Assembly: GCA_002371235.1 (NCBI GenBank)
Contig: DFGN01000002.1
Span: forward strand, 4,774-68,773
Reading direction: 5' to 3'
Length of the DNA: 64,000 nt
Source: Candidatus Saccharibacteria bacterium UBA3749
GTDB lineage: Bacteria > Patescibacteriota > Saccharimonadia > Saccharimonadales > Saccharimonadaceae
Shown here: positions 1 to 64,000 of the stretch, piece by piece
How the letters are laid out: every line of letters starts with the position of its first letter
How positions within the stretch are numbered: the stretch's first letter is position 1
Notes under the pieces: model-generated
What the model was told of the DNA's origin: nothing
Database searches by the model: none
Seen by the model: the letters and a program-made list of their open reading frames with translations, nothing else
Position numbers and translations under genes: made by a program

Positions 1-134
1 TCGGGGCACGGGGCGGTTTTTTCTTTTTTTAAAATTATTTAACAATAACAATTCTTTTACAAAATATTTTGCAATATAAGTCAATTTATGTTAAATTCTG
101 TTATAGGGGGGAGCACATTAAAGGAGGTTGAGCA

Positions 135-968
135 ATGAAACAGTCGAGCCAAAACATAGTGTATGAGAGAATCATGGAACACGAAGAAGCGTTATCTCCA
201 TACCATTGGGATCTCGCTTCGTTAAACGCTGAGACGATCATGAATGACCTCGGATATATCACAGAATTCATCGCCTTAAGCACAAAGCCACGCTCATACA
301 ATCACGAACGCTACGGAAAAGCAAGCATCAAAGTTGCACCAGAATCAATAGCTTCTCACACCTTACTCGTCTTACTTATCGTACAGAAAGCATTGGACAA
401 CATTTATGGTCCAGAATCCAAGTATACGATTGACGGCTACACAAGAGAAGTAGTCAGAGAAGCGGTACTTCGTCACGATTTGCCCGAGAACACAATTGGC
501 GATATACCAGATAATGGCACACGAAACGACGTCGAACTGGGCAAAACCGAACGCGAATACTGGAAAAACTTCAGTGACTACGGCAACGACAAGAACTTCG
601 AGAAGAAAGTTAATCGTCTTCTCAAAGAAATGCAGTCCAAATCATCTTATACAGGATGTCTCATTTATGTTGCCGACAAAGCCGCCGCAATCTTGAGAGT
701 TTTGTACGAAGACCAGATTAACGAGCCTGCAGAAATGTCTTTAGACTACGAAGATGCCACAGACAGAGACAGATATGCTATGACGCTTTGTGACAATAAG
801 TCTAATGGCAAATGTCGTGCCAGCGAAATGTGGACGATTAGCTATTTCAAAAGCGCCAAGTCTGTCAACTACGATGAGTATGGGTATGTAACGGCGCTCA
901 TTATCATGATGACGTTACAGACTCATAACCGGTGGTACAGCTGGAAAGCCGAAGACTATCTGATGTAA
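135..968 (+). CDS. HD-domain phosphohydrolase, YfbR/HDDC2-like 5'-deoxynucleotidase family
   Basis: H...HD...D pattern (ESIASHT, RHDLPE..GDIP, VADK); strong SD AAGGAGG at 121-127. Confidence 0.7.
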   Translation: MKQSSQNIVYERIMEHEEALSPYHWDLASLNAETIMNDLGYITEFIALSTKPRSYNHERYGKASIKVAPESIASHTLLVLLIVQKALDNIYGPESKYTIDGYTREVVREAVLRHDLPENTIGDIPDNGTRNDVELGKTEREYWKNFSDYGNDKNFEKKVNRLLKEMQSKSSYTGCLIYVADKAAAILRVLYEDQINEPAEMSLDYEDATDRDRYAMTLCDNKSNGKCRASEMWTISYFKSAKSVNYDEYGYVTALIIMMTLQTHNRWYSWKAEDYLM

Positions 969-988
969 TATTCAACCTCCCCCTTACT

Positions 989-1028
989 AAGCCCTACGTT
1001 CCAAGCATTATGGAAAGTGGGGCTTTTT
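989..1028 (+). terminator. intrinsic terminator after HD gene
   Basis: aagccc-tac-g-ttcca...tggaa-a-gtg-gggctt stem followed by T-run. Confidence 0.7.
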
Positions 1029-1030
1029 CA

Positions 1031-1039
1031 TGTTATAAT
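1031..1039 (+). promoter_or_regulatory. extended -10 promoter (TGTTATAAT) for thyA-folA-glyA
   Basis: TGnTATAAT followed by SD AAGGAGG and ATG at 1058. Confidence 0.7.
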
Positions 1040-1057
1040 GCTACAAAAGGAGGTCAA

Positions 1058-2023
1058 ATGAGTAAATTTGATGAACAGTATATTGACTTATGCCGGCGTA
1101 TTCTAGACCACGGTGAGCATATAACCAATTACAAGAAAAATGATTCCAGGAGTAAAACCACATCAGCCACCATACCCGACCATGCAGCACAGGCATGTTC
1201 CGCCGCAAGCACCATTCGACTTCCCCACCAAGTCTTACAATTTGATCTAGAAGAAGAATTCCCAATCCTAGTAAGCAAAAAGGTTGCTTTCAAAACTGCA
1301 GTTTTAGAAATCCTCTGGATCTATCAAGTTGCGTCCAATGATGTCCGTTGGCTACAAGATCGCAACGTCAAGATTTGGAACGAATGGGAGATTTCCAACT
1401 CTGGTAAATATCAAGGACGAAATATTAACGAAATATACGCCACCAAACACCCCAATGAACCAAAAGAAGATTTCGCCCATACCATAGGTACAGCATACGG
1501 CTGGATTGTAAGAAAATACCACTTAATCGAAAACCTAATTGAAACTCTAAAACAAAACCCAGGCAATCGCCGCATGGTCATATCCCTCTGGCAAAACGAA
1601 TGGCTCGAAACCGCCGCCCTCCCCTCTTGTGTCTGGAATTCACAATGGAATCTAATTGAAGGCAAACTGAACCTACTTGTTACTTCTCGTTCATCCGATG
1701 TCCCTCTCGGGCTACCTTTCAATATAGTTCAATATGCCACCTTATGTCATCTAATTGCTCACTCTATCGGTGCAAAACCAGGCCAATTTACGTTTATCAC
1801 GAACGACGCACACATTTATGAAAACCAAGTCGATGGCATCAAGGAACAAATCTCACGTTACGAAAAAGCAATAGCGAATAATACATTACCAGACACCCCA
1901 ACGCTATGGCTAAATCCAAAGATCAAAGATTTCTTTGATTTCGACAACTCGCGCGAACTCAAGGATATCAAACTAGAAAACTATCAAGACTTAGGCATCA
2001 TTAAAATGCCGGTTACGGAGTAA
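1058..2023 (+). CDS. thyA: thymidylate synthase
   Basis: RRM, LPSC (catalytic Cys), RSSD..LGLPFN, DAHIYENQ motifs; start moved to 1058 (SD-supported). Confidence 0.95.
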   Translation: MSKFDEQYIDLCRRILDHGEHITNYKKNDSRSKTTSATIPDHAAQACSAASTIRLPHQVLQFDLEEEFPILVSKKVAFKTAVLEILWIYQVASNDVRWLQDRNVKIWNEWEISNSGKYQGRNINEIYATKHPNEPKEDFAHTIGTAYGWIVRKYHLIENLIETLKQNPGNRRMVISLWQNEWLETAALPSCVWNSQWNLIEGKLNLLVTSRSSDVPLGLPFNIVQYATLCHLIAHSIGAKPGQFTFITNDAHIYENQVDGIKEQISRYEKAIANNTLPDTPTLWLNPKIKDFFDFDNSRELKDIKLENYQDLGIIKMPVTE

Positions 2024-2025
2024 AC

Positions 2026-2499
2026 ATGTTTAGCATCATCGCTGCAATCGGCAAAAATCGAGAACTAGGTAAAGATAACCACCTCATCTTCAAAATCAAA
2101 GACGATATGAAATTCTTCCGTGACGCAACTATAAAACATAAGGTTGTCATGGGCCGCAAAACCTGGGAAAGTCTCCCTGGCAAATTAAAAGACCGCGAAA
2201 ACATAGTTATTTCAAAAAACACGTTTGACGGTCCGGATAGCATTATCCACGATATGCAACAATTCATCGAAGACAACAAAAATACAGATGAAGAAATATT
2301 CATCATAGGTGGCGCAACGATTTATCAAGCTTTCTTGCCCTATTCCAAAAACCTCTATCTAACCGAAGTAGCCTCTACCTGCAATGAAGCCACAGTCTTT
2401 TTTCCAGATTTTAAACCAAAAGATTACACTAAAACTCTAATCAAGAAAGGCTCCGACAATGGTCTAGATTTCTCCATTTTTAAATATACCAAAATTTAA
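2026..2499 (+). CDS. folA: dihydrofolate reductase
   Basis: IAAIGKNRELG, VVMGRKTWESLP, IIGGATIY motifs. Confidence 0.95.
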   Translation: MFSIIAAIGKNRELGKDNHLIFKIKDDMKFFRDATIKHKVVMGRKTWESLPGKLKDRENIVISKNTFDGPDSIIHDMQQFIEDNKNTDEEIFIIGGATIYQAFLPYSKNLYLTEVASTCNEATVFFPDFKPKDYTKTLIKKGSDNGLDFSIFKYTKI

Positions 2500-2534
2500 A
2501 ACTACTATACCAATCACAAAATAAAGGAGACAAA

Positions 2535-3920
2535 ATGAAAGATTTAGTACTAAACCTAATAAAACAGGAACAAAAACGCCAAAGCGAAGGACTAGAGCTC
2601 ATCCCGAGCGAAAACTACGTCTCAAAAGCTGTTCTTGAGGCTATGGGCTCAGTTCTAACAAATAAATATTCCGAAGGATACCCAAGTTTCGAAGGCCTCA
2701 CGGATTGGAGCGAAGAAGAAATCTCCGAAAAAATTCTGCCAAACCATAGATATTATGGGGGACAAGCCAATGTCGATCGCATTGAGCGTCTTGCTATTGC
2801 ACGCGCCTGCAAATTATTCAATTCCGATCATGCCAACGTTCAGCCCCATTCTGGCGCCAATGCTAACGAGGCGGTTTATTTTGCCTGGTGCAACCCCGGC
2901 GACAATATTCTGGCCATGAATCTAGGCCACGGTGGCCATCTTACTCACGGCTCACCAGTTACTCGTAGTGCAAAGATCTATAACTTTATTCCATATGGAA
3001 CAGACGACAGAGGCGATCTTGACTACGATCAAATTGAATCGCTCGCATTATCTAACGACATTAATCTAATCCTAGTAGGATATTCCGCCTTTCCGCTAAT
3101 CCCAGATTTCAAGCGCGTAGCTGACATCCGAAAAAAAGCCGAAACCAAATGGGGCCACGAGATACTCCTAATGGCCGACATGGCCCATGTCGCCGGCCTC
3201 ATTGCTGCCGGCATTCATCCTAATCCTCTAGATTTCGGTTTTAACGTCATGACCACAACTACCCACAAGACACTTCGCGGCCCACGTGGTGGCCTAATTC
3301 TAACCAATGGTAAAGTCGGCAACCCCTTAAAAAAGATCGAGCACAAATCTCTTGAAAATATCCCGACTCTAGTCGATAAAGCCGTCTTCCCTGGGACCCA
3401 AGGTGGCCCACTCGAACATATTATTGCCGCCAAGGCGGTCGCTTTCGGCGAAGCCTTGAAACCTAGTTTCAAAATTTACGCCAAGAATATCGTAAAAAAC
3501 GCTAAGGCCCTGGCCGAAGAATTGAAGAAGCGCGGATTCGTTCTTCAAGCCGATGGCACAGAGAATCACCTCATTTTGATTGATGTTATGAAGAGCTATG
3601 GTATTAACGGCAAGATCTACGAGAAAGCCCTTGATTTAATCGGATTAACTTTAAATGCCAATGCCCTCCCAGGCGATACTGGTGGCGCCTTCCGTCCCAA
3701 TGGTGTCCGCCTTGGCACCCCAGCCATCACTACTCGCGGCCTCGGCGTTAAAGAAATGGCCAGAATCGCCGAATGGATGGAAGAAGTTGCCCTCCTCTGC
3801 CAGAAAGCCGAACAAGACGGCTTGTCCGACTCTGAATTCGCAAGTTTAACCGAAATCGCCAAACTCCGCCAAGAGGTCAAGACTCTCGCTCTCAGCTTCC
3901 CATTACCGATAAGCAAATAA
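2535..3920 (+). CDS. glyA: serine hydroxymethyltransferase
   Basis: LIPSEN, NVQPHSG, GGHLTHG, TTTHKTLRGPRGG, RLGTPA motifs. Confidence 0.97.
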   Translation: MKDLVLNLIKQEQKRQSEGLELIPSENYVSKAVLEAMGSVLTNKYSEGYPSFEGLTDWSEEEISEKILPNHRYYGGQANVDRIERLAIARACKLFNSDHANVQPHSGANANEAVYFAWCNPGDNILAMNLGHGGHLTHGSPVTRSAKIYNFIPYGTDDRGDLDYDQIESLALSNDINLILVGYSAFPLIPDFKRVADIRKKAETKWGHEILLMADMAHVAGLIAAGIHPNPLDFGFNVMTTTTHKTLRGPRGGLILTNGKVGNPLKKIEHKSLENIPTLVDKAVFPGTQGGPLEHIIAAKAVAFGEALKPSFKIYAKNIVKNAKALAEELKKRGFVLQADGTENHLILIDVMKSYGINGKIYEKALDLIGLTLNANALPGDTGGAFRPNGVRLGTPAITTRGLGVKEMARIAEWMEEVALLCQKAEQDGLSDSEFASLTEIAKLRQEVKTLALSFPLPISK

Positions 3921-3927
3921 AATCATT

Positions 3928-3978
3928 CTAAATCCAGCGAACAACAATAATCGCAACAACGGTATGTTAGTACGCCGC
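3928..3978 (+). other. DGR template-repeat-like 3' fragment (AAC/AAT-rich), inverted relative to the adjacent VR
   Basis: CTA AAT CCA GCG AAC AAC AAT AAT CGC AAC AAC GGT ATG TTA GTA CGC reads LNPANNNNRNNGMLVR, parallel to the VR end YPGTINYYKYNGRTVRC. Confidence 0.55.
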
Positions 3979-4007
3979 TCAATTAAGGGTACAGTTCAAA
4001 CAGTTCA

Positions 4008-5834
4008 CTAAATGCCAGGGGCGACGCAGCGCACTGTCCTCCCGTTGTACTTGTAGTAGTTGATTGTGCCTGGGTAGACGTTAGACGAAGACAGGCTCAA
4101 GTTGTAGGCGTAGTTGGACGAGACGGCCGTAGACGACCAATAGTAGCCGTACGAGCCACGACTGCCCACCGAACCACTGCTGACGCTGCCGGAATAGACG
4201 AAGTTATTAGGATAAGTTCTCATTTTATTAGAAGCATCCGTACCTTCTGGAGTACCCGTGTAATAGAAGTAATCATTAGCAAAGTTTGCTGGATCTACTC
4301 CTATAGTAGCACGCGATAGTTTCCAGAAGTCACTTACATCCACATTAGCCTTTCTACCACCTTTTGGTAGATGCCAACCAGCAGGACATAGGTCACCTGC
4401 TACACTATTATTGTTGGTACCAAAGCTATATGTGCCATTGCCAGCCGTAGCGGAGTACCAGTTGTAGTAGTTACCATAAGAGTACATTGCCACGCCATTT
4501 GCGGTTGGGCCTGATGCGCGGTTTGTAGTATTGCCCGTAAATAGCATTGATTGATCATCGCAGGAAGCAGCATTGGTAGTACACCATGCAGTCGTAGTGG
4601 GATCTTGTGAAGCGGAAAGAGTGTTATATGTTTCAGTATCTGAATAGTTGTGTTTGAGGGTGACGTTAGTGCCGTCGTTTAGTGGTTTGTTAGTATTGGC
4701 GATAGTAAGAGTAGCGGAGTTGTCTAAGCGAAGGTTTTCTATCATCCAACATTTACCGTCAGCGAGTTTAGCGACGGCATATGTTTCGTCATCACGCTGA
4801 TCAGTTAAAGCAGAGACAGAATCTAGGTTAGCAGTACCATCAGTAGGGGCTATTGTAAGGCTATTAGAACCATTACCGCAGAGAGTATTTACTACGGCAG
4901 AGTTTTGTAAGTAACCAACTGACTTAATCCAAACTGCATAGAGTGATAATCCATCAGCAGTTGTACCATTTGGTACTGTAATAGTTTCATTAGGACCATA
5001 GAACTTAGCATTAGGATTAATGTCATAGTCATAAACATCACTCCAACCAGCAAAGCCATAACCAGCTCTACTATAGTTAGAAGCAAGTAGTGTTACACTA
5101 GCTCCATCAGCAGAAGCGGTTTGCCTTCCCATTGTACCTTCAGTACCACTTAGGGCATTAACGTTATAGCAAATCTTACCACCTTCACAAGCTACTGGAC
5201 CTAATTGTGGTTCAGGATTAGCTACAGCAATGAAATTAATTACGTTCTTATATTCACCAGAAGCTTGAGTAGTAGATGCTCTTGCACCTATTTTAAATGT
5301 AATATAATCACTAGCTGCTGCAGCATCAGTATCAATTAGTGTAGTTACATTATCATTATCACTATATAATGGTAATCCAGAATAATTAGACCAAGTAGAG
5401 TTAGTTTCTGATGTTCTATAAGCATATCCCCATGTACTATCAGTAGCTATAGTAGCTTCACTAGCTCCAAAGTTAAGACTGGAGAATACTGGAGCGGTAA
5501 CACTATTACTGTTACCACTGCCGTTATTGTCAAGTACTAAATCTCTAGTTTCATAATCATCTTCTTGTCCTACTGTAGCATTTAGAGTATATCCATAGGC
5601 TGTATTAGTGGTTACTGTGACTGTTATTTCATTACTATCTGCCATACTACCAGGAGCAAGTTCTGGTATTACTAAATCAGCTGATGATAATGATATAGAT
5701 ATCATTGGATTGAAGGTAAAGCTAATATCTGCGTCTGACGAGAAAGTAAGGGCGGAGGTGGAGCCAGCGCTAATCAAACCAGACATTACGCCAAGCATTA
5801 AAGTTAATAATAAGAAATGTCGTAACTTATTCAT
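4008..5834 (-). CDS. secreted surface protein with C-terminal FISUMP (Fibrobacter succinogenes major paralogous, C-type-lectin-like) domain; probable DGR target
   Basis: signal peptide; DGKCWMIENLRL, GNYYNWYSATAG, LCPAGWHLP, GYYWSST...VRCV motifs; B-repeat-like GYGFAGW. Confidence 0.8.
   Translation of the reverse strand: MNKLRHFLLLTLMLGVMSGLISAGSTSALTFSSDADISFTFNPMISISLSSADLVIPELAPGSMADSNEITVTVTTNTAYGYTLNATVGQEDDYETRDLVLDNNGSGNSNSVTAPVFSSLNFGASEATIATDSTWGYAYRTSETNSTWSNYSGLPLYSDNDNVTTLIDTDAAAASDYITFKIGARASTTQASGEYKNVINFIAVANPEPQLGPVACEGGKICYNVNALSGTEGTMGRQTASADGASVTLLASNYSRAGYGFAGWSDVYDYDINPNAKFYGPNETITVPNGTTADGLSLYAVWIKSVGYLQNSAVVNTLCGNGSNSLTIAPTDGTANLDSVSALTDQRDDETYAVAKLADGKCWMIENLRLDNSATLTIANTNKPLNDGTNVTLKHNYSDTETYNTLSASQDPTTTAWCTTNAASCDDQSMLFTGNTTNRASGPTANGVAMYSYGNYYNWYSATAGNGTYSFGTNNNSVAGDLCPAGWHLPKGGRKANVDVSDFWKLSRATIGVDPANFANDYFYYTGTPEGTDASNKMRTYPNNFVYSGSVSSGSVGSRGSYGYYWSSTAVSSNYAYNLSLSSSNVYPGTINYYKYNGRTVRCVAPGI
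4011..4205 (-). other. DGR variable-repeat (VR)-like segment
   Basis: abrupt switch to C-ending codons (TAC, AAC, GTC, AGC, GCC) in the ligand-binding C-terminus, unlike the A/T-ending codons of the 4840-5700 gene body. Confidence 0.65.
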
Positions 5835-6002
5835 AAGCTTATTGTAACATATTATTACGTTTTTTGATAAAATTTATTATATCTTTTCGACTAGCCACAA
5901 CGCTCTATTCCATGGACTACTGACGGCGTCTGGGGACCCAATTCGAGCTTGACGAGAATGGGAAGAAAGCACCAACAGGACCTGTCCAGAGACAACAAAA
6001 AA

Positions 6003-6016
6003 GGTGGAGTATAGGA
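6003..6016 (-). repeat. 14-bp direct repeat of the tRNA-Ala 3' end (att-like)
   Basis: ggtggagtatagga occurs at 6003-6016 and at 6083-6096. Confidence 0.8.
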
Positions 6017-6050
6017 AATGGGCAATCTCTAGCTACGTCCACATAAATCA

Positions 6051-6080
6051 AAATAAGCCGCAAGCGGCTTCTTTCGTTTT
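6051..6080 (-). terminator. terminator downstream of tRNA-Ala
   Basis: aagccgc-aa-gcggctt dyad flanked by A/T runs. Confidence 0.65.
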
Positions 6081-6081
6081 A

Positions 6082-6157
6082 TGGTGGAGTATAGGAGATT
6101 CGAACTCCTGACCTACTGATTGCGAACCAGTCGCTCTACCAACTGAGCTAATACCCC
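6082..6157 (-). tRNA. tRNA-Ala(CGC)
   Basis: 76-nt cloverleaf GGGGTAT...ATACTCCACCA; G3:U70 Ala identity pair; anticodon loop TTCGCAA; GTTCGAATC T-loop; encoded CCA. Confidence 0.97.
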
Positions 6158-6178
6158 ATCCTCAAATCATTATACCAT

Positions 6179-6207
6179 AAAAATAAGCCCCCGAGGGGCT
6201 TATTTTT
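6179..6207 (-). terminator. terminator after rpsI
   Basis: aaataagcccc-cga-ggggcttattt inverted repeat. Confidence 0.8.
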
Positions 6208-6601
6208 AACGCTTTGAGAACTGTTCCTTCTTGCGAGCAGAACGCAAGCCATACTTTTTGCGCTCTTTTTCTCTCGGATCGCGTGAAGTAAATCCAGCCT
6301 TCTTTAGTACCGGACGTAAATCTGGTGAATCTGTTACTAGGGCCTTCGATATAGCTAGTTTAATAGCGTCTATCTGTCCAGCAAGTCCACCACCTTTTAC
6401 GACAATAGTAATATCATACTCCTTCTGTTTACCAGCTAGTGCCAAAGGATCGGTAATTTCGGCAAGATAAGTCTTATTACCAGACAAATATTCAAGAGCC
6501 AACTTACCATTAATAGTAATCTCACCCTTACCGGCATACAAACGAGCGGTTGCCGTGGCAGATTTACGACGGCCAAGACCGTAAGTATATTTCTTTGCCA
6601 T
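6206..6601 (-). CDS. rpsI: 30S ribosomal protein S9
   Basis: GLGRRK, GGGLAGQ, ERKKYGLRSARKKEQFSKR. Confidence 0.98.
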   Translation of the reverse strand: MAKKYTYGLGRRKSATATARLYAGKGEITINGKLALEYLSGNKTYLAEITDPLALAGKQKEYDITIVVKGGGLAGQIDAIKLAISKALVTDSPDLRPVLKKAGFTSRDPREKERKKYGLRSARKKEQFSKR

Positions 6602-7026
6602 TATTTAATCTCCTTTGGATTCTGCGCAGAATGAGCATGCTCAGCTGTATCGAACACGCGAAGTCGCTCCAATCTATCAGCAGCTAATTTGTTCTTAGGA
6701 AGCATACCCTTAACTGCCTCACGAATTGCAAGAGCAGGGTCCTTCTCTATTACTTCTGCAAGACTTAGTTCCTTAAGTCCACCTGGGAAGCCACTATGAC
6801 GATAGTATTTCTTCTGCAGCATCTTATCACCAGTCACTGTAAGGTTTTTCGCATTGATAACCACTACGTAATCACCATTATCAATATGTGGTGTATAGGT
6901 AACCTTACTCTTACCCATTAACTTGTCGGCAATCACTACAGCTAGTTTGCCTAGCGGCAAGGTAGAAGCATCAATTACCCACCATTCACGCTTTACCTCA
7001 GCACCCTTCTGAGAATAAGTTTTCAT
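6601..7026 (-). CDS. rplM: 50S ribosomal protein L13
   Basis: WWVIDA, YTPHIDNGDYVVVINA, YYRHSGFPGG. Confidence 0.98.
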   Translation of the reverse strand: MKTYSQKGAEVKREWWVIDASTLPLGKLAVVIADKLMGKSKVTYTPHIDNGDYVVVINAKNLTVTGDKMLQKKYYRHSGFPGGLKELSLAEVIEKDPALAIREAVKGMLPKNKLAADRLERLRVFDTAEHAHSAQNPKEIK

Positions 7027-7451
7027 TATTTATCCTCCTTTTTGGTTGCTTTCTTATCTTTTGTATCAATATTCTTGGACTCTAGCTCATAATCAATTTC
7101 ATCGACAAAACTGATCGTACCCATCTCTGAATTATCACCACGGCGTAATCCCGCATGTTCAATTCTAAGATAACCAGAATCTCTCTTAACCTGTGGAGCA
7201 ATCACGTCCATAAGAATAGCTGCAGCTTCAATATCGTTTAACCGCTTAATTATTAAGCGACGATTGGATAGCCCGCCTTTTTTGGCAGTAGTAATTAGCT
7301 TTTCCATTCCACGACGGATTTCTTTAGCACGAGCAAGAGTTGTAGTTATAGTTTGATACCTAATCAAGGAGCACATCAACCCACGTGTTAGCGCCAACCT
7401 CTGATCGGTCTCACGGCCAAATTTGCGGCCTTTAATACCATGTCGGTGCAT
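7026..7451 (-). CDS. rplQ: 50S ribosomal protein L17
   Basis: MHRHG..GRKFGR, ITTTLARAKE, GYLRI, RRGD. Confidence 0.97.
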   Translation of the reverse strand: MHRHGIKGRKFGRETDQRLALTRGLMCSLIRYQTITTTLARAKEIRRGMEKLITTAKKGGLSNRRLIIKRLNDIEAAAILMDVIAPQVKRDSGYLRIEHAGLRRGDNSEMGTISFVDEIDYELESKNIDTKDKKATKKEDK

Positions 7452-7452
7452 A

Positions 7453-8406
7453 TTAAAAATTTAACTCCGTTAACTTTTCTTTTACTTCATCTAATGCTTT
7501 TTGTCCGAAACCTTTTAGTTCTCTCAAATCAGTCTCAGAGAGAGTAACAAGATCCCTAACAGTCTTAATATCATTGTTAAGCAACGCATTAGCAGTCCTT
7601 GCAGACAATTCTAAATCTTCAATTGAAACATTGAGACCAGAATCATCATCATCTTTATTAAGACCAGGCGCAGGGGTAGATTCGACTACAGTACTCCCAG
7701 CCAAAGCCTTGTATTGATTAACCAAAATTGCCGCAGCTTCTTCAAACGCATCCTTAGGCGTTATCGTGCCATCAGTGTCTATCGTTAAAGTCAACTGCTG
7801 TAAATTGGTATCCTGTCCTACACGAGTGTTCTCAACCTTATAACGAACCCGTAATACAGGAGTGAATACGGCATCAACAGCAATCATGTCCGAATGAACA
7901 CGATCAGCACTCGAGTTTTCGATCGTAAGATAACCACGACCAGTCTCAACGACAAAATGCATCTTCAGCACAAATTTCGGGTCATCAATATGACAAATAA
8001 GCTGGTTCGGATTAGCGATTTCGACCTCAGATGGAAGCTTAATATCGCCAGCAACTACGCGTTTGTCGCCATCCTTATCAACGGATTGCTTATCACCCTT
8101 AATCTCAAGGTCAAGCTCAATTGGAGCATCTGTATGTGCCTTAAAACGAATATTCTTTAGATTAAGCATAATATCCACAACATCCTCACGAATGCCAGGT
8201 ATTGCAGCATATTCATGCGTAGAGCCTTCGATCGAGAAAGCAGTGATTGCAGCACCCTTTATGCTAGAAAGTAAAACTCTCCTTAAAGAATTGCCTAGAG
8301 TATTACCATAGCCATAGTATAAAGGCCTAATGACAAATTCTGCGCTAGTCTCGCTTAGTTTGTTCACTTCTGCAAGTGTAGCTTCATGAATGTTTTTAGT
8401 AGTCAT
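7453..8406 (-). CDS. rpoA: RNA polymerase alpha subunit
   Basis: GYGNTLGNSLRRVLLSSI, HEY..IPGIREDV, alpha-CTD IEDLELSARTANAL. Confidence 0.98.
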   Translation of the reverse strand: MTTKNIHEATLAEVNKLSETSAEFVIRPLYYGYGNTLGNSLRRVLLSSIKGAAITAFSIEGSTHEYAAIPGIREDVVDIMLNLKNIRFKAHTDAPIELDLEIKGDKQSVDKDGDKRVVAGDIKLPSEVEIANPNQLICHIDDPKFVLKMHFVVETGRGYLTIENSSADRVHSDMIAVDAVFTPVLRVRYKVENTRVGQDTNLQQLTLTIDTDGTITPKDAFEEAAAILVNQYKALAGSTVVESTPAPGLNKDDDDSGLNVSIEDLELSARTANALLNNDIKTVRDLVTLSETDLRELKGFGQKALDEVKEKLTELNF

Positions 8407-8420
8407 ATATTCTTTTCTCC

Positions 8421-9038
8421 TTAGCGTGAGTAATACTCAACAATTAATTGTTCGTTAATACCAGTTTCCGCCTCTTCGCGTTTCGGAAGTCCGGTTACTT
8501 CAATTTTCATATTTTTCGCATCGACCTTCATCCATGAGAGTGGCGTAACATTCGCCGCTCCGATAATATTCGCGAGATTCTTGAAGTATTCAGATTTACT
8601 AGATTTTGGACGAACCTCTAGAACATCACCCGGGTTCAGTCTGATTGATGGAATATCAATACGACGACCGTTCAATAGAAAATGTCCATGTGAAACCAGC
8701 TGCCTTGCCTGACGGCGAGTTAACGCAAAACCAGCACGGAAGATTACGTTATCAGCTCTTCTCTCTAGGAATTCAAGCAATTTCTCACCGGTCAATCCTT
8801 CAGACTTCTGAGCCTCTCGCATCACCTTAGCAAACTGTTTCTCAAGTAGGCCATACATACGGCGTACTTTCTGTTTTTCGCGAAGTTGAGTCAAATACAA
8901 ACTACCACCTCTGACACGCATGTCACCATGTTCGCCTGGAATTCCAGACTTTTTGGCCATGATTTTGTGTGCTTTCGGTGCCAAAGCAAAGCCTTCGCGA
9001 CGACTTTGTTTTACGATTGGAGCTTTATCTCTTGCCAT
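8421..9038 (-). CDS. rpsD: 30S ribosomal protein S4 (no Cys motif)
   Basis: QLREKQKVRRMYGL, LERRADN, ARQLVSHGH, EQLIVEYYSR. Confidence 0.98.
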   Translation of the reverse strand: MARDKAPIVKQSRREGFALAPKAHKIMAKKSGIPGEHGDMRVRGGSLYLTQLREKQKVRRMYGLLEKQFAKVMREAQKSEGLTGEKLLEFLERRADNVIFRAGFALTRRQARQLVSHGHFLLNGRRIDIPSIRLNPGDVLEVRPKSSKSEYFKNLANIIGAANVTPLSWMKVDAKNMKIEVTGLPKREEAETGINEQLIVEYYSR

Positions 9039-9469
9039 TATGGTTTCCTTTCTCCTTTAGGTCTCACACCACCATGAGCAATTGGAGTCACATCGGTAAT
9101 ACCGTCAATCTTAATTCCAACTGTTGAGATAGCACGAATTGCAGCATCGCGACCAAGCCCAATTCCAGAAACATAAACATCTACGGAATTAAGAGCATGA
9201 TTCTTCTTTGCTATTTCAAGAGCCTTCTCAGCTGCAACACCAGCTGCAAAAGCTGTCCCTTTCTTGGAACCGCGAAACCCATTTGCGCCAGCCGATGACG
9301 ATGTTAACACGCCACCATTCTTGTCAGTCACGGTCACAATCGTATTATTGAAAGTGGACTGAATGTGAACAGCACCAGCATTGACGATCCTCTTAAATTT
9401 CTTCTGTTTCGACTTAGAAGCCTTAGCTTCAGTAGTCTCGATATTAGCATTCTTAACTTCTTCTGCCAT
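9038..9469 (-). CDS. rpsK: 30S ribosomal protein S11
   Basis: HIQSTFNNTIVT, GFRGSKKGT, DVTPIAHGG. Confidence 0.97.
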   Translation of the reverse strand: MAEEVKNANIETTEAKASKSKQKKFKRIVNAGAVHIQSTFNNTIVTVTDKNGGVLTSSSAGANGFRGSKKGTAFAAGVAAEKALEIAKKNHALNSVDVYVSGIGLGRDAAIRAISTVGIKIDGITDVTPIAHGGVRPKGERKP

Positions 9470-9477
9470 ATTCCTCC

Positions 9478-9864
9478 TTAAGTCTTACTTGCTGCCTTAG
9501 GCTGTGTACCACCGACCGCGATCGCCTTACCCTTACGCGTACGTGCGTTCGTACGAGTACGTTGACCGTTAACTGGTAACTTCGCCTTATGACGGATACC
9601 TTTATATGAATTGATATCCTTCAAACGTTTGATATTGTTACTCACGAGACGTCTGAGATCGCCTTCAACATGATATTTTGTTGTAATAATATCGTTGAGT
9701 TTCTGTTCGTCAGCCTCGGTGAGATCTTTCACCCGAGTGGTAGGCTCGATTTTAGCCTCCGCAAGGATTTTCTTTGAAGTTGTACGACCAATTCCGTAAA
9801 CATAAGTGAGAGCAATCCACACTTGCTTTTCGGAAGGTATCACAACACTAGCTATTCTAGCCAT
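9478..9864 (-). CDS. rpsM: 30S ribosomal protein S13
   Basis: [33 protein letters not shown]. Confidence 0.98.
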
Positions 9865-9868
9865 TTAT

Positions 9869-9985
9869 TTAACCCTGCCTTTGCTTATTCTTAGGTTTTT
9901 TCTTATTGATAACACGAAGCACACCCTTCCGGCGCACTATAATGTCATCAGGGGAGATTTTTTTAACACTTGCACGTACTTTCAT
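9869..9985 (-). CDS. rpmJ: 50S ribosomal protein L36, Zn-free form (absent from the ORF track)
   Basis: manual translation [38 protein letters not shown]; SD GAAAGGA. Confidence 0.95.
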
Positions 9986-10113
9986 TGTGTTAAAATCCTT
10001 TCCTTTAGCGTCATATTTCTACGACATTTAATAAAGTATTATTGCTAAATACTTTTGCAAATAGTATCTAACAATAGACTAATTAAATGTTGTAAAAAAT
10101 ACAACAGTTAATA

Positions 10114-10338
10114 TTAATCCTTGAGTCGAAAGCTGATTCTACCCTTTGTAAGATCGTAAGGGGTTAACTCAACTTCAACCCTGTCACCCGCTACAAGACG
10201 AATATAATTCTTTCGCATTTTACCGCTCATATGGGCAACAATAATATGACCATTCTCGAGTTCAACCCGAAACTGGGTATTAGGTAGAGCTTCAACCACA
10301 CTACCAGTGAGTTTAATCACTTCCTTTTGACTAGCCAT
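10114..10338 (-). CDS. infA: translation initiation factor IF-1
   Basis: [34 protein letters not shown]. Confidence 0.98.
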
Positions 10339-10412
10339 AAATTACAATACTAGTTTACCACGAAAACGACAAAAAGTAAAGATTAACTTTGAGCAAAATT
10401 GTCTCATTAAAA

Positions 10413-11108
10413 CTATCTTATTACTGCGCGTACAAACTGACGCGACAAATAGGTACCACGCTGTTGTGACCACTCGCCAGAGCAGGTAATTAGAGTAATA
10501 GATTCTTTACCAGGCACAGGAGACTTAGCTGCAACCGACATATAACGGTCAGCATCGGACAACAGTATCTCGTTATTTTCATAGACATCGTAAGTATACT
10601 TTATTCCGTCACCACGCTCAACAATAATCACATCACCGACACCCAAATCTGGCAAATCCTTAAATACTCCATGCACATGCGGTCCGCCATTGTGTCCATC
10701 AATAATCATCGTACCACCTTGACCAGGTTTTCCAGAGTCTACATACCAGCCAACATCAAATATATTGCGCGGAGTATCGAGCGCTCGTTCTGCCGTCAAC
10801 CCCATCGGCAAAACTCGAGAATTGTAAATACCGAGACTCGCAATCGTTAAATATCTTGGCCTATCCGCAGCAACTGTATATTCATACACCTCTTCCTCAG
10901 TTGGTTCAATTTCAATCAATTCCTCTTCGGGCTGAATTGTGGTTATTTGTTCATCAAGAACCTCCCTCTCACTGCCTTCTTTTTCATTATAATAATAATT
11001 CTCAAAACTTATTACCCTTATCAGAAACACAGCCAGCAAAACTATAGCGATAGCTACTCCAATCCATTTTACAATTCTCTGCCAGCTCACACTAATCTTT
11101 AAGCTCAT
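10413..11108 (-). CDS. class F sortase, N-terminally membrane anchored
   Basis: catalytic His-Cys-Arg pattern GHNG...LITC...RQFV, VGWY motif; start uncertain (11108 or 11120), overlaps the secY end. Confidence 0.85.
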   Translation of the reverse strand: MSLKISVSWQRIVKWIGVAIAIVLLAVFLIRVISFENYYYNEKEGSEREVLDEQITTIQPEEELIEIEPTEEEVYEYTVAADRPRYLTIASLGIYNSRVLPMGLTAERALDTPRNIFDVGWYVDSGKPGQGGTMIIDGHNGGPHVHGVFKDLPDLGVGDVIIVERGDGIKYTYDVYENNEILLSDADRYMSVAAKSPVPGKESITLITCSGEWSQQRGTYLSRQFVRAVIR

Positions 11109-12525
11109 CACCAAAGTCATCGTAAGTTATCATTAGAGCTCTGGAATCCACCGACCTTAGATTCTCTAACGCCACCGTTACTACAATCAAAAGTCCCGTT
11201 CCAGAAATAGATAGACCAATAGGCGCACCTGTAATTACAATAAATATATAATCAGTGATAAATGGCAACATTGCAATAAGCCCTAGAGCTAAAGCACCAA
11301 ACAAATCAAGATGGTTAACAACCCTAGATAAATACTTGGAGGTAGCTAGACCTGGACGAACTCCTTCAATGAAGCCACCTTGTTTTTGTAAGTTATCAGC
11401 AATTTCTTTGGTATTGAAAATAATAGATGTATAAAAATACGTAAACATAAAAACCAATAAGAAGTAGATCGTTGGATAAATAAACCATTTACCAGTAATA
11501 CCATCGGGATACATGGTGGCAAAATTATTAGCAGAAGGCGCCGAAAAAATCGAAACCAATCCTGAGCCAAACTCATTTCCAGGATCAAAAGTCATAATCA
11601 CTTGACCAACTAAGGCCGGCAAAGACAGGAAAGCCGTCGCAAAAATCACAGGTATCACACCGGCAGCGATTAGTTTAATCGGCAATATAGATTTAATACC
11701 GCCATATGATGAATTACCATGTACGCGTTTGGCATAATTGACAGTGATAATTCTCTGAGCTTCATTTAGTTTAACCAAGAAATAAATTACAACTAACATT
11801 GCAATACCAAATCCAAGAATAATCCAAAATACTGTCGGATTGACCGGTAATTCAAGCCATCCAAACAAGCTCAAGCTACCCTGACTCGTATCGAAAAGCG
11901 CTGCTCCTAGTGAAGCCATCGTAGAAGGTAGTTGTGAAATAATCGAAGCAAAAATCAGAGTCGAAATACCATTGCCTACACCCTGCTCCGTAATTAGCTC
12001 ACCCATCCACATTAGAATAACAGAACCGGCCGTCATAGCGGTTACAGACAAAGCCCAATCACCTAAAGTTGGCGTGAAGTCATTAGCAATATTAGCTGAC
12101 AAAGTAGATTGATACAATATAAATATATATGCAATAGACTGTACAATAGCTAGTGGCACCGTTAGCATCCTAGTCCATTGATTAATCTTACGACGCCCAA
12201 CCTCGCCATCGTTCGACAATTCTTCAAGAGAAGGAATTGCCTTAGTTAAGAGCTGAATTACAATCGAACCAGTAATATACGGTGATAAACCGACTAATAT
12301 AATACTAAAAGACGCCAGGCCACCACCAGAAATAAGATTAAGAAAACTCGAAAAATCAGATTTTTCCATCAGATTAGATACTGCTTCTTTAAAAGTAGAA
12401 GCATCACCCATTGGTACTGGAATCTGAGCAAGCAAACGATAGGCAACAATAATTCCGAGTATAATCATTACTCGCTTCAGCATGTCTTTGTTTTTTAGGG
12501 ATTTAAAAATTGTCTTGAAATGCAT
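11092..12525 (-). CDS. secY: preprotein translocase subunit SecY
   Basis: GLSPYITGSIVIQLL, WMGELITEQGVGNGIS, GGFIEGVRPG, GTGLLIVV; start moved to 12525 (SD GAGG). Confidence 0.97.
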   Translation of the reverse strand: MHFKTIFKSLKNKDMLKRVMIILGIIVAYRLLAQIPVPMGDASTFKEAVSNLMEKSDFSSFLNLISGGGLASFSIILVGLSPYITGSIVIQLLTKAIPSLEELSNDGEVGRRKINQWTRMLTVPLAIVQSIAYIFILYQSTLSANIANDFTPTLGDWALSVTAMTAGSVILMWMGELITEQGVGNGISTLIFASIISQLPSTMASLGAALFDTSQGSLSLFGWLELPVNPTVFWIILGFGIAMLVVIYFLVKLNEAQRIITVNYAKRVHGNSSYGGIKSILPIKLIAAGVIPVIFATAFLSLPALVGQVIMTFDPGNEFGSGLVSIFSAPSANNFATMYPDGITGKWFIYPTIYFLLVFMFTYFYTSIIFNTKEIADNLQKQGGFIEGVRPGLATSKYLSRVVNHLDLFGALALGLIAMLPFITDYIFIVITGAPIGLSISGTGLLIVVTVALENLRSVDSRALMITYDDFGDELKD

Positions 12526-12597
12526 AATAACCTCTGATTTTCTACTATATATTATAATAGCATACTTTAAAGAAATTTGAAACACAAAAACACAAAA

Positions 12598-12717
12598 AAC
12601 AACTAGAATAATATCAAGTTGGGGTACCCCAGAGCGCGATAGCGCACGAAGCCTAGCGCCGGTCGCCCATAGCGATAGAACGACCAGCGACGGCTCGCAT
12701 GATATTATCTAGTTGTT
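12598..12717. repeat. ~120-bp palindromic element with ~18-bp terminal inverted repeats (MITE/REP-like)
   Basis: aacaactagaataatatca ... tgatattatctagttgtt; GC-rich core with tggggtacccca, gcgc-gata-gcgc and ggtcg...cgacc hairpins. Confidence 0.7.
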
Positions 12718-12723
12718 ATTGTC

Positions 12724-15700
12724 CTAAAGATTTTCCAAATCTTCTTCAGTTGGTATCTTTGAATCAGGTGTTTCAAAATCAGACAAAGGTGCTACACCAG
12801 TTCCTACCGGAATCTTACGACCGATAATCACATTTTCCTTAAGACCGCGTAGATGATCAACTCTACCATTGATAGCAGCGTTTATTAATACTCTAGTGGT
12901 ATCCTGGAATGATGCAGCCGACAAGAATGAATCTGAGAAAATTGAAACCTTAGTAATACCGAGTAGCAAATTAGTATAAGTTAGTGGTGCCTTACCGGCA
13001 GCCTCCAACTCTTTGTTGGCAATGCTTGCAGCAGTCTTTGAAATAATATCACCAGAGACAAACTCAGAGTCGCCTGGATCAATTACCTGCACTCTCGAGA
13101 ACATTTGACGAACCAATATCTCCAAATGTTTAGGCGAAATTTCATGGCCTTGCGCAGCATAGACATTTAGAACATCGTTCATAATGTAACGCTCAGTAGC
13201 TTCAATCCCCTTATATTTCAACAGATCTTGCAAGTTCAAAGAACCAGCAGTGAGCCTATCACCAGCCTTCACTAAATCGTTAGATTTAACAACCAGCTCA
13301 GCATCACCAGGTATTTCAATCTTAATTGGAGCACCGGCAGCCGACACAAGTATAATGGCATCTTTTACTAATTCTACTACGCCATCATTTGGAGCTTTAA
13401 TAGCAGCGAATGATCCGCTTTTCTTAGCAAGAATAGTACCAGACTTAACGCTCTCACCATCCTTTACGGCCGGCTTTCTGCCCTCGAGTTCCATGCGAGC
13501 GATAGAACCAGATTGAGGCGAAATCTGTACAACATAATGATTATTATCTTCATAAACCTCGATTACACCATCAATTGGAGAAACATAAGCTTGACCTTTA
13601 GGAGTACGAGCTTCAAGAAGCTCCTCTACGCGCGGAAGACCTCGTGCAATTGCACCAGAACCTGCCACACCAGAACCATGCTTAGTATCAAGCGTTAGCT
13701 GAGTACCTGGCTCACCAAGTGATTGAGCTGCGATTACACCGACTGGTTCATTGGCCGCAACTAATTCCCTTGTGGCCATGTCTACACCATAAGCCTTACG
13801 CGGAATACCATTCACGGCAGTGGTAGATAGTACAGATTGAATCTTCACTCCCTCAATTTTATCATCAGCTTCGATTTGCTCAGCCATCTCTTTCGTAATT
13901 AGTTCATCTGCTTCGAGATAACCAGGCACTGGTTCTGCTGTGTAGCGACCAGCGATTCTAGCATGGAATTCAATCCCAGATGATTCTGTCTCATTTCGAT
14001 ATACCATAAAGCCTGGATCCTCGGCCTCTTCATCTGTTGTGAAAACATCTTGCGAAACATCTACTAAACGACGTGTCAGATACCCAGAATCTGCGGTACG
14101 AAGAGCTGTAGACACCTGACCCTGACGTGCACCTCGAGTTGCAATAAAGGATTCAAGCGTATTCAAACCCTTCTTGTACGACGATTTTACTGGCAACTCA
14201 ATTTCATTGTTGTTAATATCCACCATAATACCAATCTCTGCCGAAGCAAGCTTGATGTTCGAGATATTACCACGAGCACCAGAGTTCACCATTACCGCAA
14301 TGTCGGTATCCATTTCATTTAACTTACTTGACAAGAAATCAGAAATTTTCTTATCAATATCTCGCCAGTTTGCAATTGTTAACTTATAGCGTTCCTCATC
14401 AGTAGTAAGGCCGTCATTATAGTCTTGCTGAATCAAAGCCGTCTTAGCATCACCCTCCGCGATAAAGTCATCAATCTCGCTATATGTAGGATAATCATCC
14501 TTAGCGGTCGAAATCGATGCAATTGTTTCATATTCAAACGCCAAGTCTTTCAAATCATCTGCTGTTTTTACCATCGTGTCAGCACCATACAGGTCGAAAA
14601 TGTCAGCCATCACTTTAGACAAATGCTTCTTGTTTTGTACTGAGTTATCATATGGATAATCAGCCGGCAAAATTTCGTTGAAAATTACTCTACCGAGGGT
14701 AGTATTTCGAATCTGTTTCTTTGCAAATACACGAATCGGAGTCTGTAGATTAATTACGCCCTGATCGTATGCCATCTCTGCTTCATAAACAGACGAGAAT
14801 GCCTTTGGTTTATCGGTATCAGTACCTGGTTTATCATAAGTAAGGTAATATGCACCAAGCACAACATCCTGATAAATAGCTAGCACTGGAGAACCGTCAG
14901 CGGGTTTCAATAAATTCTTTGAAGCCGACATTAATTCTCTAGCCTCATCCTGAGCGGCGTCAGAAAGTGGCAGATGAACGGCCATCTGATCACCATCATA
15001 ATCTGCGTTAAAGCCAGACGCTACTAGTGGATGCAATTTAATTGCTTTACCATCGATAAGCCTTGGCTGGAAAGCCTGTACAGATAAACGATGGAGCGAC
15101 GGAGCACGATTTAGAAGTACATATTTGCCCTTAATTACTTCATCAAGAGCATCCCAAACAATAGACTCCCTTGCCTCAAGCAATCTTGAAGCAGCACGAA
15201 TATTGTTAGCGTGCTCATTACTGATTAGCCAAGAGATCACAAATGGCTTAAACAGTTCAAGTGCCATCTGTTTCGGCAAACCGCATTCATTGAGTTTTAG
15301 TTCAGGACCCACCACAATCACAGAACGTCCAGAATAATCCACACGCTTACCAAGTAGATTCTGACGGAATCGTCCTTGCTTACCCTTAAGAAGATCAGAC
15401 AATGATTTCAGTTTACGACGACCATTTGTTGAATTAGCGCCTCTTGAACCATGTGACGCAGAGTTATCAATTAGAGAATCAACGGCTTCCTGAAGCATTC
15501 TCATCTCGTTACGACAAATTACTTCAGGTGCATGTAGATCAAGAAGCTTCTTTAAACGATTGTTACGATTTATTACTCTACGGTATAAATCATTCAAATC
15601 TGAAGTAGCAAATCTACCACCAGGCAGTGCAATCATTGGACGAAGATCAGGAGGAATTACTGGAATCACGGTCAAAATTAAGTCTTCCGGTTTGATACCA

Positions 15701-16557
15701 GCAGATTGCATCCCTTCTAGCGTCTTTAGACGCTTTTGGATTTTCTTTTCCTTCTGACCACGCGCTTCTTCCTCTTCCTTATGCAAATCTTCAATTAGTT
15801 TATCAAGATCAATTTCATCCAACAACCGCTTAATTGCCGTAGCGCCCATTTCCACAGTAATCAAGTCCTCATACTCTTCTGGCAAATTACGGTATTGCAC
15901 TTCCGTAATTACTCCACCCTTCTTAAATGACTCTAATGTAGACTTGCGATAAACGTAATCAGCCTGCAATTCTTCAAGCTCTTTTGTCTGCTCTTCTGCT
16001 AATGCTTTCACGTCTGCACCATTCTCTTTGGCAGCTTTTTCGTAACGAATCTTGATTGCATCCCTTGCTGTATTCGTTTGTTCGTCAAGTTTTTCTAGCA
16101 TCTTTTCAACTTTCTCGGTGTCTGCATCAACAATGAGATAAGTAGCAAAGTAAACAACTTTTTCAATATTCTTTACCGTAATATCAAGTAAAAGTGACAA
16201 CGCAGAAGGGATACCTCGCATAAACCAAATATGCGCAACTGGAGCCGCAAGTGCAATATGCCCCATACGTTCACGCCTAGTAATTGACTTAGTGACTAAG
16301 TTACCCTCTTTGTCAACTGCCGCCTCACGCGATCTTACACCTTTTAGCTTTGCATCGTGTGGGTTGATGTCCTTAGTTGGACCGAAAATCCTTTCGCAGA
16401 ACAAACCATCCCTTTCAGGTTTCTGGGTCCTATAATTGATTGTTTCTGGCTTGGTTACTTCACCATAACTCCAATTCAGTATGTCATCGCGACTTGCTAC
16501 CGACAAACGAATCGAGTCAAAATCTGAAGCGCTGATAAAATTATCCATCCACGCCAT
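12724..16557 (-). CDS. rpoC: RNA polymerase beta' subunit
   Basis: KPETINYRT, RFRQNLLGKRVDYSGR, LNRAPSLH, NADYDGDQMAVH; start moved to 16557. Confidence 0.98.
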   Translation of the reverse strand: MAWMDNFISASDFDSIRLSVASRDDILNWSYGEVTKPETINYRTQKPERDGLFCERIFGPTKDINPHDAKLKGVRSREAAVDKEGNLVTKSITRRERMGHIALAAPVAHIWFMRGIPSALSLLLDITVKNIEKVVYFATYLIVDADTEKVEKMLEKLDEQTNTARDAIKIRYEKAAKENGADVKALAEEQTKELEELQADYVYRKSTLESFKKGGVITEVQYRNLPEEYEDLITVEMGATAIKRLLDEIDLDKLIEDLHKEEEEARGQKEKKIQKRLKTLEGMQSAGIKPEDLILTVIPVIPPDLRPMIALPGGRFATSDLNDLYRRVINRNNRLKKLLDLHAPEVICRNEMRMLQEAVDSLIDNSASHGSRGANSTNGRRKLKSLSDLLKGKQGRFRQNLLGKRVDYSGRSVIVVGPELKLNECGLPKQMALELFKPFVISWLISNEHANNIRAASRLLEARESIVWDALDEVIKGKYVLLNRAPSLHRLSVQAFQPRLIDGKAIKLHPLVASGFNADYDGDQMAVHLPLSDAAQDEARELMSASKNLLKPADGSPVLAIYQDVVLGAYYLTYDKPGTDTDKPKAFSSVYEAEMAYDQGVINLQTPIRVFAKKQIRNTTLGRVIFNEILPADYPYDNSVQNKKHLSKVMADIFDLYGADTMVKTADDLKDLAFEYETIASISTAKDDYPTYSEIDDFIAEGDAKTALIQQDYNDGLTTDEERYKLTIANWRDIDKKISDFLSSKLNEMDTDIAVMVNSGARGNISNIKLASAEIGIMVDINNNEIELPVKSSYKKGLNTLESFIATRGARQGQVSTALRTADSGYLTRRLVDVSQDVFTTDEEAEDPGFMVYRNETESSGIEFHARIAGRYTAEPVPGYLEADELITKEMAEQIEADDKIEGVKIQSVLSTTAVNGIPRKAYGVDMATRELVAANEPVGVIAAQSLGEPGTQLTLDTKHGSGVAGSGAIARGLPRVEELLEARTPKGQAYVSPIDGVIEVYEDNNHYVVQISPQSGSIARMELEGRKPAVKDGESVKSGTILAKKSGSFAAIKAPNDGVVELVKDAIILVSAAGAPIKIEIPGDAELVVKSNDLVKAGDRLTAGSLNLQDLLKYKGIEATERYIMNDVLNVYAAQGHEISPKHLEILVRQMFSRVQVIDPGDSEFVSGDIISKTAASIANKELEAAGKAPLTYTNLLLGITKVSIFSDSFLSAASFQDTTRVLINAAINGRVDHLRGLKENVIIGRKIPVGTGVAPLSDFETPDSKIPTEEDLENL

Positions 16558-16558
16558 A

Positions 16559-19500
16559 TTAGAACTCCTCTCCGAGGTCAACTGTACCATCACTTTCATC
16601 GACCTCTTTTATTTCGATACCTTCATCTGCCATCATGGCTTCAGCTTCTGCATCATCAAGATCCAGAATCTGAGGTTCAGTATCTTTCTTATGTTGATCA
16701 TATATAGATTCATCATCTTTAGATTTTTCAATTTCTTTTGAAGTTTTCTCGATTACGTCACCAGCATCGGAAGCCTCACCATGGTCTAGTAGGTCAACCT
16801 TTAAGCCAAGACCTTGTAGCTCTTTTACAAGAACGTTAAAGCCTTCAGGTAACTTCGGTCCTTCGATTGGTTCATGTTTGATAATCGCTTCATAGGCCTT
16901 CGCGCGACCATAAACGTCATCAGACTTAATTGTTAGCATCTCCTGTAAAGTTGTAGCTGCGCCATAAGCCTCAAGCGCCCAAACCTCCATTTCCCCGAAG
17001 CGCTGACCACCATTTTGTGCCTTACCACCAAGTGGCTGTTGTGTCACCATTGTGTAAGGACCAGTCGAACGAGCATGGATTTTATCTTCTACCATGTGAT
17101 GAAGCTTCAACATATGCATCACGCCGACCGAAGTACGTTCATTAAATGGTTCACCAGTAAGACCATCATAAAGCTGCACTCTACCATCACGGGCAAAACC
17201 AGCCTTTTCAAGTTCATCCGATATTATTTCGTCTGGTACCCCATTAAAGGAAGGGGTAGCAACCTTATAGCCAAGCGCTCGCGCTGCCATACCCAGATGC
17301 GTTTCAAATAATTGTCCAAGGTTCATACGTGAAGGCACGCCCATTGGAGACAAAATGACATCAATCGGTGTGCCGTCAGCCATGAATGGCATGTCTTCAA
17401 CCGGAAGTACTCGCGACACCACACCTTTGTTGCCGTGACGTCCTGCAAGCTTATCACCTACACCAATTTTTCGCATTTCAGCTACGAAGATTTTAATCTG
17501 CATAATCACACCAGCTTTGAGATCGTGGCCTTGTTCCCTGGTATAAACACGGACATCGACTACTTTACCAGTAGATGAACCATTCATCCTGACTGATGTA
17601 TCGCGTACGTCTTTAGCCTTCTCACCGAAGATAGCACGGAGCAATCGTTCTTCTGAGCTAAGCTCTTGTTCGCCCTTCGGAGTAATCTTACCAACTAGGA
17701 TATCACCATTCTTTACCTCGGAACCAATCGTTACAATACCATCTTCACCTAAGTGTCTCAATGAGTGTTCAGAAACATTTGGAATATCACGCGTCACCTG
17801 CTCTGGACCAAGCTTGGTTTCACGCACCTCGACATCGAAATCCTTAATATTAATTGAAGTCAAAGTATCATCCTCTACTAGACGATTCGAGATTACAATC
17901 GCATCATCCATGTTATAACCACGCCATGGCATAAATGCTACTAATAAGTCTCGTCCTAGAGCTAGCTCACCATCATTAATAGAAGCACCCTCAATTAGAG
18001 AGTCATCTTTCTTTACTTTCTGTCCACGAGCCACTACGCAACGTTGATTGTAACAGCGGTCATCATTAGTTTTCTCAAAATGTTGTAACTTATATTCAAC
18101 ATCACCACCCTTGTCATAAGTCACAATCACGCTCTCACTGTCCGCTTTCTTTACTACACCATTACCGGTCGCCATGATTAGCTGTGAAGTATTTTTAGCG
18201 ACTTCACGTTCAATACCAGTACCCACAATTGGATTGTCTTGGCGAAGTAGAGGTACGGCCTGCTTCTGCATTGCGCATGCCATTAACGAGCGGTCAACAC
18301 GGTTCTTCTCAACAAATGGAATCAAACTTGCAGAAGTACCAAGAATCTCCTTGTGCGCTGCATCAATGTGAGTTACTCTCTTCGCCTCAACCTGGGCCGG
18401 AGTACCATGCACTCTCGCTGACACCCAATCCTCAACAAATCTTCCATCTTTGTCCAACTTAACCGAAGCATCCGCAATAATCTTATCATTCTCAGTATCA
18501 GCATCCATGTAAACAATTTCGTCAGTCGCTTTTCCATCTTTCACCACACGATACGGTGCCTCGATAAAACCGTATTTGTTTATTCTGGCATAAGTTGCAA
18601 AGTTAAGTACAAGACCCACGTTGCCACCTTCTGGGGTTTCTACCGTACAAATGCGTCCGTAATGAGTCGGATGCGCATCGCGCACGTCAAATCCGGCACG
18701 CTCCCTCGTAAGACCACCAGGACCCATCGAGCTTAAACGGCGCTTGTGTGCAAGCTCTGAAAATGGGTTTACTTCATCCATTAACTGTGACAACTGTGAA
18801 GTCGCAAAGAATTCCTTTACCGCCGCCACCACAGGTCTCGAATTGAGCAACTGTGACGGAGTTACATCATCAGGATTAGCCATGGACATGCGGTCAAAAA
18901 TATTACGCTGCAAACGAAGCATGCCTAACCTAAATTGCCTCTGCACCAGTTCTCCCACCAACTTAACGCGACGATTCGATAGCGAGTCGATATCATCAGG
19001 TGCTTCCTGGGTGTTATTCAGACGAATAATCTCGGCAATAATTGCCTTAACATCATTCATTTGTAGTGTCCTGAATTCTGGCTCGTCTGGTGTATCAAAA
19101 TGCAATCTTCGATTAATTTTAAATCTACCAACGCTCGAATAATCATAGCGTTTCCTATCAAAGAAAGTCCTCTCAATCATCGATCTTGCATTCTCTACCG
19201 TGGCGAGATCGCCAGGACGCAACTTACGATAGACCTCAAGCAAAGCCTCTCCTTGATTCGAAGTCGTATCCTTCTCAAATGTCGCTTCAATATACTTAAC
19301 TTCGCCATTATCGATATCCTTAAAAGTATCAATAATTTGCGACTTCGTCATACCAAGCGCTCTTAAGAAAGTTGTCACAGGAATTTTACGACGACGGTCG
19401 ATTTTAACAAAAATCGCACCATTTACCGCAGTCTCAAACTCCAGCCACGCACCACGACCAGGTATCACCTTAGCGCCATAATAACGCTTTAAACCAACAG

Positions 19501-19939
19501 TTTCAGCATTAAAGAAAACACCAGCTGAACGAATTAGTTGAGAAACAATTACACGTTCAGTTCCGTTGATAATAAATGTAGCCCTATCAGTCATCCAAGG
19601 GTAATCACCAAAATAAATATCCTGTTCCTTCTTTTGTCCAGTAATCTTGTTCTCAAGCTCAACTAAGACATGAAGCGGCGCTTCATAAGTAGCGAGATTA
19701 TATTTTGCCTCTCGTTCAGATTCCTTCGGATCTTTAAAATAATAATCTTTAAAACGGAGTGATAGCTTTTGCCCGGTATAATCATCTATTGGATTTAACT
19801 CCTCAAAGACTTCCCTAAGTCCGTTCTTGACAAAGTCTGCCCACGATTCCTTTTGGTGTGCAGTCAAATCTGGGATTGGCAACGCCTGATCCCCGCCAGT
19901 GAAGAATACTCTCTCACCTGACTTTGGTTTTTTCGCCAT
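16559..19939 (-). CDS. rpoB: RNA polymerase beta subunit
   Basis: HKRRLSSMGPGGL, GDKLAGRHGNKGVV, GGQRFGEMEVWAL. Confidence 0.99.
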   Translation of the reverse strand: MAKKPKSGERVFFTGGDQALPIPDLTAHQKESWADFVKNGLREVFEELNPIDDYTGQKLSLRFKDYYFKDPKESEREAKYNLATYEAPLHVLVELENKITGQKKEQDIYFGDYPWMTDRATFIINGTERVIVSQLIRSAGVFFNAETVGLKRYYGAKVIPGRGAWLEFETAVNGAIFVKIDRRRKIPVTTFLRALGMTKSQIIDTFKDIDNGEVKYIEATFEKDTTSNQGEALLEVYRKLRPGDLATVENARSMIERTFFDRKRYDYSSVGRFKINRRLHFDTPDEPEFRTLQMNDVKAIIAEIIRLNNTQEAPDDIDSLSNRRVKLVGELVQRQFRLGMLRLQRNIFDRMSMANPDDVTPSQLLNSRPVVAAVKEFFATSQLSQLMDEVNPFSELAHKRRLSSMGPGGLTRERAGFDVRDAHPTHYGRICTVETPEGGNVGLVLNFATYARINKYGFIEAPYRVVKDGKATDEIVYMDADTENDKIIADASVKLDKDGRFVEDWVSARVHGTPAQVEAKRVTHIDAAHKEILGTSASLIPFVEKNRVDRSLMACAMQKQAVPLLRQDNPIVGTGIEREVAKNTSQLIMATGNGVVKKADSESVIVTYDKGGDVEYKLQHFEKTNDDRCYNQRCVVARGQKVKKDDSLIEGASINDGELALGRDLLVAFMPWRGYNMDDAIVISNRLVEDDTLTSINIKDFDVEVRETKLGPEQVTRDIPNVSEHSLRHLGEDGIVTIGSEVKNGDILVGKITPKGEQELSSEERLLRAIFGEKAKDVRDTSVRMNGSSTGKVVDVRVYTREQGHDLKAGVIMQIKIFVAEMRKIGVGDKLAGRHGNKGVVSRVLPVEDMPFMADGTPIDVILSPMGVPSRMNLGQLFETHLGMAARALGYKVATPSFNGVPDEIISDELEKAGFARDGRVQLYDGLTGEPFNERTSVGVMHMLKLHHMVEDKIHARSTGPYTMVTQQPLGGKAQNGGQRFGEMEVWALEAYGAATTLQEMLTIKSDDVYGRAKAYEAIIKHEPIEGPKLPEGFNVLVKELQGLGLKVDLLDHGEASDAGDVIEKTSKEIEKSKDDESIYDQHKKDTEPQILDLDDAEAEAMMADEGIEIKEVDESDGTVDLGEEF

Positions 19940-20113
19940 TTTACCTCTTCTATTAGTGTTATTAGTATCTTAAAGACAACAAATCCAACAAAACAAACTC
20001 CCATTTCGTTAGATTCTATTGTCCCAGCGCCGAAGATTACTGTCTTGTTTCCCCCTAAAGAGTCGCTAGCTCCATAAAGTTACAAAAACAAAACACACTA
20101 CTTCTTGAAAAGA

Positions 20114-20142
20114 ATTATATTATATTTTAATTCAAAAATCAA
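20114..20142 (-). promoter_or_regulatory. rpoB promoter TTGATT-17-TATAAT
   Basis: -35 at 20142-20137, -10 at 20119-20114. Confidence 0.7.
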
Positions 20143-20154
20143 GCCAAAAGTCCC

Positions 20155-20182
20155 TTGATTTTTTTATTAACTTGTGTATAAT
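20155..20182 (+). promoter_or_regulatory. divergent promoter TTGATT-16-(TGTG)TATAAT
   Basis: -35 at 20155-20160, -10 at 20177-20182. Confidence 0.65.
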
Positions 20183-20187
20183 TAAAC

Positions 20188-20280
20188 ATAAGCTAACTAA
20201 CTGCGAGTTCGCTTAAAACATAAAGAATCAAGTTGAGAGCTTATCTATGTCAAAAAATCCTCACCGTTGAGGGATTTTTT
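20188..20280 (+). ncRNA. candidate ~90-nt small RNA with its own promoter and terminator
   Basis: no ORF; taagc-t-aact/agtt-c-gctta hairpin; ends in aaaaaatcctca-ccgt-tgagggatttttt terminator. Confidence 0.5.
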
Positions 20281-20348
20281 GTTTTAATCATAATAACGTA
20301 TCTCAGAGCTAAAAAAAATCTAAACATGACATATAACCATGTACAAAC

Positions 20349-20381
20349 AAAAAATCGCGGCAACTAAAGTCGCGATTTTTT
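20349..20381 (-). terminator. terminator after KH-domain gene
   Basis: aaaaaatcgcggc...gtcgcgatttttt. Confidence 0.75.
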
Positions 20382-20395
20382 GAAATAAAGAGCTC

Positions 20396-20863
20396 TTAAA
20401 TATCCAAGTCATCTAAATCGGCAAGCTCAGCACGAGTTTTCTCAGCCAACTCCGACGTCTCTTCCTCATCTTCGGTGTTGTCATCTTCTTCTATGTCGTC
20501 TTCTTCAGAAACCGAACTTTCTTCTATTGCGGCAGAAGACGCATCAGACACGGCTTCAGACTTAGCTTCGTGAGCATATTCATGTTTTTCTTCACCTTCA
20601 TATTCATCAGTATTGACAATCTTCAAGTTATAACGAGCATCCTGCTTTGTACCAAGCGCGCGTAGTAAAACCCTAATTGCCTGGGCTGTTACACCACGCT
20701 TACCAATTACTCTACCCACGTCTGATGGATCAACTGTAAGCGACAGAAGCACACCCTTTTCATCAATTTTGCGCTCTACTGCTACCTTGTCAGGATTGTT
20801 GACTAGTGTTTTTACGATATATTCTACGAATTGTTGGTCGATAGTAGCCATGTTTTTCTCCAT
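20396..20863 (-). CDS. khpA: KH-domain RNA-binding protein (KhpA/YlqC family) with acidic tail
   Basis: DVGRVIGKRG GxxG loop; follows rpsP as in many bacteria. Confidence 0.85.
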   Translation of the reverse strand: MEKNMATIDQQFVEYIVKTLVNNPDKVAVERKIDEKGVLLSLTVDPSDVGRVIGKRGVTAQAIRVLLRALGTKQDARYNLKIVNTDEYEGEEKHEYAHEAKSEAVSDASSAAIEESSVSEEDDIEEDDNTEDEEETSELAEKTRAELADLDDLDI

Positions 20864-20941
20864 TTATATTAATTGTTATGCAAATTATAGCACAAAAACA
20901 ATATTTTAGAAATAAAATCTTCTAACACTCAAATATTATAA

Positions 20942-21337
20942 TTACTCAGTAGTTTCAGCTGCAGTCTCGGCAGCAGCTTCATTTGCTACATCAGCTTCAG
21001 CGACCTCAGCAGGCGCTTCTTCCTTTGGCTGATTTTTGCGCAACTTGTCAGCATGTTTTGCGGCATTTTTCTTAACAGGGCTTTCCTTATACCACTTCGG
21101 CAGTTTAATGCCGTTCTTTTTTAGAATCAAAGCCACTCTAGAAGAAGGCTGCGCACCATTAGACAAAAATTTCTCAATTAGTGCTTTGTCCATGGTCAAA
21201 GCTTTAGTTGTTGGGTTGTAGTTACCGACCAAAGCAACCACACGTCCCGAAAGCGGATGACGCTGTGATTCTTGGACGATTATCCGGTACGTTGGATAGT
21301 GTGACCGGCCATTACGTTGCATGCGAATCGCTAGCAT
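20942..21337 (-). CDS. rpsP: 30S ribosomal protein S16
   Basis: MLAIRMQRNGR, YRIIVQES, VGNYNP, GAQPS. Confidence 0.96.
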   Translation of the reverse strand: MLAIRMQRNGRSHYPTYRIIVQESQRHPLSGRVVALVGNYNPTTKALTMDKALIEKFLSNGAQPSSRVALILKKNGIKLPKWYKESPVKKNAAKHADKLRKNQPKEEAPAEVAEADVANEAAAETAAETTE

Positions 21338-21451
21338 TGTTCTCCTTTATTAATTTATTCTATACATTATATCATATTTTTAAAAAAACGAAAGTAAATC
21401 ACAACCGCAAGTATCAATTTTGAAAAAATCTACGTAAAGCTCCATAAAACA

Positions 21452-22171
21452 CTAGGCTTTCTTTTTTACATTCTTTTCTAGCATACGATAAACTTTGACA
21501 CCTTCCCTCGCTGCCGCTGTTTGTGCCTCTTGCTTAGAATGACCAGTACCGGTACCTTTCAAATTATTACCAACATATATACCAACCGTGAACGTTTTAT
21601 CATGATCTGGGCCATCTTCTTTTAGAGTTCGATAAACCGGTGTTAAACCATCAATCTTCTGTGCAAGTTCTTGTACGTATGATTTTGGATCCCGCCATAA
21701 TCCTTCCTCTAATATTATATCAATTTTGACAAGTATATGTTTGTAGATAAACTCTTTTGCTGTCTCATAACCATGATCCAAATAAATTGCGCCAATCACG
21801 GCCTCAAAACAATCAGCCAGAATTACATCGTGCGCTCGTTCCGATCCATGTTTCTCACCCTTCGACAATCTCACTAACGGTTCGTAACCTAATTCCTTAC
21901 CGGCATCACCAATTGACTCAGTACGAACTAAAGCCGCCCTAAGAGCCGTCATTGTTCCTTCCGGATAATCGTAATTGCGATACAAGAAATCAGATGATAC
22001 TAGTTCAAGTACGGCATCACCCAAAAACTCTAATCTCTCGTTGTGTTCATGCGCCGACTTATGTTCATTTACATAGCTCCGGTGCGTAAGCGCAACCACT
22101 AATAAATTAATATCATTAAACTCAAATCCAAGTTTTTCTTTTGCAAATTCTTGGTATTGTGATACATCCAT
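21452..22171 (-). CDS. rnc: ribonuclease III
   Basis: ALTHRSY, NERLEFLGDAVL, EAVIGAIYLD, dsRBD. Confidence 0.98.
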   Translation of the reverse strand: MDVSQYQEFAKEKLGFEFNDINLLVVALTHRSYVNEHKSAHEHNERLEFLGDAVLELVSSDFLYRNYDYPEGTMTALRAALVRTESIGDAGKELGYEPLVRLSKGEKHGSERAHDVILADCFEAVIGAIYLDHGYETAKEFIYKHILVKIDIILEEGLWRDPKSYVQELAQKIDGLTPVYRTLKEDGPDHDKTFTVGIYVGNNLKGTGTGHSKQEAQTAAAREGVKVYRMLEKNVKKKA

Positions 22172-22207
22172 AGTCCTCCTTTATACTACGAGTTGTTTAA
22201 TAATTTG

Positions 22208-22786
22208 TTAATAATCTCCTGCTCGAATCTTTTTCTTTGCAATTAACATTAATTTTTCAATATCATCATATTCAATCGCCTCCAACGCATCCGTAAAAGA
22301 AAACCAGCGTATCCCCTTCATCCACTTTTCTGGCGTTGGCATTTCGTGACTATCAAGCGCCTGGACTAAATAAACCTGTGTTGTCATTAGCACTAGTTTA
22401 TCCAATCTACGATATTTAAAATGAATTTTGCCAAGCCAGGTTAGAATCGAAATATCAGAAAGTCCGGTCTCTTCCTCAATCTCTCGTCGCGCGGTCATCT
22501 TAGCGGTTTCTCCAGGCTCAATATGTCCCTTCGGGATAGTCCAACGCTCCCTCGAATCCTGAATAAGAAGAATCTCTATGTCTTTCCTGTCTTTTGTAAA
22601 ACGAAAAACGATCCCACCGGAAGTTGGCTCACGCACAATTGATTGAATCGCAGCCTTTTTTCTAAAGACAGCTGATTTAATTTTTTCTAAAGGAGATTCC
22701 TTAATTCTTTCCTCTGGCAAAGCCTCAGGGATTTTAAGCTTTCTCCTCGCCGTCGGCTCCACCGACGGATTTACCTTTTGCTCCAT
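22208..22786 (-). CDS. NUDIX hydrolase
   Basis: Nudix box [24 protein letters not shown]. Confidence 0.9.
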
Positions 22787-23228
22787 TTTTTACATCTTTT
22801 AAGCCAAGCTTCTTGTAAACAGTTCCAAGCACTCCATTCACGAATTTCGAAGAATTTTCACTACCAAAAGCTTTGGCAAGCTCCACAGCTTCGTTTATTG
22901 CAACTTTCGGCGGAATAGTATTTCGACACTCCGAAAGCTCATATAGCCCCATCCTCAGGATATTACGATCAATTGCTGCGATCGAATCAATTGGCCATTC
23001 TGGCGCTATCGGCTGCAAGGCTTTGTCCAAAGTTTCGAAATTATTAGCAACATTACGAGCTAAATTATACACAAACTCCGTATCGCCCAAAGCCTTTTCG
23101 TATGGCACAATGTTCTTAGCAACGACAATATCCAAATCGACGTCCGGGTCATTAGCAAGAGTTCTTAGTTCATACTCGTATAAACTTTGTAATACAATTA
23201 CTCTACCTAAATGTCGATTACTTGCCAT
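22734..23228 (-). CDS. nusB: transcription antitermination factor NusB
   Basis: [37 protein letters not shown]. Confidence 0.96.
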
Positions 23229-23232
23229 ATTG

Positions 23233-23406
23233 TTAAGCTTCTTTCCTTTTCTTAATAGTTTTAACTTTTAAATTAGGGGTCTTCTTCTTAGTCTCAAAAG
23301 CTTTAACCGGAGAAGTCTTGTTCACCCTCCGAGCCAATGTCAATCTAAGATGACTCCTGCGTAGGCCAGTTTTACGTGGACTACTTTGTTTTTTAGGTTC
23401 AGGCAT
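23233..23406 (-). CDS. rpmF: 50S ribosomal protein L32, Zn-free form (absent from the ORF track)
   Basis: manual translation [37 protein letters not shown]...; SD AAGGAG. Confidence 0.88.
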
Positions 23407-23447
23407 TTTGCTCCTTAATTTAATAGATAATTTTAATTATTTTATCA

Positions 23448-23654
23448 CTATTTTTCTGAATTCGCAAGAGCTCTCTTAATTGCAGGACGGTCAAATCCAA
23501 CTATTCTCTCGCCATTTATCACAGTTACGGGCACAGTAGCAATATTTGGTTCTTTAGTGGCATCTTTTTCAACATACTCTATTCCCTCAGAATCCAACCA
23601 GTCCATCAGAGCATGACAATATGCACAAGTTGGTGTTGTATATATTTCTATCAT
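23448..23654 (-). CDS. glutaredoxin/NrdH-like redoxin
   Basis: CAYC CxxC motif, TVPV, IVGFD. Confidence 0.88.
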   Translation of the reverse strand: MIEIYTTPTCAYCHALMDWLDSEGIEYVEKDATKEPNIATVPVTVINGERIVGFDRPAIKRALANSEK

Positions 23655-24157
23655 GCTTCCATTATAGCATAAACCGCAATACCGGCAGCAACCGAAACAT
23701 TAAACGATTCCTTTTTCCCCTTCATTGGTATTTCAAGGAATATGTCAATTAAATCATATAGTGATTTATCTATGCCGTTCACTTCTTCACCAAGGATTAA
23801 AACCACATTGTTAGATAATCTATTTCTATAGTTAGATGTACCTAAATAAACCAGTTTATTTGAATTGATATTGTTTTCAAGTCCGACTACCTGCCAACCA
23901 TGCTTTTTGTAGTTTTTTAAATCTGTTTTTAAGTCAGTGGAAGAAATTATTTTTAGCATGTCCTCTGCACCAAGCGCTGTTTTATGTATTTCACGGTCGA
24001 GCTTATTCCTAAGATGTGGCAATAACGTAATGTCATGCACTCTTGGTGTATACCCAGACAAAACTACTTCATTCACGCCAAAACCCTCCGCAGTTCTTAA
24101 AATTGCACCTACGTTATAGCAAGACCTAATGTTATCAAGTACCAAAACCAATTTCAT
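23651..24157 (-). CDS. SpoU/TrmH-family RNA methyltransferase
   Basis: LDNIRSCYNVGAILRTA, GEEVNGI, EIPMKGKKESFNVSVA. Confidence 0.9.
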   Translation of the reverse strand: MKLVLVLDNIRSCYNVGAILRTAEGFGVNEVVLSGYTPRVHDITLLPHLRNKLDREIHKTALGAEDMLKIISSTDLKTDLKNYKKHGWQVVGLENNINSNKLVYLGTSNYRNRLSNNVVLILGEEVNGIDKSLYDLIDIFLEIPMKGKKESFNVSVAAGIAVYAIMEA

Positions 24158-26463
24158 TAAACTACTATATTAACCAAGTTTGCCTTTTTTACAAAGATAG
24201 TTTTCTTAATGCCGTCTTTTATATATTCGGCAACCTTATCATTCGTTTTCACAATCTCAATTACAGTCGCTTCATCATTAAGCTTTTGCTTATCTATAGT
24301 AATTCTCGCTCGAAGCTTTCCATTCACCTGCACGACCAATTCAACCGTATCTGTCGCTAAATACTTATCGTCCCATTTCGGCCACTCATCGTCAGAATCA
24401 AGTTTCTCCAACATTTCTGAAGCAAGATGTGGAGCAAATGGCTTTAGCAGCTTAGCTAACGCAGTCAAATCGTCAGATGTTACACCTTCTTTATATAGCT
24501 CATTTACATATTCCATCAAAGCTGCAACCGCAGTATTAAAATTGCATTTATGAATATCTTCCGTAACCTTCTTTATGGTTTTGTTTCGCACGATAGCATT
24601 TTTATCGGAATCACCATCATTCAGCACAAACATATCATCATCAAAACATAGATTATAACAACGATTCAAGAATCGATAAACACCACCCACCGAACGAGTA
24701 TCCCAAGCTGCATCCATATCGTATGGTCCAATAAACATTTCGTAAACGCGCAAAGTATCAGCACCGTACCCATCATTAATTACATCTAGCGGATCAATCA
24801 CGTTGCCTTTAGACTTAGACATTTTTTTGCCATCAGGAGCATTAATGTAACCATTGTATAATAGCTTTTTGATTGGTTCTCGAAAAGGCAAATACCCCTC
24901 ATCCGCAAAGAACTTACACCAGAACCTCACATAGAGTAAATGTGCCACTGCATGATCTCCACCACAATAATAATCAACAGGTTCCCAATAACTAATTGCC
25001 TCAGGGTTCCAAGCATGTTCTGTGTCATGCGGCGAAGCATAACGCCATAAATACCAAGAAGAACAAGCATAACCATCAAGTGTATCAGTTTCCCTTGTCA
25101 TTTCTTCCATATGTATCTCACCCGTCTTTGAGTCTTTCACCGGAATCGACACCTTTAACCAATCCTTAGCCTTCGCGAGTGCCGAACGTCCAGTTTTATC
25201 AGGCTTATAATCTTCAATTTCCGGCAACATAACTGGAAGTTGTTCCTCCGGAATAGCATGTGGATTACCATCCTTATCATAAGCAATCGGAATCGGACAA
25301 CCCCAGTATCTCTGACGGCTAATCAACCAATCTCGCATTCGATAGGTCGTCTTCGGTGTACCATATAAATCACGGTCCACTATTTCCGTTTCTACAATCG
25401 GCAAATTAAACTTCTCTGCAAACTCACGATCCCGCTCATCATTATACGGTACGGCCATGATAGCGCCAGTTCCATAACCAGCTAGCACATAATCCGCAAC
25501 CCAAATCGGTATTTCCTCTTTAGTAGCCGGGTTGATTGCATACGCACCAGTAAATACGCCAGTCTTTTCCTTATTCTCCTGTCGCTCTATTTCAGATTTC
25601 TTCAAAGCATCAGCACGATACTTCATTACGGCTTCTTTTGCATTATCCGAAACAATGTAGTCTAGTTTTGAATATTCCGGTGCAACCACTAAAAACGTCG
25701 CACCTTTAATTGTATCTGGCCGAGTGGTAAATACCGTAATACTGTGCGCACTATCTTTCACCTTAAAATCAATCTCTGCCCCCACACTTCGTCCAATCCA
25801 GTTCCTTTGCATTGTTTTAATCTTTTCTGGCCAATCTAATGCATCAATATCCTCAAGTAGTTCATCCGCATATTCTGTAATCTTGAAGAACCATTGTTTC
25901 ATTTTCTTCTTCTCAACTTCATGTCCGCATCGCCAACAATGGCCATTTTCAACCTGTTCGTTTGCAAGCACCGTCTGATCAACCGGACACCACCATTGAT
26001 ACGACTCCTTCTGATAAGCCAGACCCTTTCTAAATAGCTGCAAGAAGCACCACTGTGTCCACTTATAGTATTCAGGGTCCGAGGTATTGATCTCACGATC
26101 CCAGTCTATAGCGTAACCAAGTCGTTTTGCTTGTTTTCTGAAATTAGCAATATTAATCTTTGTCACTTCTTGTGGGGCAGTACCGGTCTTTATAGCGTAA
26201 TTCTCCGCCGGTAAACCAAACGTATCGTAACCGAACGGTCGCATAACATTAAGCCTTTGTTGCTCATAGAATCTCGTTAATACGTCAACAATTGTAAAAT
26301 TCCTTACATGCCCGACATGAAGTCCAGCTCCAGACGGATACGGGAACATCTCAGCTAAAAACATCTTTGGAACACTAGGCCGTATTTCAACTTTGTACGG
26401 CTTATTCTTTTCCCACTTTTGTTGCCATTTTTCTTCTATCTCTAAAGGATTATATCTTTTCAT
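24157..26463 (-). CDS. leuS: leucine--tRNA ligase
   Basis: FPYPSG..LHVGH, KMSKS, WLISRQRYWG; start moved to 26463. Confidence 0.97.
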   Translation of the reverse strand: MKRYNPLEIEEKWQQKWEKNKPYKVEIRPSVPKMFLAEMFPYPSGAGLHVGHVRNFTIVDVLTRFYEQQRLNVMRPFGYDTFGLPAENYAIKTGTAPQEVTKINIANFRKQAKRLGYAIDWDREINTSDPEYYKWTQWCFLQLFRKGLAYQKESYQWWCPVDQTVLANEQVENGHCWRCGHEVEKKKMKQWFFKITEYADELLEDIDALDWPEKIKTMQRNWIGRSVGAEIDFKVKDSAHSITVFTTRPDTIKGATFLVVAPEYSKLDYIVSDNAKEAVMKYRADALKKSEIERQENKEKTGVFTGAYAINPATKEEIPIWVADYVLAGYGTGAIMAVPYNDERDREFAEKFNLPIVETEIVDRDLYGTPKTTYRMRDWLISRQRYWGCPIPIAYDKDGNPHAIPEEQLPVMLPEIEDYKPDKTGRSALAKAKDWLKVSIPVKDSKTGEIHMEEMTRETDTLDGYACSSWYLWRYASPHDTEHAWNPEAISYWEPVDYYCGGDHAVAHLLYVRFWCKFFADEGYLPFREPIKKLLYNGYINAPDGKKMSKSKGNVIDPLDVINDGYGADTLRVYEMFIGPYDMDAAWDTRSVGGVYRFLNRCYNLCFDDDMFVLNDGDSDKNAIVRNKTIKKVTEDIHKCNFNTAVAALMEYVNELYKEGVTSDDLTALAKLLKPFAPHLASEMLEKLDSDDEWPKWDDKYLATDTVELVVQVNGKLRARITIDKQKLNDEATVIEIVKTNDKVAEYIKDGIKKTIFVKKANLVNIVV

Positions 26464-26517
26464 GCAAAAATTATACCATAAAACCAAAATAAATTAAAAC
26501 AACAGTTTCCGTAAAAG

Positions 26518-27768
26518 TCAAGAAGACCGTGAAGATATCACCCGATTATATATATTTATAAACGCATCTAGAGTTTTTTCAAAATTATGCTCACGCGCAA
26601 TCTCTAGTGACGCCTCCCCGTACTTCTTCAAAATAGCTTTATCGTTCATAATCTTAAACATCGCATCACTCATTTCATTCACATCACCAGGCTTACATAA
26701 AATGCCATTTTCGCCATTACGACACACTTCGCTCACGGCGCCCTCATCTACAGCAATTAAAGGCAAGCCGGTTGCCGCGGCCTCAATCAGCACAATTCCC
26801 TGCGTTTCAATCTCAGAAGCCGTCACGAAAACATCGCCAATCCTATATATTTCATACAAATCCGGTGGCATCACTCGACCCAGGAATTTTACAGAATCAT
26901 TTAACTTATTTTTCATAACAATTTGTTCTAATCTTGACTTATCTACCCCATCACCAACTATAATTAATTCCGTTTTCGGAATTTTAATCAGCGCTTTCTT
27001 GAATGCTCGAATTACCAGCTCAACATTTTTCTCAGGATCAAGTCTCCCCACGTATAATAAATGCTCAGCATCCTTTGATATACCATATTTGTTATAAATC
27101 GAATCGTCCGCCCTACCCGGTTTAAAGTGCGTTAAATCTACACCATTCGAAACCGCAGCAACCGGCACTCCAATTGGGTGTTTCGAAAGCAAATGATGAA
27201 TTGCCTGTTCGGTCGGCATTGTTACAAAATCACTTTTACTCTGCCGGTCGCGAAAGTACATACTAAGCAGAGCATCGACGGGCTTTTTTATCATTCTTGG
27301 TAATTTCATCGAGCCAGTTAAGACTTCAGGTTGATTATGTTCAGTTGTCACAATCGGGATACCTTTCTTCCTAGCATAAGAAACTACCGACAACCCAATC
27401 GGATCAGATACTTGCACATGTACTACGTCAGGTTTAAACTCATCTAAGGCTTTCTTAACTTCAAGCAAAGGAAAAATAGAAACTCTGAATCCGTGTTTAT
27501 ATAAAAGCCTTGGGGTTTTTAGTCCTAAAATTCTCTTTCTTTCAGGCAGGGGATGAATTTGATCGTGATAAATCTTGGCCTGCACTGAACGTAAATAAGT
27601 CGTTTTTACCCCATCAATCATCTCAGTATAATTCCTGCCAGTCTGCGACGGGCATATCACCATGACATCGTGTCCACGCCGAGATAACCCCATTGCAAGA
27701 TTATGCGAAAAAACCGCCACTCCATTAACTTGCGGATAATATACTGCTGTAGCAATTGCTATTCTCAT
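26518..27768 (-). CDS. GT4 glycosyltransferase, diacylglycerol glucosyltransferase-like
   Basis: YYPQVNGV, YVGRLDPEKN, ETQGIVLIEAAATGLP; start moved to 27768. Confidence 0.85.
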   Translation of the reverse strand: MRIAIATAVYYPQVNGVAVFSHNLAMGLSRRGHDVMVICPSQTGRNYTEMIDGVKTTYLRSVQAKIYHDQIHPLPERKRILGLKTPRLLYKHGFRVSIFPLLEVKKALDEFKPDVVHVQVSDPIGLSVVSYARKKGIPIVTTEHNQPEVLTGSMKLPRMIKKPVDALLSMYFRDRQSKSDFVTMPTEQAIHHLLSKHPIGVPVAAVSNGVDLTHFKPGRADDSIYNKYGISKDAEHLLYVGRLDPEKNVELVIRAFKKALIKIPKTELIIVGDGVDKSRLEQIVMKNKLNDSVKFLGRVMPPDLYEIYRIGDVFVTASEIETQGIVLIEAAATGLPLIAVDEGAVSEVCRNGENGILCKPGDVNEMSDAMFKIMNDKAILKKYGEASLEIAREHNFEKTLDAFINIYNRVISSRSS

Positions 27769-27811
27769 GTTTTTCTTCTCTGCATTATTATATAATATAA
27801 TGCATAGTTTA

Positions 27812-29008
27812 CTACAACTCCTTAGCTTTTTGTAGTTGCGGATCACGCATTGCATTAATATCTTCGTAAGAACGCTCTACTTCGTAATCAGGCTTTATTC
27901 CCTCAAGGTTGATAGAACGACCATTCGGAGTCAACCATTCTGCAGTCGTGACCTTTACGATCGACCCCTGCGACAAATCAAATAACTGTTGCACAACACC
28001 TTTACCATAAGTCGTTTCGCCTACAATTTTGGCTTTGTCATAATCCTGTAATGCGCCCGCCACAATCTCAGAAGCAGAAGCCGTAGAGCCATTCACAAGC
28101 ACAATTGTTTCCATATCCTTCAAAATCGCCTTTCCATTGCTGGCAAAAGTGTCAGTATCACCAAAATGCTTCGATTTTGTTTGAAGAATAACCTGACCAT
28201 CGAGCCATAAGCTCAATAAATCTTGTGCAGCCGAAACATACCCACCACCATTGCCGCGTAAATCTAAAATAACCTTCTTAATTCCTTTATTGCTAAAATC
28301 TTTCGCAAATTGTTGCACTTTAACACCGGTATCATTATCGAATCGCGTTACCGTTATGATCGCCGTCGACCCATCATAATCAACGTAGGCCGATACATTA
28401 TTAATTGCCTCACGCTTCATAGTAAATGATTTTTCTTGTCCATCACGCACAATGGTTACCGTTACTTCAGTACCAGTTTCACCACGCACACGCTTTGATA
28501 TCTCTTCTGTAGTCATCGCATAAACTTCTTCATCATTCACCTTATATATTATATCTCCCGCCAAAATGCCGGCCGCACGAGCCGGATTATCCGGTAAGGT
28601 TCTAAGCACCCTCACGTACCCATCACGAAGCCCCATCTCAACTCCAATACCACTACCAACCTTGCCATGTAAATCATTATAGAACTCTTCCGCATCATCT
28701 GCTCCCATGTACACAGTGTATTTATCTCCAACTGCGTCAACGAGGCCTTTTTTTGCTCCTTCAATCAATTCATCCTTTTTTATCTCGCCATTGTAGGAAT
28801 CAGTTAGTTTATAATATACTTCATCAAGCGCCGACCAATTCATATCAGAATTGTTTTGCTTCGAAAAACCTAAATACGGTGCAAACCCGCCGAATAAGCT
28901 ATCCCAATTCATTCCTATAACTAGACCAACAACCAGCATTATTGCCGACAGGACAATCGCACTACCTAGGTTAGTTTTCTTCTCGTTCCACATAACTTTT
29001 TCACTCAT
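27812..29008 (-). CDS. ctpA: S41 C-terminal processing peptidase with PDZ domain
   Basis: GIGVEM PDZ, LDLRGNGGG, TASASEIVAGALQD, TYGKGVVQ. Confidence 0.9.
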   Translation of the reverse strand: MSEKVMWNEKKTNLGSAIVLSAIMLVVGLVIGMNWDSLFGGFAPYLGFSKQNNSDMNWSALDEVYYKLTDSYNGEIKKDELIEGAKKGLVDAVGDKYTVYMGADDAEEFYNDLHGKVGSGIGVEMGLRDGYVRVLRTLPDNPARAAGILAGDIIYKVNDEEVYAMTTEEISKRVRGETGTEVTVTIVRDGQEKSFTMKREAINNVSAYVDYDGSTAIITVTRFDNDTGVKVQQFAKDFSNKGIKKVILDLRGNGGGYVSAAQDLLSLWLDGQVILQTKSKHFGDTDTFASNGKAILKDMETIVLVNGSTASASEIVAGALQDYDKAKIVGETTYGKGVVQQLFDLSQGSIVKVTTAEWLTPNGRSINLEGIKPDYEVERSYEDINAMRDPQLQKAKEL

Positions 29009-29037
29009 GGTTAATATTATACGACACCATCACAAAA

Positions 29038-30207
29038 TTACAAGTGAATATAATTATACTGCCATATTTCATTTGCCGGAATAGTCCTAGCACCAAAGTC
29101 GCCATAATGCATACTTCCGGAGTATAGATATGTGGCATAAGAATTATTATACTCAGTCACGTTAATCGAACCGTCATCATTTACGCTCTCTACCCAAAAT
29201 ACATGACCATAAGGATATCCATCAACCTGACCAATCGTATTAGGTGCTGGAGTTTTATTAACTAGATACCCAGCCGCTCTAGCGCCATCATCCCACGAAT
29301 AAGCATTACCCCAACCGAGTGAAACACCAGCGTACTCATAAGCCTTCCATCCAGCATAACTTACACATTCACATACATAACCTCCAATCTTATGCCAACC
29401 AAAGGCATCTTCCCAATATGTCAAATAATCATCTTGTCGACCAGGACAGTCTCCCTGCCACGGATAAGTATTTGCACCCGAATAGGCCGAACCACGATAA
29501 AGCTCTGGGTGTGCCGCCTGCTCCGCTTTCTCTGCCTCGCGTTGTGCAAGTTGCGCTGCCTTAGCTTCTTCAGCATAAGCTTCAGCGTCACTGGCATATT
29601 TAGCCACGAGACGCTCCTGCTCAGCCTTTTTGTTTACCAAGCTTTCTCTCGCAAACTTCTGTTGCTCTAATAATTGCTCTACCTCTTTTTTATCCTGCTC
29701 TAGTTTTTCTTTAGCTTGTTTGACTGCAGTCGCAGTCAAACTAATCTGTTCCTTCACCACCTCATTTCTAGCTGTCTTTTCAGCCAGATCAGAAATCGAA
29801 TTTGCCCCAGCCAGCACTCGAATCGGCTCTGAATCAGACTCAAAATGCATATTAATCAAAAGCTCAGCTAAAGCTTTTTGCTCTTCTAGCAATTTTGCCT
29901 CTTTGATTTCAATCTGCTCCCTTAAATCATTAATCTCAACCTCAGTCTGAACAATTTCAGCCTCTTTACTTGCAATTTCAGCAGATAATTCATTCACCCT
30001 TGCTTGATACGCGTTCGCCGAGCTCGCCGCTACCGCCGCATTCTTCGTAGCTTCTTTCTCCTTCTCTACGGCCTCACGACATGCTGCTGAGTTCTGACAA
30101 GCCTTAGAAATAGCCCCAACCTTAACCATCATCAAGTGACTCGAACCAAGAATTAACCCCACAATCAATAGAACAATCCTAATCTTCACATTCTTTAGTA
30201 TTACCAT
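29038..30207 (-). CDS. coiled-coil plus CHAP peptidoglycan hydrolase (PcsB-like)
   Basis: long coiled coil; ECVSY, GNAYSW, YGHVFWVE, VTEYN; adjacent to ftsEX. Confidence 0.85.
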   Translation of the reverse strand: MVILKNVKIRIVLLIVGLILGSSHLMMVKVGAISKACQNSAACREAVEKEKEATKNAAVAASSANAYQARVNELSAEIASKEAEIVQTEVEINDLREQIEIKEAKLLEEQKALAELLINMHFESDSEPIRVLAGANSISDLAEKTARNEVVKEQISLTATAVKQAKEKLEQDKKEVEQLLEQQKFARESLVNKKAEQERLVAKYASDAEAYAEEAKAAQLAQREAEKAEQAAHPELYRGSAYSGANTYPWQGDCPGRQDDYLTYWEDAFGWHKIGGYVCECVSYAGWKAYEYAGVSLGWGNAYSWDDGARAAGYLVNKTPAPNTIGQVDGYPYGHVFWVESVNDDGSINVTEYNNSYATYLYSGSMHYGDFGARTIPANEIWQYNYIHL

Positions 30208-30226
30208 AATTACATTGTAACATAGT

Positions 30227-31267
30227 TTACGCTTTGTTCAAGTACTTTGATACAGCTAACCTAGCAGACAACCTACCAATAACAATACCAAGTCCAACGA
30301 ACATCAAGTACACCAGTATCAGTTTGTTTGATTCCAAAATATCAACAATCACCGTCACATCAATCCCATAATTAGCCAATCTCGGAGCCAAGAATTCAAA
30401 ACCAAAGTACGACACCGTTGCAGCAATCAGTCCAGCGATTATCCCACAAATCTCCGCCTCAATTAAAAACGGGCCACGAATAAAACCTTTTTCTGCCCCC
30501 ACTAATTTCATCATATAAATCTCTTCTCGTCGTGAAAAAATCGCCATTCTAATAGTTGAGAAAATAATCAATATCGATATCACAAGGAATACGGCCGCCA
30601 GAATAATTCCGCCAGTTCTCGCTATCCGCGCCCAGGAAGTAATTGTTGCAATCTCCGCCTGATTCACATCATAAGTTGGAGCCTTTTCCTTATCAACATA
30701 ATCTCGGAAATAAATATCTTCTTCCACAATTTTCTTAATGCTAGATAAATCATCTACATCATAAACCTTAATCCGCATCGTTCCCTGCATTTTAGCAATC
30801 ATCAACGCCTTCATTTCATCATCAAGAACACTGATTATTTCGTCACTGTCTTCGTTTTCTTTCAAAAACTTTCCATATTCTTCTTCAGAATTAGATACCT
30901 CAACTGACTTCGTATTTGGATCATTACGAATTATCGTCTCTAAATTGTCTAGTATTTGCTCACTTAGCCCCGGCTTTAGATAAACAGTAATATCAATCTT
31001 ATCTTTCATCATTTCTGCGGTACTAGTCAATATTACACTAGCTACCACAGTGATAAATAGTATAATTAGCGTTATTGCCATCACCGCTGTCGCCGCCGTA
31101 GAAAGCCAAATGTTACGACCAAATCCTTTTGCACCGTATTTAATAATCCTGGCTTCATTACGCACCGGATGGTGTTGTCTAGTGCGTTGCATCGTGCGAA
31201 GACTTTTCTTCGTCACCTTTTTAAGTTTCTTTTCCTTCATCGCGCCTGTTTTATCATCTAGAACCAT
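30227..31267 (-). CDS. ftsX: cell division permease FtsX
   Basis: RNIWLSTAA, TIRMAIFSRREEIYMMKLVGA, IRGPFLIE. Confidence 0.92.
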   Translation of the reverse strand: MVLDDKTGAMKEKKLKKVTKKSLRTMQRTRQHHPVRNEARIIKYGAKGFGRNIWLSTAATAVMAITLIILFITVVASVILTSTAEMMKDKIDITVYLKPGLSEQILDNLETIIRNDPNTKSVEVSNSEEEYGKFLKENEDSDEIISVLDDEMKALMIAKMQGTMRIKVYDVDDLSSIKKIVEEDIYFRDYVDKEKAPTYDVNQAEIATITSWARIARTGGIILAAVFLVISILIIFSTIRMAIFSRREEIYMMKLVGAEKGFIRGPFLIEAEICGIIAGLIAATVSYFGFEFLAPRLANYGIDVTVIVDILESNKLILVYLMFVGLGIVIGRLSARLAVSKYLNKA

Positions 31268-31268
31268 G

Positions 31269-32084
31269 CTACGCCACCTCCTTTCGAGACGACTTACGTT
31301 GCTCTTTCGTTACATCATTTACCATAATTTGTTGGCGTTTCAATGCATGCCCAGGTATCTGAACCGGTCTAGTTGGCGCCTTAGTGGTAGAAGAGCCGTC
31401 TAATTTATAAAAACCGTTGTTTTTCTGATCGCTCACTATTTTTCCATCCTTCATTGTCACGACCCGCTTTTGTAGATTATTTACAATATTCTCATTATGA
31501 GTAGTAACTAATATCGTCGTACCAAAATCATTAATTTTTTTAAGAAGCTGTATGATTTCTTGAGTTGTCAGTTTATCAAGATTTGCCGTTGGCTCATCTG
31601 CAATCAAAATTTTGGGTTGCCTTGCCACTGATCGAGCAATCGAAACTCTCTGCTGTTGACCGCCCGACAACTGATATGGAAACTTCTTGGCCTGATCTAA
31701 TAGATCGACTAATTCCAAAACTTTTGGCACAATTCGTCGAATCTCCCTACCGCTCATGCCTGCAATCTCAAGAGCAAAAGCAACATTCTCGTACACCGTT
31801 CTTCGTGGAAGCAACTTAAAGTCTTGAAAAACCACACCAAGTCGCCTACGATATCCAGGAATATGACGCTTTTTTACATAATCAAGATCGATTCCGCCAA
31901 TAATTATTTTGCCAGAATCCGGAATCTCCTCCTTCGTAATCATCTTCATTAGAGTAGACTTTCCAGCCCCGGATTTACCTACCAGAAAAACAAACTCATT
32001 CGGCTCTATATGAAGAGACACTGAATCCAACGCTGGACTACTATCACCTGGATACTTTTTAGTAACCGAATCGAGCAATATCAT
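31269..32084 (-). CDS. ftsE: cell division ATPase FtsE
   Basis: GKSGAGKS, GVVFQDFKLL, LSGGQQQRV, ADEPT. Confidence 0.93.
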   Translation of the reverse strand: MILLDSVTKKYPGDSSPALDSVSLHIEPNEFVFLVGKSGAGKSTLMKMITKEEIPDSGKIIIGGIDLDYVKKRHIPGYRRRLGVVFQDFKLLPRRTVYENVAFALEIAGMSGREIRRIVPKVLELVDLLDQAKKFPYQLSGGQQQRVSIARSVARQPKILIADEPTANLDKLTTQEIIQLLKKINDFGTTILVTTHNENIVNNLQKRVVTMKDGKIVSDQKNNGFYKLDGSSTTKAPTRPVQIPGHALKRQQIMVNDVTKEQRKSSRKEVA

Positions 32085-32143
32085 AACACAATATTAACAC
32101 AAACGGTTTGGTTTTGGCAAGTTATTGTATATATACAGGTCTG

Positions 32144-34483
32144 TTAATTATTTGACGAAGTCTTGGTTGGGGTCAAAATATGAAAAGTGATGTTTCTATC
32201 TTTTTGCCCATCCGCTTGATAAATCACGCCTGGAGTTATTATACTATCCGGATAATCAATTCGCACCCTCTTAAGAGTCTCCGCATAAGAATCTTTAGTT
32301 GTTACAGTCAAATCTTGTGACGTGTACTCGCACGTAGTAATGTTTTTCTTGCGAGAAGCTAACTTTAGAACAATCTCCAAATCAATTTCAAACCCAGCAA
32401 GATATTGGGCAAGCTTAAATTCATTCTTAATTGAGTTTTTGAATTCGCCCAATACGCCAATTCGTTCACCCGCCACCAAAACCTCAGTCGAGCGTTTCGG
32501 TTCAAAAGGTAACGCGTCCGCCAAATTGTCTTTCAGTGGCACATAATCGGCTTCAATACAAAATTCATTGAGAAGTCTTGATAGATACTTTTTCGCCTTG
32601 TAGAATGCAGTATCAGTACCTTTCCTTTCTGCAACCACAAACCCGAGCGATATTTTTTCTATCGGAACACTCTCATCATTTAATCCCCACACTTTCTGAT
32701 AAACCTTATTAATTTCATATATAGCGAACTTTTCAACCGGCAACTTTTCATTTTTGTATGTTTTATCAAGCAGACTAGGCACGATTGACTGTCTCACATA
32801 TTGAAGTTCAGGCGAAATAGAGTTAATAATTCGATAAGAATTATTTGGGTTCTGGCCAGCTTTCTCAAGTAATCTTTCGCTCACGAAGCTATATGTCAAT
32901 AACTCGTTTGCACCAAGCCGCAACATTAAATTTTGTATCCGTCTTTTTAACTCAAACATCGTATTATGCTCAGCTGTGGCATGAAGTGGCAAAACAGGTT
33001 CAATATTATCATATCCGAGCAATCTGCCCACTTCTTCAATAATATCTTCTTTTATATGAATGTCGGTGCGCCATGACGGCACAGTAATACCTAAGTCTTC
33101 CCTTGATTTCTTCACTTCAAATCCAACGTTTTTCAGCGTTGTTATGATTAAATCTCTCTCATAATGTGTGCCAAGCAGATCATTAATATCTTTTACGCCG
33201 ACCTTAATTATAGCTTCATTTTCACCTTTAGGATACTCATCTACTACTTTCACGACCTGGAATCCATCCGACAACATATCTGCGCATAATTCTGCTACTA
33301 ATCTTGCCTGATACGGTGGCTGACCTTTAGTAAATCTCGTAATCGCCTCTGAAAAAATCCCATGGATCATTTGAGTCTTACGTAAATTATATAGACTAAA
33401 TGTTGCGCCTTCGATAATGATATTCTTAGTGTTTTCATCGATCATTGTCGACTCACCGCCCATTGCGCCAGCTAGTGCTACTGGAGTATCACCACTACAT
33501 ATTACGATATCAGTAGTACATAGTTCAACATTATTACCATCTAGAAGGGTCAATTTTTCCCCATTACGTGCCAAACGCACTCTAATCTCCGCCCGCTCAC
33601 CTCCAGAAACTTTCAAAAACTTATCATAATCAAACGCATGCAAAGGCTGCCCCGTAAGAAGCATTAGATAATTCGTTGCATCCACAATCGGACTAATCGG
33701 CTTCATTCCAGATTTAGACAATATCGTATCAGTCCAAGTTAAATACCTTTTCTTAAGTTCACCATGTTTTGCCATTACTACGGCACAATATCTCTGACAA
33801 ATACTGGTATCTTCAATTTTAACTACTACATCATTCTTGCTTTTTTTAAGTAGCCCAGAATGCGTCGTTTCACTAAACAGCTCTGGCTCAACAAAGGATT
33901 GCCCTAAAATGCCAGCTACTTCTCGCGCAAATCCAATTAATCCAAAACAATCCGGACGATGTGTTAACGATTTGTTTTCGATCTCAAGTACTAAATCATT
34001 TAGCTCGAACACATCAGCTAGTAAATCACCTGGTTTTGCTATCTCAGGGTCAATCTCCACAATCCCACTATGGTCATCACCAAAATCTAGCTCATCCGCA
34101 CCGGCTAACATTCCGCAAGATTCATACCCCTGCATCTTGCGCTTACCAATCTTAAACGGTGCATCTTCATGTACAGAAGCTGGTACAATTGCTCCCGGCG
34201 CAATCCAAACAGCTAGCATCCCATCATGTACATTTGGCGCACCGCAAACTACCTGAGTCAATTCATCACTACCAGAATTAATCTGGCATACAGATAAATG
34301 CGTATCCGGTATTTTTTTACAAGATTCAACCTTCACTATATATATATTGTCATATTTATGCATTTCATCGATTACCCCCTCTACCTCAACTAGTCTAGCT
34401 CCGATTAATCTAATCAAATCACCACTTGATACATTATTCGGAATTTTTACTAGTCTCTTTAACCAATTAATTGATATTTTCAT
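32144..34483 (-). CDS. pheT: phenylalanine--tRNA ligase beta subunit
   Basis: VVCGAPNV, THRPDC, GQPLHAFD, DIIEEVGRLLGYD. Confidence 0.96.
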   Translation of the reverse strand: MKISINWLKRLVKIPNNVSSGDLIRLIGARLVEVEGVIDEMHKYDNIYIVKVESCKKIPDTHLSVCQINSGSDELTQVVCGAPNVHDGMLAVWIAPGAIVPASVHEDAPFKIGKRKMQGYESCGMLAGADELDFGDDHSGIVEIDPEIAKPGDLLADVFELNDLVLEIENKSLTHRPDCFGLIGFAREVAGILGQSFVEPELFSETTHSGLLKKSKNDVVVKIEDTSICQRYCAVVMAKHGELKKRYLTWTDTILSKSGMKPISPIVDATNYLMLLTGQPLHAFDYDKFLKVSGGERAEIRVRLARNGEKLTLLDGNNVELCTTDIVICSGDTPVALAGAMGGESTMIDENTKNIIIEGATFSLYNLRKTQMIHGIFSEAITRFTKGQPPYQARLVAELCADMLSDGFQVVKVVDEYPKGENEAIIKVGVKDINDLLGTHYERDLIITTLKNVGFEVKKSREDLGITVPSWRTDIHIKEDIIEEVGRLLGYDNIEPVLPLHATAEHNTMFELKRRIQNLMLRLGANELLTYSFVSERLLEKAGQNPNNSYRIINSISPELQYVRQSIVPSLLDKTYKNEKLPVEKFAIYEINKVYQKVWGLNDESVPIEKISLGFVVAERKGTDTAFYKAKKYLSRLLNEFCIEADYVPLKDNLADALPFEPKRSTEVLVAGERIGVLGEFKNSIKNEFKLAQYLAGFEIDLEIVLKLASRKKNITTCEYTSQDLTVTTKDSYAETLKRVRIDYPDSIITPGVIYQADGQKDRNITFHILTPTKTSSNN

Positions 34484-35440
34484 TTAAAACTCCCTCAAAA
34501 ATTTAAGATTACCACTCTCAAAATGCCTGACATCATCTAGACCATATCTTAGCATTACGAGCCTGTCGATTCCACCACCCCAGGCGAAACCGTGATACTT
34601 CTCTGGATTGATTCCAGCCATCTTTAAGACATTAGGATGAATCATTCCGCAACCAAGCATTTCGAGATAATCACCTTTCTTGCCACCAAGCGACTTGGGT
34701 TTCTCAATCAAAAATTCAAGGGATGGCTCTGTGAATGGAAAATAGCCTGGTTGAGTTCTAATCTCTAGCTTTTGTTCATAATATTTTTCAAAAAACTCAC
34801 GCAAAATGCCTAGCATATTGCCAAGCGAACAAGTCTCTGACACATATACACCCTCACATTGATAGAAAGTGTGCTCGTGTGTTGCATCCACATCTTCATT
34901 CCGAAAGACTCGCCCAGGCACAACTACAGCAATCGCCTTACCATCTTCTAGTTTCTTTCGATATGCTTTTAATACTCTATGTTGCATCGTAGATGTATGA
35001 GCTGGCGGGATAAAGCCTTCTTCAGTCCGAAACGTATCATAGCCATCACGAGCTGGATGCTCTTTCACGAAATTAAGAGAATCAAACATATGAAATTCAT
35101 CATCTAATTGTCTTGCTTCCACCACATCAAAGCCCATCATTTGATAGATATCGACAACGCGGTCCAACTCCGACATCAAAGGATGCAGTGAACCCATATC
35201 GGTTGGATAAAAATCCGGGAGCGCCTCATTTACCCCAGACCATGCCGTTATATCAAGCGGCTCCACAGCAGCATCAAGCAAAGCCTTCTCGGCCTCAGAA
35301 ATCTTAGCTAAGATTTCCTGTCTCTTTGCATTAATCTTCTTACCAAAATCAGCCCTCTCCTCTACCGGTAAGTCACGAATCTTGGCCGCTTCACTATTTA
35401 TCTTTTTTAGCTCTAGTTTTAGACTCTCAATATTCTGCAT
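34484..35440 (-). CDS. pheS: phenylalanine--tRNA ligase alpha subunit
   Basis: HPARD, HTSTMQHR, YFPFTEPS, GCGMIHP, GFAWGGG. Confidence 0.97.
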   Translation of the reverse strand: MQNIESLKLELKKINSEAAKIRDLPVEERADFGKKINAKRQEILAKISEAEKALLDAAVEPLDITAWSGVNEALPDFYPTDMGSLHPLMSELDRVVDIYQMMGFDVVEARQLDDEFHMFDSLNFVKEHPARDGYDTFRTEEGFIPPAHTSTMQHRVLKAYRKKLEDGKAIAVVVPGRVFRNEDVDATHEHTFYQCEGVYVSETCSLGNMLGILREFFEKYYEQKLEIRTQPGYFPFTEPSLEFLIEKPKSLGGKKGDYLEMLGCGMIHPNVLKMAGINPEKYHGFAWGGGIDRLVMLRYGLDDVRHFESGNLKFLREF

Positions 35441-35463
35441 ATAATCTGTATTATATCACATAT

Positions 35464-35691
35464 TTATATCAAAATAATCGAAATCAGAGACAGCAACGCT
35501 AGAATTATCAAAACCGCCCAAACCCAGCCGAATTTGCCAGTTTTCTTCAAATCTTTCAAATACTCAGCATCATCGGCCAAATCAACGTCATTCTCCTTGG
35601 CGCTGCTAGTAGCACGCGCTCTAAGATCGGCATTGATCCTTTTCGATAATTCACTATTTTTATCATCTTGTTTATTGACAATTACACCCAT
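35464..35691 (-). CDS. small hypothetical protein with C-terminal transmembrane helix
   Basis: SELSKRINADLR..., C-terminal WVWAVLIILALLSLISIILI; start moved to 35691. Confidence 0.65.
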   Translation of the reverse strand: MGVIVNKQDDKNSELSKRINADLRARATSSAKENDVDLADDAEYLKDLKKTGKFGWVWAVLIILALLSLISIILI

Positions 35692-35776
35692 ATTTCTTCC
35701 TAAATAAATTAATAACTTTTTAATTATATCATAATAGTGTGATATAATAAAACCAAATATCATTTAAGGAGGAATA

Positions 35777-36718
35777 ATGGCGACCAAAAAGTCGAAGATG
35801 TCGAACAAGTCCAACAAAAAGGCTAAATCGACCAAACCAAAAGCTGCCGTAAAGTCTGTCACAAAGTCAGAACTCGAGGCTCCTAAAATTAAGCACGAAG
35901 AAACTTTAAAGCATGAAGAGATTTCTTCACCAAAGAATAAATCATTTATGTCCGGATTCTTCGCTCGCAAATATGAAGAAAAAGAAAGCATTCTCACCGT
36001 CTTTAAAAATCATAAATTCTACGGTGCATTGCTTGGAGAAATTATTGGCACTATGCTTCTTGCATTGCTGTTCTTCTCTCTATCATTAATGGGCATTCAT
36101 ACTGCGACCAATTACTCGTTTGCTATCATCGCGGTACTCATTGCCGTTTACGCATTCTCTGGTGCTTGCCTTAATCCAGCGATCACAGTAGGCATGATGG
36201 CTACTCGCCACATTTCTGTCATTCGTGGCATTATGTATATCATCGCTGAAGTAATCGGAGCGTGGCTCGGTTGGCTCATCTTTAACGCCTTCCACCTAAC
36301 CGGTGGAGAGAGCGCCTATGACGTACCAACCATGTCGGCAATTGCCGAAAATGGCATGTGGATCGTGACCATGGTTGAGTTACTTGGCGCAATTATCATT
36401 TCATTCTTCTTCTCGCGCGCACTCAAATACAAACGCAGCGTCTTCACCTTTGCAGCTGTTGTAGCTGGTGGTATGGCTCTAGCTATCGTGTTAGGCTATG
36501 TTGTGTCTGCTGCCTTCCTAGGCCTAAACAACAATTTTATCTTTAATCCGGCTCTTGCCATGATGTATAAGATTTTCCCAACAGCAGGCGAAAACTTCGG
36601 TGAAATCCTTGGTAGCATTTGCCAAGCATTATCAATCTATGCATTGTTCCCAATGATTGGTGGTGTTGTAGGCTTTTACCTATCCGAATTCACTTCCAGA
36701 TTATCCGGTGAAGAATAA
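35777..36718 (+). CDS. MIP/aquaporin-family channel with Lys-rich N-terminus
   Basis: two NPA boxes (GACLNPA, FIFNPA), 6+ hydrophobic helices. Confidence 0.88.
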   Translation: MATKKSKMSNKSNKKAKSTKPKAAVKSVTKSELEAPKIKHEETLKHEEISSPKNKSFMSGFFARKYEEKESILTVFKNHKFYGALLGEIIGTMLLALLFFSLSLMGIHTATNYSFAIIAVLIAVYAFSGACLNPAITVGMMATRHISVIRGIMYIIAEVIGAWLGWLIFNAFHLTGGESAYDVPTMSAIAENGMWIVTMVELLGAIIISFFFSRALKYKRSVFTFAAVVAGGMALAIVLGYVVSAAFLGLNNNFIFNPALAMMYKIFPTAGENFGEILGSICQALSIYALFPMIGGVVGFYLSEFTSRLSGEE

Positions 36719-36729
36719 TCTAAAAAGCC

Positions 36730-36760
36730 AAAATAATCCCCTTCTTGGGGATTATTTTTT
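36730..36760. terminator. bidirectional terminator between MIP gene and metG
   Basis: aaaataatcccc-ttctt-ggggattatttt. Confidence 0.85.
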
Positions 36761-36784
36761 AGCTAAACTAACTAGTAGCTAGAC

Positions 36785-38209
36785 TTAATTATGGTTCTTA
36801 GGAAACAGTGGAACTTTCGGTGTAGTGATTTTTCCACTAAAAATATCGATAATCTTTGCAGCAGCATCAGGAATAAAGGGCGACAATTCATAAACTGCTG
36901 TTAACAAACCGTCTATTAAGTTATGCAGGCATGTTTTCAACTTCTCAATCTCACCATTCTTAGCCAAGCTCCACGGTTTCTCTTCATCAATCCTCTTGTT
37001 TAGTTCCTGTATCTTATTCCACACTAAATCGAAGGCTTTTGAAAACTCAAAACCATCCATCAAAGCAATATACTCATCCGACAATCTGCTATTATTATCT
37101 CTACTAATCACTATCTGATTTTTATCGGCGAGTGTCGCCAATCTTTGTACAAGGTTACCAAGATCATTGGCTAACTCATTATTATAAGCCTCTTCATATT
37201 TATCCCAAGTAAAATCCGAATCCGCAAAGGTATCAATATGTCTTAGGAAATAATACCTAAAAGCATCCAAGCCATGGCTCTCGAGCACCTCAATTGGGTC
37301 TACAACATTGCCAATCGATTTTGACATCTTTTGTCCATCACAAAGTACCATACCGTGTGAAACTAGATTTTGCGGCAATGGCAAACCAAGACCAATTAAC
37401 ATCGCAGGCCAAATAATCGCATGAAATCTAAGAATATCCTTACCAACAAATTGAGCATTAGCTGGCCACCATTCACCAAAATCTTTCGCATCGGGAAAAC
37501 CGATAACAGTAATATAATTCGATAAAGCATCCAGCCACACATACATCACCTGTGAAGGGTCGTCTGGTACTGGCACGCCCCAGCTTAATTGAGAAACTGG
37601 TCTGGATATCGAAACATCAGGTGATTCCTCCAAAAGGCACAATATTTCCTTCTTTCTAAATTCAGGCAAAATCCTCATCTCGTTGGACACAATCGCCTCA
37701 CGAATTCTATCTTTAAAATCACTTACTCTAAAATAGTAATTCTCTTCTTGTAATTCTTCGTATGGTTTTTGATGATCGGGACAAACACCCCCAGTTTCAT
37801 CAAATTCTTTTTTTGTAACATACCTCTCGCAACCGGTGCAATACCAACCTTCGTATTTTGCTTTATAGATATGATCACTAAGACGACGCCAGATTTCCTG
37901 TACTCGCTTTTCATGGCTTTCATCTGTCGTGCGCACGAAATCAGTATAAGAAACATTGAGCTTTTTAATAAAATCCCTGAACTTATTCGCGTTCTCATTA
38001 ACATAATCTTGTACTGGCAAATCTAATTCTTTAGCCTTCTGGGCTATCTTGTTTCCATGTTCATCCGTACCAGCTTGAAATCTTACCTCGTCCCCCTTCA
38101 GTCTATGATATCTGGCATAGCAATCTGCCAAACAATAATCCACCGCATGTCCAATATGTGGTTTACCGTTAACATAGGGTATAGCCGTCGTTATATATAT
38201 CTTTTCCAT
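36785..38209 (-). CDS. metG: methionine--tRNA ligase (short form)
   Basis: YVNGKPHIGH, GTDEHG, GKDILRFH, KMSKS; start moved to 38209. Confidence 0.97.
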   Translation of the reverse strand: MEKIYITTAIPYVNGKPHIGHAVDYCLADCYARYHRLKGDEVRFQAGTDEHGNKIAQKAKELDLPVQDYVNENANKFRDFIKKLNVSYTDFVRTTDESHEKRVQEIWRRLSDHIYKAKYEGWYCTGCERYVTKKEFDETGGVCPDHQKPYEELQEENYYFRVSDFKDRIREAIVSNEMRILPEFRKKEILCLLEESPDVSISRPVSQLSWGVPVPDDPSQVMYVWLDALSNYITVIGFPDAKDFGEWWPANAQFVGKDILRFHAIIWPAMLIGLGLPLPQNLVSHGMVLCDGQKMSKSIGNVVDPIEVLESHGLDAFRYYFLRHIDTFADSDFTWDKYEEAYNNELANDLGNLVQRLATLADKNQIVISRDNNSRLSDEYIALMDGFEFSKAFDLVWNKIQELNKRIDEEKPWSLAKNGEIEKLKTCLHNLIDGLLTAVYELSPFIPDAAAKIIDIFSGKITTPKVPLFPKNHN

Positions 38210-38285
38210 ACAATATATATTACAATATTTTGCCCATAAAGACAAGCAACATAGATTAAAATCGCAATTCGAACTAAGGACTCAA

Positions 38286-39032
38286 CTACCCAATAAGCTG
38301 GAACACAAACACAGCTCCAAGCGCAATTATCACCATCCCCGCTATGACAATTAAAGCAATTAAAGTGGTTTTGCTATTCTTCTTGACAGCTTTAGTTTTC
38401 ACTGGTTGTGAACCAGCAACATTAGGCTGCAGAGCCGGATCCGCAAATGAAACACTTGGTGTATTGGTTTTTGCAAAAGGATTTACAGCCGAACTTACTG
38501 CAGGCTCGTTACCAGCATTAGAAGCAGTACTAAAACCATTTCCTACATTGGGCATACCAGACTGATTATTCATGACAGAATTCGGTTCGCTCATAGAATC
38601 AGATGAAGCCGTACTGGATGGTCCTGACACGGCAGAACCGATCGAACCAGGCACTGGTGCTGCTGCCTTCATTGGAGCTTTTAGCTCCTCTTCAATTGGG
38701 TCTGGTGCTTTAGGCTGTTCCGGCATCATAATAGGCTCCGTTGCCGCAACTCCAACACCAGAAGGTTGAAACATCCGACTCGCCGGCATCGTACCGACAG
38801 GATTAACCTGCGGCGCAGCCACTGGTGGTACAGTTCCTGAAGCCTGGGCAGGTGTAGGATTTGCTGGCATATTGGGCATTGACGAAGCGACCGGCGATGC
38901 AGTCGAAATTGGTGTTGAACTATGCGTTAACGTCGGCGCAGGCGTAGGTGCCGCAGTTGATCCCGGTGTTGGCGCTGGAGTTGGAGTTGGTGTTGGTGTT
39001 GGTATCGATGTTGGGTTATTTAGTGGATCCAT
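38286..39032 (-). CDS. Pro/Thr/Ser-rich hypothetical protein with C-terminal TM anchor
   Basis: PT repeats, low complexity, KKNSK then a hydrophobic tail. Confidence 0.75.
   Translation of the reverse strand: MDPLNNPTSIPTPTPTPTPAPTPGSTAAPTPAPTLTHSSTPISTASPVASSMPNMPANPTPAQASGTVPPVAAPQVNPVGTMPASRMFQPSGVGVAATEPIMMPEQPKAPDPIEEELKAPMKAAAPVPGSIGSAVSGPSSTASSDSMSEPNSVMNNQSGMPNVGNGFSTASNAGNEPAVSSAVNPFAKTNTPSVSFADPALQPNVAGSQPVKTKAVKKNSKTTLIALIVIAGMVIIALGAVFVFQLIG
38931..39015 (-). repeat. Pro-Thr/Pro-Ala coding repeats
   Basis: PTPTPTPTPAPTPG...PTPAPT. Confidence 0.8.
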
Positions 39033-39110
39033 ATTATTCCTTATTAATATTAATATTATATTTAAAACTTAAACATATTATATCATAGTTTTATTACGTA
39101 GATTCAAAAT

Positions 39111-40994
39111 CTAACGGCCCGAGAAACCACCGCCGCCTCCGCCGCCTCCAGAGAATCCGCCCCCTCCACCACCAGAGAACCCAGACGAAGAACCCCCACC
39201 GGAACTAGACATCGTAGAACTTGCAGCCGCAGCACTAGCAACGTTGTTTAATCCCCTCGTAATATCCGAAATAGCTAATCCCATCAACAAATAATCTGGT
39301 TCTTCAATCTCCTTCACTTCGCAGTATTCCTTCATTTCCTTAAGCCAGCTTTCCTCCAGTCCAAATACGGCCGCATAAGGTAATAATTTCTCATATAGCT
39401 TCACAATTCCAGTCGACGAGGTATCGGCACCATTTACACTTTGTAAGAATCTTATCCTCTCGGCCTCCGCCATTCCGATGTATAGTTTTAATCCATCCAT
39501 ATACCTAGACATCTTAAGGCCCTTTAAGGTATAGCCAGAATACTTGCCGGCAGTCTTATATAGATATGTACAAACTACCACGGTAATAACCACCATCGGA
39601 ATAACCACGTACATAAAACCATCTCGAAACACTAGTATCCTGCCAAGAGAATGATCTAAATTAAACATATCAATCAAATAGCTCATTATATACGCGCCAG
39701 CAAATAAAGCAATCACAGAAAAGAATACCGCCTGAATAATAATATCACCAATCGAACTGTTGTTAGAACGTCCAAATACATACTTAGACTCCACTAACCC
39801 ATCATGTTTTAAATCGTCAGTTATTTTCTTTTCTATCGCTTTACTAAGAGCAATTAGCTTACCATTAGCAGTATGATTTCTTACTGCAATTGTAGTTCCA
39901 ACCTCAGGGCGCTCACCATTATTTATAATTGTTAATAAATCTATATATTCTTCCGTCACATCGGTTAGGTTTTTTACAATGATATTCCATTTCTGATTGT
40001 TTCTCCAAGATTTCTCGCCGACTTTCTGTAACTCAATTTTATGCCTCACTATTAAATCCAGCAACATCGGTACACGATAATTCTTCTTCTTACCTATAAA
40101 AACCTCCGTCATCTCCGGCAAGCTAAATTCCTTACTTGGTTGAAATTCTGGTTTCACGAAAGTATTTTTATAGACTAAAATTTTCTTACGTGTAGACAGA
40201 TATTTCTTCATCGCAAGGCCAATCATCACTGCACAAAACGCCCCGACACCAAGCGTGATCCATATATAAGCATAATCTTCCCGAAGTGCCGGCAACTTAA
40301 AGCTATTCGCCTTCAGCTCGACATCAAAGGTTAGGTTTTCAAACGGACTCAAATCCACTGACACGAATTGCACACCATCATCAAGCTTCGTTATTTCGCA
40401 GCGATTTCGTCCACTCTCACCGTATTTACCAACATAACACCAACTTTCACCGTTCCAAACATCCATATTATCAAAATGGAGCCTCGCCGTCACCTTGTCA
40501 AATCGTTGCAGTGCACCATTGCCATTCGTATCCCAATATAGCTCTTGAAAAATCCTGCCATTTTCATTAAACTCCGTCACAACATTAGTATATTTATATT
40601 CGAAAGTATAAGTCTGAGCTCCTAACACATAGTCGTCATTACCAGTACAAACATTATAAAAATCGTCAATCTTGTCAATACTATAAATCGGCTCAGTTAA
40701 ACCATTCCTAGTGACAATAATATCATTCCTGGTTAAGCTTGGAAGCACCAGATTATTGCCGTCTTGATTTGTATAAGGTATTTGCCGACAAATTCCTTTA
40801 TTCTGATTATATTCAGGAAAAACCGCAGTTACGCTCTCCCGAACTTTTAGGTAAGAAGTTCCATCTTCATTACTCCCAAGATAATAATCTCCAGTGAAAT
40901 CACTGAAATAAAAATTATCCGTACTCGCGGCGCTCACTGGAGTCCCAATAAGCCAAATTAAAGTTAATATAATAATAGCTATTACTCTTTTCAT
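39111..40994 (-). CDS. DUF2207-family membrane protein
   Basis: ELYWDTNG, LYEKLLPYAAVFGLE, Gly/Ser-rich tail SGGGGGGGG. Confidence 0.85.
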   Translation of the reverse strand: MKRVIAIIILTLIWLIGTPVSAASTDNFYFSDFTGDYYLGSNEDGTSYLKVRESVTAVFPEYNQNKGICRQIPYTNQDGNNLVLPSLTRNDIIVTRNGLTEPIYSIDKIDDFYNVCTGNDDYVLGAQTYTFEYKYTNVVTEFNENGRIFQELYWDTNGNGALQRFDKVTARLHFDNMDVWNGESWCYVGKYGESGRNRCEITKLDDGVQFVSVDLSPFENLTFDVELKANSFKLPALREDYAYIWITLGVGAFCAVMIGLAMKKYLSTRKKILVYKNTFVKPEFQPSKEFSLPEMTEVFIGKKKNYRVPMLLDLIVRHKIELQKVGEKSWRNNQKWNIIVKNLTDVTEEYIDLLTIINNGERPEVGTTIAVRNHTANGKLIALSKAIEKKITDDLKHDGLVESKYVFGRSNNSSIGDIIIQAVFFSVIALFAGAYIMSYLIDMFNLDHSLGRILVFRDGFMYVVIPMVVITVVVCTYLYKTAGKYSGYTLKGLKMSRYMDGLKLYIGMAEAERIRFLQSVNGADTSSTGIVKLYEKLLPYAAVFGLEESWLKEMKEYCEVKEIEEPDYLLMGLAISDITRGLNNVASAAAASSTMSSSGGGSSSGFSGGGGGGFSGGGGGGGGFSGR

Positions 40995-41053
40995 ACCATA
41001 TATTATATATCATTCTTTCAAATAAAAAACTGGAACCATGTTATAATATGCTT

Positions 41054-41968
41054 ATGGATAATAATAAAATAATGATAGTTGGTACTGGCAATGTCGGCGC
41101 ATCAATTGCTTTTGCGTTGGTTAACCAACGTACCGCAGTTAACGAAATAATATTAACCGACATTATCGCAAAAGATGCCGAAGGCGAAGCTATGGATTTG
41201 CGAGACGCTCTTGCCGTCGCTCCAAGTTTCGTTAAGATCAAAAATGGCACCTATAAGGATGCCAAAGATTGTGATGTTGTTGTAATTACGGCAGGCGCCG
41301 CTCAGAAACCCGGCGAAACTCGTATGGAACTTCTAGCAAAAAATGTCAACATTCTAAAAGGGATGATTGAACAAATCATGGCCTCCGGTTTTAACGGCAT
41401 CTTCCTCGTCGTAACTAATCCGATGGATGTTTTAACTTATTACGCCATGAAGTTTTCCGGCCTCCCGGCCGAACGCGTTATCGGCTCCGGCACCCTTCTC
41501 GATTCCGCACGTTTGCGCACTCGCATTGCCAATTATCTTAATGTTAATCCGAAATCTGTCCACGCTCACCAAATCGGTGAACACGGCGATACCGAAGTCA
41601 CCCTCTGGTCGTTGGCGGACATTGGAGGCCAAAAGATTAGTACGCTACTCCCAGCTGACGTACGTCACGATATTTCTGAATATGTTCGTAACGAGGCTTA
41701 TGACATTATCGACAAAAAAGGTGCCACCTATTATGGTATCGCTACTTGTGTTGTACAAATCTTAAATTGTATTTTCAATGATGAAATGCGCGTTCTGCCC
41801 GTATCTTCGTACGATTACTTCTCTGACACTAGTTTTGGTTTCCCATCTGTCGTCGGTCGCGCCGGAATCATTCGTCGCCTCGACCTTCGTTTATCCGAGC
41901 ACGAAGGTGTTGAACTCCAGAAATCCATTAATGCCTTAAAAAGCGCCATCAAAACCGTTAGATACTAA
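41054..41968 (+). CDS. ldh: L-lactate dehydrogenase
   Basis: VGTGNVG, TAGAAQKPGETR, TNPMD, LDSARLR, GEHGDT, KGATYYG. Confidence 0.93.
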   Translation: MDNNKIMIVGTGNVGASIAFALVNQRTAVNEIILTDIIAKDAEGEAMDLRDALAVAPSFVKIKNGTYKDAKDCDVVVITAGAAQKPGETRMELLAKNVNILKGMIEQIMASGFNGIFLVVTNPMDVLTYYAMKFSGLPAERVIGSGTLLDSARLRTRIANYLNVNPKSVHAHQIGEHGDTEVTLWSLADIGGQKISTLLPADVRHDISEYVRNEAYDIIDKKGATYYGIATCVVQILNCIFNDEMRVLPVSSYDYFSDTSFGFPSVVGRAGIIRRLDLRLSEHEGVELQKSINALKSAIKTVRY

Positions 41969-42001
41969 CAATTTACCACAAATAGATCATCGAATATTCT
42001 T

Positions 42002-43348
42002 TTACATTAACGATTGTAAATATAGCAACAATTCTTGTTTCACGTAGTCGTCTTTAACTTTTTCAATCTCCGCCATATAATTTGGTAATTGCTTTTCAAG
42101 TCTCGCTTTCCGATATACTTCATACTGCTCCATTTCAGCTTCCGTCATTACTTCAGGGAAATTTCTTCCTTTATAATGTAATAACAACCCCGGCAGTCTC
42201 TCGTCATCAAAGTCAAGATTCAAATCAACCAGTTTATCTGGCTCCGCATTTCTAATTACAGCGACTTTTACTCGATCTGTATCGTTCAAGAATCCATCAT
42301 ATATCGCACCTTCTGGCTCGCTTGCCAGCGGAAACTCTGGCCGTTTCTCGTATTTTTCTCGCATTTGCTCCGCAAATTCCGGATGTTTAAGCAGCACACG
42401 CAGATTCTGTTCAACCAAATCACGCGACAGTTTAATCTTATTCCAACCATCTGCTTTTTCAAGTACCGAAAGTGGCGCTACGGCTGGACATTTATTAAAA
42501 CAAAGCTCCTTCACAATCGGATAGAACATATTCTCACCATTATCGACATCTTCATTTTGCAATAATTCCTCTAGGTTATACCGCAAATCGAAAACTAACA
42601 AATTCCCATTTCGCCCCGGAGCAATCGGAAAAGCTACTGTGGTTTTGTTAAATTCATTCTCAAAGCGCCCTGAAGCATACACAAACGGCTGCTTATTATC
42701 GAGGTTAACTAGCCTTTTTATCTCATTCTTACCCCGCATACTCAGCAAGTACTTAAAAAGATCCGGCTGTCGCTCCCGAATTAGTTTCGCCACCGCAATC
42801 GTAGCATACACATCCGACAAGGCATCATGTGCATGCTCATGCGAAACACCATTTAGCTTCGTAATTAGCTCCAAGCGATTCGTTGGCGCTCCGTCCTCTC
42901 GAAATGGCCAGTTAATTCCTTCTGGTCTGAGCGCTCTTGTTAGTCGCACTACATCCAGTATATCCCAACGATTTCGCCCATCTTTCCATTCCCATTCATA
43001 CGGATCATAGAAGTTTCGCCATAAACAAGCCCGCATAAATTCATCATCGAACCTAACCGTATTATATCCAACCGCAATCGTATTCGGCAAAAATATTTCT
43101 TCAGTCACAAAGCGACAAAACTCCACCTCGCTAATCCCATCCATCAGCGTTTGCTGTGGTGTAATCCCAGTGACATTAATCGCACTCGGACTCGGCAAAG
43201 CATCGTTGGTCATCTTTATCAAAACATTCACTGGCTCACCCACCGGATTTAGTTCCATATCGGTCCTCTGACCAGCAAACTGCATAATCCTATCCTCTCG
43301 CGGCCTCAAGCCCGAAGTCTCAAGATCATAAAAGAAAAACGTTTTCAT
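42002..43348 (-). CDS. sbcB: exodeoxyribonuclease I
   Basis: FYDLETSG, QFAGQRTD, GYNTVRFDDE, HAHDALSDVYAT. Confidence 0.93.
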   Translation of the reverse strand: MKTFFFYDLETSGLRPREDRIMQFAGQRTDMELNPVGEPVNVLIKMTNDALPSPSAINVTGITPQQTLMDGISEVEFCRFVTEEIFLPNTIAVGYNTVRFDDEFMRACLWRNFYDPYEWEWKDGRNRWDILDVVRLTRALRPEGINWPFREDGAPTNRLELITKLNGVSHEHAHDALSDVYATIAVAKLIRERQPDLFKYLLSMRGKNEIKRLVNLDNKQPFVYASGRFENEFNKTTVAFPIAPGRNGNLLVFDLRYNLEELLQNEDVDNGENMFYPIVKELCFNKCPAVAPLSVLEKADGWNKIKLSRDLVEQNLRVLLKHPEFAEQMREKYEKRPEFPLASEPEGAIYDGFLNDTDRVKVAVIRNAEPDKLVDLNLDFDDERLPGLLLHYKGRNFPEVMTEAEMEQYEVYRKARLEKQLPNYMAEIEKVKDDYVKQELLLYLQSLM

Positions 43349-43452
43349 ATTCACCTTATATCACATTCCTCGCCTGAATTCAACTATACGTATTGTTCAG
43401 CTCGAAACACGCTTCCATTGCTATTTTATAAAACCAGATAAATCTTAAAAAC

Positions 43453-43475
43453 AAAAAAAGACCCCTGACGGGGTC
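43453..43475 (-). terminator. terminator after 117-aa membrane protein gene
   Basis: gacccc-gtca-ggggtc plus T7 on the minus strand. Confidence 0.75.
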
Positions 43476-43827
43476 AGGGGAGTGATCGTAGACAGGCCTT
43501 CATGGCCTTGAATCCGATCACTACTGCCATATGGGCAAATAACCCAATAAGCAGCCCGGCCATAATTGTGCCGATAAAGACACAAACAGCCATAAGATCG
43601 CCTTCTACGGCCATAATTTGGCCGATCTTTGCGGCTACTTTCTCATACGTCTCATTTTGATTTAATACATAAATGAGAACTAACCAAAGGGTCTCACCGA
43701 CGAACACTCCAAAGTTCTCAGCGAGCACGAATCGAACGCTTCGTTTCTTTGCAGGAGCTGCAACCACACCTACAAAAAACGATACAAAAGAAACAACCGC
43801 AACGGCAACAATAAGGGCTTTCATCAT
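43474..43827 (-). CDS. hypothetical membrane protein
   Basis: three hydrophobic segments; strong SD AAGGAGG; own promoter and terminator. Confidence 0.7.
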   Translation of the reverse strand: MMKALIVAVAVVSFVSFFVGVVAAPAKKRSVRFVLAENFGVFVGETLWLVLIYVLNQNETYEKVAAKIGQIMAVEGDLMAVCVFIGTIMAGLLIGLFAHMAVVIGFKAMKACLRSLP

Positions 43828-43885
43828 ATAAGCCCTCCTTTCAATGTACTCGACCCACCCTCGTCAAAGGTAAGCCTGTAATAGA

Positions 43886-43914
43886 CATTATATCACACTT
43901 ACGCTTTTTTGTCA
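43886..43914 (-). promoter_or_regulatory. consensus sigma70 promoter TTGACA-17-TATAAT with TG extension
   Basis: minus strand ttgaca aaaaagcgtaagtgtga tataat. Confidence 0.8.
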
Positions 43915-44028
43915 ACTATATGACAATAAAATTTATCAATATAAAGCATATGCAACATATCTAACAAACCATTATTCGCTAATCATCAAAAACCAAACAT
44001 CTCAATTCCATAATTCCGCATTAAATGC

Positions 44029-44757
44029 TTATTTCGTACCGTCACCTTGCATCATTTCGTCATAGTCAATACCATAATTCGCATATTGCAGTCTCATATA
44101 TGCTTCATCAAGCTCCGTCGCCAAAGTCTTCAAAGGATCCTCGTTTGCTACTGCCATTATCAAGAATTTCAAAGGCTTATTCTTTCCGCCACAGATTTCC
44201 ATCGAATCACCATAGGCAAGCTCGCCAGGAATCGTAATCTCACGAATGCCACCAAGTCGCATTCCCTCTACGCCAATATTCCACCCCTCAATCATACCAA
44301 GTGATGCATTTAATACCTTGGAAAAAGCCTGTGGATTATTGTTATCATCAAACGATGAGTCAAAAATTGATTCATCCGCACACCAACCAACATAATAAGC
44401 TAAATAATCAGAATCACCTTCAGCCAGCTTCTTCCCTGTACCCTTTTTAAGGTCACGTTTCTGGACACCGTTCTCATTCGCTGAGTTCTCGTTATAAGCT
44501 TTAATCTCACCCTTAAACGCGATAAACTCACCAAAATCCCCCGCCGTCAAATTGCTAAATTCGGTCACTTTATTATTATAAGCTTCCTCATATTCAGCAA
44601 TCTTAGCTGGATCAACCTTCTGTTCTCCACCAGAGCCCTTGCCACCGTTTAGCACAATCGCCGCATAACTCGCAATCATTGAGCCAAGCATAATTACGGC
44701 AATGATAATAATAAAAATACGTTGTTTCGGACTTGTTTTCAGTTCTTTTTGGTCCAT
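44029..44757 (-). CDS. FKBP-type peptidyl-prolyl isomerase, N-terminal membrane anchor
   Basis: YVGW..IFDSSF, IEGWNIGVEGMRLGGIREITIPGELAYG. Confidence 0.9.
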   Translation of the reverse strand: MDQKELKTSPKQRIFIIIIAVIMLGSMIASYAAIVLNGGKGSGGEQKVDPAKIAEYEEAYNNKVTEFSNLTAGDFGEFIAFKGEIKAYNENSANENGVQKRDLKKGTGKKLAEGDSDYLAYYVGWCADESIFDSSFDDNNNPQAFSKVLNASLGMIEGWNIGVEGMRLGGIREITIPGELAYGDSMEICGGKNKPLKFLIMAVANEDPLKTLATELDEAYMRLQYANYGIDYDEMMQGDGTK

Positions 44758-44820
44758 ACTGATTCTCCACTTAATTTATTCTCTATATTATATCATACTA
44801 TCTAGAAGAAAAACCCAACA

Positions 44821-44851
44821 AAAATAACCCACCGTAAAGAGGGTTATTTTT
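44821..44851 (-). terminator. terminator after rplO
   Basis: aaaataaccc...gggttatttt. Confidence 0.75.
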
Positions 44852-44914
44852 ATTTTTTTAAAGGCAGTAATGTTTCCGGATTATACAACCACGAAAATCA
44901 TCTCACAAGGTTAT

Positions 44915-45382
44915 TTATTCTTCGGCCTTTTTCTCAGGTTTTTTCAAGATTGCAATCTTCTTAAACGAACCACCTGCTTTTTTAATTGCATCAATAGCAG
45001 TCTTCGAAGCAAACTGTGTTTCAAGCTCAATTTTCGACTTTAACTCACCGCGAGAAATTACTTTTACCTTCACAAACGGTGAAGAGATTAACGAAGCTTC
45101 AGCCAAAACGAAATTATCCACCTTACCAGACAAATCATTTAATCTATCCGTATAGACAACTTCGGCCTTTGCATGTAAAGATTTAAAACCCTTTAGTTTA
45201 GGCACAGCTTGCATAATGGCACGCTGGCCACCCATGAAGCCGATTGGCATCTTTGAGTGCCCGGTACGGGCTTTCTGACCCTTAGTACCACGACCAGCAG
45301 TTTTACCTCGTCCAGCCGAGATGCCGCGGCCTTTGCGTGATGGGCGTGCATTTTTGACTACACTTAGTTCATTGTATTTCAT
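44915..45382 (-). CDS. rplO: 50S ribosomal protein L15
   Basis: GRGISAGRGKTAGRGTKGQKAR, GFMGGQ. Confidence 0.97.
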   Translation of the reverse strand: MKYNELSVVKNARPSRKGRGISAGRGKTAGRGTKGQKARTGHSKMPIGFMGGQRAIMQAVPKLKGFKSLHAKAEVVYTDRLNDLSGKVDNFVLAEASLISSPFVKVKVISRGELKSKIELETQFASKTAIDAIKKAGGSFKKIAILKKPEKKAEE

Positions 45383-46245
45383 TATTTGCTCTCCTTCCCC
45401 GAGACCTTCTTTGTCGAAGTAGCTTTATTGGCTGCAGCGGCCTTCTTAGTTGCAGCAGCTTTTTTGACGGTTGACTTCTTTACTACCTCAGCCTTTTCAG
45501 ATTTCTTTTCGGCCTTAGGTTTTTCAACCTTAGCGGCAACCTTTTCGGTCTTAGTGCTATTTTTTGCGGTCTTAGCCTCAGTTTTCTCAGATTTAGCCTC
45601 AACCTTATCAATTTTAGCCTCAGCCTTTTTGGCTTTACCTTCATTACAAATCCATTCGCTCCTTGGCGTCTGCTGTTTTAGACCTTCGATCACGGCATAA
45701 GCAATGTTCACCTTATTAGTCGAGCCGAGCGATTTCGAAATCAAATTCTTCACGCCGGTAAGACCCATAATTGAACGTACTGTACCGCCAGCAATAATAC
45801 CAGTACCAGGAGCTGCTGGTTTCATCAACACATCAGCGCCAGTAATTTTGGTACGAGTTTCATGGCAAATTGTCTCACGATCCATATTAAACATAATCAT
45901 GGACTTCTTCGCCTTGCGCTCTGCTTTAGAAACAGCCGTCGTCACATCGTTACCTTTGGCAACGCCAATTCCGACTTTATTTTTGTGATTACCAATCGCA
46001 ACTAGAGCTTTAAAACGCATCCTACGTCCACCAGCTACCGTTCTCGATACACGGTCAACCGAAATAGTAATCGTATCATATTCTTTTTTACCCGCATCTG
46101 CGCGTACACGATCACGACGATTACGACGATCCATTCGTCTACCAGATATGTCACGAGTTTGCTTAGTCGAAGCAACCTTATCTTCCATCTTGAGGGTGCC
46201 AGACTTGTTAATTACTCTTGGGGCTTTTTTCTCTGCTTCAGCCAT
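45382..46245 (-). CDS. rpsE: 30S ribosomal protein S5 with long N- and C-terminal extensions
   Basis: GGRRMRFKALVAIG, KPAAPGTGIIAGG, SLGSTN; Lys/Ala-rich tail. Confidence 0.96.
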   Translation of the reverse strand: MAEAEKKAPRVINKSGTLKMEDKVASTKQTRDISGRRMDRRNRRDRVRADAGKKEYDTITISVDRVSRTVAGGRRMRFKALVAIGNHKNKVGIGVAKGNDVTTAVSKAERKAKKSMIMFNMDRETICHETRTKITGADVLMKPAAPGTGIIAGGTVRSIMGLTGVKNLISKSLGSTNKVNIAYAVIEGLKQQTPRSEWICNEGKAKKAEAKIDKVEAKSEKTEAKTAKNSTKTEKVAAKVEKPKAEKKSEKAEVVKKSTVKKAAATKKAAAANKATSTKKVSGKESK

Positions 46246-46247
46246 AA

Positions 46248-46577
46248 TTAAAACTCCAATCCTTCTTTGCGAGCTGCATCAGCAAATGCTGACATACGCC
46301 CAGCATATAATTTAGCTCCACGGTCAAAGACTACCTTAGTGATCTTTGCAGCCTTAGCTTTTTTGGCTATTTCTGCACCAATCTTAGCAGCTTTTTCCGT
46401 CATAGAACCAGTTACCTTGCTACCAACCGTAGTTGCATAACAAAGTGTTACTTTCTTATCATCATCAATTATCTGCGCCACAACGTGCAAATTTGAAAGA
46501 TGCACAGAAAGCCTCGGCCTTTCGGCGGTACCGTGAATCTTGGCGCGAGTTCTTTTCGCTCTAAATTCTTTTAACAT
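46248..46577 (-). CDS. rplR: 50S ribosomal protein L18
   Basis: RPRLSV, VFDRG..LYAGR, ARKEGLEF. Confidence 0.97.
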   Translation of the reverse strand: MLKEFRAKRTRAKIHGTAERPRLSVHLSNLHVVAQIIDDDKKVTLCYATTVGSKVTGSMTEKAAKIGAEIAKKAKAAKITKVVFDRGAKLYAGRMSAFADAARKEGLEF

Positions 46578-47113
46578 TATTTCTTACCCGCCTTTCCTGC
46601 CTTACGAATAATTACTTCGTCGACATATTTAATGCCCTTACCCTTATATGGCTCAGGCTTCTTAAGTGCACGAATTTCGGCAGCAACTTGACCAACCTTT
46701 TGCTTATCAATACCAGATACGGTAATTTCCATTTTGTTGGTAGTAAGCTGCACACCTTCAGGTGCTCTGTATTTTACTGGATGAGAAAAACCAAGTGCCA
46801 TCTCAATCTCCTGACCACCGCCAGAAAGACGAAAACCGACACCGTTTATTTCAAGCTTCTTCTCGTAACCATTAGTTACGCCCTTCACAGCGTTATTCAG
46901 AAGCGCTCGCTGCAAGCCGTGCCAAGCACGTGACTTTGGCTCATCATCTTCACGAGTGACAGTCAAAGTATTACCATCAATAGAAACCTTTGTTTTAGGC
47001 TGAATTGGAACCACGAGTGAACCTTTCGGCCCCGCAACAGTAACATTACTGTCGCCGACCGTGATTGTCACTCCCGCCGGAACTACGATGGGTTGTTTTC
47101 CGATACGACTCAT
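46577..47113 (-). CDS. rplF: 50S ribosomal protein L6
   Basis: MSRIGKQP, GFSHPV, KPEPYKGKGI; start moved to 47113 (SD AGGAG). Confidence 0.98.
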   Translation of the reverse strand: MSRIGKQPIVVPAGVTITVGDSNVTVAGPKGSLVVPIQPKTKVSIDGNTLTVTREDDEPKSRAWHGLQRALLNNAVKGVTNGYEKKLEINGVGFRLSGGGQEIEMALGFSHPVKYRAPEGVQLTTNKMEITVSGIDKQKVGQVAAEIRALKKPEPYKGKGIKYVDEVIIRKAGKAGKK

Positions 47114-47230
47114 TTGTCTCCTTTTGTTAATATTACCTATAATAATATCACACTTTAGCATTATTTGCAAGGAGACTTACCCTATTACGGCGAGTCAAAA
47201 TCTTAAAAACAACCCAATCGAAGCTAAAAT

Positions 47231-48652
47231 CTATTTCCTGAATTTCACACTCTTACTCACGCGACCATGAGCATATTTTGCTAATACACCAAACATCAAC
47301 AAAACTGCAGCTGTTGCACCTAGAGTATAGAGGTTACTGTACCCAGATTCCGAAGTAAACAAGCCAGTGTCTGGCGTAAGTACAGAACCAATATGAACCG
47401 CAGTAAAAGTAACAGGTTCATCTATGATCACGTCCAAAATCTGCTTAGTAGTAAGCTTATCGCCAGCTTTGATTGTGGTACCATCAGCCAATTTCACGTC
47501 TATATTAGCAGTCCAATACTTAAACTCATATCCTTCCTTAGCCTCACTCATGGAACCACTTGGCTTTTCGCCCTTAATCACATTCTCTTCTTTTATACCA
47601 GTAATCTCGCCACCATCATCTGAGACATATTTCACCACAACGGTCTCCACATAATAATCAAGCACGCTACCGGCTACCCGGCCAAATCCAAAAATCATAT
47701 CAAGCCCAGCCTCTTGCACTGTACCGTTTAGTTTAGTGTACACATTTGAACCATTCTTGATATCAATCATCTGCTTTTCGCCAGCATCTTCATCAGGATT
47801 TTGCCTGTACTGTGAATAAATATAACTTGGTCTATTCGTAGCAGTATTCAAATTTACGTATCTATTTCTGAGTCCATCATCGTCGGATTCGCTTGGACGC
47901 AGAGCCTCTTTACTCCTAGCAAAGGTATTGCTTGCCGATATGTAGTTATTTGGATTTTTAATCATAAAAGACTGACCATGATCAATGTCGAGCAACCCGA
48001 AATATAGTGGATATTCTGACTCATACAGCTTAAACTCACCCTTACTATCTTTTTTGAACAACTTGATGTTTGTCTCTACAAATAATTTCTCGCCTTTAGG
48101 CCAAGAGATACCCCAGATACCTTCTCTGCCTTTTAGAATCTCACAGTCCTCTTTAGTTTCGGAAATGGCCCATCCACCATAAATCCAACCATCATTCATT
48201 CCAATTGCAACCGTCACTCCTTTATCGTCTGGACGCGGATTATCAGTATTTCCATAATCGAAACCAATATCAGTAATATCAACTTCTGCTTTATAGTTAC
48301 CATCAGCGCCAAGCACAGAATATCCTAGTCCGTCAACACTCTCAGCATCATCGCTTGGATATAATATATGATAAAGTACTTTCTTGCAGCTTGACGGAGA
48401 GCTATTGATTCTGATATAACCAGTCTCCCAACTAGAATCATCAGATGCCACCACGGTTTGCATTCCCTGATTTTTTTCAGATTGCAACAAAGGAGTTAGT
48501 CCATCGACCAATGCACTATCAATAGTAATACTATCCTCCAAGTTTTTTCCACCATCATATTTAATCCCAAAATCTTGGGCAAATACAGTATTCGTTAATA
48601 ATGTACTCGTTGCAGCAAGTGCCGCCAATGAATACGTAATTCTTTTACTCAT
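47231..48652 (-). CDS. putative sortase-anchored surface adhesin (TPDTG sorting signal)
   Basis: signal peptide; B-repeat-like EGYEFKYWT; TPDTG, hydrophobic segment, basic tail. Confidence 0.7.
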   Translation of the reverse strand: MSKRITYSLAALAATSTLLTNTVFAQDFGIKYDGGKNLEDSITIDSALVDGLTPLLQSEKNQGMQTVVASDDSSWETGYIRINSSPSSCKKVLYHILYPSDDAESVDGLGYSVLGADGNYKAEVDITDIGFDYGNTDNPRPDDKGVTVAIGMNDGWIYGGWAISETKEDCEILKGREGIWGISWPKGEKLFVETNIKLFKKDSKGEFKLYESEYPLYFGLLDIDHGQSFMIKNPNNYISASNTFARSKEALRPSESDDDGLRNRYVNLNTATNRPSYIYSQYRQNPDEDAGEKQMIDIKNGSNVYTKLNGTVQEAGLDMIFGFGRVAGSVLDYYVETVVVKYVSDDGGEITGIKEENVIKGEKPSGSMSEAKEGYEFKYWTANIDVKLADGTTIKAGDKLTTKQILDVIIDEPVTFTAVHIGSVLTPDTGLFTSESGYSNLYTLGATAAVLLMFGVLAKYAHGRVSKSVKFRK

Positions 48653-48753
48653 AGTATGACCTTTCTTTGAGTTTATTTTTTTATTAATGTATATTTATAG
48701 TTTATACTACCGCGCGAGTAATGTCAATATGCTTATAGATAATAATATATTCT

Positions 48754-51700
48754 TTATTTTCTACGCGATGATACTGCCTTTGGCATTTTGAAGAATGCAA
48801 GCAATAGACAACCAAATATAATACTTCCACTAAGTCCACCCGAAATCGCATTGTCAATTTGTGCCATCACAGTTCCAGTATCCGGCGCTTCAGGTGATTC
48901 AGGAATCTCCGGCTCAATGTCACTACCACAACCCCCATCTTCCAAACATGGATCAATAGGCTCAGGCTCTGGTTCCGGCTCAGGCTCTGGTTCATGATTG
49001 TTTACTACTGTCAAGACAAGACCGCCATCATCGTTCCACTCATAGCCACCTTCGCCTTCCGTACTATACGTACAAGTCTTAGTATAAACATTCTTCAATC
49101 CATCCACATCTACACCGGTAAATTCAACCTTACATTCTATCACCACGTCTACTTCATCTTCTACCATCTCATAACCTTCAAGAGCCTCAACTTCTTTTAC
49201 TACAAACACCAGATTGTCCTCCGTCTCGTTTGCTTCCACCGGAATCGTAATGCTAATCTCGCCATTATTGTCGGTTACGTATTCTGTCCCATTAACCTCA
49301 AATTTCACACCCGCAAGCGTCTCACCTTCTTCATTCACTTTTCGGATAGCAAACTCTGATTCGCCATCATATACGTATTCATTAGTCGCCGAAGTCCAAG
49401 TGTTGGTTATTTCAAAACCGTTCACACTCTGCTCCCACACACCATCAAGCGTATCGTCGTTTTCATTGTAAATAAACATTGCTTTTTCATTCTCGCCGAA
49501 TTGACTCTCACCCAACATCGATTCTCTCACAGAATACGTAATCGCTAAACCATTCTCATACTTATGCAAGTTCTTGAATATCCATTCCCATTCATTAGCC
49601 GCGGAAATCGTTACCGGTTCCCCCACCACCCAAGTTTTCTGATTACCATCTGTATCAGTCGTTTCGGCCATCAACTCAATTTGAATCGTACTCGGTCTCC
49701 TCAGTTCGTTGTCATCACCCGACCAGATCTTCTTCACTATAATATCTTCGTGTGGCACTGGCACATGTCTATTAGTAATCACGCCATCAGTAATAATTGC
49801 AACATAATCATTGTCACCATCGAATTCAGTACAAGAAATTGAATCGCCTTCTCCTTCACAAACTGAAGCTTCAACTATAGTATAAGTGAGTTTTTCATTA
49901 CTTGCTCCAGTAGCTGGCAAATCATTAAATTCGTAATCAGCATCCTCCAACAATAAGTCACTATATGCTACATATTTACCGTTATTGTCCTTAACTGCAA
50001 TATAATAGTTGGCATAATTCTTTCTTAAATCATCGCGGTTTTCATCATCTTCCCATACCTTAGATACACTTACGTCTACGCTGTTGTATATATTATATAT
50101 AGCGCGTGATTCCTTCGAATATGTTTTTGATACCAAACGCAAAGTTCCGTCACCATTATCTTCAGTTACAATTGTTACTGTAATGTCTTCATCTTGATCA
50201 AAACGAGTAATACCAGGACGAAATGCACTCGTTCCATCCTCGTTCTTTGTTTTTTCAGTAATAGTATAAATATATGTTCCTTCATCCTCAATCGTTACGA
50301 CAAATTCTGCAGTATTATTGGCAAAAGTTAGCGAATCACTTTCAATCGTCTCTCCACCGTCACTCCTATTTAACACAAACACAAATGAGTCACCAGGCTG
50401 CCAGAATTGCTCATATCCACTCACGAAATTCTTGAATACTGTAATTTTAGCATCTTCATCCTTTAGCTTAGAAACTTGATAGTCATTCTTGAATTCTACT
50501 TTATTATCTTTCTTCTCAATTTTACCAGTTTTAGTAGTGGCTACACCACCGTTAAATCCAGGTTTAGCCTCCTCGATTACTTCATAATACCAGTCTGTCG
50601 GAATATTCTCGAACGTCTTCGATTCACCATGCATTAAAGTAATACCATCAATCGTACGTACTGGTTTCGTATCGCCCTGTTTTTCGTAAAAGTTCACCGT
50701 AAAATTAAAGGATTTCTCTCGCGCTAAATCCAGATCACCACTCGTCGCCGTTACTTCCTTTGTAATCGTCAGGCTTCCTGATTCTAGGTAGTTCGTTACA
50801 GTTACTTGCGAGCTAGCATTCCCAAATACTTCATTCACATCCGGCAAAACAGTTGTACCATCTGCTCCGTATTGTACCACTTGATAATCAATCGCGTTGC
50901 GCTTATATCCACTTGGTAAATCCTCCGAAACCTCAAAAGTTGTACCAGTTGCCACATCTAGGACCATAATCTTTTGATTAACACCGATTTGCTCAGTAAT
51001 TTTACCGCCAGTACAGCTTTGCTTATCTCCGGATGTTACGTTCTGGGTTAAACCACCCTCACCATCATCAACATATTCATAAGTCTGGATACGATAACAA
51101 TTTTCCTTTTCAAGAAGTGCGCCATTTTTGTCCTTAATATTTTTGATCGTAATAGTATATTTATCGTCGATACTATTGTCAAGACTACCATTATTCATCA
51201 CAACTTTCGATACCAGTATGCCACCATTTAATGTGTTTTCAACTGAAAGTTTTGTTAATATATTGTTGTCAATTATCGCAGTTCCATCGTCGTTAAAAAT
51301 TACATCGTGAATCTTGCCATCATCAACAATCATTGGATGATATTTACGCTTAGTTATATGATAATGATTTGTACTACCAGTAAAATCATAGTTTTCATTA
51401 TCAAATTCATAATCATGTCCCTCTTCAAGTACAACGTATCTTTCGCCATCAACCGTCACGATTCTACCAAACGATTCCAAACCATCCGTATCAGGACTCA
51501 CTAATTTCTTCATTACACCCGGTGCTACCGTATAATTACTTTTACCATTTTGGTCTACGCCAATCCATTCCGCTCCACTTTGAGCCGTGAATGTGTAGTG
51601 CCTCACCGCTTCTGGATTCGTTTTTCGATCAACAAAGAGATCCAATGAAACACGATCAATATCTTTACGCTGTTTCGGGTCCATCTGGTCAGCCCATAGC

Positions 51701-53076
51701 TTCGTAACATTAAGCGTAGTTTCTGGCAATGTGGAATCATCGCGCGTCTCATCAATTGTTGAAGGTTGTGATAACCCAGAATAAATCGGCGTGTCACTTC
51801 CTTCAATTGTGGTTACAGTACTATACTGAAGACTTGCTTTGGTATTTGTAATTAAATAGAAAGTACCGTTACTATTCTTTCCTAGGCCATAGGCCTTTAG
51901 TTCTTCGTCACTCAAAGCACAGCCTTCACCATTGCGGATCTTCGCGATGCAGTCCATCGCCTCCTGGCTCGGCCATACTGTAAACGTCACCGAAGCTTTC
52001 TTACCGTCTGATAAAATCTTATCTTCACCTGGATTCCAATATACCGTACCATCAGATTCCGAAAAAGAAATTCCCTCCCAATCATTTCCCCAATCTTCGG
52101 TTGGAACATTATAACGAATATTTCCTAAAGTGCCATTAATAGCAATTGAAGTTGCTGGCGTGATACCGTCCTGGACATGTAGATTTGCGACTGATAAGCC
52201 CATTGTAATTTTATCAACAATTTCATTAAAAGCTTTATTTAAGGCAGCCTGGTCAGACGCATCATAATAATGCGCTGCATCGACAAGCCCCTTCATATTA
52301 TCAGCATCACCGAATGTCCCCACAGAATATAATTCTTTGTTCGCACTTGCAATAATTGTATTTGCTACAGCTTTTGCAGCGCCATAGTTCCACCCATTAT
52401 TATCATTTCTGCCGTTTCCCCAAGCGTCTGGAGGACAAGTGCGACCCCAACCACAATCATTTGCACCGTCACTATATTTGGTTGCACGATAATCTGGGTT
52501 ACCATCCGACACAAACACGATATAGGTCTTATCCGTATCACCAAAGGATATGCTGTTTGCCGCACTAAGTGCTGCTTCCCAGTTTGTGCCACGGCTTGTC
52601 GTAATACTATTTACCCAACCCTGAAAAGTACTCAAGCTAGTCGTAGGAGTAGAATGATTCGTCTTAACATTTTCCGAAAAGTCAAGCAAGGTCATTTCGA
52701 CCATATCTTTTAATTCATCATTATCTGGATCATTCCATTTAAGAAGCTGGCTCGCAAGAGAATTTACAGCCGCCTTTGCTACCGAAAGACGCGTGCCATT
52801 CCCAGCTGCAGTATCCATACTACGGGAACTGTCAAATACGACTACTACATTTGCTTTCGTCGCATCAGTTTTCTCACTCGACACACCTTGAACTTCAAGT
52901 GTAATGTCATAAGTTCCATCACCATTAGCTTTTACTGTTTTCGAACTCTTCGGCTTATTATCCGCCGATGGCTCAATTGGTGCCGGCTCATCCGCATAGG
53001 CACCTGCCTGCAACATTGGTATAGAGCCAAACATGATTACTATCGCTGCGAGAATGCTAAATAGTCTTCGTTTCAT
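48754..53076 (-). CDS. VWA-domain pilus-tip-like adhesin with Cna-B/prealbumin-like repeats and APDTG sorting signal
   Basis: MIDAS VVFDSSRS, TNWEAAL, SDGNP; KxW..D Cna-B starts; IRKVNEEGETLAGVKF; PE linker; APDTG-TM-basic tail. Confidence 0.85.
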   Translation of the reverse strand: MKRRLFSILAAIVIMFGSIPMLQAGAYADEPAPIEPSADNKPKSSKTVKANGDGTYDITLEVQGVSSEKTDATKANVVVVFDSSRSMDTAAGNGTRLSVAKAAVNSLASQLLKWNDPDNDELKDMVEMTLLDFSENVKTNHSTPTTSLSTFQGWVNSITTSRGTNWEAALSAANSISFGDTDKTYIVFVSDGNPDYRATKYSDGANDCGWGRTCPPDAWGNGRNDNNGWNYGAAKAVANTIIASANKELYSVGTFGDADNMKGLVDAAHYYDASDQAALNKAFNEIVDKITMGLSVANLHVQDGITPATSIAINGTLGNIRYNVPTEDWGNDWEGISFSESDGTVYWNPGEDKILSDGKKASVTFTVWPSQEAMDCIAKIRNGEGCALSDEELKAYGLGKNSNGTFYLITNTKASLQYSTVTTIEGSDTPIYSGLSQPSTIDETRDDSTLPETTLNVTKLWADQMDPKQRKDIDRVSLDLFVDRKTNPEAVRHYTFTAQSGAEWIGVDQNGKSNYTVAPGVMKKLVSPDTDGLESFGRIVTVDGERYVVLEEGHDYEFDNENYDFTGSTNHYHITKRKYHPMIVDDGKIHDVIFNDDGTAIIDNNILTKLSVENTLNGGILVSKVVMNNGSLDNSIDDKYTITIKNIKDKNGALLEKENCYRIQTYEYVDDGEGGLTQNVTSGDKQSCTGGKITEQIGVNQKIMVLDVATGTTFEVSEDLPSGYKRNAIDYQVVQYGADGTTVLPDVNEVFGNASSQVTVTNYLESGSLTITKEVTATSGDLDLAREKSFNFTVNFYEKQGDTKPVRTIDGITLMHGESKTFENIPTDWYYEVIEEAKPGFNGGVATTKTGKIEKKDNKVEFKNDYQVSKLKDEDAKITVFKNFVSGYEQFWQPGDSFVFVLNRSDGGETIESDSLTFANNTAEFVVTIEDEGTYIYTITEKTKNEDGTSAFRPGITRFDQDEDITVTIVTEDNGDGTLRLVSKTYSKESRAIYNIYNSVDVSVSKVWEDDENRDDLRKNYANYYIAVKDNNGKYVAYSDLLLEDADYEFNDLPATGASNEKLTYTIVEASVCEGEGDSISCTEFDGDNDYVAIITDGVITNRHVPVPHEDIIVKKIWSGDDNELRRPSTIQIELMAETTDTDGNQKTWVVGEPVTISAANEWEWIFKNLHKYENGLAITYSVRESMLGESQFGENEKAMFIYNENDDTLDGVWEQSVNGFEITNTWTSATNEYVYDGESEFAIRKVNEEGETLAGVKFEVNGTEYVTDNNGEISITIPVEANETEDNLVFVVKEVEALEGYEMVEDEVDVVIECKVEFTGVDVDGLKNVYTKTCTYSTEGEGGYEWNDDGGLVLTVVNNHEPEPEPEPEPEPIDPCLEDGGCGSDIEPEIPESPEAPDTGTVMAQIDNAISGGLSGSIIFGCLLLAFFKMPKAVSSRRK
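48955..48995 (-). repeat. Pro-Glu linker repeat
   Basis: HEPEPEPEPEPEP. Confidence 0.85.
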
Positions 53077-53182
53077 TTGATTTTATTCTCCTTCGCTACA
53101 AATTTGCCGCCATTATATCATGCGTGTCAACCCCCAGCAACGATAAGCGGTATTTTAAAAAATAAGAATCATCAAAAACAAC

Positions 53183-53274
53183 CATAAGTGAATAAGAATT
53201 AATCATAAGTGAATAAGAATTAATCATAATTGGATAAGAATTAATCATAATTGGATAAGAATTAATCATAATTG
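53183..53274. repeat. 21-bp tandem array, about 4.4 copies
   Basis: units cataa(g/t)tg(a/g)ataagaattaat start at 53183, 53204, 53225, 53246 and 53267 (partial). Confidence 0.95.
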
Positions 53275-53302
53275 TAATATTATTAACCATAATAGCTAAT
53301 CA

Positions 53303-53470
53303 TTTTAAGCAAAAATGTTTTAAATCTAAACACAAGCAAATACTTTTTAAGCAAAAATAATTCCATTCTAAGCACAAGCAAATACTTTTTTAAGCAATAA
53401 TAATTCTATTCTAACCACAAGCAAATACTTTTTTAAGCAATAATAATTCTATTCTAAGCACAAGCAAATA
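53303..53470. repeat. 42-43-bp tandem array, 3 full plus 2 partial copies
   Basis: units cacaagcaaatacttttt(t)aagcaa(a/t)aataatt(c)(c/t)attctaa(g/c) start at 53331, 53373, 53416 and 53459 (partial). Confidence 0.93.
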
Positions 53471-53611
53471 TATGGTTTTTATTTAACGTCTATTACATAT
53501 AGTTACGCTCGTAGCCACAGTATGCCATTATACAACACTGGTCTATATCCAGGAACAAGCTACAGTGGCAGACAACTTTTTTAATTCTGAAATGATTGAA
53601 AACTCATCAAC

Positions 53612-53648
53612 AAAAAAATGAATTGGAATTCATATCCAATTCATTTTT
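53612..53648 (-). terminator. terminator after rpsH
   Basis: perfect 14-bp IR aaaaatgaattgga-attcata-tccaattcattttt. Confidence 0.85.
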
Positions 53649-53697
53649 CTTACTGGCTATTTCTATTTAATTCTTTTCCCCGGAAAAGAATTTAAGC

Positions 53698-54099
53698 CTA
53701 CCATACTTTAACAAGTATTTCACCACCAAGACGATTTTTCTTCGCCTCACGACCGGTCATTAGACCTTTCGAGGTGGATACGATTACAATACCGCGTCCA
53801 GACTTAATCGTAGGTAATTCATCAGCCGAAGAATACACACGACGACCAGGCTTAGATACCTTGGTAATCTCACTAATGCGAGCATTTGTGCCTGGTTCAT
53901 TAATTACGATATGAAGCATTTCGCGTGGTTCACCAGCTACTACTTCACACGATACAATGTAGCCATTCTTAGCTAAAACTTTCATTAGTCCAGCTTTCAA
54001 TTTCGAAGCCGGAACTAGTATTTCGTTCTTGCCTACTATCACCGCATTACGAATTCGCGTGATAAGATCGGCAATTTGATCAGTAGATTGTATTGACAT
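53698..54099 (-). CDS. rpsH: 30S ribosomal protein S8
   Basis: DQIADLITRIRNA, VSKPGRRVY, STSKGLMT. Confidence 0.98.
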   Translation of the reverse strand: MSIQSTDQIADLITRIRNAVIVGKNEILVPASKLKAGLMKVLAKNGYIVSCEVVAGEPREMLHIVINEPGTNARISEITKVSKPGRRVYSSADELPTIKSGRGIVIVSTSKGLMTGREAKKNRLGGEILVKVW

Positions 54100-54111
54100 A
54101 TTTCTCCTTTC

Positions 54112-54381
54112 TTACCAGCTACTCTTAGTTACACCAGGAATCTCACCGTTCGATGCTTTTTCCCGGAAGTTAATACGTGAAAGACCAAATCGACGCATGT
54201 AACCACGTGGACGACCGTCCAACATGTCACGATTCTTTAACCTTGTTGGTGAAGAATTGCGCGGTAACTTTTGTAAACCTTCTAGGTCACCCGCCATCTT
54301 CAACGCTGCACGCTTTTCTTTATATTTGTTATACATCTTTTGTCGTTTTTCATCGCGAAGCACTGCAGATTTCTTTGCCAT
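54112..54381 (-). CDS. rpsN: 30S ribosomal protein S14, Zn-free form
   Basis: [32 protein letters not shown]; start moved to 54381. Confidence 0.96.
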
Positions 54382-54382
54382 A

Positions 54383-55015
54383 CTACTTTGCCTCCTTTTC
54401 AAACGGCATTCCGAATAATTCTAACAATTTAAGACTTCCTTCCTTTGAGCCATTTTTAATTATAAACGTAACTTCAAGACCGTGGAGTACAGATGCATCC
54501 TCGAAAGTGATTTCTGGGAATACAGTCTGCTCTTTTAGTCCTAAGTTATAGTTACCTTGCACATCAAAAGCCTTCCTCGAAACGCCGTGAAAATCACGCA
54601 CGTGTGGTAAAGCAATATTGATTAAGCGATCGACAAATTCATACATTTTGTCATTACGCAAAGTTGTGAGGTACCCAACCGGTGCACCCATTCCCTTACG
54701 AATTTTAAACGTCGCAATTGATTTTTTCGCGAGACGAGAAGTTGCAGCCTGACCTGTAATTTTAGCCAGCGTCAATGCTACGGTTTCAGTAAAACGCTTA
54801 TCTTCACGCTTCTTACCAACACCGCAAGAGACTACAACTTTTTCTAGTTTAGGAACTTGGTTAATATTTTTGAGACCAAGCTCTTTTTGTAGTTTCACCT
54901 TTAGCTCATTATTATAGAGAGCCTTCAGGCGTGGTTGTGCTTTGGCCTCGGACTTGACTGCTTTTTTCACAGTCTTAGTGGTCTTAGCCTCGGCAGCCGT
55001 TTTCTTTTCCGCCAT
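54383..55015 (-). CDS. rplE: 50S ribosomal protein L5
   Basis: [32 protein letters not shown]. Confidence 0.97.
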
Positions 55016-55323
55016 TACTTAGCTCCTTTCTTAGCTTTACTTGCTTTTTTGTCGTTCTTGCCGTTGTCAACTTTTTTCACAGCCGACTTCACGTATTTAG
55101 CTGCTTCAACTAGCTTCAAATTCGACAAATCAATACCAACGTGAATAGTTTTCTTACCACCAGTTGGGTTCATATATGATTTTTTCATGTGACGCTCGAT
55201 TGTACCAATCCCCTCAAGACAAGCCTTGCCAGCCTTGCGATCGACTTTTACAATCTTCGCCGTTTCACCCTTATGATTGCCAGATAGCACCATCACTTTA
55301 TCATGAATCTTCAAACTTTTCAT
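55015..55323 (-). CDS. rplX: 50S ribosomal protein L24
   Basis: DKVMVLSGNHKG KOW motif; position in operon. Confidence 0.93.
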   Translation of the reverse strand: MKSLKIHDKVMVLSGNHKGETAKIVKVDRKAGKACLEGIGTIERHMKKSYMNPTGGKKTIHVGIDLSNLKLVEAAKYVKSAVKKVDNGKNDKKASKAKKGAK

Positions 55324-55691
55324 TAGAGTACCTCCGGCGCCAAGCTAATAATCTTGGTAAATCCAGCATCACGTATTTCGCGTGGGATTGGCCCAAAGAC
55401 ACGTGTGCCTCTTGGTGTTTTATCTTCGTTTACAAGAACCGCAGCGTTCTCATCGAATCTAATTGTAGAGCCATCTGGACGACGAATCGGAGCGACGGTT
55501 CTTACAATTACTGCACGAACTACGGCCTTCTTCTTTACACCACCAGTCGGTGAAGCATCCTTGACTGAACAAGTCACTACATCGCCAACTTTAGCATAAC
55601 GAGCATGTGTACCGCCAAGCACCCGAATCACTCCAAGTTCTTTAGCGCCACTGTTGTCCGCTACCTTTAGTCTTGTTTCCTGCTGTATCAT
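55323..55691 (-). CDS. rplN: 50S ribosomal protein L14
   Basis: [36 protein letters not shown]. Confidence 0.99.
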
Positions 55692-56068
55692 TACTCTTCC
55701 TCCCCTTCTTCTGCCTTCGCCGTATTAACTTCTTCAGCTTCAGCTTTCTTAGTCTCAGCAATCTTATCAGCGCCTATTTTCTCCGGCATCTCAATCGTAT
55801 TTACATCATCTTTCAATTCAACCTTACCACGAGAGCGCTCAAGAATCTTAACTAAAGTATAAGCCTTAGTCTTAGAAATTGGACGCGTCATCGCAATCTG
55901 CACCTTGTCGCCCTCATGAGCTTCATTATTCTCGTCATGTGCAGTATATTTACGAGTTTTTGTATACTGTTTACGATAAAGTGGATGAGTTTCCCTGCTC
56001 ACGATTGAGACGGTAATGGTCTTATCGCGCTTATCACTAGTCACAATACCAATCAAAGTGTGTGCCAT
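55691..56068 (-). CDS. rpsQ: 30S ribosomal protein S17 with acidic tail
   Basis: [31 protein letters not shown]. Confidence 0.97.
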
Positions 56069-56069
56069 T

Positions 56070-56489
56070 TTAAAACTCCTCTTTCTTAATTATTTTGCAT
56101 TTGACTGGCAATTTATGAGAAGCCAAACGAAGGGCCTCTTTTGCCTGTTCGTCCGTAACATCTGCTATTTCAAACATCACAGTACCAGCCTTAACTTTTG
56201 CCACAAAGAACTGCGGCTCACCTTTACCGGAACCCATTTTTACATCAAGTGGTTTCTTGGTTACAGGTGTATGTGGGAAAATTCGAATCCAAATCTTGCC
56301 ACCACGCTTAATGAAACGCGTAATTGCTTGACGTGCGGCCTCGATTTGTTTCGAAGTGACACGCTCATTATCAAGCGACATCAAGCCATAGTCACCAAAT
56401 GCAACCGTGTTGCAACGCGTAGCTATGCCCTCGTTCTTGCCTTTGCGCACCTTGCGGTGAGCAGTTTTTCTTGGAAGTAAAATTGCCAT
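56070..56489 (-). CDS. rplP: 50S ribosomal protein L16
   Basis: QIEAARQAI, WIRIFPH, MGSGKG, KLPVK. Confidence 0.98.
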   Translation of the reverse strand: MAILLPRKTAHRKVRKGKNEGIATRCNTVAFGDYGLMSLDNERVTSKQIEAARQAITRFIKRGGKIWIRIFPHTPVTKKPLDVKMGSGKGEPQFFVAKVKAGTVMFEIADVTDEQAKEALRLASHKLPVKCKIIKKEEF

Positions 56490-56490
56490 A

Positions 56491-57117
56491 TTATTTCTCC
56501 CCCTTATAGATCCAGACCTTTACGCCTACAATTCCAGCAATCGTTGGAGCATGATGACAATAGAAATCAATGTCAGCACGCAAAGTATGTAGAGGTACTG
56601 AACCCTCGATAAATTTTTCTCGGCGACTCATTTCAGCGCCATTCAAACGGCCAGAGACCTCGATACGTACACCCTTAGCTCCCGCATTCATTGTAGACTG
56701 CAAAGCCATTTTGACTGCACGACGGAAATTCATACGCTTGCCGAGCTGGAAACCAATATTCTCTGCAACTAGCTTTGCGTTGAGCTCTGGTTTCTTTACT
56801 TCCTCAACATTGATACGAATTGGACCCTCAATCATTTTTTCGAGCTCTTTTTTAAGCTCGTTGATTCCAGCACCCTGCTTACCAATCACGCTACCAGCCT
56901 TAGCTGTCAAAATCGTAATTGTCGTCAGATTTGCCGAACGCTCTATACCAATTCGCGCAATTGTCGGACGAGATTTGTACCTGTCCTCAATAAATTTGCG
57001 AATCTTGACGTCTTCCACTAGCCAATGGCGAAAGTCTGATTTTCGAGTAAACCACTTCGAAGACCAATCCTTGCTGACCTGGAGACGGTAAGAGATGGGA
57101 TTAACCTTTTGACCCAT
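56491..57117 (-). CDS. rpsC: 30S ribosomal protein S3
   Basis: MGQKVNP, GRLNGAEMSR, VPLHTLRADID. Confidence 0.98.
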   Translation of the reverse strand: MGQKVNPISYRLQVSKDWSSKWFTRKSDFRHWLVEDVKIRKFIEDRYKSRPTIARIGIERSANLTTITILTAKAGSVIGKQGAGINELKKELEKMIEGPIRINVEEVKKPELNAKLVAENIGFQLGKRMNFRRAVKMALQSTMNAGAKGVRIEVSGRLNGAEMSRREKFIEGSVPLHTLRADIDFYCHHAPTIAGIVGVKVWIYKGEK

Positions 57118-57118
57118 G

Positions 57119-57538
57119 TTACTTTTTCTCCTTCTTCGCTTCTGCCTTTGCCTTCGACTCGGCTTTCTCGGCAGTTTTCTTTACTTTCTCTTCGCCTGCG
57201 ACCTCGACGAAAATATTACTACTAATCTTCTCAAATGGAAGCGCACGTCCGCGTGAAGCTGGTTTATATCTACGCATCCTGGTTCCGCTTGTCACGAAAA
57301 TTCGTGCAATTCTGATACTCTTAGGATCAATCGAAACCTTAGTGTTATTCAGTAAGTTAGCATTTGCTGACTCTACAGCCTTCAAGACGGCCTTTGCAGC
57401 GCGCCTTGGAGTGTTCTCAAGAATCACCACGGCATCAGCTACGTAGCGATCTCTAACTAGAGATGCAACAATGCTGGTTTTCCTTGGTTGGGAATCAATT
57501 CCCTTCTCATATGCATGTGCAAAAAACGTTTCCGCCAT
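57119..57538 (-). CDS. rplV: 50S ribosomal protein L22
   Basis: QPRKTSIVASLVR, AVESANAN, PASRGRA. Confidence 0.95.
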   Translation of the reverse strand: MAETFFAHAYEKGIDSQPRKTSIVASLVRDRYVADAVVILENTPRRAAKAVLKAVESANANLLNNTKVSIDPKSIRIARIFVTSGTRMRRYKPASRGRALPFEKISSNIFVEVAGEEKVKKTAEKAESKAKAEAKKEKK

Positions 57539-57540
57539 AA

Positions 57541-57837
57541 TTAATTAGCTCCCTTCTCGGCAGCTGCAGCTTCAGCTGCCTTCTTGCCACCGTGGCGCTT
57601 AAACTTACGAGTTGGCGCAAATTCGCCAAGCTTGTGACCTACCATATTTTCTGAAACGAAGACAGGCACATGAACCTTGCCGTTATGTACAGCAATCGTT
57701 CGACCCACCATCTCTGGCGAAATCGTTGACTGTCTTGCCCAAGTCTTGATTATGGTGCGATCTTCAGCAGTCAAAGCGGCAATTTTCTTTGCGAGTTTGA
57801 AGTCCACAAATGGACCTTTTTTAAGACTCCTAGACAT
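57541..57837 (-). CDS. rpsS: 30S ribosomal protein S19
   Basis: [30 protein letters not shown]. Confidence 0.99.
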
Positions 57838-58673
57838 TATTTCCTCTTTCCTTCGTGGCGACTGCGCACGATCATTTTATTGGTTTTCTTATTGTGACGA
57901 GTTCGGTAGCCAAGCGTTAACTGTCCCCATGGAGTGCGTGGAGCCTTACCAGAACCGTGACGACCACCATCACCACCACCATGTGGGTGATCTGTTGCGT
58001 TCATCACTACACCACGTACAGTTGGACGAATACCTTTGCGGCGGCGGCGGCCAGCTGCACCAATCTTCACATTCTGGTGCTGTAAGTTGGAAACAGTACC
58101 AACTGATGCTTCACATTCACTTAATACTTTACGTACTTCACCCGATGGTAATCGAAGTGTAGCATAGCCATTTTCTTTTGCCATTAATTGTGCCTGAACA
58201 CCTGCAGCACGCACCATCTGTGCGCCCTTACCTGGCGTCAATTCTACAGCATATACAAATGTACCCACTGGGATATTCTCAAGTGGCATTCTGCTTGATT
58301 CTTCAACTTCAATTTCCTTACCAGTTTTGAAAGTAGTGCCCTTCGCCATTTTAACATCGGCTAAGACATAATAATATACGCCATTCTCATCCTTAACTCT
58401 TGCGATACGAGCTGAACGATTTGGATCATATTCGATTTCCTCAACCGTAAAAGTCAAGTTCTCTGGTAATTTGTAAGTCAAAATACGATAATGGCGTTTT
58501 ACACCGCCACCACGATGTCGTACCGTGATACGACCTTGGTTATTCTTGCCCGCTTGTTGCTTCTTAGCTAGTGTCAAAGACTTCATTGGCTTACGAGTCG
58601 TAATTTGATCGAAATCCTGTGTCGTCTTCTGGCGCTGCGCCGGAGTAATCGGGCGATAAGCCTTGATTGACAT
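57837..58673 (-). CDS. rplB: 50S ribosomal protein L2
   Basis: [30 protein letters not shown]. Confidence 0.99.
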
Positions 58674-59068
58674 TATTTATTCTCCTTCCCTGCATTCTTG
58701 TCAGCCTTTTTGGCTTCCTTTGCGCTGGTCTTCTTCTCATCTTCGTGTTCATTTACATCTTCAAACACTTTGATTGAGTCACCTTGCTTTAATCTAACAT
58801 AAGCAAACTTTTTATCCTGTCGATGTGTAATACCTGGATAGGCGTGTTTGCCCTTGCTAAACTTAGTTTTCTTACCATCACGAATTAAAGTTCTCACATC
58901 CGTAACGGTTACATTAAATTCCTTTTCGACCATCTTGGCGATTTCTTGCTTACCCATTGATTCTTTTACTGGAAAAACGTAAATCCGATTAGTCTGTTCT
59001 AGATAGCTTTTCTCGGTAGCACGAGGCTCTAGGAAATGAAGCTTCAAATTAGTATTATCTTCTTTCAT
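58673..59068 (-). CDS. rplW: 50S ribosomal protein L23
   Basis: PRATEKS, YVFPV, KKFAYVRLK; position in operon. Confidence 0.93.
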   Translation of the reverse strand: MKEDNTNLKLHFLEPRATEKSYLEQTNRIYVFPVKESMGKQEIAKMVEKEFNVTVTDVRTLIRDGKKTKFSKGKHAYPGITHRQDKKFAYVRLKQGDSIKVFEDVNEHEDEKKTSAKEAKKADKNAGKENK

Positions 59069-59071
59069 CGC

Positions 59072-59668
59072 TTATTTCTCCTCTCCGAGTAGCCACTTCT
59101 CTGTAGCTTTCAAAGCAGCCTCGCTAAATACAATTGCATCTGCATTCATAATATCAAAGACATTAAGATACGTAGCGCGTACTAGCTTGACGTTTGGCAA
59201 ATTATTAGTTGAACGTAAAATTTCAGGAGTCTTCTCTGCTGCTACTGCTAGCACATTCTTACCCTCAAGTTTCATGTCCTTCAAAACTTTAGCTGCATCC
59301 TTTGTCTTACCGGTCAATTTCACATCGGCAGCAAGCGTCATTACAGCTTTATCAGCATTTTTCATTGAAAGAGCCTGTCTTACAGCTAATAATTTCGCTG
59401 ATTTAGCCATTTTCTTGGTAAAATTCTCATTACCAGTGCGACCAAATGCCACACCACCATGTCGCCAAATCGGGTTACGAGTCGAGCCAAATCGTGCTCT
59501 ACCAGTGCCTTTTTGCCTCCATGGTTTCTTGCCACCACCGCTCACTTCACCGCGTTTCAAAGTTTTGGCGTGTGAAGAACGTGAATTTGCAAGATACGAA
59601 TCATAAGCGAGTTTCACGAGCTCATGGTTTTCTACCTTCAGACCAAAAATATCTTTATTCAAAGCCAT
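59072..59668 (-). CDS. rplD: 50S ribosomal protein L4
   Basis: GGGKKPWRQKGTGRAR, WRHGGVAFG. Confidence 0.97.
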   Translation of the reverse strand: MALNKDIFGLKVENHELVKLAYDSYLANSRSSHAKTLKRGEVSGGGKKPWRQKGTGRARFGSTRNPIWRHGGVAFGRTGNENFTKKMAKSAKLLAVRQALSMKNADKAVMTLAADVKLTGKTKDAAKVLKDMKLEGKNVLAVAAEKTPEILRSTNNLPNVKLVRATYLNVFDIMNADAIVFSEAALKATEKWLLGEEK

Positions 59669-59669
59669 A

Positions 59670-60290
59670 TTACTCCTTTCCCTCTACGCTCACGATACCT
59701 TTATTCGGTCCAGGCACTGCACCCTTAAGACCGATTAGGTTTTTCTCTACGTCAATATAAGATACGACTAGATTCTTCACGGTTACAGTATCGTGACCCA
59801 TTCGGCCAGGCATCCTCTTGCCTTTCCAAACTTTCTGTGGATACATGGAACCAATCGAACCTACTTTACGAATATCTCCTTTGAAACCGTGAGTATTACG
59901 TGATTCATTAAAATTATGGCGCTTCACCGTACCAGCATATCCTTTACCCTTGCTAGTGCCAGTTACAGCAACCTTATCTCCTAATTTGAAGCTCTCGACC
60001 GTTAAGCTGTCACCTAGCTTCATGCCTTCCGGGATTTCCTCAACGCGGAATTCCTTCAAGACTTTAGGATTAATATTTTCACCAGCCTTTTTTACGTGGC
60101 CGGAAACCGACTTGCTCAGATTCTTACCCTGACCGTAGCCCACTTGCACAGCATTATAACCGTCGCTATCGACAGTCTTTATCTGAGTCACCGTGCACGG
60201 ACCAGCTTGTAGGATTGTGACTGGAGTCACAACACCATCATCACCGATGATCTGGGTCATACCAATTTTGGTGCCGAGAATGACTTGCAT
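59670..60290 (-). CDS. rplC: 50S ribosomal protein L3
   Basis: GTKIGMTQ, GYNAVQVG, GTSKGKG, MPGRMG; start moved to 60290 (SD GAAAGGA). Confidence 0.98.
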   Translation of the reverse strand: MQVILGTKIGMTQIIGDDGVVTPVTILQAGPCTVTQIKTVDSDGYNAVQVGYGQGKNLSKSVSGHVKKAGENINPKVLKEFRVEEIPEGMKLGDSLTVESFKLGDKVAVTGTSKGKGYAGTVKRHNFNESRNTHGFKGDIRKVGSIGSMYPQKVWKGKRMPGRMGHDTVTVKNLVVSYIDVEKNLIGLKGAVPGPNKGIVSVEGKE

Positions 60291-60520
60291 TCTATTCCTT
60301 TCCTTTAAATTATTTGATTTAGAGAGTTTTGCCTCTGTACAACAGGCAAAACTTTTCCTGCCTCTAGCAGGTGGTTCGAAACGCTTTACTTTTAAACACA
60401 CCAAGTAATGCATCTCTTACAATTTCGCACTCTCCACCAGCAAAATTGCACTATTAAAACTAGACTTTTAGGTTGGTTTCCACTAATTGCATCGCGGACC
60501 TTACCTTATGTCTAGGTAAC
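60291..60520 (-). promoter_or_regulatory. structured 5' leader of the rplC operon
   Basis: TGGTATAAT at 60535-60527; hairpins at 60325-60353, 60357-60371 and 60420-60448. Confidence 0.55.
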
Positions 60521-60583
60521 TCTTCCATTATACCACGAATCGCCCCTCTTGCCAACCCCTAATTTGAACAACTTATCCAATAG

Positions 60584-61660
60584 CTATACCATGTTTTCCA
60601 GATAACTGTCAATAAACCCATCGATCTTTCCGTCTAATACTGCCTCCGGGTCGGTCTCTTCATATCCCGTGCGCGTATCCTTCACTAACTTATATGGTTG
60701 TAGTACGTAATTTCGAATCTGCTGTCCCCATCCAGCCGATTCGCCCGCCCGAAGTTCTCCGATTGTCGCCGCATGCTGTTCTAGCTGCATCTGCGCCAGT
60801 TTGCCACGTAAAATCTCCATCGCCTTTTCTTTATTCTGGTGTTGACTACGTTCATTCTGAATCGCCACCACAGTATTAGTAGGCAAATGTGTAATCCTCA
60901 CCGCCGAATCAGTCGTATTGACTCCCTGTCCACCGTGTCCACCACTGTGATATACGTCAATCCTAAGATCTTTCTCATCGATTACAACATCAGTCTCTGC
61001 TCTAATAATAGGCAAAATCTCTACTAGCGCAAATGAGGTCTGGCGCAAATTATTCGCATTAAAAGGCGACAATCGCACCAAGCGATGTACTCCGTGTTCA
61101 GATTTCAAAAACCCATAGGCATTAATACCAGTAATCTCATAAACCGCTGTTTTGATCCCAGCTTCTTCACCAACCACTCTCTCGAGGCAACTAGCTTTCC
61201 AGCCCTTCCTTTCAAAAAATCTCAAATACATTCTCTCGAGCATCCCCGCCCAATCCATTGCTTCAGTACCACCAGCACCGGAAGTAATCCTAATAATTGC
61301 ATTTTCACTATCATACGGCCCCTGAAATCTCAGACTCTTCCGTAGCTCCGTAAACTCATCTTCCATTGCCTGAATCTGTTCGCCAAATTCTTCTTTCATA
61401 TCATCATCCGAAATCTTCATTAGTTCCCGCAAATCCTCACTTTGCGTCCGCATCAATTCCCATGGCTGTACCTCATCGGACAAACGAGCTAATTCCTGAT
61501 TCTTCGCCGTAGCTTCTTCCACATTACGCCAAATCTCTGGTTCCGCCACCTCCTTCTCTAATTCCGCAATGCGTGATAATTTGTTCGAAATCTCTAATTT
61601 CTCATAAGCCTTCAAAAATTCTTCTGTAAAACCATCTAAACGTTTTTCTAATTCTTGCAT
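60584..61660 (-). CDS. prfB: peptide chain release factor 2, no programmed frameshift
   Basis: SPF motif (RLSPFNA), GGQ, IRNYVLQPY; ORF continuous from the start. Confidence 0.97.
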   Translation of the reverse strand: MQELEKRLDGFTEEFLKAYEKLEISNKLSRIAELEKEVAEPEIWRNVEEATAKNQELARLSDEVQPWELMRTQSEDLRELMKISDDDMKEEFGEQIQAMEDEFTELRKSLRFQGPYDSENAIIRITSGAGGTEAMDWAGMLERMYLRFFERKGWKASCLERVVGEEAGIKTAVYEITGINAYGFLKSEHGVHRLVRLSPFNANNLRQTSFALVEILPIIRAETDVVIDEKDLRIDVYHSGGHGGQGVNTTDSAVRITHLPTNTVVAIQNERSQHQNKEKAMEILRGKLAQMQLEQHAATIGELRAGESAGWGQQIRNYVLQPYKLVKDTRTGYEETDPEAVLDGKIDGFIDSYLENMV

Positions 61661-61683
61661 AAAAACATTATAGCATACCGCTT

Positions 61684-61715
61684 AATAAAATCGCCCCTTG
61701 CGGGGCAGATTTTAT
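61684..61715 (-). terminator. terminator after 83-aa gene
   Basis: aataaaatc-gcccc-ttgc-ggggc-a-gattttatt. Confidence 0.75.
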
Positions 61716-61963
61716 TGTGTGAGGTGCCAGGACAAATCACGCGAATTAAATTCGAGTGTCACTTTTTCCCGGCCGACCAGCACGTCGAAAATGTGAAGTG
61801 CCACCCCGCCCACAAATCGAATTTGTGTGCGAAGAAGCTCTGTAACTTCGGTTTCCGATTCGCCACGTCGCCTAAAAGTAAGTGGCTGACATGGCGTCAT
61901 TTCGTAACCGAACAAGGCCATCACTTCGACCTGCTCGTCATTAGTTTTGTTAAAGTTTTTCAT
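61712..61963 (-). CDS. small hypothetical protein, possibly DUF6504-like
   Basis: P.TFRRRG...HIFDV...LEFNSRDLSWHL; SD AAGGAG; family assignment from memory only. Confidence 0.6.
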   Translation of the reverse strand: MKNFNKTNDEQVEVMALFGYEMTPCQPLTFRRRGESETEVTELLRTQIRFVGGVALHIFDVLVGREKVTLEFNSRDLSWHLTQ

Positions 61964-62100
61964 AAAGACTCCTTTAAATTAAAATTTATTAGAGTCATTT
62001 ATGCGAGCCTGATTTATTGGCTCCTAGCACGAGGCATAAATGACGATACCAGGTGCCTTTAACTTTTCTCAACGTCAGTGACCGAAGTATAACGTGAGTA
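61964..62100 (-). promoter_or_regulatory. structured leader with alternative SD-sequestering folds
   Basis: TGTTATAAT at 62114-62106; 11-bp IR at 61994-62004/62034-62044; cUUCGg hairpin. Confidence 0.5.
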
Positions 62101-62192
62101 ATTTTATTATAACACGCAGTAAGGCCCAGTATAACCTTGTTTTTACGAAAAATATATAGTATCATTTACCAATAAGAATATTACAAAATATT

Positions 62193-63233
62193 ATGAATAT
62201 TTGGCAAGAATTACCCCAACCTTTTCTTATTCTGGCTCCAATGGAAGGTGTCACAGACATTATTTTTCGTCAAGTCATCGCCAAGGCTGGTCGGCCCGAT
62301 CTATTCTATACTGAATTTACCAATGTGTCTTCTTACGCGTCCGAAAAAGGTCGCCAAAATGCCCTCGAACGCCTTCAAGTCGCCCCTACTGACTCCCCAA
62401 TTATCGCTCAAATCTGGGGCAAAAACCCTGAGCATTTTTCGGAAGTTTCTTCCGCGCTTGCTTCACTCGGTTTTTCCGGAGTAGACCTAAATTTCGGCTG
62501 CCCCGACAAGCATGTTAATAAGGCCGGTGGTGGCGCCGCCATGATTAAGACGCCTGAGCTTGCTGTTCAATGTTTCCGCAACGCTCAAAGTAGTACCAAT
62601 TTACCAGTCTCAATCAAAACTCGCCTCGGCTGGTCTAACCCTACAGAATATGAAACTTGGTTGTCAGTTTTACTCGCCGAACATCCAGCCGCTCTTACTG
62701 TCCATCTACGTACCAAAAAAGAGATGAGCAAAGTACCCGCTCATTATGAACTCATACCTAAAATTGTTGCCCTTCGCAACCAAATTTCACCCGACACTAA
62801 ACTCATCATAAATGGCGATATAAAGGATCGTATCCACGCCTTAGAGCTCTATAAAAAGCATCCCGGCGTTGATGGTTTTATGATTGGTCGTGGCGTCTTC
62901 GCTAATCCTTACTGCTTTACCGACCATACTCCTATCCGCGAAGAATTAATGGAGCTTTTAAAAATGCATCTAGACTTATACGAAAAATACGCAAATGGGT
63001 CTTCAAGAAGCGTTGCGACCAACGAGAAGCTCCTGGCGAGCAAACCTTGTAATAACGAGTACGAGCGAAGCGGCGACGAGAAAAAACATTTGCGTAACCT
63101 GTCATATGAGCCCTTAAAGCATTTCTTCAAAATATACGTCAACAATTTCCCCGGCGCAAAAGAACTTCGCGCCAAACTTATGGAAACCCGCTCCATCCCC
63201 GAAGCAAGGAAAAATCTCGATAATCTTAAATAA
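62193..63233 (+). CDS. dus: tRNA-dihydrouridine synthase (Dus family)
   Basis: LAPMEGVTD, VDLNFGCP, IKTRLG, LTVHLRT, INGDI, MIGRG. Confidence 0.93.
   Translation: MNIWQELPQPFLILAPMEGVTDIIFRQVIAKAGRPDLFYTEFTNVSSYASEKGRQNALERLQVAPTDSPIIAQIWGKNPEHFSEVSSALASLGFSGVDLNFGCPDKHVNKAGGGAAMIKTPELAVQCFRNAQSSTNLPVSIKTRLGWSNPTEYETWLSVLLAEHPAALTVHLRTKKEMSKVPAHYELIPKIVALRNQISPDTKLIINGDIKDRIHALELYKKHPGVDGFMIGRGVFANPYCFTDHTPIREELMELLKMHLDLYEKYANGSSRSVATNEKLLASKPCNNEYERSGDEKKHLRNLSYEPLKHFFKIYVNNFPGAKELRAKLMETRSIPEARKNLDNLK
62988..63096 (+). repeat. in-frame palindromic insertion inside dus
   Basis: perfect 10-bp terminal IR tacgcaaatg/catttgcgta enclosing several hairpins and GCGAAGC. Confidence 0.6.
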
Positions 63234-63325
63234 ACCTATTCTTATTTCAAAAAGAAGAATAGAAAACCAAAAACTTCCAGAATATCCAACGTCTAACAAT
63301 ACCCGGTTATGTCATTAACAAAGCT

Positions 63326-64000
63326 TTATGGCTGGGCGATGGTGAAGAATTTGCCGGATGGAGAATCTGCGTATTTAGATGTAGTTTGCCCATAAAGACG
63401 GCTAGTAGTATTGTTAATACTATTCCCGTTTGTTTGAGGGATGGTTACAGACCAGGTGGTGGCGGACTTGCCGGCGTTAGAGAACATGTAGTTCATATCT
63501 GTCACGTTAGAAGTATTCCAAGAAGAGAGATTCAAAGTAAAGCTGGTGGCTCTGTAGCCGGCATAATAAAACATGCTGCGCATATCTGTCACGTTAGAAG
63601 TATTCCAGGAAGAAAGATTCAAAGTAAAGGCGGTGGCGGAGTAGCCAGCACCGGAGAACATTCCGCTCATATTTGTCACGTTAGAAGTAGCCCAAGAAGA
63701 AAGGTCGCCGATGGACCAGGCGGTAGCGGAGTTGCCGGCGCTATAGAACATGTAACTCATATTTGTCACGTTGGAAGTATTCCAGGAAGAAAGGTCGCCG
63801 ATAGACCAGGTAGTGGCGTTGTAGCCGGCGCTATAGAACATGTCGCTCATATTTGTCACGTTGAAAGTATTCCAAGAAGAAAGATTCAAAGTAAAGGTGG
63901 TGGCGGAGCGGCCGGCGTTAGAGAACATTCTGCTCATATCTGTCACGTTGGAAGTATTCCAAGAAGAAAGATTCAAAGTAAAGGTGGTGGCGGAGTAGCC
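63326..64000 (-). CDS. DUF285/BspA-type surface repeat protein, 5' partial (runs off the window)
   Basis: LSSWNTSNVTDMSxMF repeats; frame open to position 64000. Confidence 0.85.
   Translation of the reverse strand, partial: GYSATTFTLNLSSWNTSNVTDMSRMFSNAGRSATTFTLNLSSWNTFNVTNMSDMFYSAGYNATTWSIGDLSSWNTSNVTNMSYMFYSAGNSATAWSIGDLSSWATSNVTNMSGMFSGAGYSATAFTLNLSSWNTSNVTDMRSMFYYAGYRATSFTLNLSSWNTSNVTDMNYMFSNAGKSATTWSVTIPQTNGNSINNTTSRLYGQTTSKYADSPSGKFFTIAQP
63440..64000 (-). repeat. 87/90-bp coding tandem repeats (6 full units plus a partial)
   Basis: 29-30-codon units; AACGTGACA invariant in all six. Confidence 0.95.

Follow-up and report, generated by a model that had tools for sequence, protein, structure and literature searches.

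Is the 229-bp gap between two divergent genes in a genome of the Saccharibacteria home to a regulatory RNA and, if so, how might such an RNA act and on what gene product? In the window (the whole 64,000-nt stretch of DNA that was analysed), dus (plus strand, 62193-63233, Pfam Dus) and a small gene, an open reading frame (ORF) of 83 aa on the minus strand (61712-61963), face away from each other across this gap. A first-pass annotation of the locus proposed that the minus strand of the gap encodes an unclassified cis-regulatory RNA that controls the small gene by sequestering its Shine-Dalgarno (SD) sequence. To our knowledge, very few regulatory RNAs have been recognised in Patescibacteria, in which gene regulation is little understood. 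Here we describe the architecture and conservation of this leader in a source genome of 719 kb that is 97% complete, the two structures between which it is predicted to choose, and the protein family and polymerase operons to which it is linked.

Results

The gap houses a structured leader with its own predicted promoter

The leader, about 136 nt in length and encoded on the minus strand (as are all the elements of this section), consists of three hairpins (P1, P2 and P3) that are followed by a switch tail. It is preceded, at a distance of 7 nt, by an extended -10 box (TGTTATAAT, 62106-62114), the sequence of which, with its TAnnnT hexamer, is kept in relatives: among 29 homologous leaders, the hexamer is located 5-8 nt ahead of the first P1 pair in all 29, and the TG extension is present in 23. 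On the basis of this element, the transcription start site (TSS) is predicted at about 62099-62100, just at the start of P1. Since the -10 box lies so shortly before P1 in every homologue, the predicted TSS is upstream of all helices, which speaks against the possibility, raised together with the original proposal, that transcription begins downstream of the helices.

P1 is the 5'-terminal hairpin (CUCACGUUAUAC-UUCG-GUCACUGACGUUGAG, 62068-62098). It has a covarying stem and, exactly as first described, a C-UUCG-G cap. The apical part of P1 (A-N-AC-[tetraloop]-GU-C-M-C-U) is invariant among homologous leaders, the tetraloop itself being variable (UUCG, UUAG, CUAG, UACG or UUUG). P1 is joined by an A-rich linker, J1/2 (GAAAAGUUAA, 62058-62067), to P2 (62026-62057), in which an outer (GGCAC/GUGCU) and an inner (GGUA/UGCC) stem, both backed by covariation, carry a loop (UCGUCAUUUA) that displays an invariant GUCAUU (62044-62039). 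P3 (GAGCC-loop-GGCUC, 62005-62023), which also covaries, is directly followed by the 14-nt switch tail (GCAUAAAUGACUCU, 61991-62004), a segment with two alternative partners. Between the tail and the ribosome-binding region (GGAGUCUUUAUG, 61961-61972; SD at 61972-61969 and AUG at 61963-61961) lies an AU-rich linker (61973-61990) that contains a small hairpin within the loop of the sequestor and is variable in sequence among relatives. The minimum free energy (MFE) of the 176-nt stretch was -44.1 kcal/mol compared with -30.5 +/- 3.7 kcal/mol for shuffled sequences (z = -3.65), and none of 200 shuffles was as good. In this genus, J1/2 can also pair weakly with codons 3-4 (AACUUU) of the small gene (duplex energies of -3.9 to -5.7 kcal/mol, with z < -1.5 in 16 of 29 leaders); as this pairing is not kept outside the genus core, we count it as a minor feature of one lineage. 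At the other end of the small gene, an intrinsic terminator (GCCCCGCAAGGGGC, followed by a U-rich run; 61692-61707) separates it from prfB, which indicates that the small-gene unit is monocistronic in the source genome.

The leader is conserved as an RNA structure

We determined the distribution of the leader by sequence and by structure. BLASTN detected it in 20 of the 36 further genomes of the genus, and 24 other families gave no match; when the upstream regions were aligned with MAFFT, the similarity was seen to begin exactly at the -10 box. A covariance model built on P1, P2 and P3 (R1) found a single copy in the source genome, the second-best match (E = 0.85) being located within a coding region; searches with R1 and with a P1-loop pattern (4 matches, vs 2 in the control) revealed no extra copies there. 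In the family, R1 matched 13 of 151 sampled genomes, representing 6 of 95 genera. Among 150 genomes of the order its matches were confined to the leader's own family, save for one (L148), a P1-like hairpin without a homologous gene 3' of it, which we judged to be a chance match. The gene 3' of every leader found encodes a homologue of the 83-aa protein, with one leader copy per genome. A metagenome scan with the 14-mer ACTTCGGTCACTGG recovered the motif in 2 of the 80 stretches examined, the other matches being due to chance, and no variants of the pseudoknot described below were gained.

The first-pass annotation had called for a covariation test among homologous leaders, and this test gave a clear result. 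The 29 leaders (alignment A8) are mutually related sequences from four genera of one Saccharibacteria family and were fitted to the model, which favours structure; in this alignment 94.3% of cells were paired, compared with 27-39% when partners were slid, and 20 of the 33 pairs had changed on both sides, a number that none of 500 shuffles reached. A MAFFT alignment of 19 leaders that had not been fitted to the model gave a similar picture: 90.9% of cells were paired (28-39% with slid partners) and 12 pairs had changed on both sides, again a number reached in 0 of 500 shuffles. In the 29 leaders, both-side changes were seen in 7 of 9 pairs of P1 (93% of cells pairing), in 9 of 9 pairs of outer and inner P2 taken together, and in 4 of 5 pairs of P3, where 100% of cells pair and where the stem reads GAGGUC/GACCUC in other genera. 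These alignments support P1, both parts of P2, and P3 each as an RNA helix. They did not bear out the proposed pairing of AGGCA (62058-54) with TGCCT (62036-32) as a competing element: both strings exist, but their pairing is absent in relatives, in which covariation supports GCAC/GUGC and GGUA/UGCC instead.

We considered whether the conservation could stem from a DNA operator, or from an overlapping coding sequence on either strand, and hold this to be very improbable. An ORF of 135 aa (61655-62062, plus strand) and one of 56 aa (62165-61995, minus strand) do overlap the region, and the invariant strings could be operator half-sites; however, the stems change in sequence yet keep their pairing, which is a signature of RNA, the start of the 56-aa ORF lies ahead of the predicted TSS, and the plus-strand ORF lies opposite a well-conserved gene. 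The latter ORF, which has a TTG start and runs antisense to both the small gene and the leader, is probably spurious, because conservation tracks the minus-strand gene and the RNA pairs. Overall, comparative sequence analysis confirms that the flagged stretch encodes a genuine folded RNA that is conserved.

The leader belongs to no described RNA family

Since the leader had been regarded as unclassified, with fragments faintly recalling the TPP riboswitch, an Rfam search had been suggested. At gathering scores, the 4227 models of Rfam 15 yielded a tRNA (6085-6157) as the sole match in the whole window. When the same models were applied in a relaxed scan to the 601 nt around the leader (61650-62250), the best match over the leader was to a snoRNA model (17 bits, E = 0.89). 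The TPP model (RF00059), which incorporates the conserved core in J3-2/P4-P5, failed to match window-wide at gathering score and over the 601 nt up to E = 10; likewise, neither ZTP nor any other riboswitch model gave a match up to E = 10 in the 601 nt, none of the riboswitch models matched 19 related loci up to E = 0.1, and the thermometer models of Rfam did not match over the leader. That the leader is a divergent form of a known riboswitch, either TPP or, owing to the GGUCACUGGC string, ZTP/pfl, is therefore scarcely credible: the likenesses consist only of short strings noticed by eye (UGAGA and ACCUG, as well as GUCACUGGC, which resembles the ZTP string GUGACUGGCG), and the gene context, a translesion-polymerase accessory gene (see below), fits neither ligand. 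The suggested resemblance to TPP thus finds no support. The literature searched on DUF6504, on riboswitches of Saccharibacteria and on ImuB riboswitches does not describe this RNA. The leader RNA family is new, in that neither Rfam 15 nor this literature contains it; its kind, that of a structured translational leader, is a known one.

The switch tail has two predicted, mutually exclusive partners

The first of the two partners of the tail is the ribosome-binding region itself. CAUAAA-GACUCU of the tail pairs with GGAGUC-UUUAUG, i.e. with the stretch that runs from the SD through the spacer to the start codon. The core of this sequestor had been recognised at the outset as GACTC (61996-92) opposite the SD-containing GGAGTC (61972-67); the complete sequestor is longer than that and covers the start codon too. 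When folded in isolation, the tail-RBS hairpin forms in every homologue, at energies of -8 to -15.6 kcal/mol, and the MFE folds of the full leaders have a paired SD in 27 cases and a paired AUG in 25 cases out of 29. The cognate RBS is also the best partner of the tail among the 49 SD-bearing starts in the window (-13.5 kcal/mol vs a mean of -6.2 kcal/mol, sd 2.3).

The second partner is the loop of P2. GTCATTTATGC (62044-62034) is perfectly complementary to GCATAAATGAC (62004-61994) over 11 bp and encloses GAGCC/GGCTC (62023-19 / 62009-05), as had been pointed out by the first-pass annotation. This complementarity stands, although the part that is conserved across genera amounts to only 6-8 bp, GUCAUU(UA)/(UA)AAUGAC, and the 11 bp are better read, as judged by predicted folding energies, as an H-type pseudoknot between loop and tail than as a nested helix. 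A nested 11-bp helix that replaces P2 was rejected, and the pseudoknot preferred, because such a replacement costs about 12 kcal/mol on average. In other genera, moreover, P2 consists of an uninterrupted 9-bp stem and a 13-nt loop bearing GUCAUU, which fits a pseudoknot and not the replacement of P2. The loop:tail pairs form in 97.8% of cells of the 29 leaders, in which the tail core AAUGACU is invariant, and show no both-side changes (in class 1, as we refer to the leaders of the present type, 4 pairs are invariant and 4 have wobble changes only); we thus infer the formation of the pseudoknot from this complementarity and from the analogy with the class-2 leaders described in the next section.

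With respect to energy, the loop:tail duplex is at -14.8 kcal/mol and the tail:RBS duplex at -13.5 kcal/mol at this locus; the means over homologues are -9.9 kcal/mol and -12.6 kcal/mol, respectively. The two duplexes share nucleotides and are thus mutually exclusive structures, as in the expression platform of a riboswitch. When the loop:tail helix was forced in a nested fold, the SD tetramer was still predicted to be paired in 27 of 29 leaders, which implies that the release concerns mainly the AUG and the spacer. Overall, the proposal of an unclassified cis-regulatory RNA with an SD-sequestering switch holds up well: the RNA covaries and has no match in Rfam, its predicted fold sequesters both SD and AUG, and the tail has an alternative partner.

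A second leader class repeats the layout with unrelated sequences

The small protein is present in 87 of 151 genomes of the family, most of which have a different leader of about 170 nt, henceforth referred to as class 2 (loci L130-L147, alignment A7). In most genera of the family, it is this leader that stands before the genes of paralogs or orthologs of the small protein. Class 2 is unrelated to class 1 in sequence, has the same kind of extended -10 box and contains many more invariant nucleotides. In class 2, a covarying hairpin presents a loop, AGAAACG, that is complementary to an invariant tail, CGUUUCU, and the 3' end of this tail, UCUCAAA, pairs with the SD region UUUGAGGA. Compensatory changes (CAAA/UUUG, CUAU/AUAG, CG/CG and CUU/AAG) are found in the flanks of the class-2 sequestor. 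An extra long-range helix pairs AUCAUUC with GAAUGAD (codons 2-3) and, by eye, extends to AUCAUUCAU over AUGAAUGAU, so that the AUG is covered. Rfam detected nothing but tRNAs in the class-2 loci and in those of an intermediate form (L034/L125, L132, L035/L128 and L036), in which P1 of class 1, including its apical motif, is joined to the 3' half of class 2. Inspection by eye also indicates that the 5' segment of class 2, GAUACWCACUGG, is like the P1 loop AUAC[UUCGGU]CACUGG without the mini-hairpin. The two classes thus serve the same gene family and have the same competing loop:tail and tail:SD layout, but differ in the sequences of loop and tail. Of the indirect evidence for a two-state model, this recurrence of one logic in unrelated sequences is the strongest.

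The recurrence of this layout also bears on whether any effector is needed. The leader might damp translation constitutively and stabilise the 5' end, so as to keep a mutagenesis-related protein low, or be an RNA thermometer, the sequestor of which melts with temperature; the upstream hairpins would then serve folding or stability only. The sequestor is indeed the MFE state in essentially all homologues, a 5'-terminal hairpin is a classic stabiliser of mRNA, and the energies of the sequestor hairpin given above, together with its bulges, are in the range of thermosensors. We nevertheless regard an effector-free leader as quite unlikely, since it leaves unexplained why the P2 loop is invariant and complementary to the tail, why the apical motif of P1 does not vary and why the competing layout recurs in class 2; an SD/AUG hairpin is present here, but conserved P1-P3 and a loop:tail complementarity are not expected of an RNA thermometer.

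The regulated gene encodes a relative of polymerase-associated small proteins

We next turn to the product of the small gene. Neither the 83-aa protein of the window nor its family-level homologues had a match in Pfam. An AF2 model built from a 15-sequence alignment (pLDDT 88) is all-beta with seven strands, and structure and profile comparisons were of little help: a profile search of PDB sequences with the protein family returned nothing meaningful, Foldseek against the PDB gave no match for the model at E <= 0.001, and the best VIA-align wide match (Z = 5.7, cystatin-like sheets) is uninformative. A query of the ESM Atlas yielded Saccharimonadota clusters only, plus a 0.82 lead to DUF6504. 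Metagenomic homologues of the small protein number several hundred (603 proteins). A profile search with the small-protein family collected 198 representative clusters, and hhalign linked the family of the window protein (A4) to the distant members (A6) with a probability of 98.9% (E = 2.6e-17). The model of DUF6504 (PF20114), which we take to be ImuB-C, matched 5 of 14 of these distant relatives, in all cases below the cut-off (best E = 4e-4, 21 bits vs 24.2).

We then looked at the genes around the distant members. In most of 80 such loci, which come largely from other Patescibacteria, an ORF of 400-450 aa comes next on the strand of the small gene and usually overlaps the stop of the latter, and all six of these ORFs that were sampled carry IMS and IMS_C and are, therefore, Y-family polymerases. 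Of four genes sampled upstream of the distant small genes, three encode S24 peptidases and one YdjM. An operon partnership with a Y-family polymerase, as is characteristic of ImuB-C, is thus found in the distant homologues, and likewise in two species of the same genus as the source genome (loci L020 and L021), where a Y-family polymerase gene is located directly 3' of the small gene. Taken together, profile similarity and gene neighbourhood suggest that the 83-aa protein is a distant relative of the small proteins encoded beside Y-family polymerases (henceforth 'ImuB-C-like').

Operons of the order lexA-imuB-C-polY occur in Geobacter sulfurreducens and other bacteria and are damage-induced in Geobacter, as stated by Timinskas & Venclovas (2019, PMC6511836). 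The order S24 peptidase, small protein and Y-family polymerase in the distant relatives is the same as that in the operons covered there. Unlike in those operons, the small gene stands alone in the source genome, and a folded leader is found where a LexA-controlled promoter would be expected.

At L020 and L021, a terminator-like hairpin (L020:1863-1930 and L021:1147-1068) is found between the small gene and the polymerase gene, and there is no evident promoter before the SD of the polymerase. This arrangement suggests control of the polymerase by read-through or attenuation from the same leader.

Discussion

How the leader may gate translation

We consider it probable that a cis-acting leader RNA of the architecture described here gates translation initiation of the small ImuB-C-like gene. 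Transcription would start at about the first base of P1, and the leader would fold into P1, P2 and P3 and end in the 14-nt tail with its two mutually exclusive partners. In the default OFF state, which is predicted to be thermodynamically preferred, the tail would occupy the SD, the spacer and the AUG and so block binding of the 30S subunit. In the ON state, the tail core AAUGAC (plus UAAA in this genus) would pair with GUCAUU(UA) of the P2 loop, and the resulting H-type pseudoknot would free the start codon and most of the RBS. An effector would set the balance between the two states by stabilising or disrupting the pseudoknotted fold, and translation would be switched ON by one that favours the pseudoknot. 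Such an effector might be a small molecule, in which case the leader would be a true riboswitch, or a protein that recognises the invariant apex of P1. The direction of switching, the existence of an effector and the link to DNA-damage tolerance, the last through the gene family, are what we infer.

With respect to the small-molecule effector, the leader possesses a conserved, structured domain with covariation, as is required of an aptamer. It precedes a single small-protein family and not several functionally related genes that would point to a ligand, and the gene context suggests no obvious one. Invariant unpaired nucleotides are few across genera, fewer than in most metabolite aptamers. 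The closest parallels are the translational riboswitches with an H-type pseudoknot (SAM-II, preQ1-II and guanidine-III), which are likewise short 5' leaders in which a loop pairs with a 3' tail, act on the RBS and not on a terminator, and have their conservation concentrated in the pseudoknot. In these riboswitches the pseudoknot itself usually contains the SD, and the ligand consequently turns translation off, whereas in the present leader the pseudoknot takes up the anti-SD tail, so that its formation would turn translation on. Unlike these riboswitches, the leader also has two extra hairpins (P1 and P3), and it has no match in Rfam.

The leader also resembles those of ribosomal proteins and other autoregulatory leaders, in which the binding of a protein shifts the fold of the leader: it is a structured 5' leader of one gene family, it sequesters the SD and the AUG, and it has an invariant hairpin motif that is a candidate protein site. 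The encoded ImuB-C-like protein, the Y-family polymerase or another RNA-binding factor might accordingly bind the P1 apex (A-N-AC..GU-C-M-C-U) and shift the balance with no small molecule involved, which we view as a possible, though on the whole doubtful, explanation. The most conserved element of class 1 and of the intermediates is a short hairpin with a free tetraloop, and GAUACWCACUGG of class 2 appears, by eye, to be the same loop without the mini-hairpin, a pattern that is typical of protein sites; conserved nucleotides in the junctions are few, and each genome has a single copy of the leader, which is linked to one gene family only. However, the regulated gene does not encode a ribosomal protein, and the 83-aa protein shows no indication of RNA binding, its best fold match being the uninformative one reported above. 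We also know of no feedback control by ImuB-C or UmuD-type accessory proteins, which counts against control by a protein.

Possible RNA control of a mutasome accessory gene where LexA seems to be missing

The proposed control concerns a mutasome accessory gene in a lineage that seems to lack LexA. We found no S24 peptidase or LexA in the 97%-complete source genome, and none in three further genomes of the genus. S24-like matches occur in 42 of 151 genomes of the family, few of which have both a LexA-like length and a full-length match. From these searches of genome sequences, the SOS repressor seems to be largely missing from this lineage. We tentatively propose, while considering it rather unlikely in its full form, that the class-1 and class-2 leaders are true sensor RNAs that replace LexA in LexA-less Saccharibacteria, in which a signal of damage or replication stress (a small molecule or a damage-induced factor) would turn ON translation of an accessory protein of a translesion polymerase. 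If this were so, a mutasome component would for the first time have been found under the control of an RNA, and in some species the downstream polymerase gene might be controlled as well. If a signal is indeed sensed, the leader would illustrate how error-prone DNA synthesis is controlled in ultrasmall episymbionts that lack the classical SOS repressor, and either a candidate for an orphan riboswitch or a new regulatory pair of protein and RNA would be gained. A natural translational switch from this phylum also has practical appeal, given the lack of inducible expression tools for Patescibacteria (PMC11665869).

The polymerase gene of the source genome and prfB

The source genome has a single Y-family polymerase, which is encoded on another contig (G000 contig C15, L117:1480). 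Upstream of this gene, an 86-aa plus-strand ORF was checked as a paralog of the small protein and is not one; a 104-aa minus-strand ORF (L117:1048-1362, contig C15), located just upstream of the polymerase gene, overlaps it. The polymerase ATG is preceded by TGATATAAT and a further 7 nt, and the mRNA looks leaderless. The layout is the same as that of prfB in the window (61660-60584, minus strand), which follows the terminator of the small gene and consists of one ORF (358 aa) that lacks a programmed +1 frameshift: upstream of prfB (61660-61690, minus strand), TGCTATAAT ends only 6 nt before the ATG, and the prfB mRNA therefore looks leaderless too.
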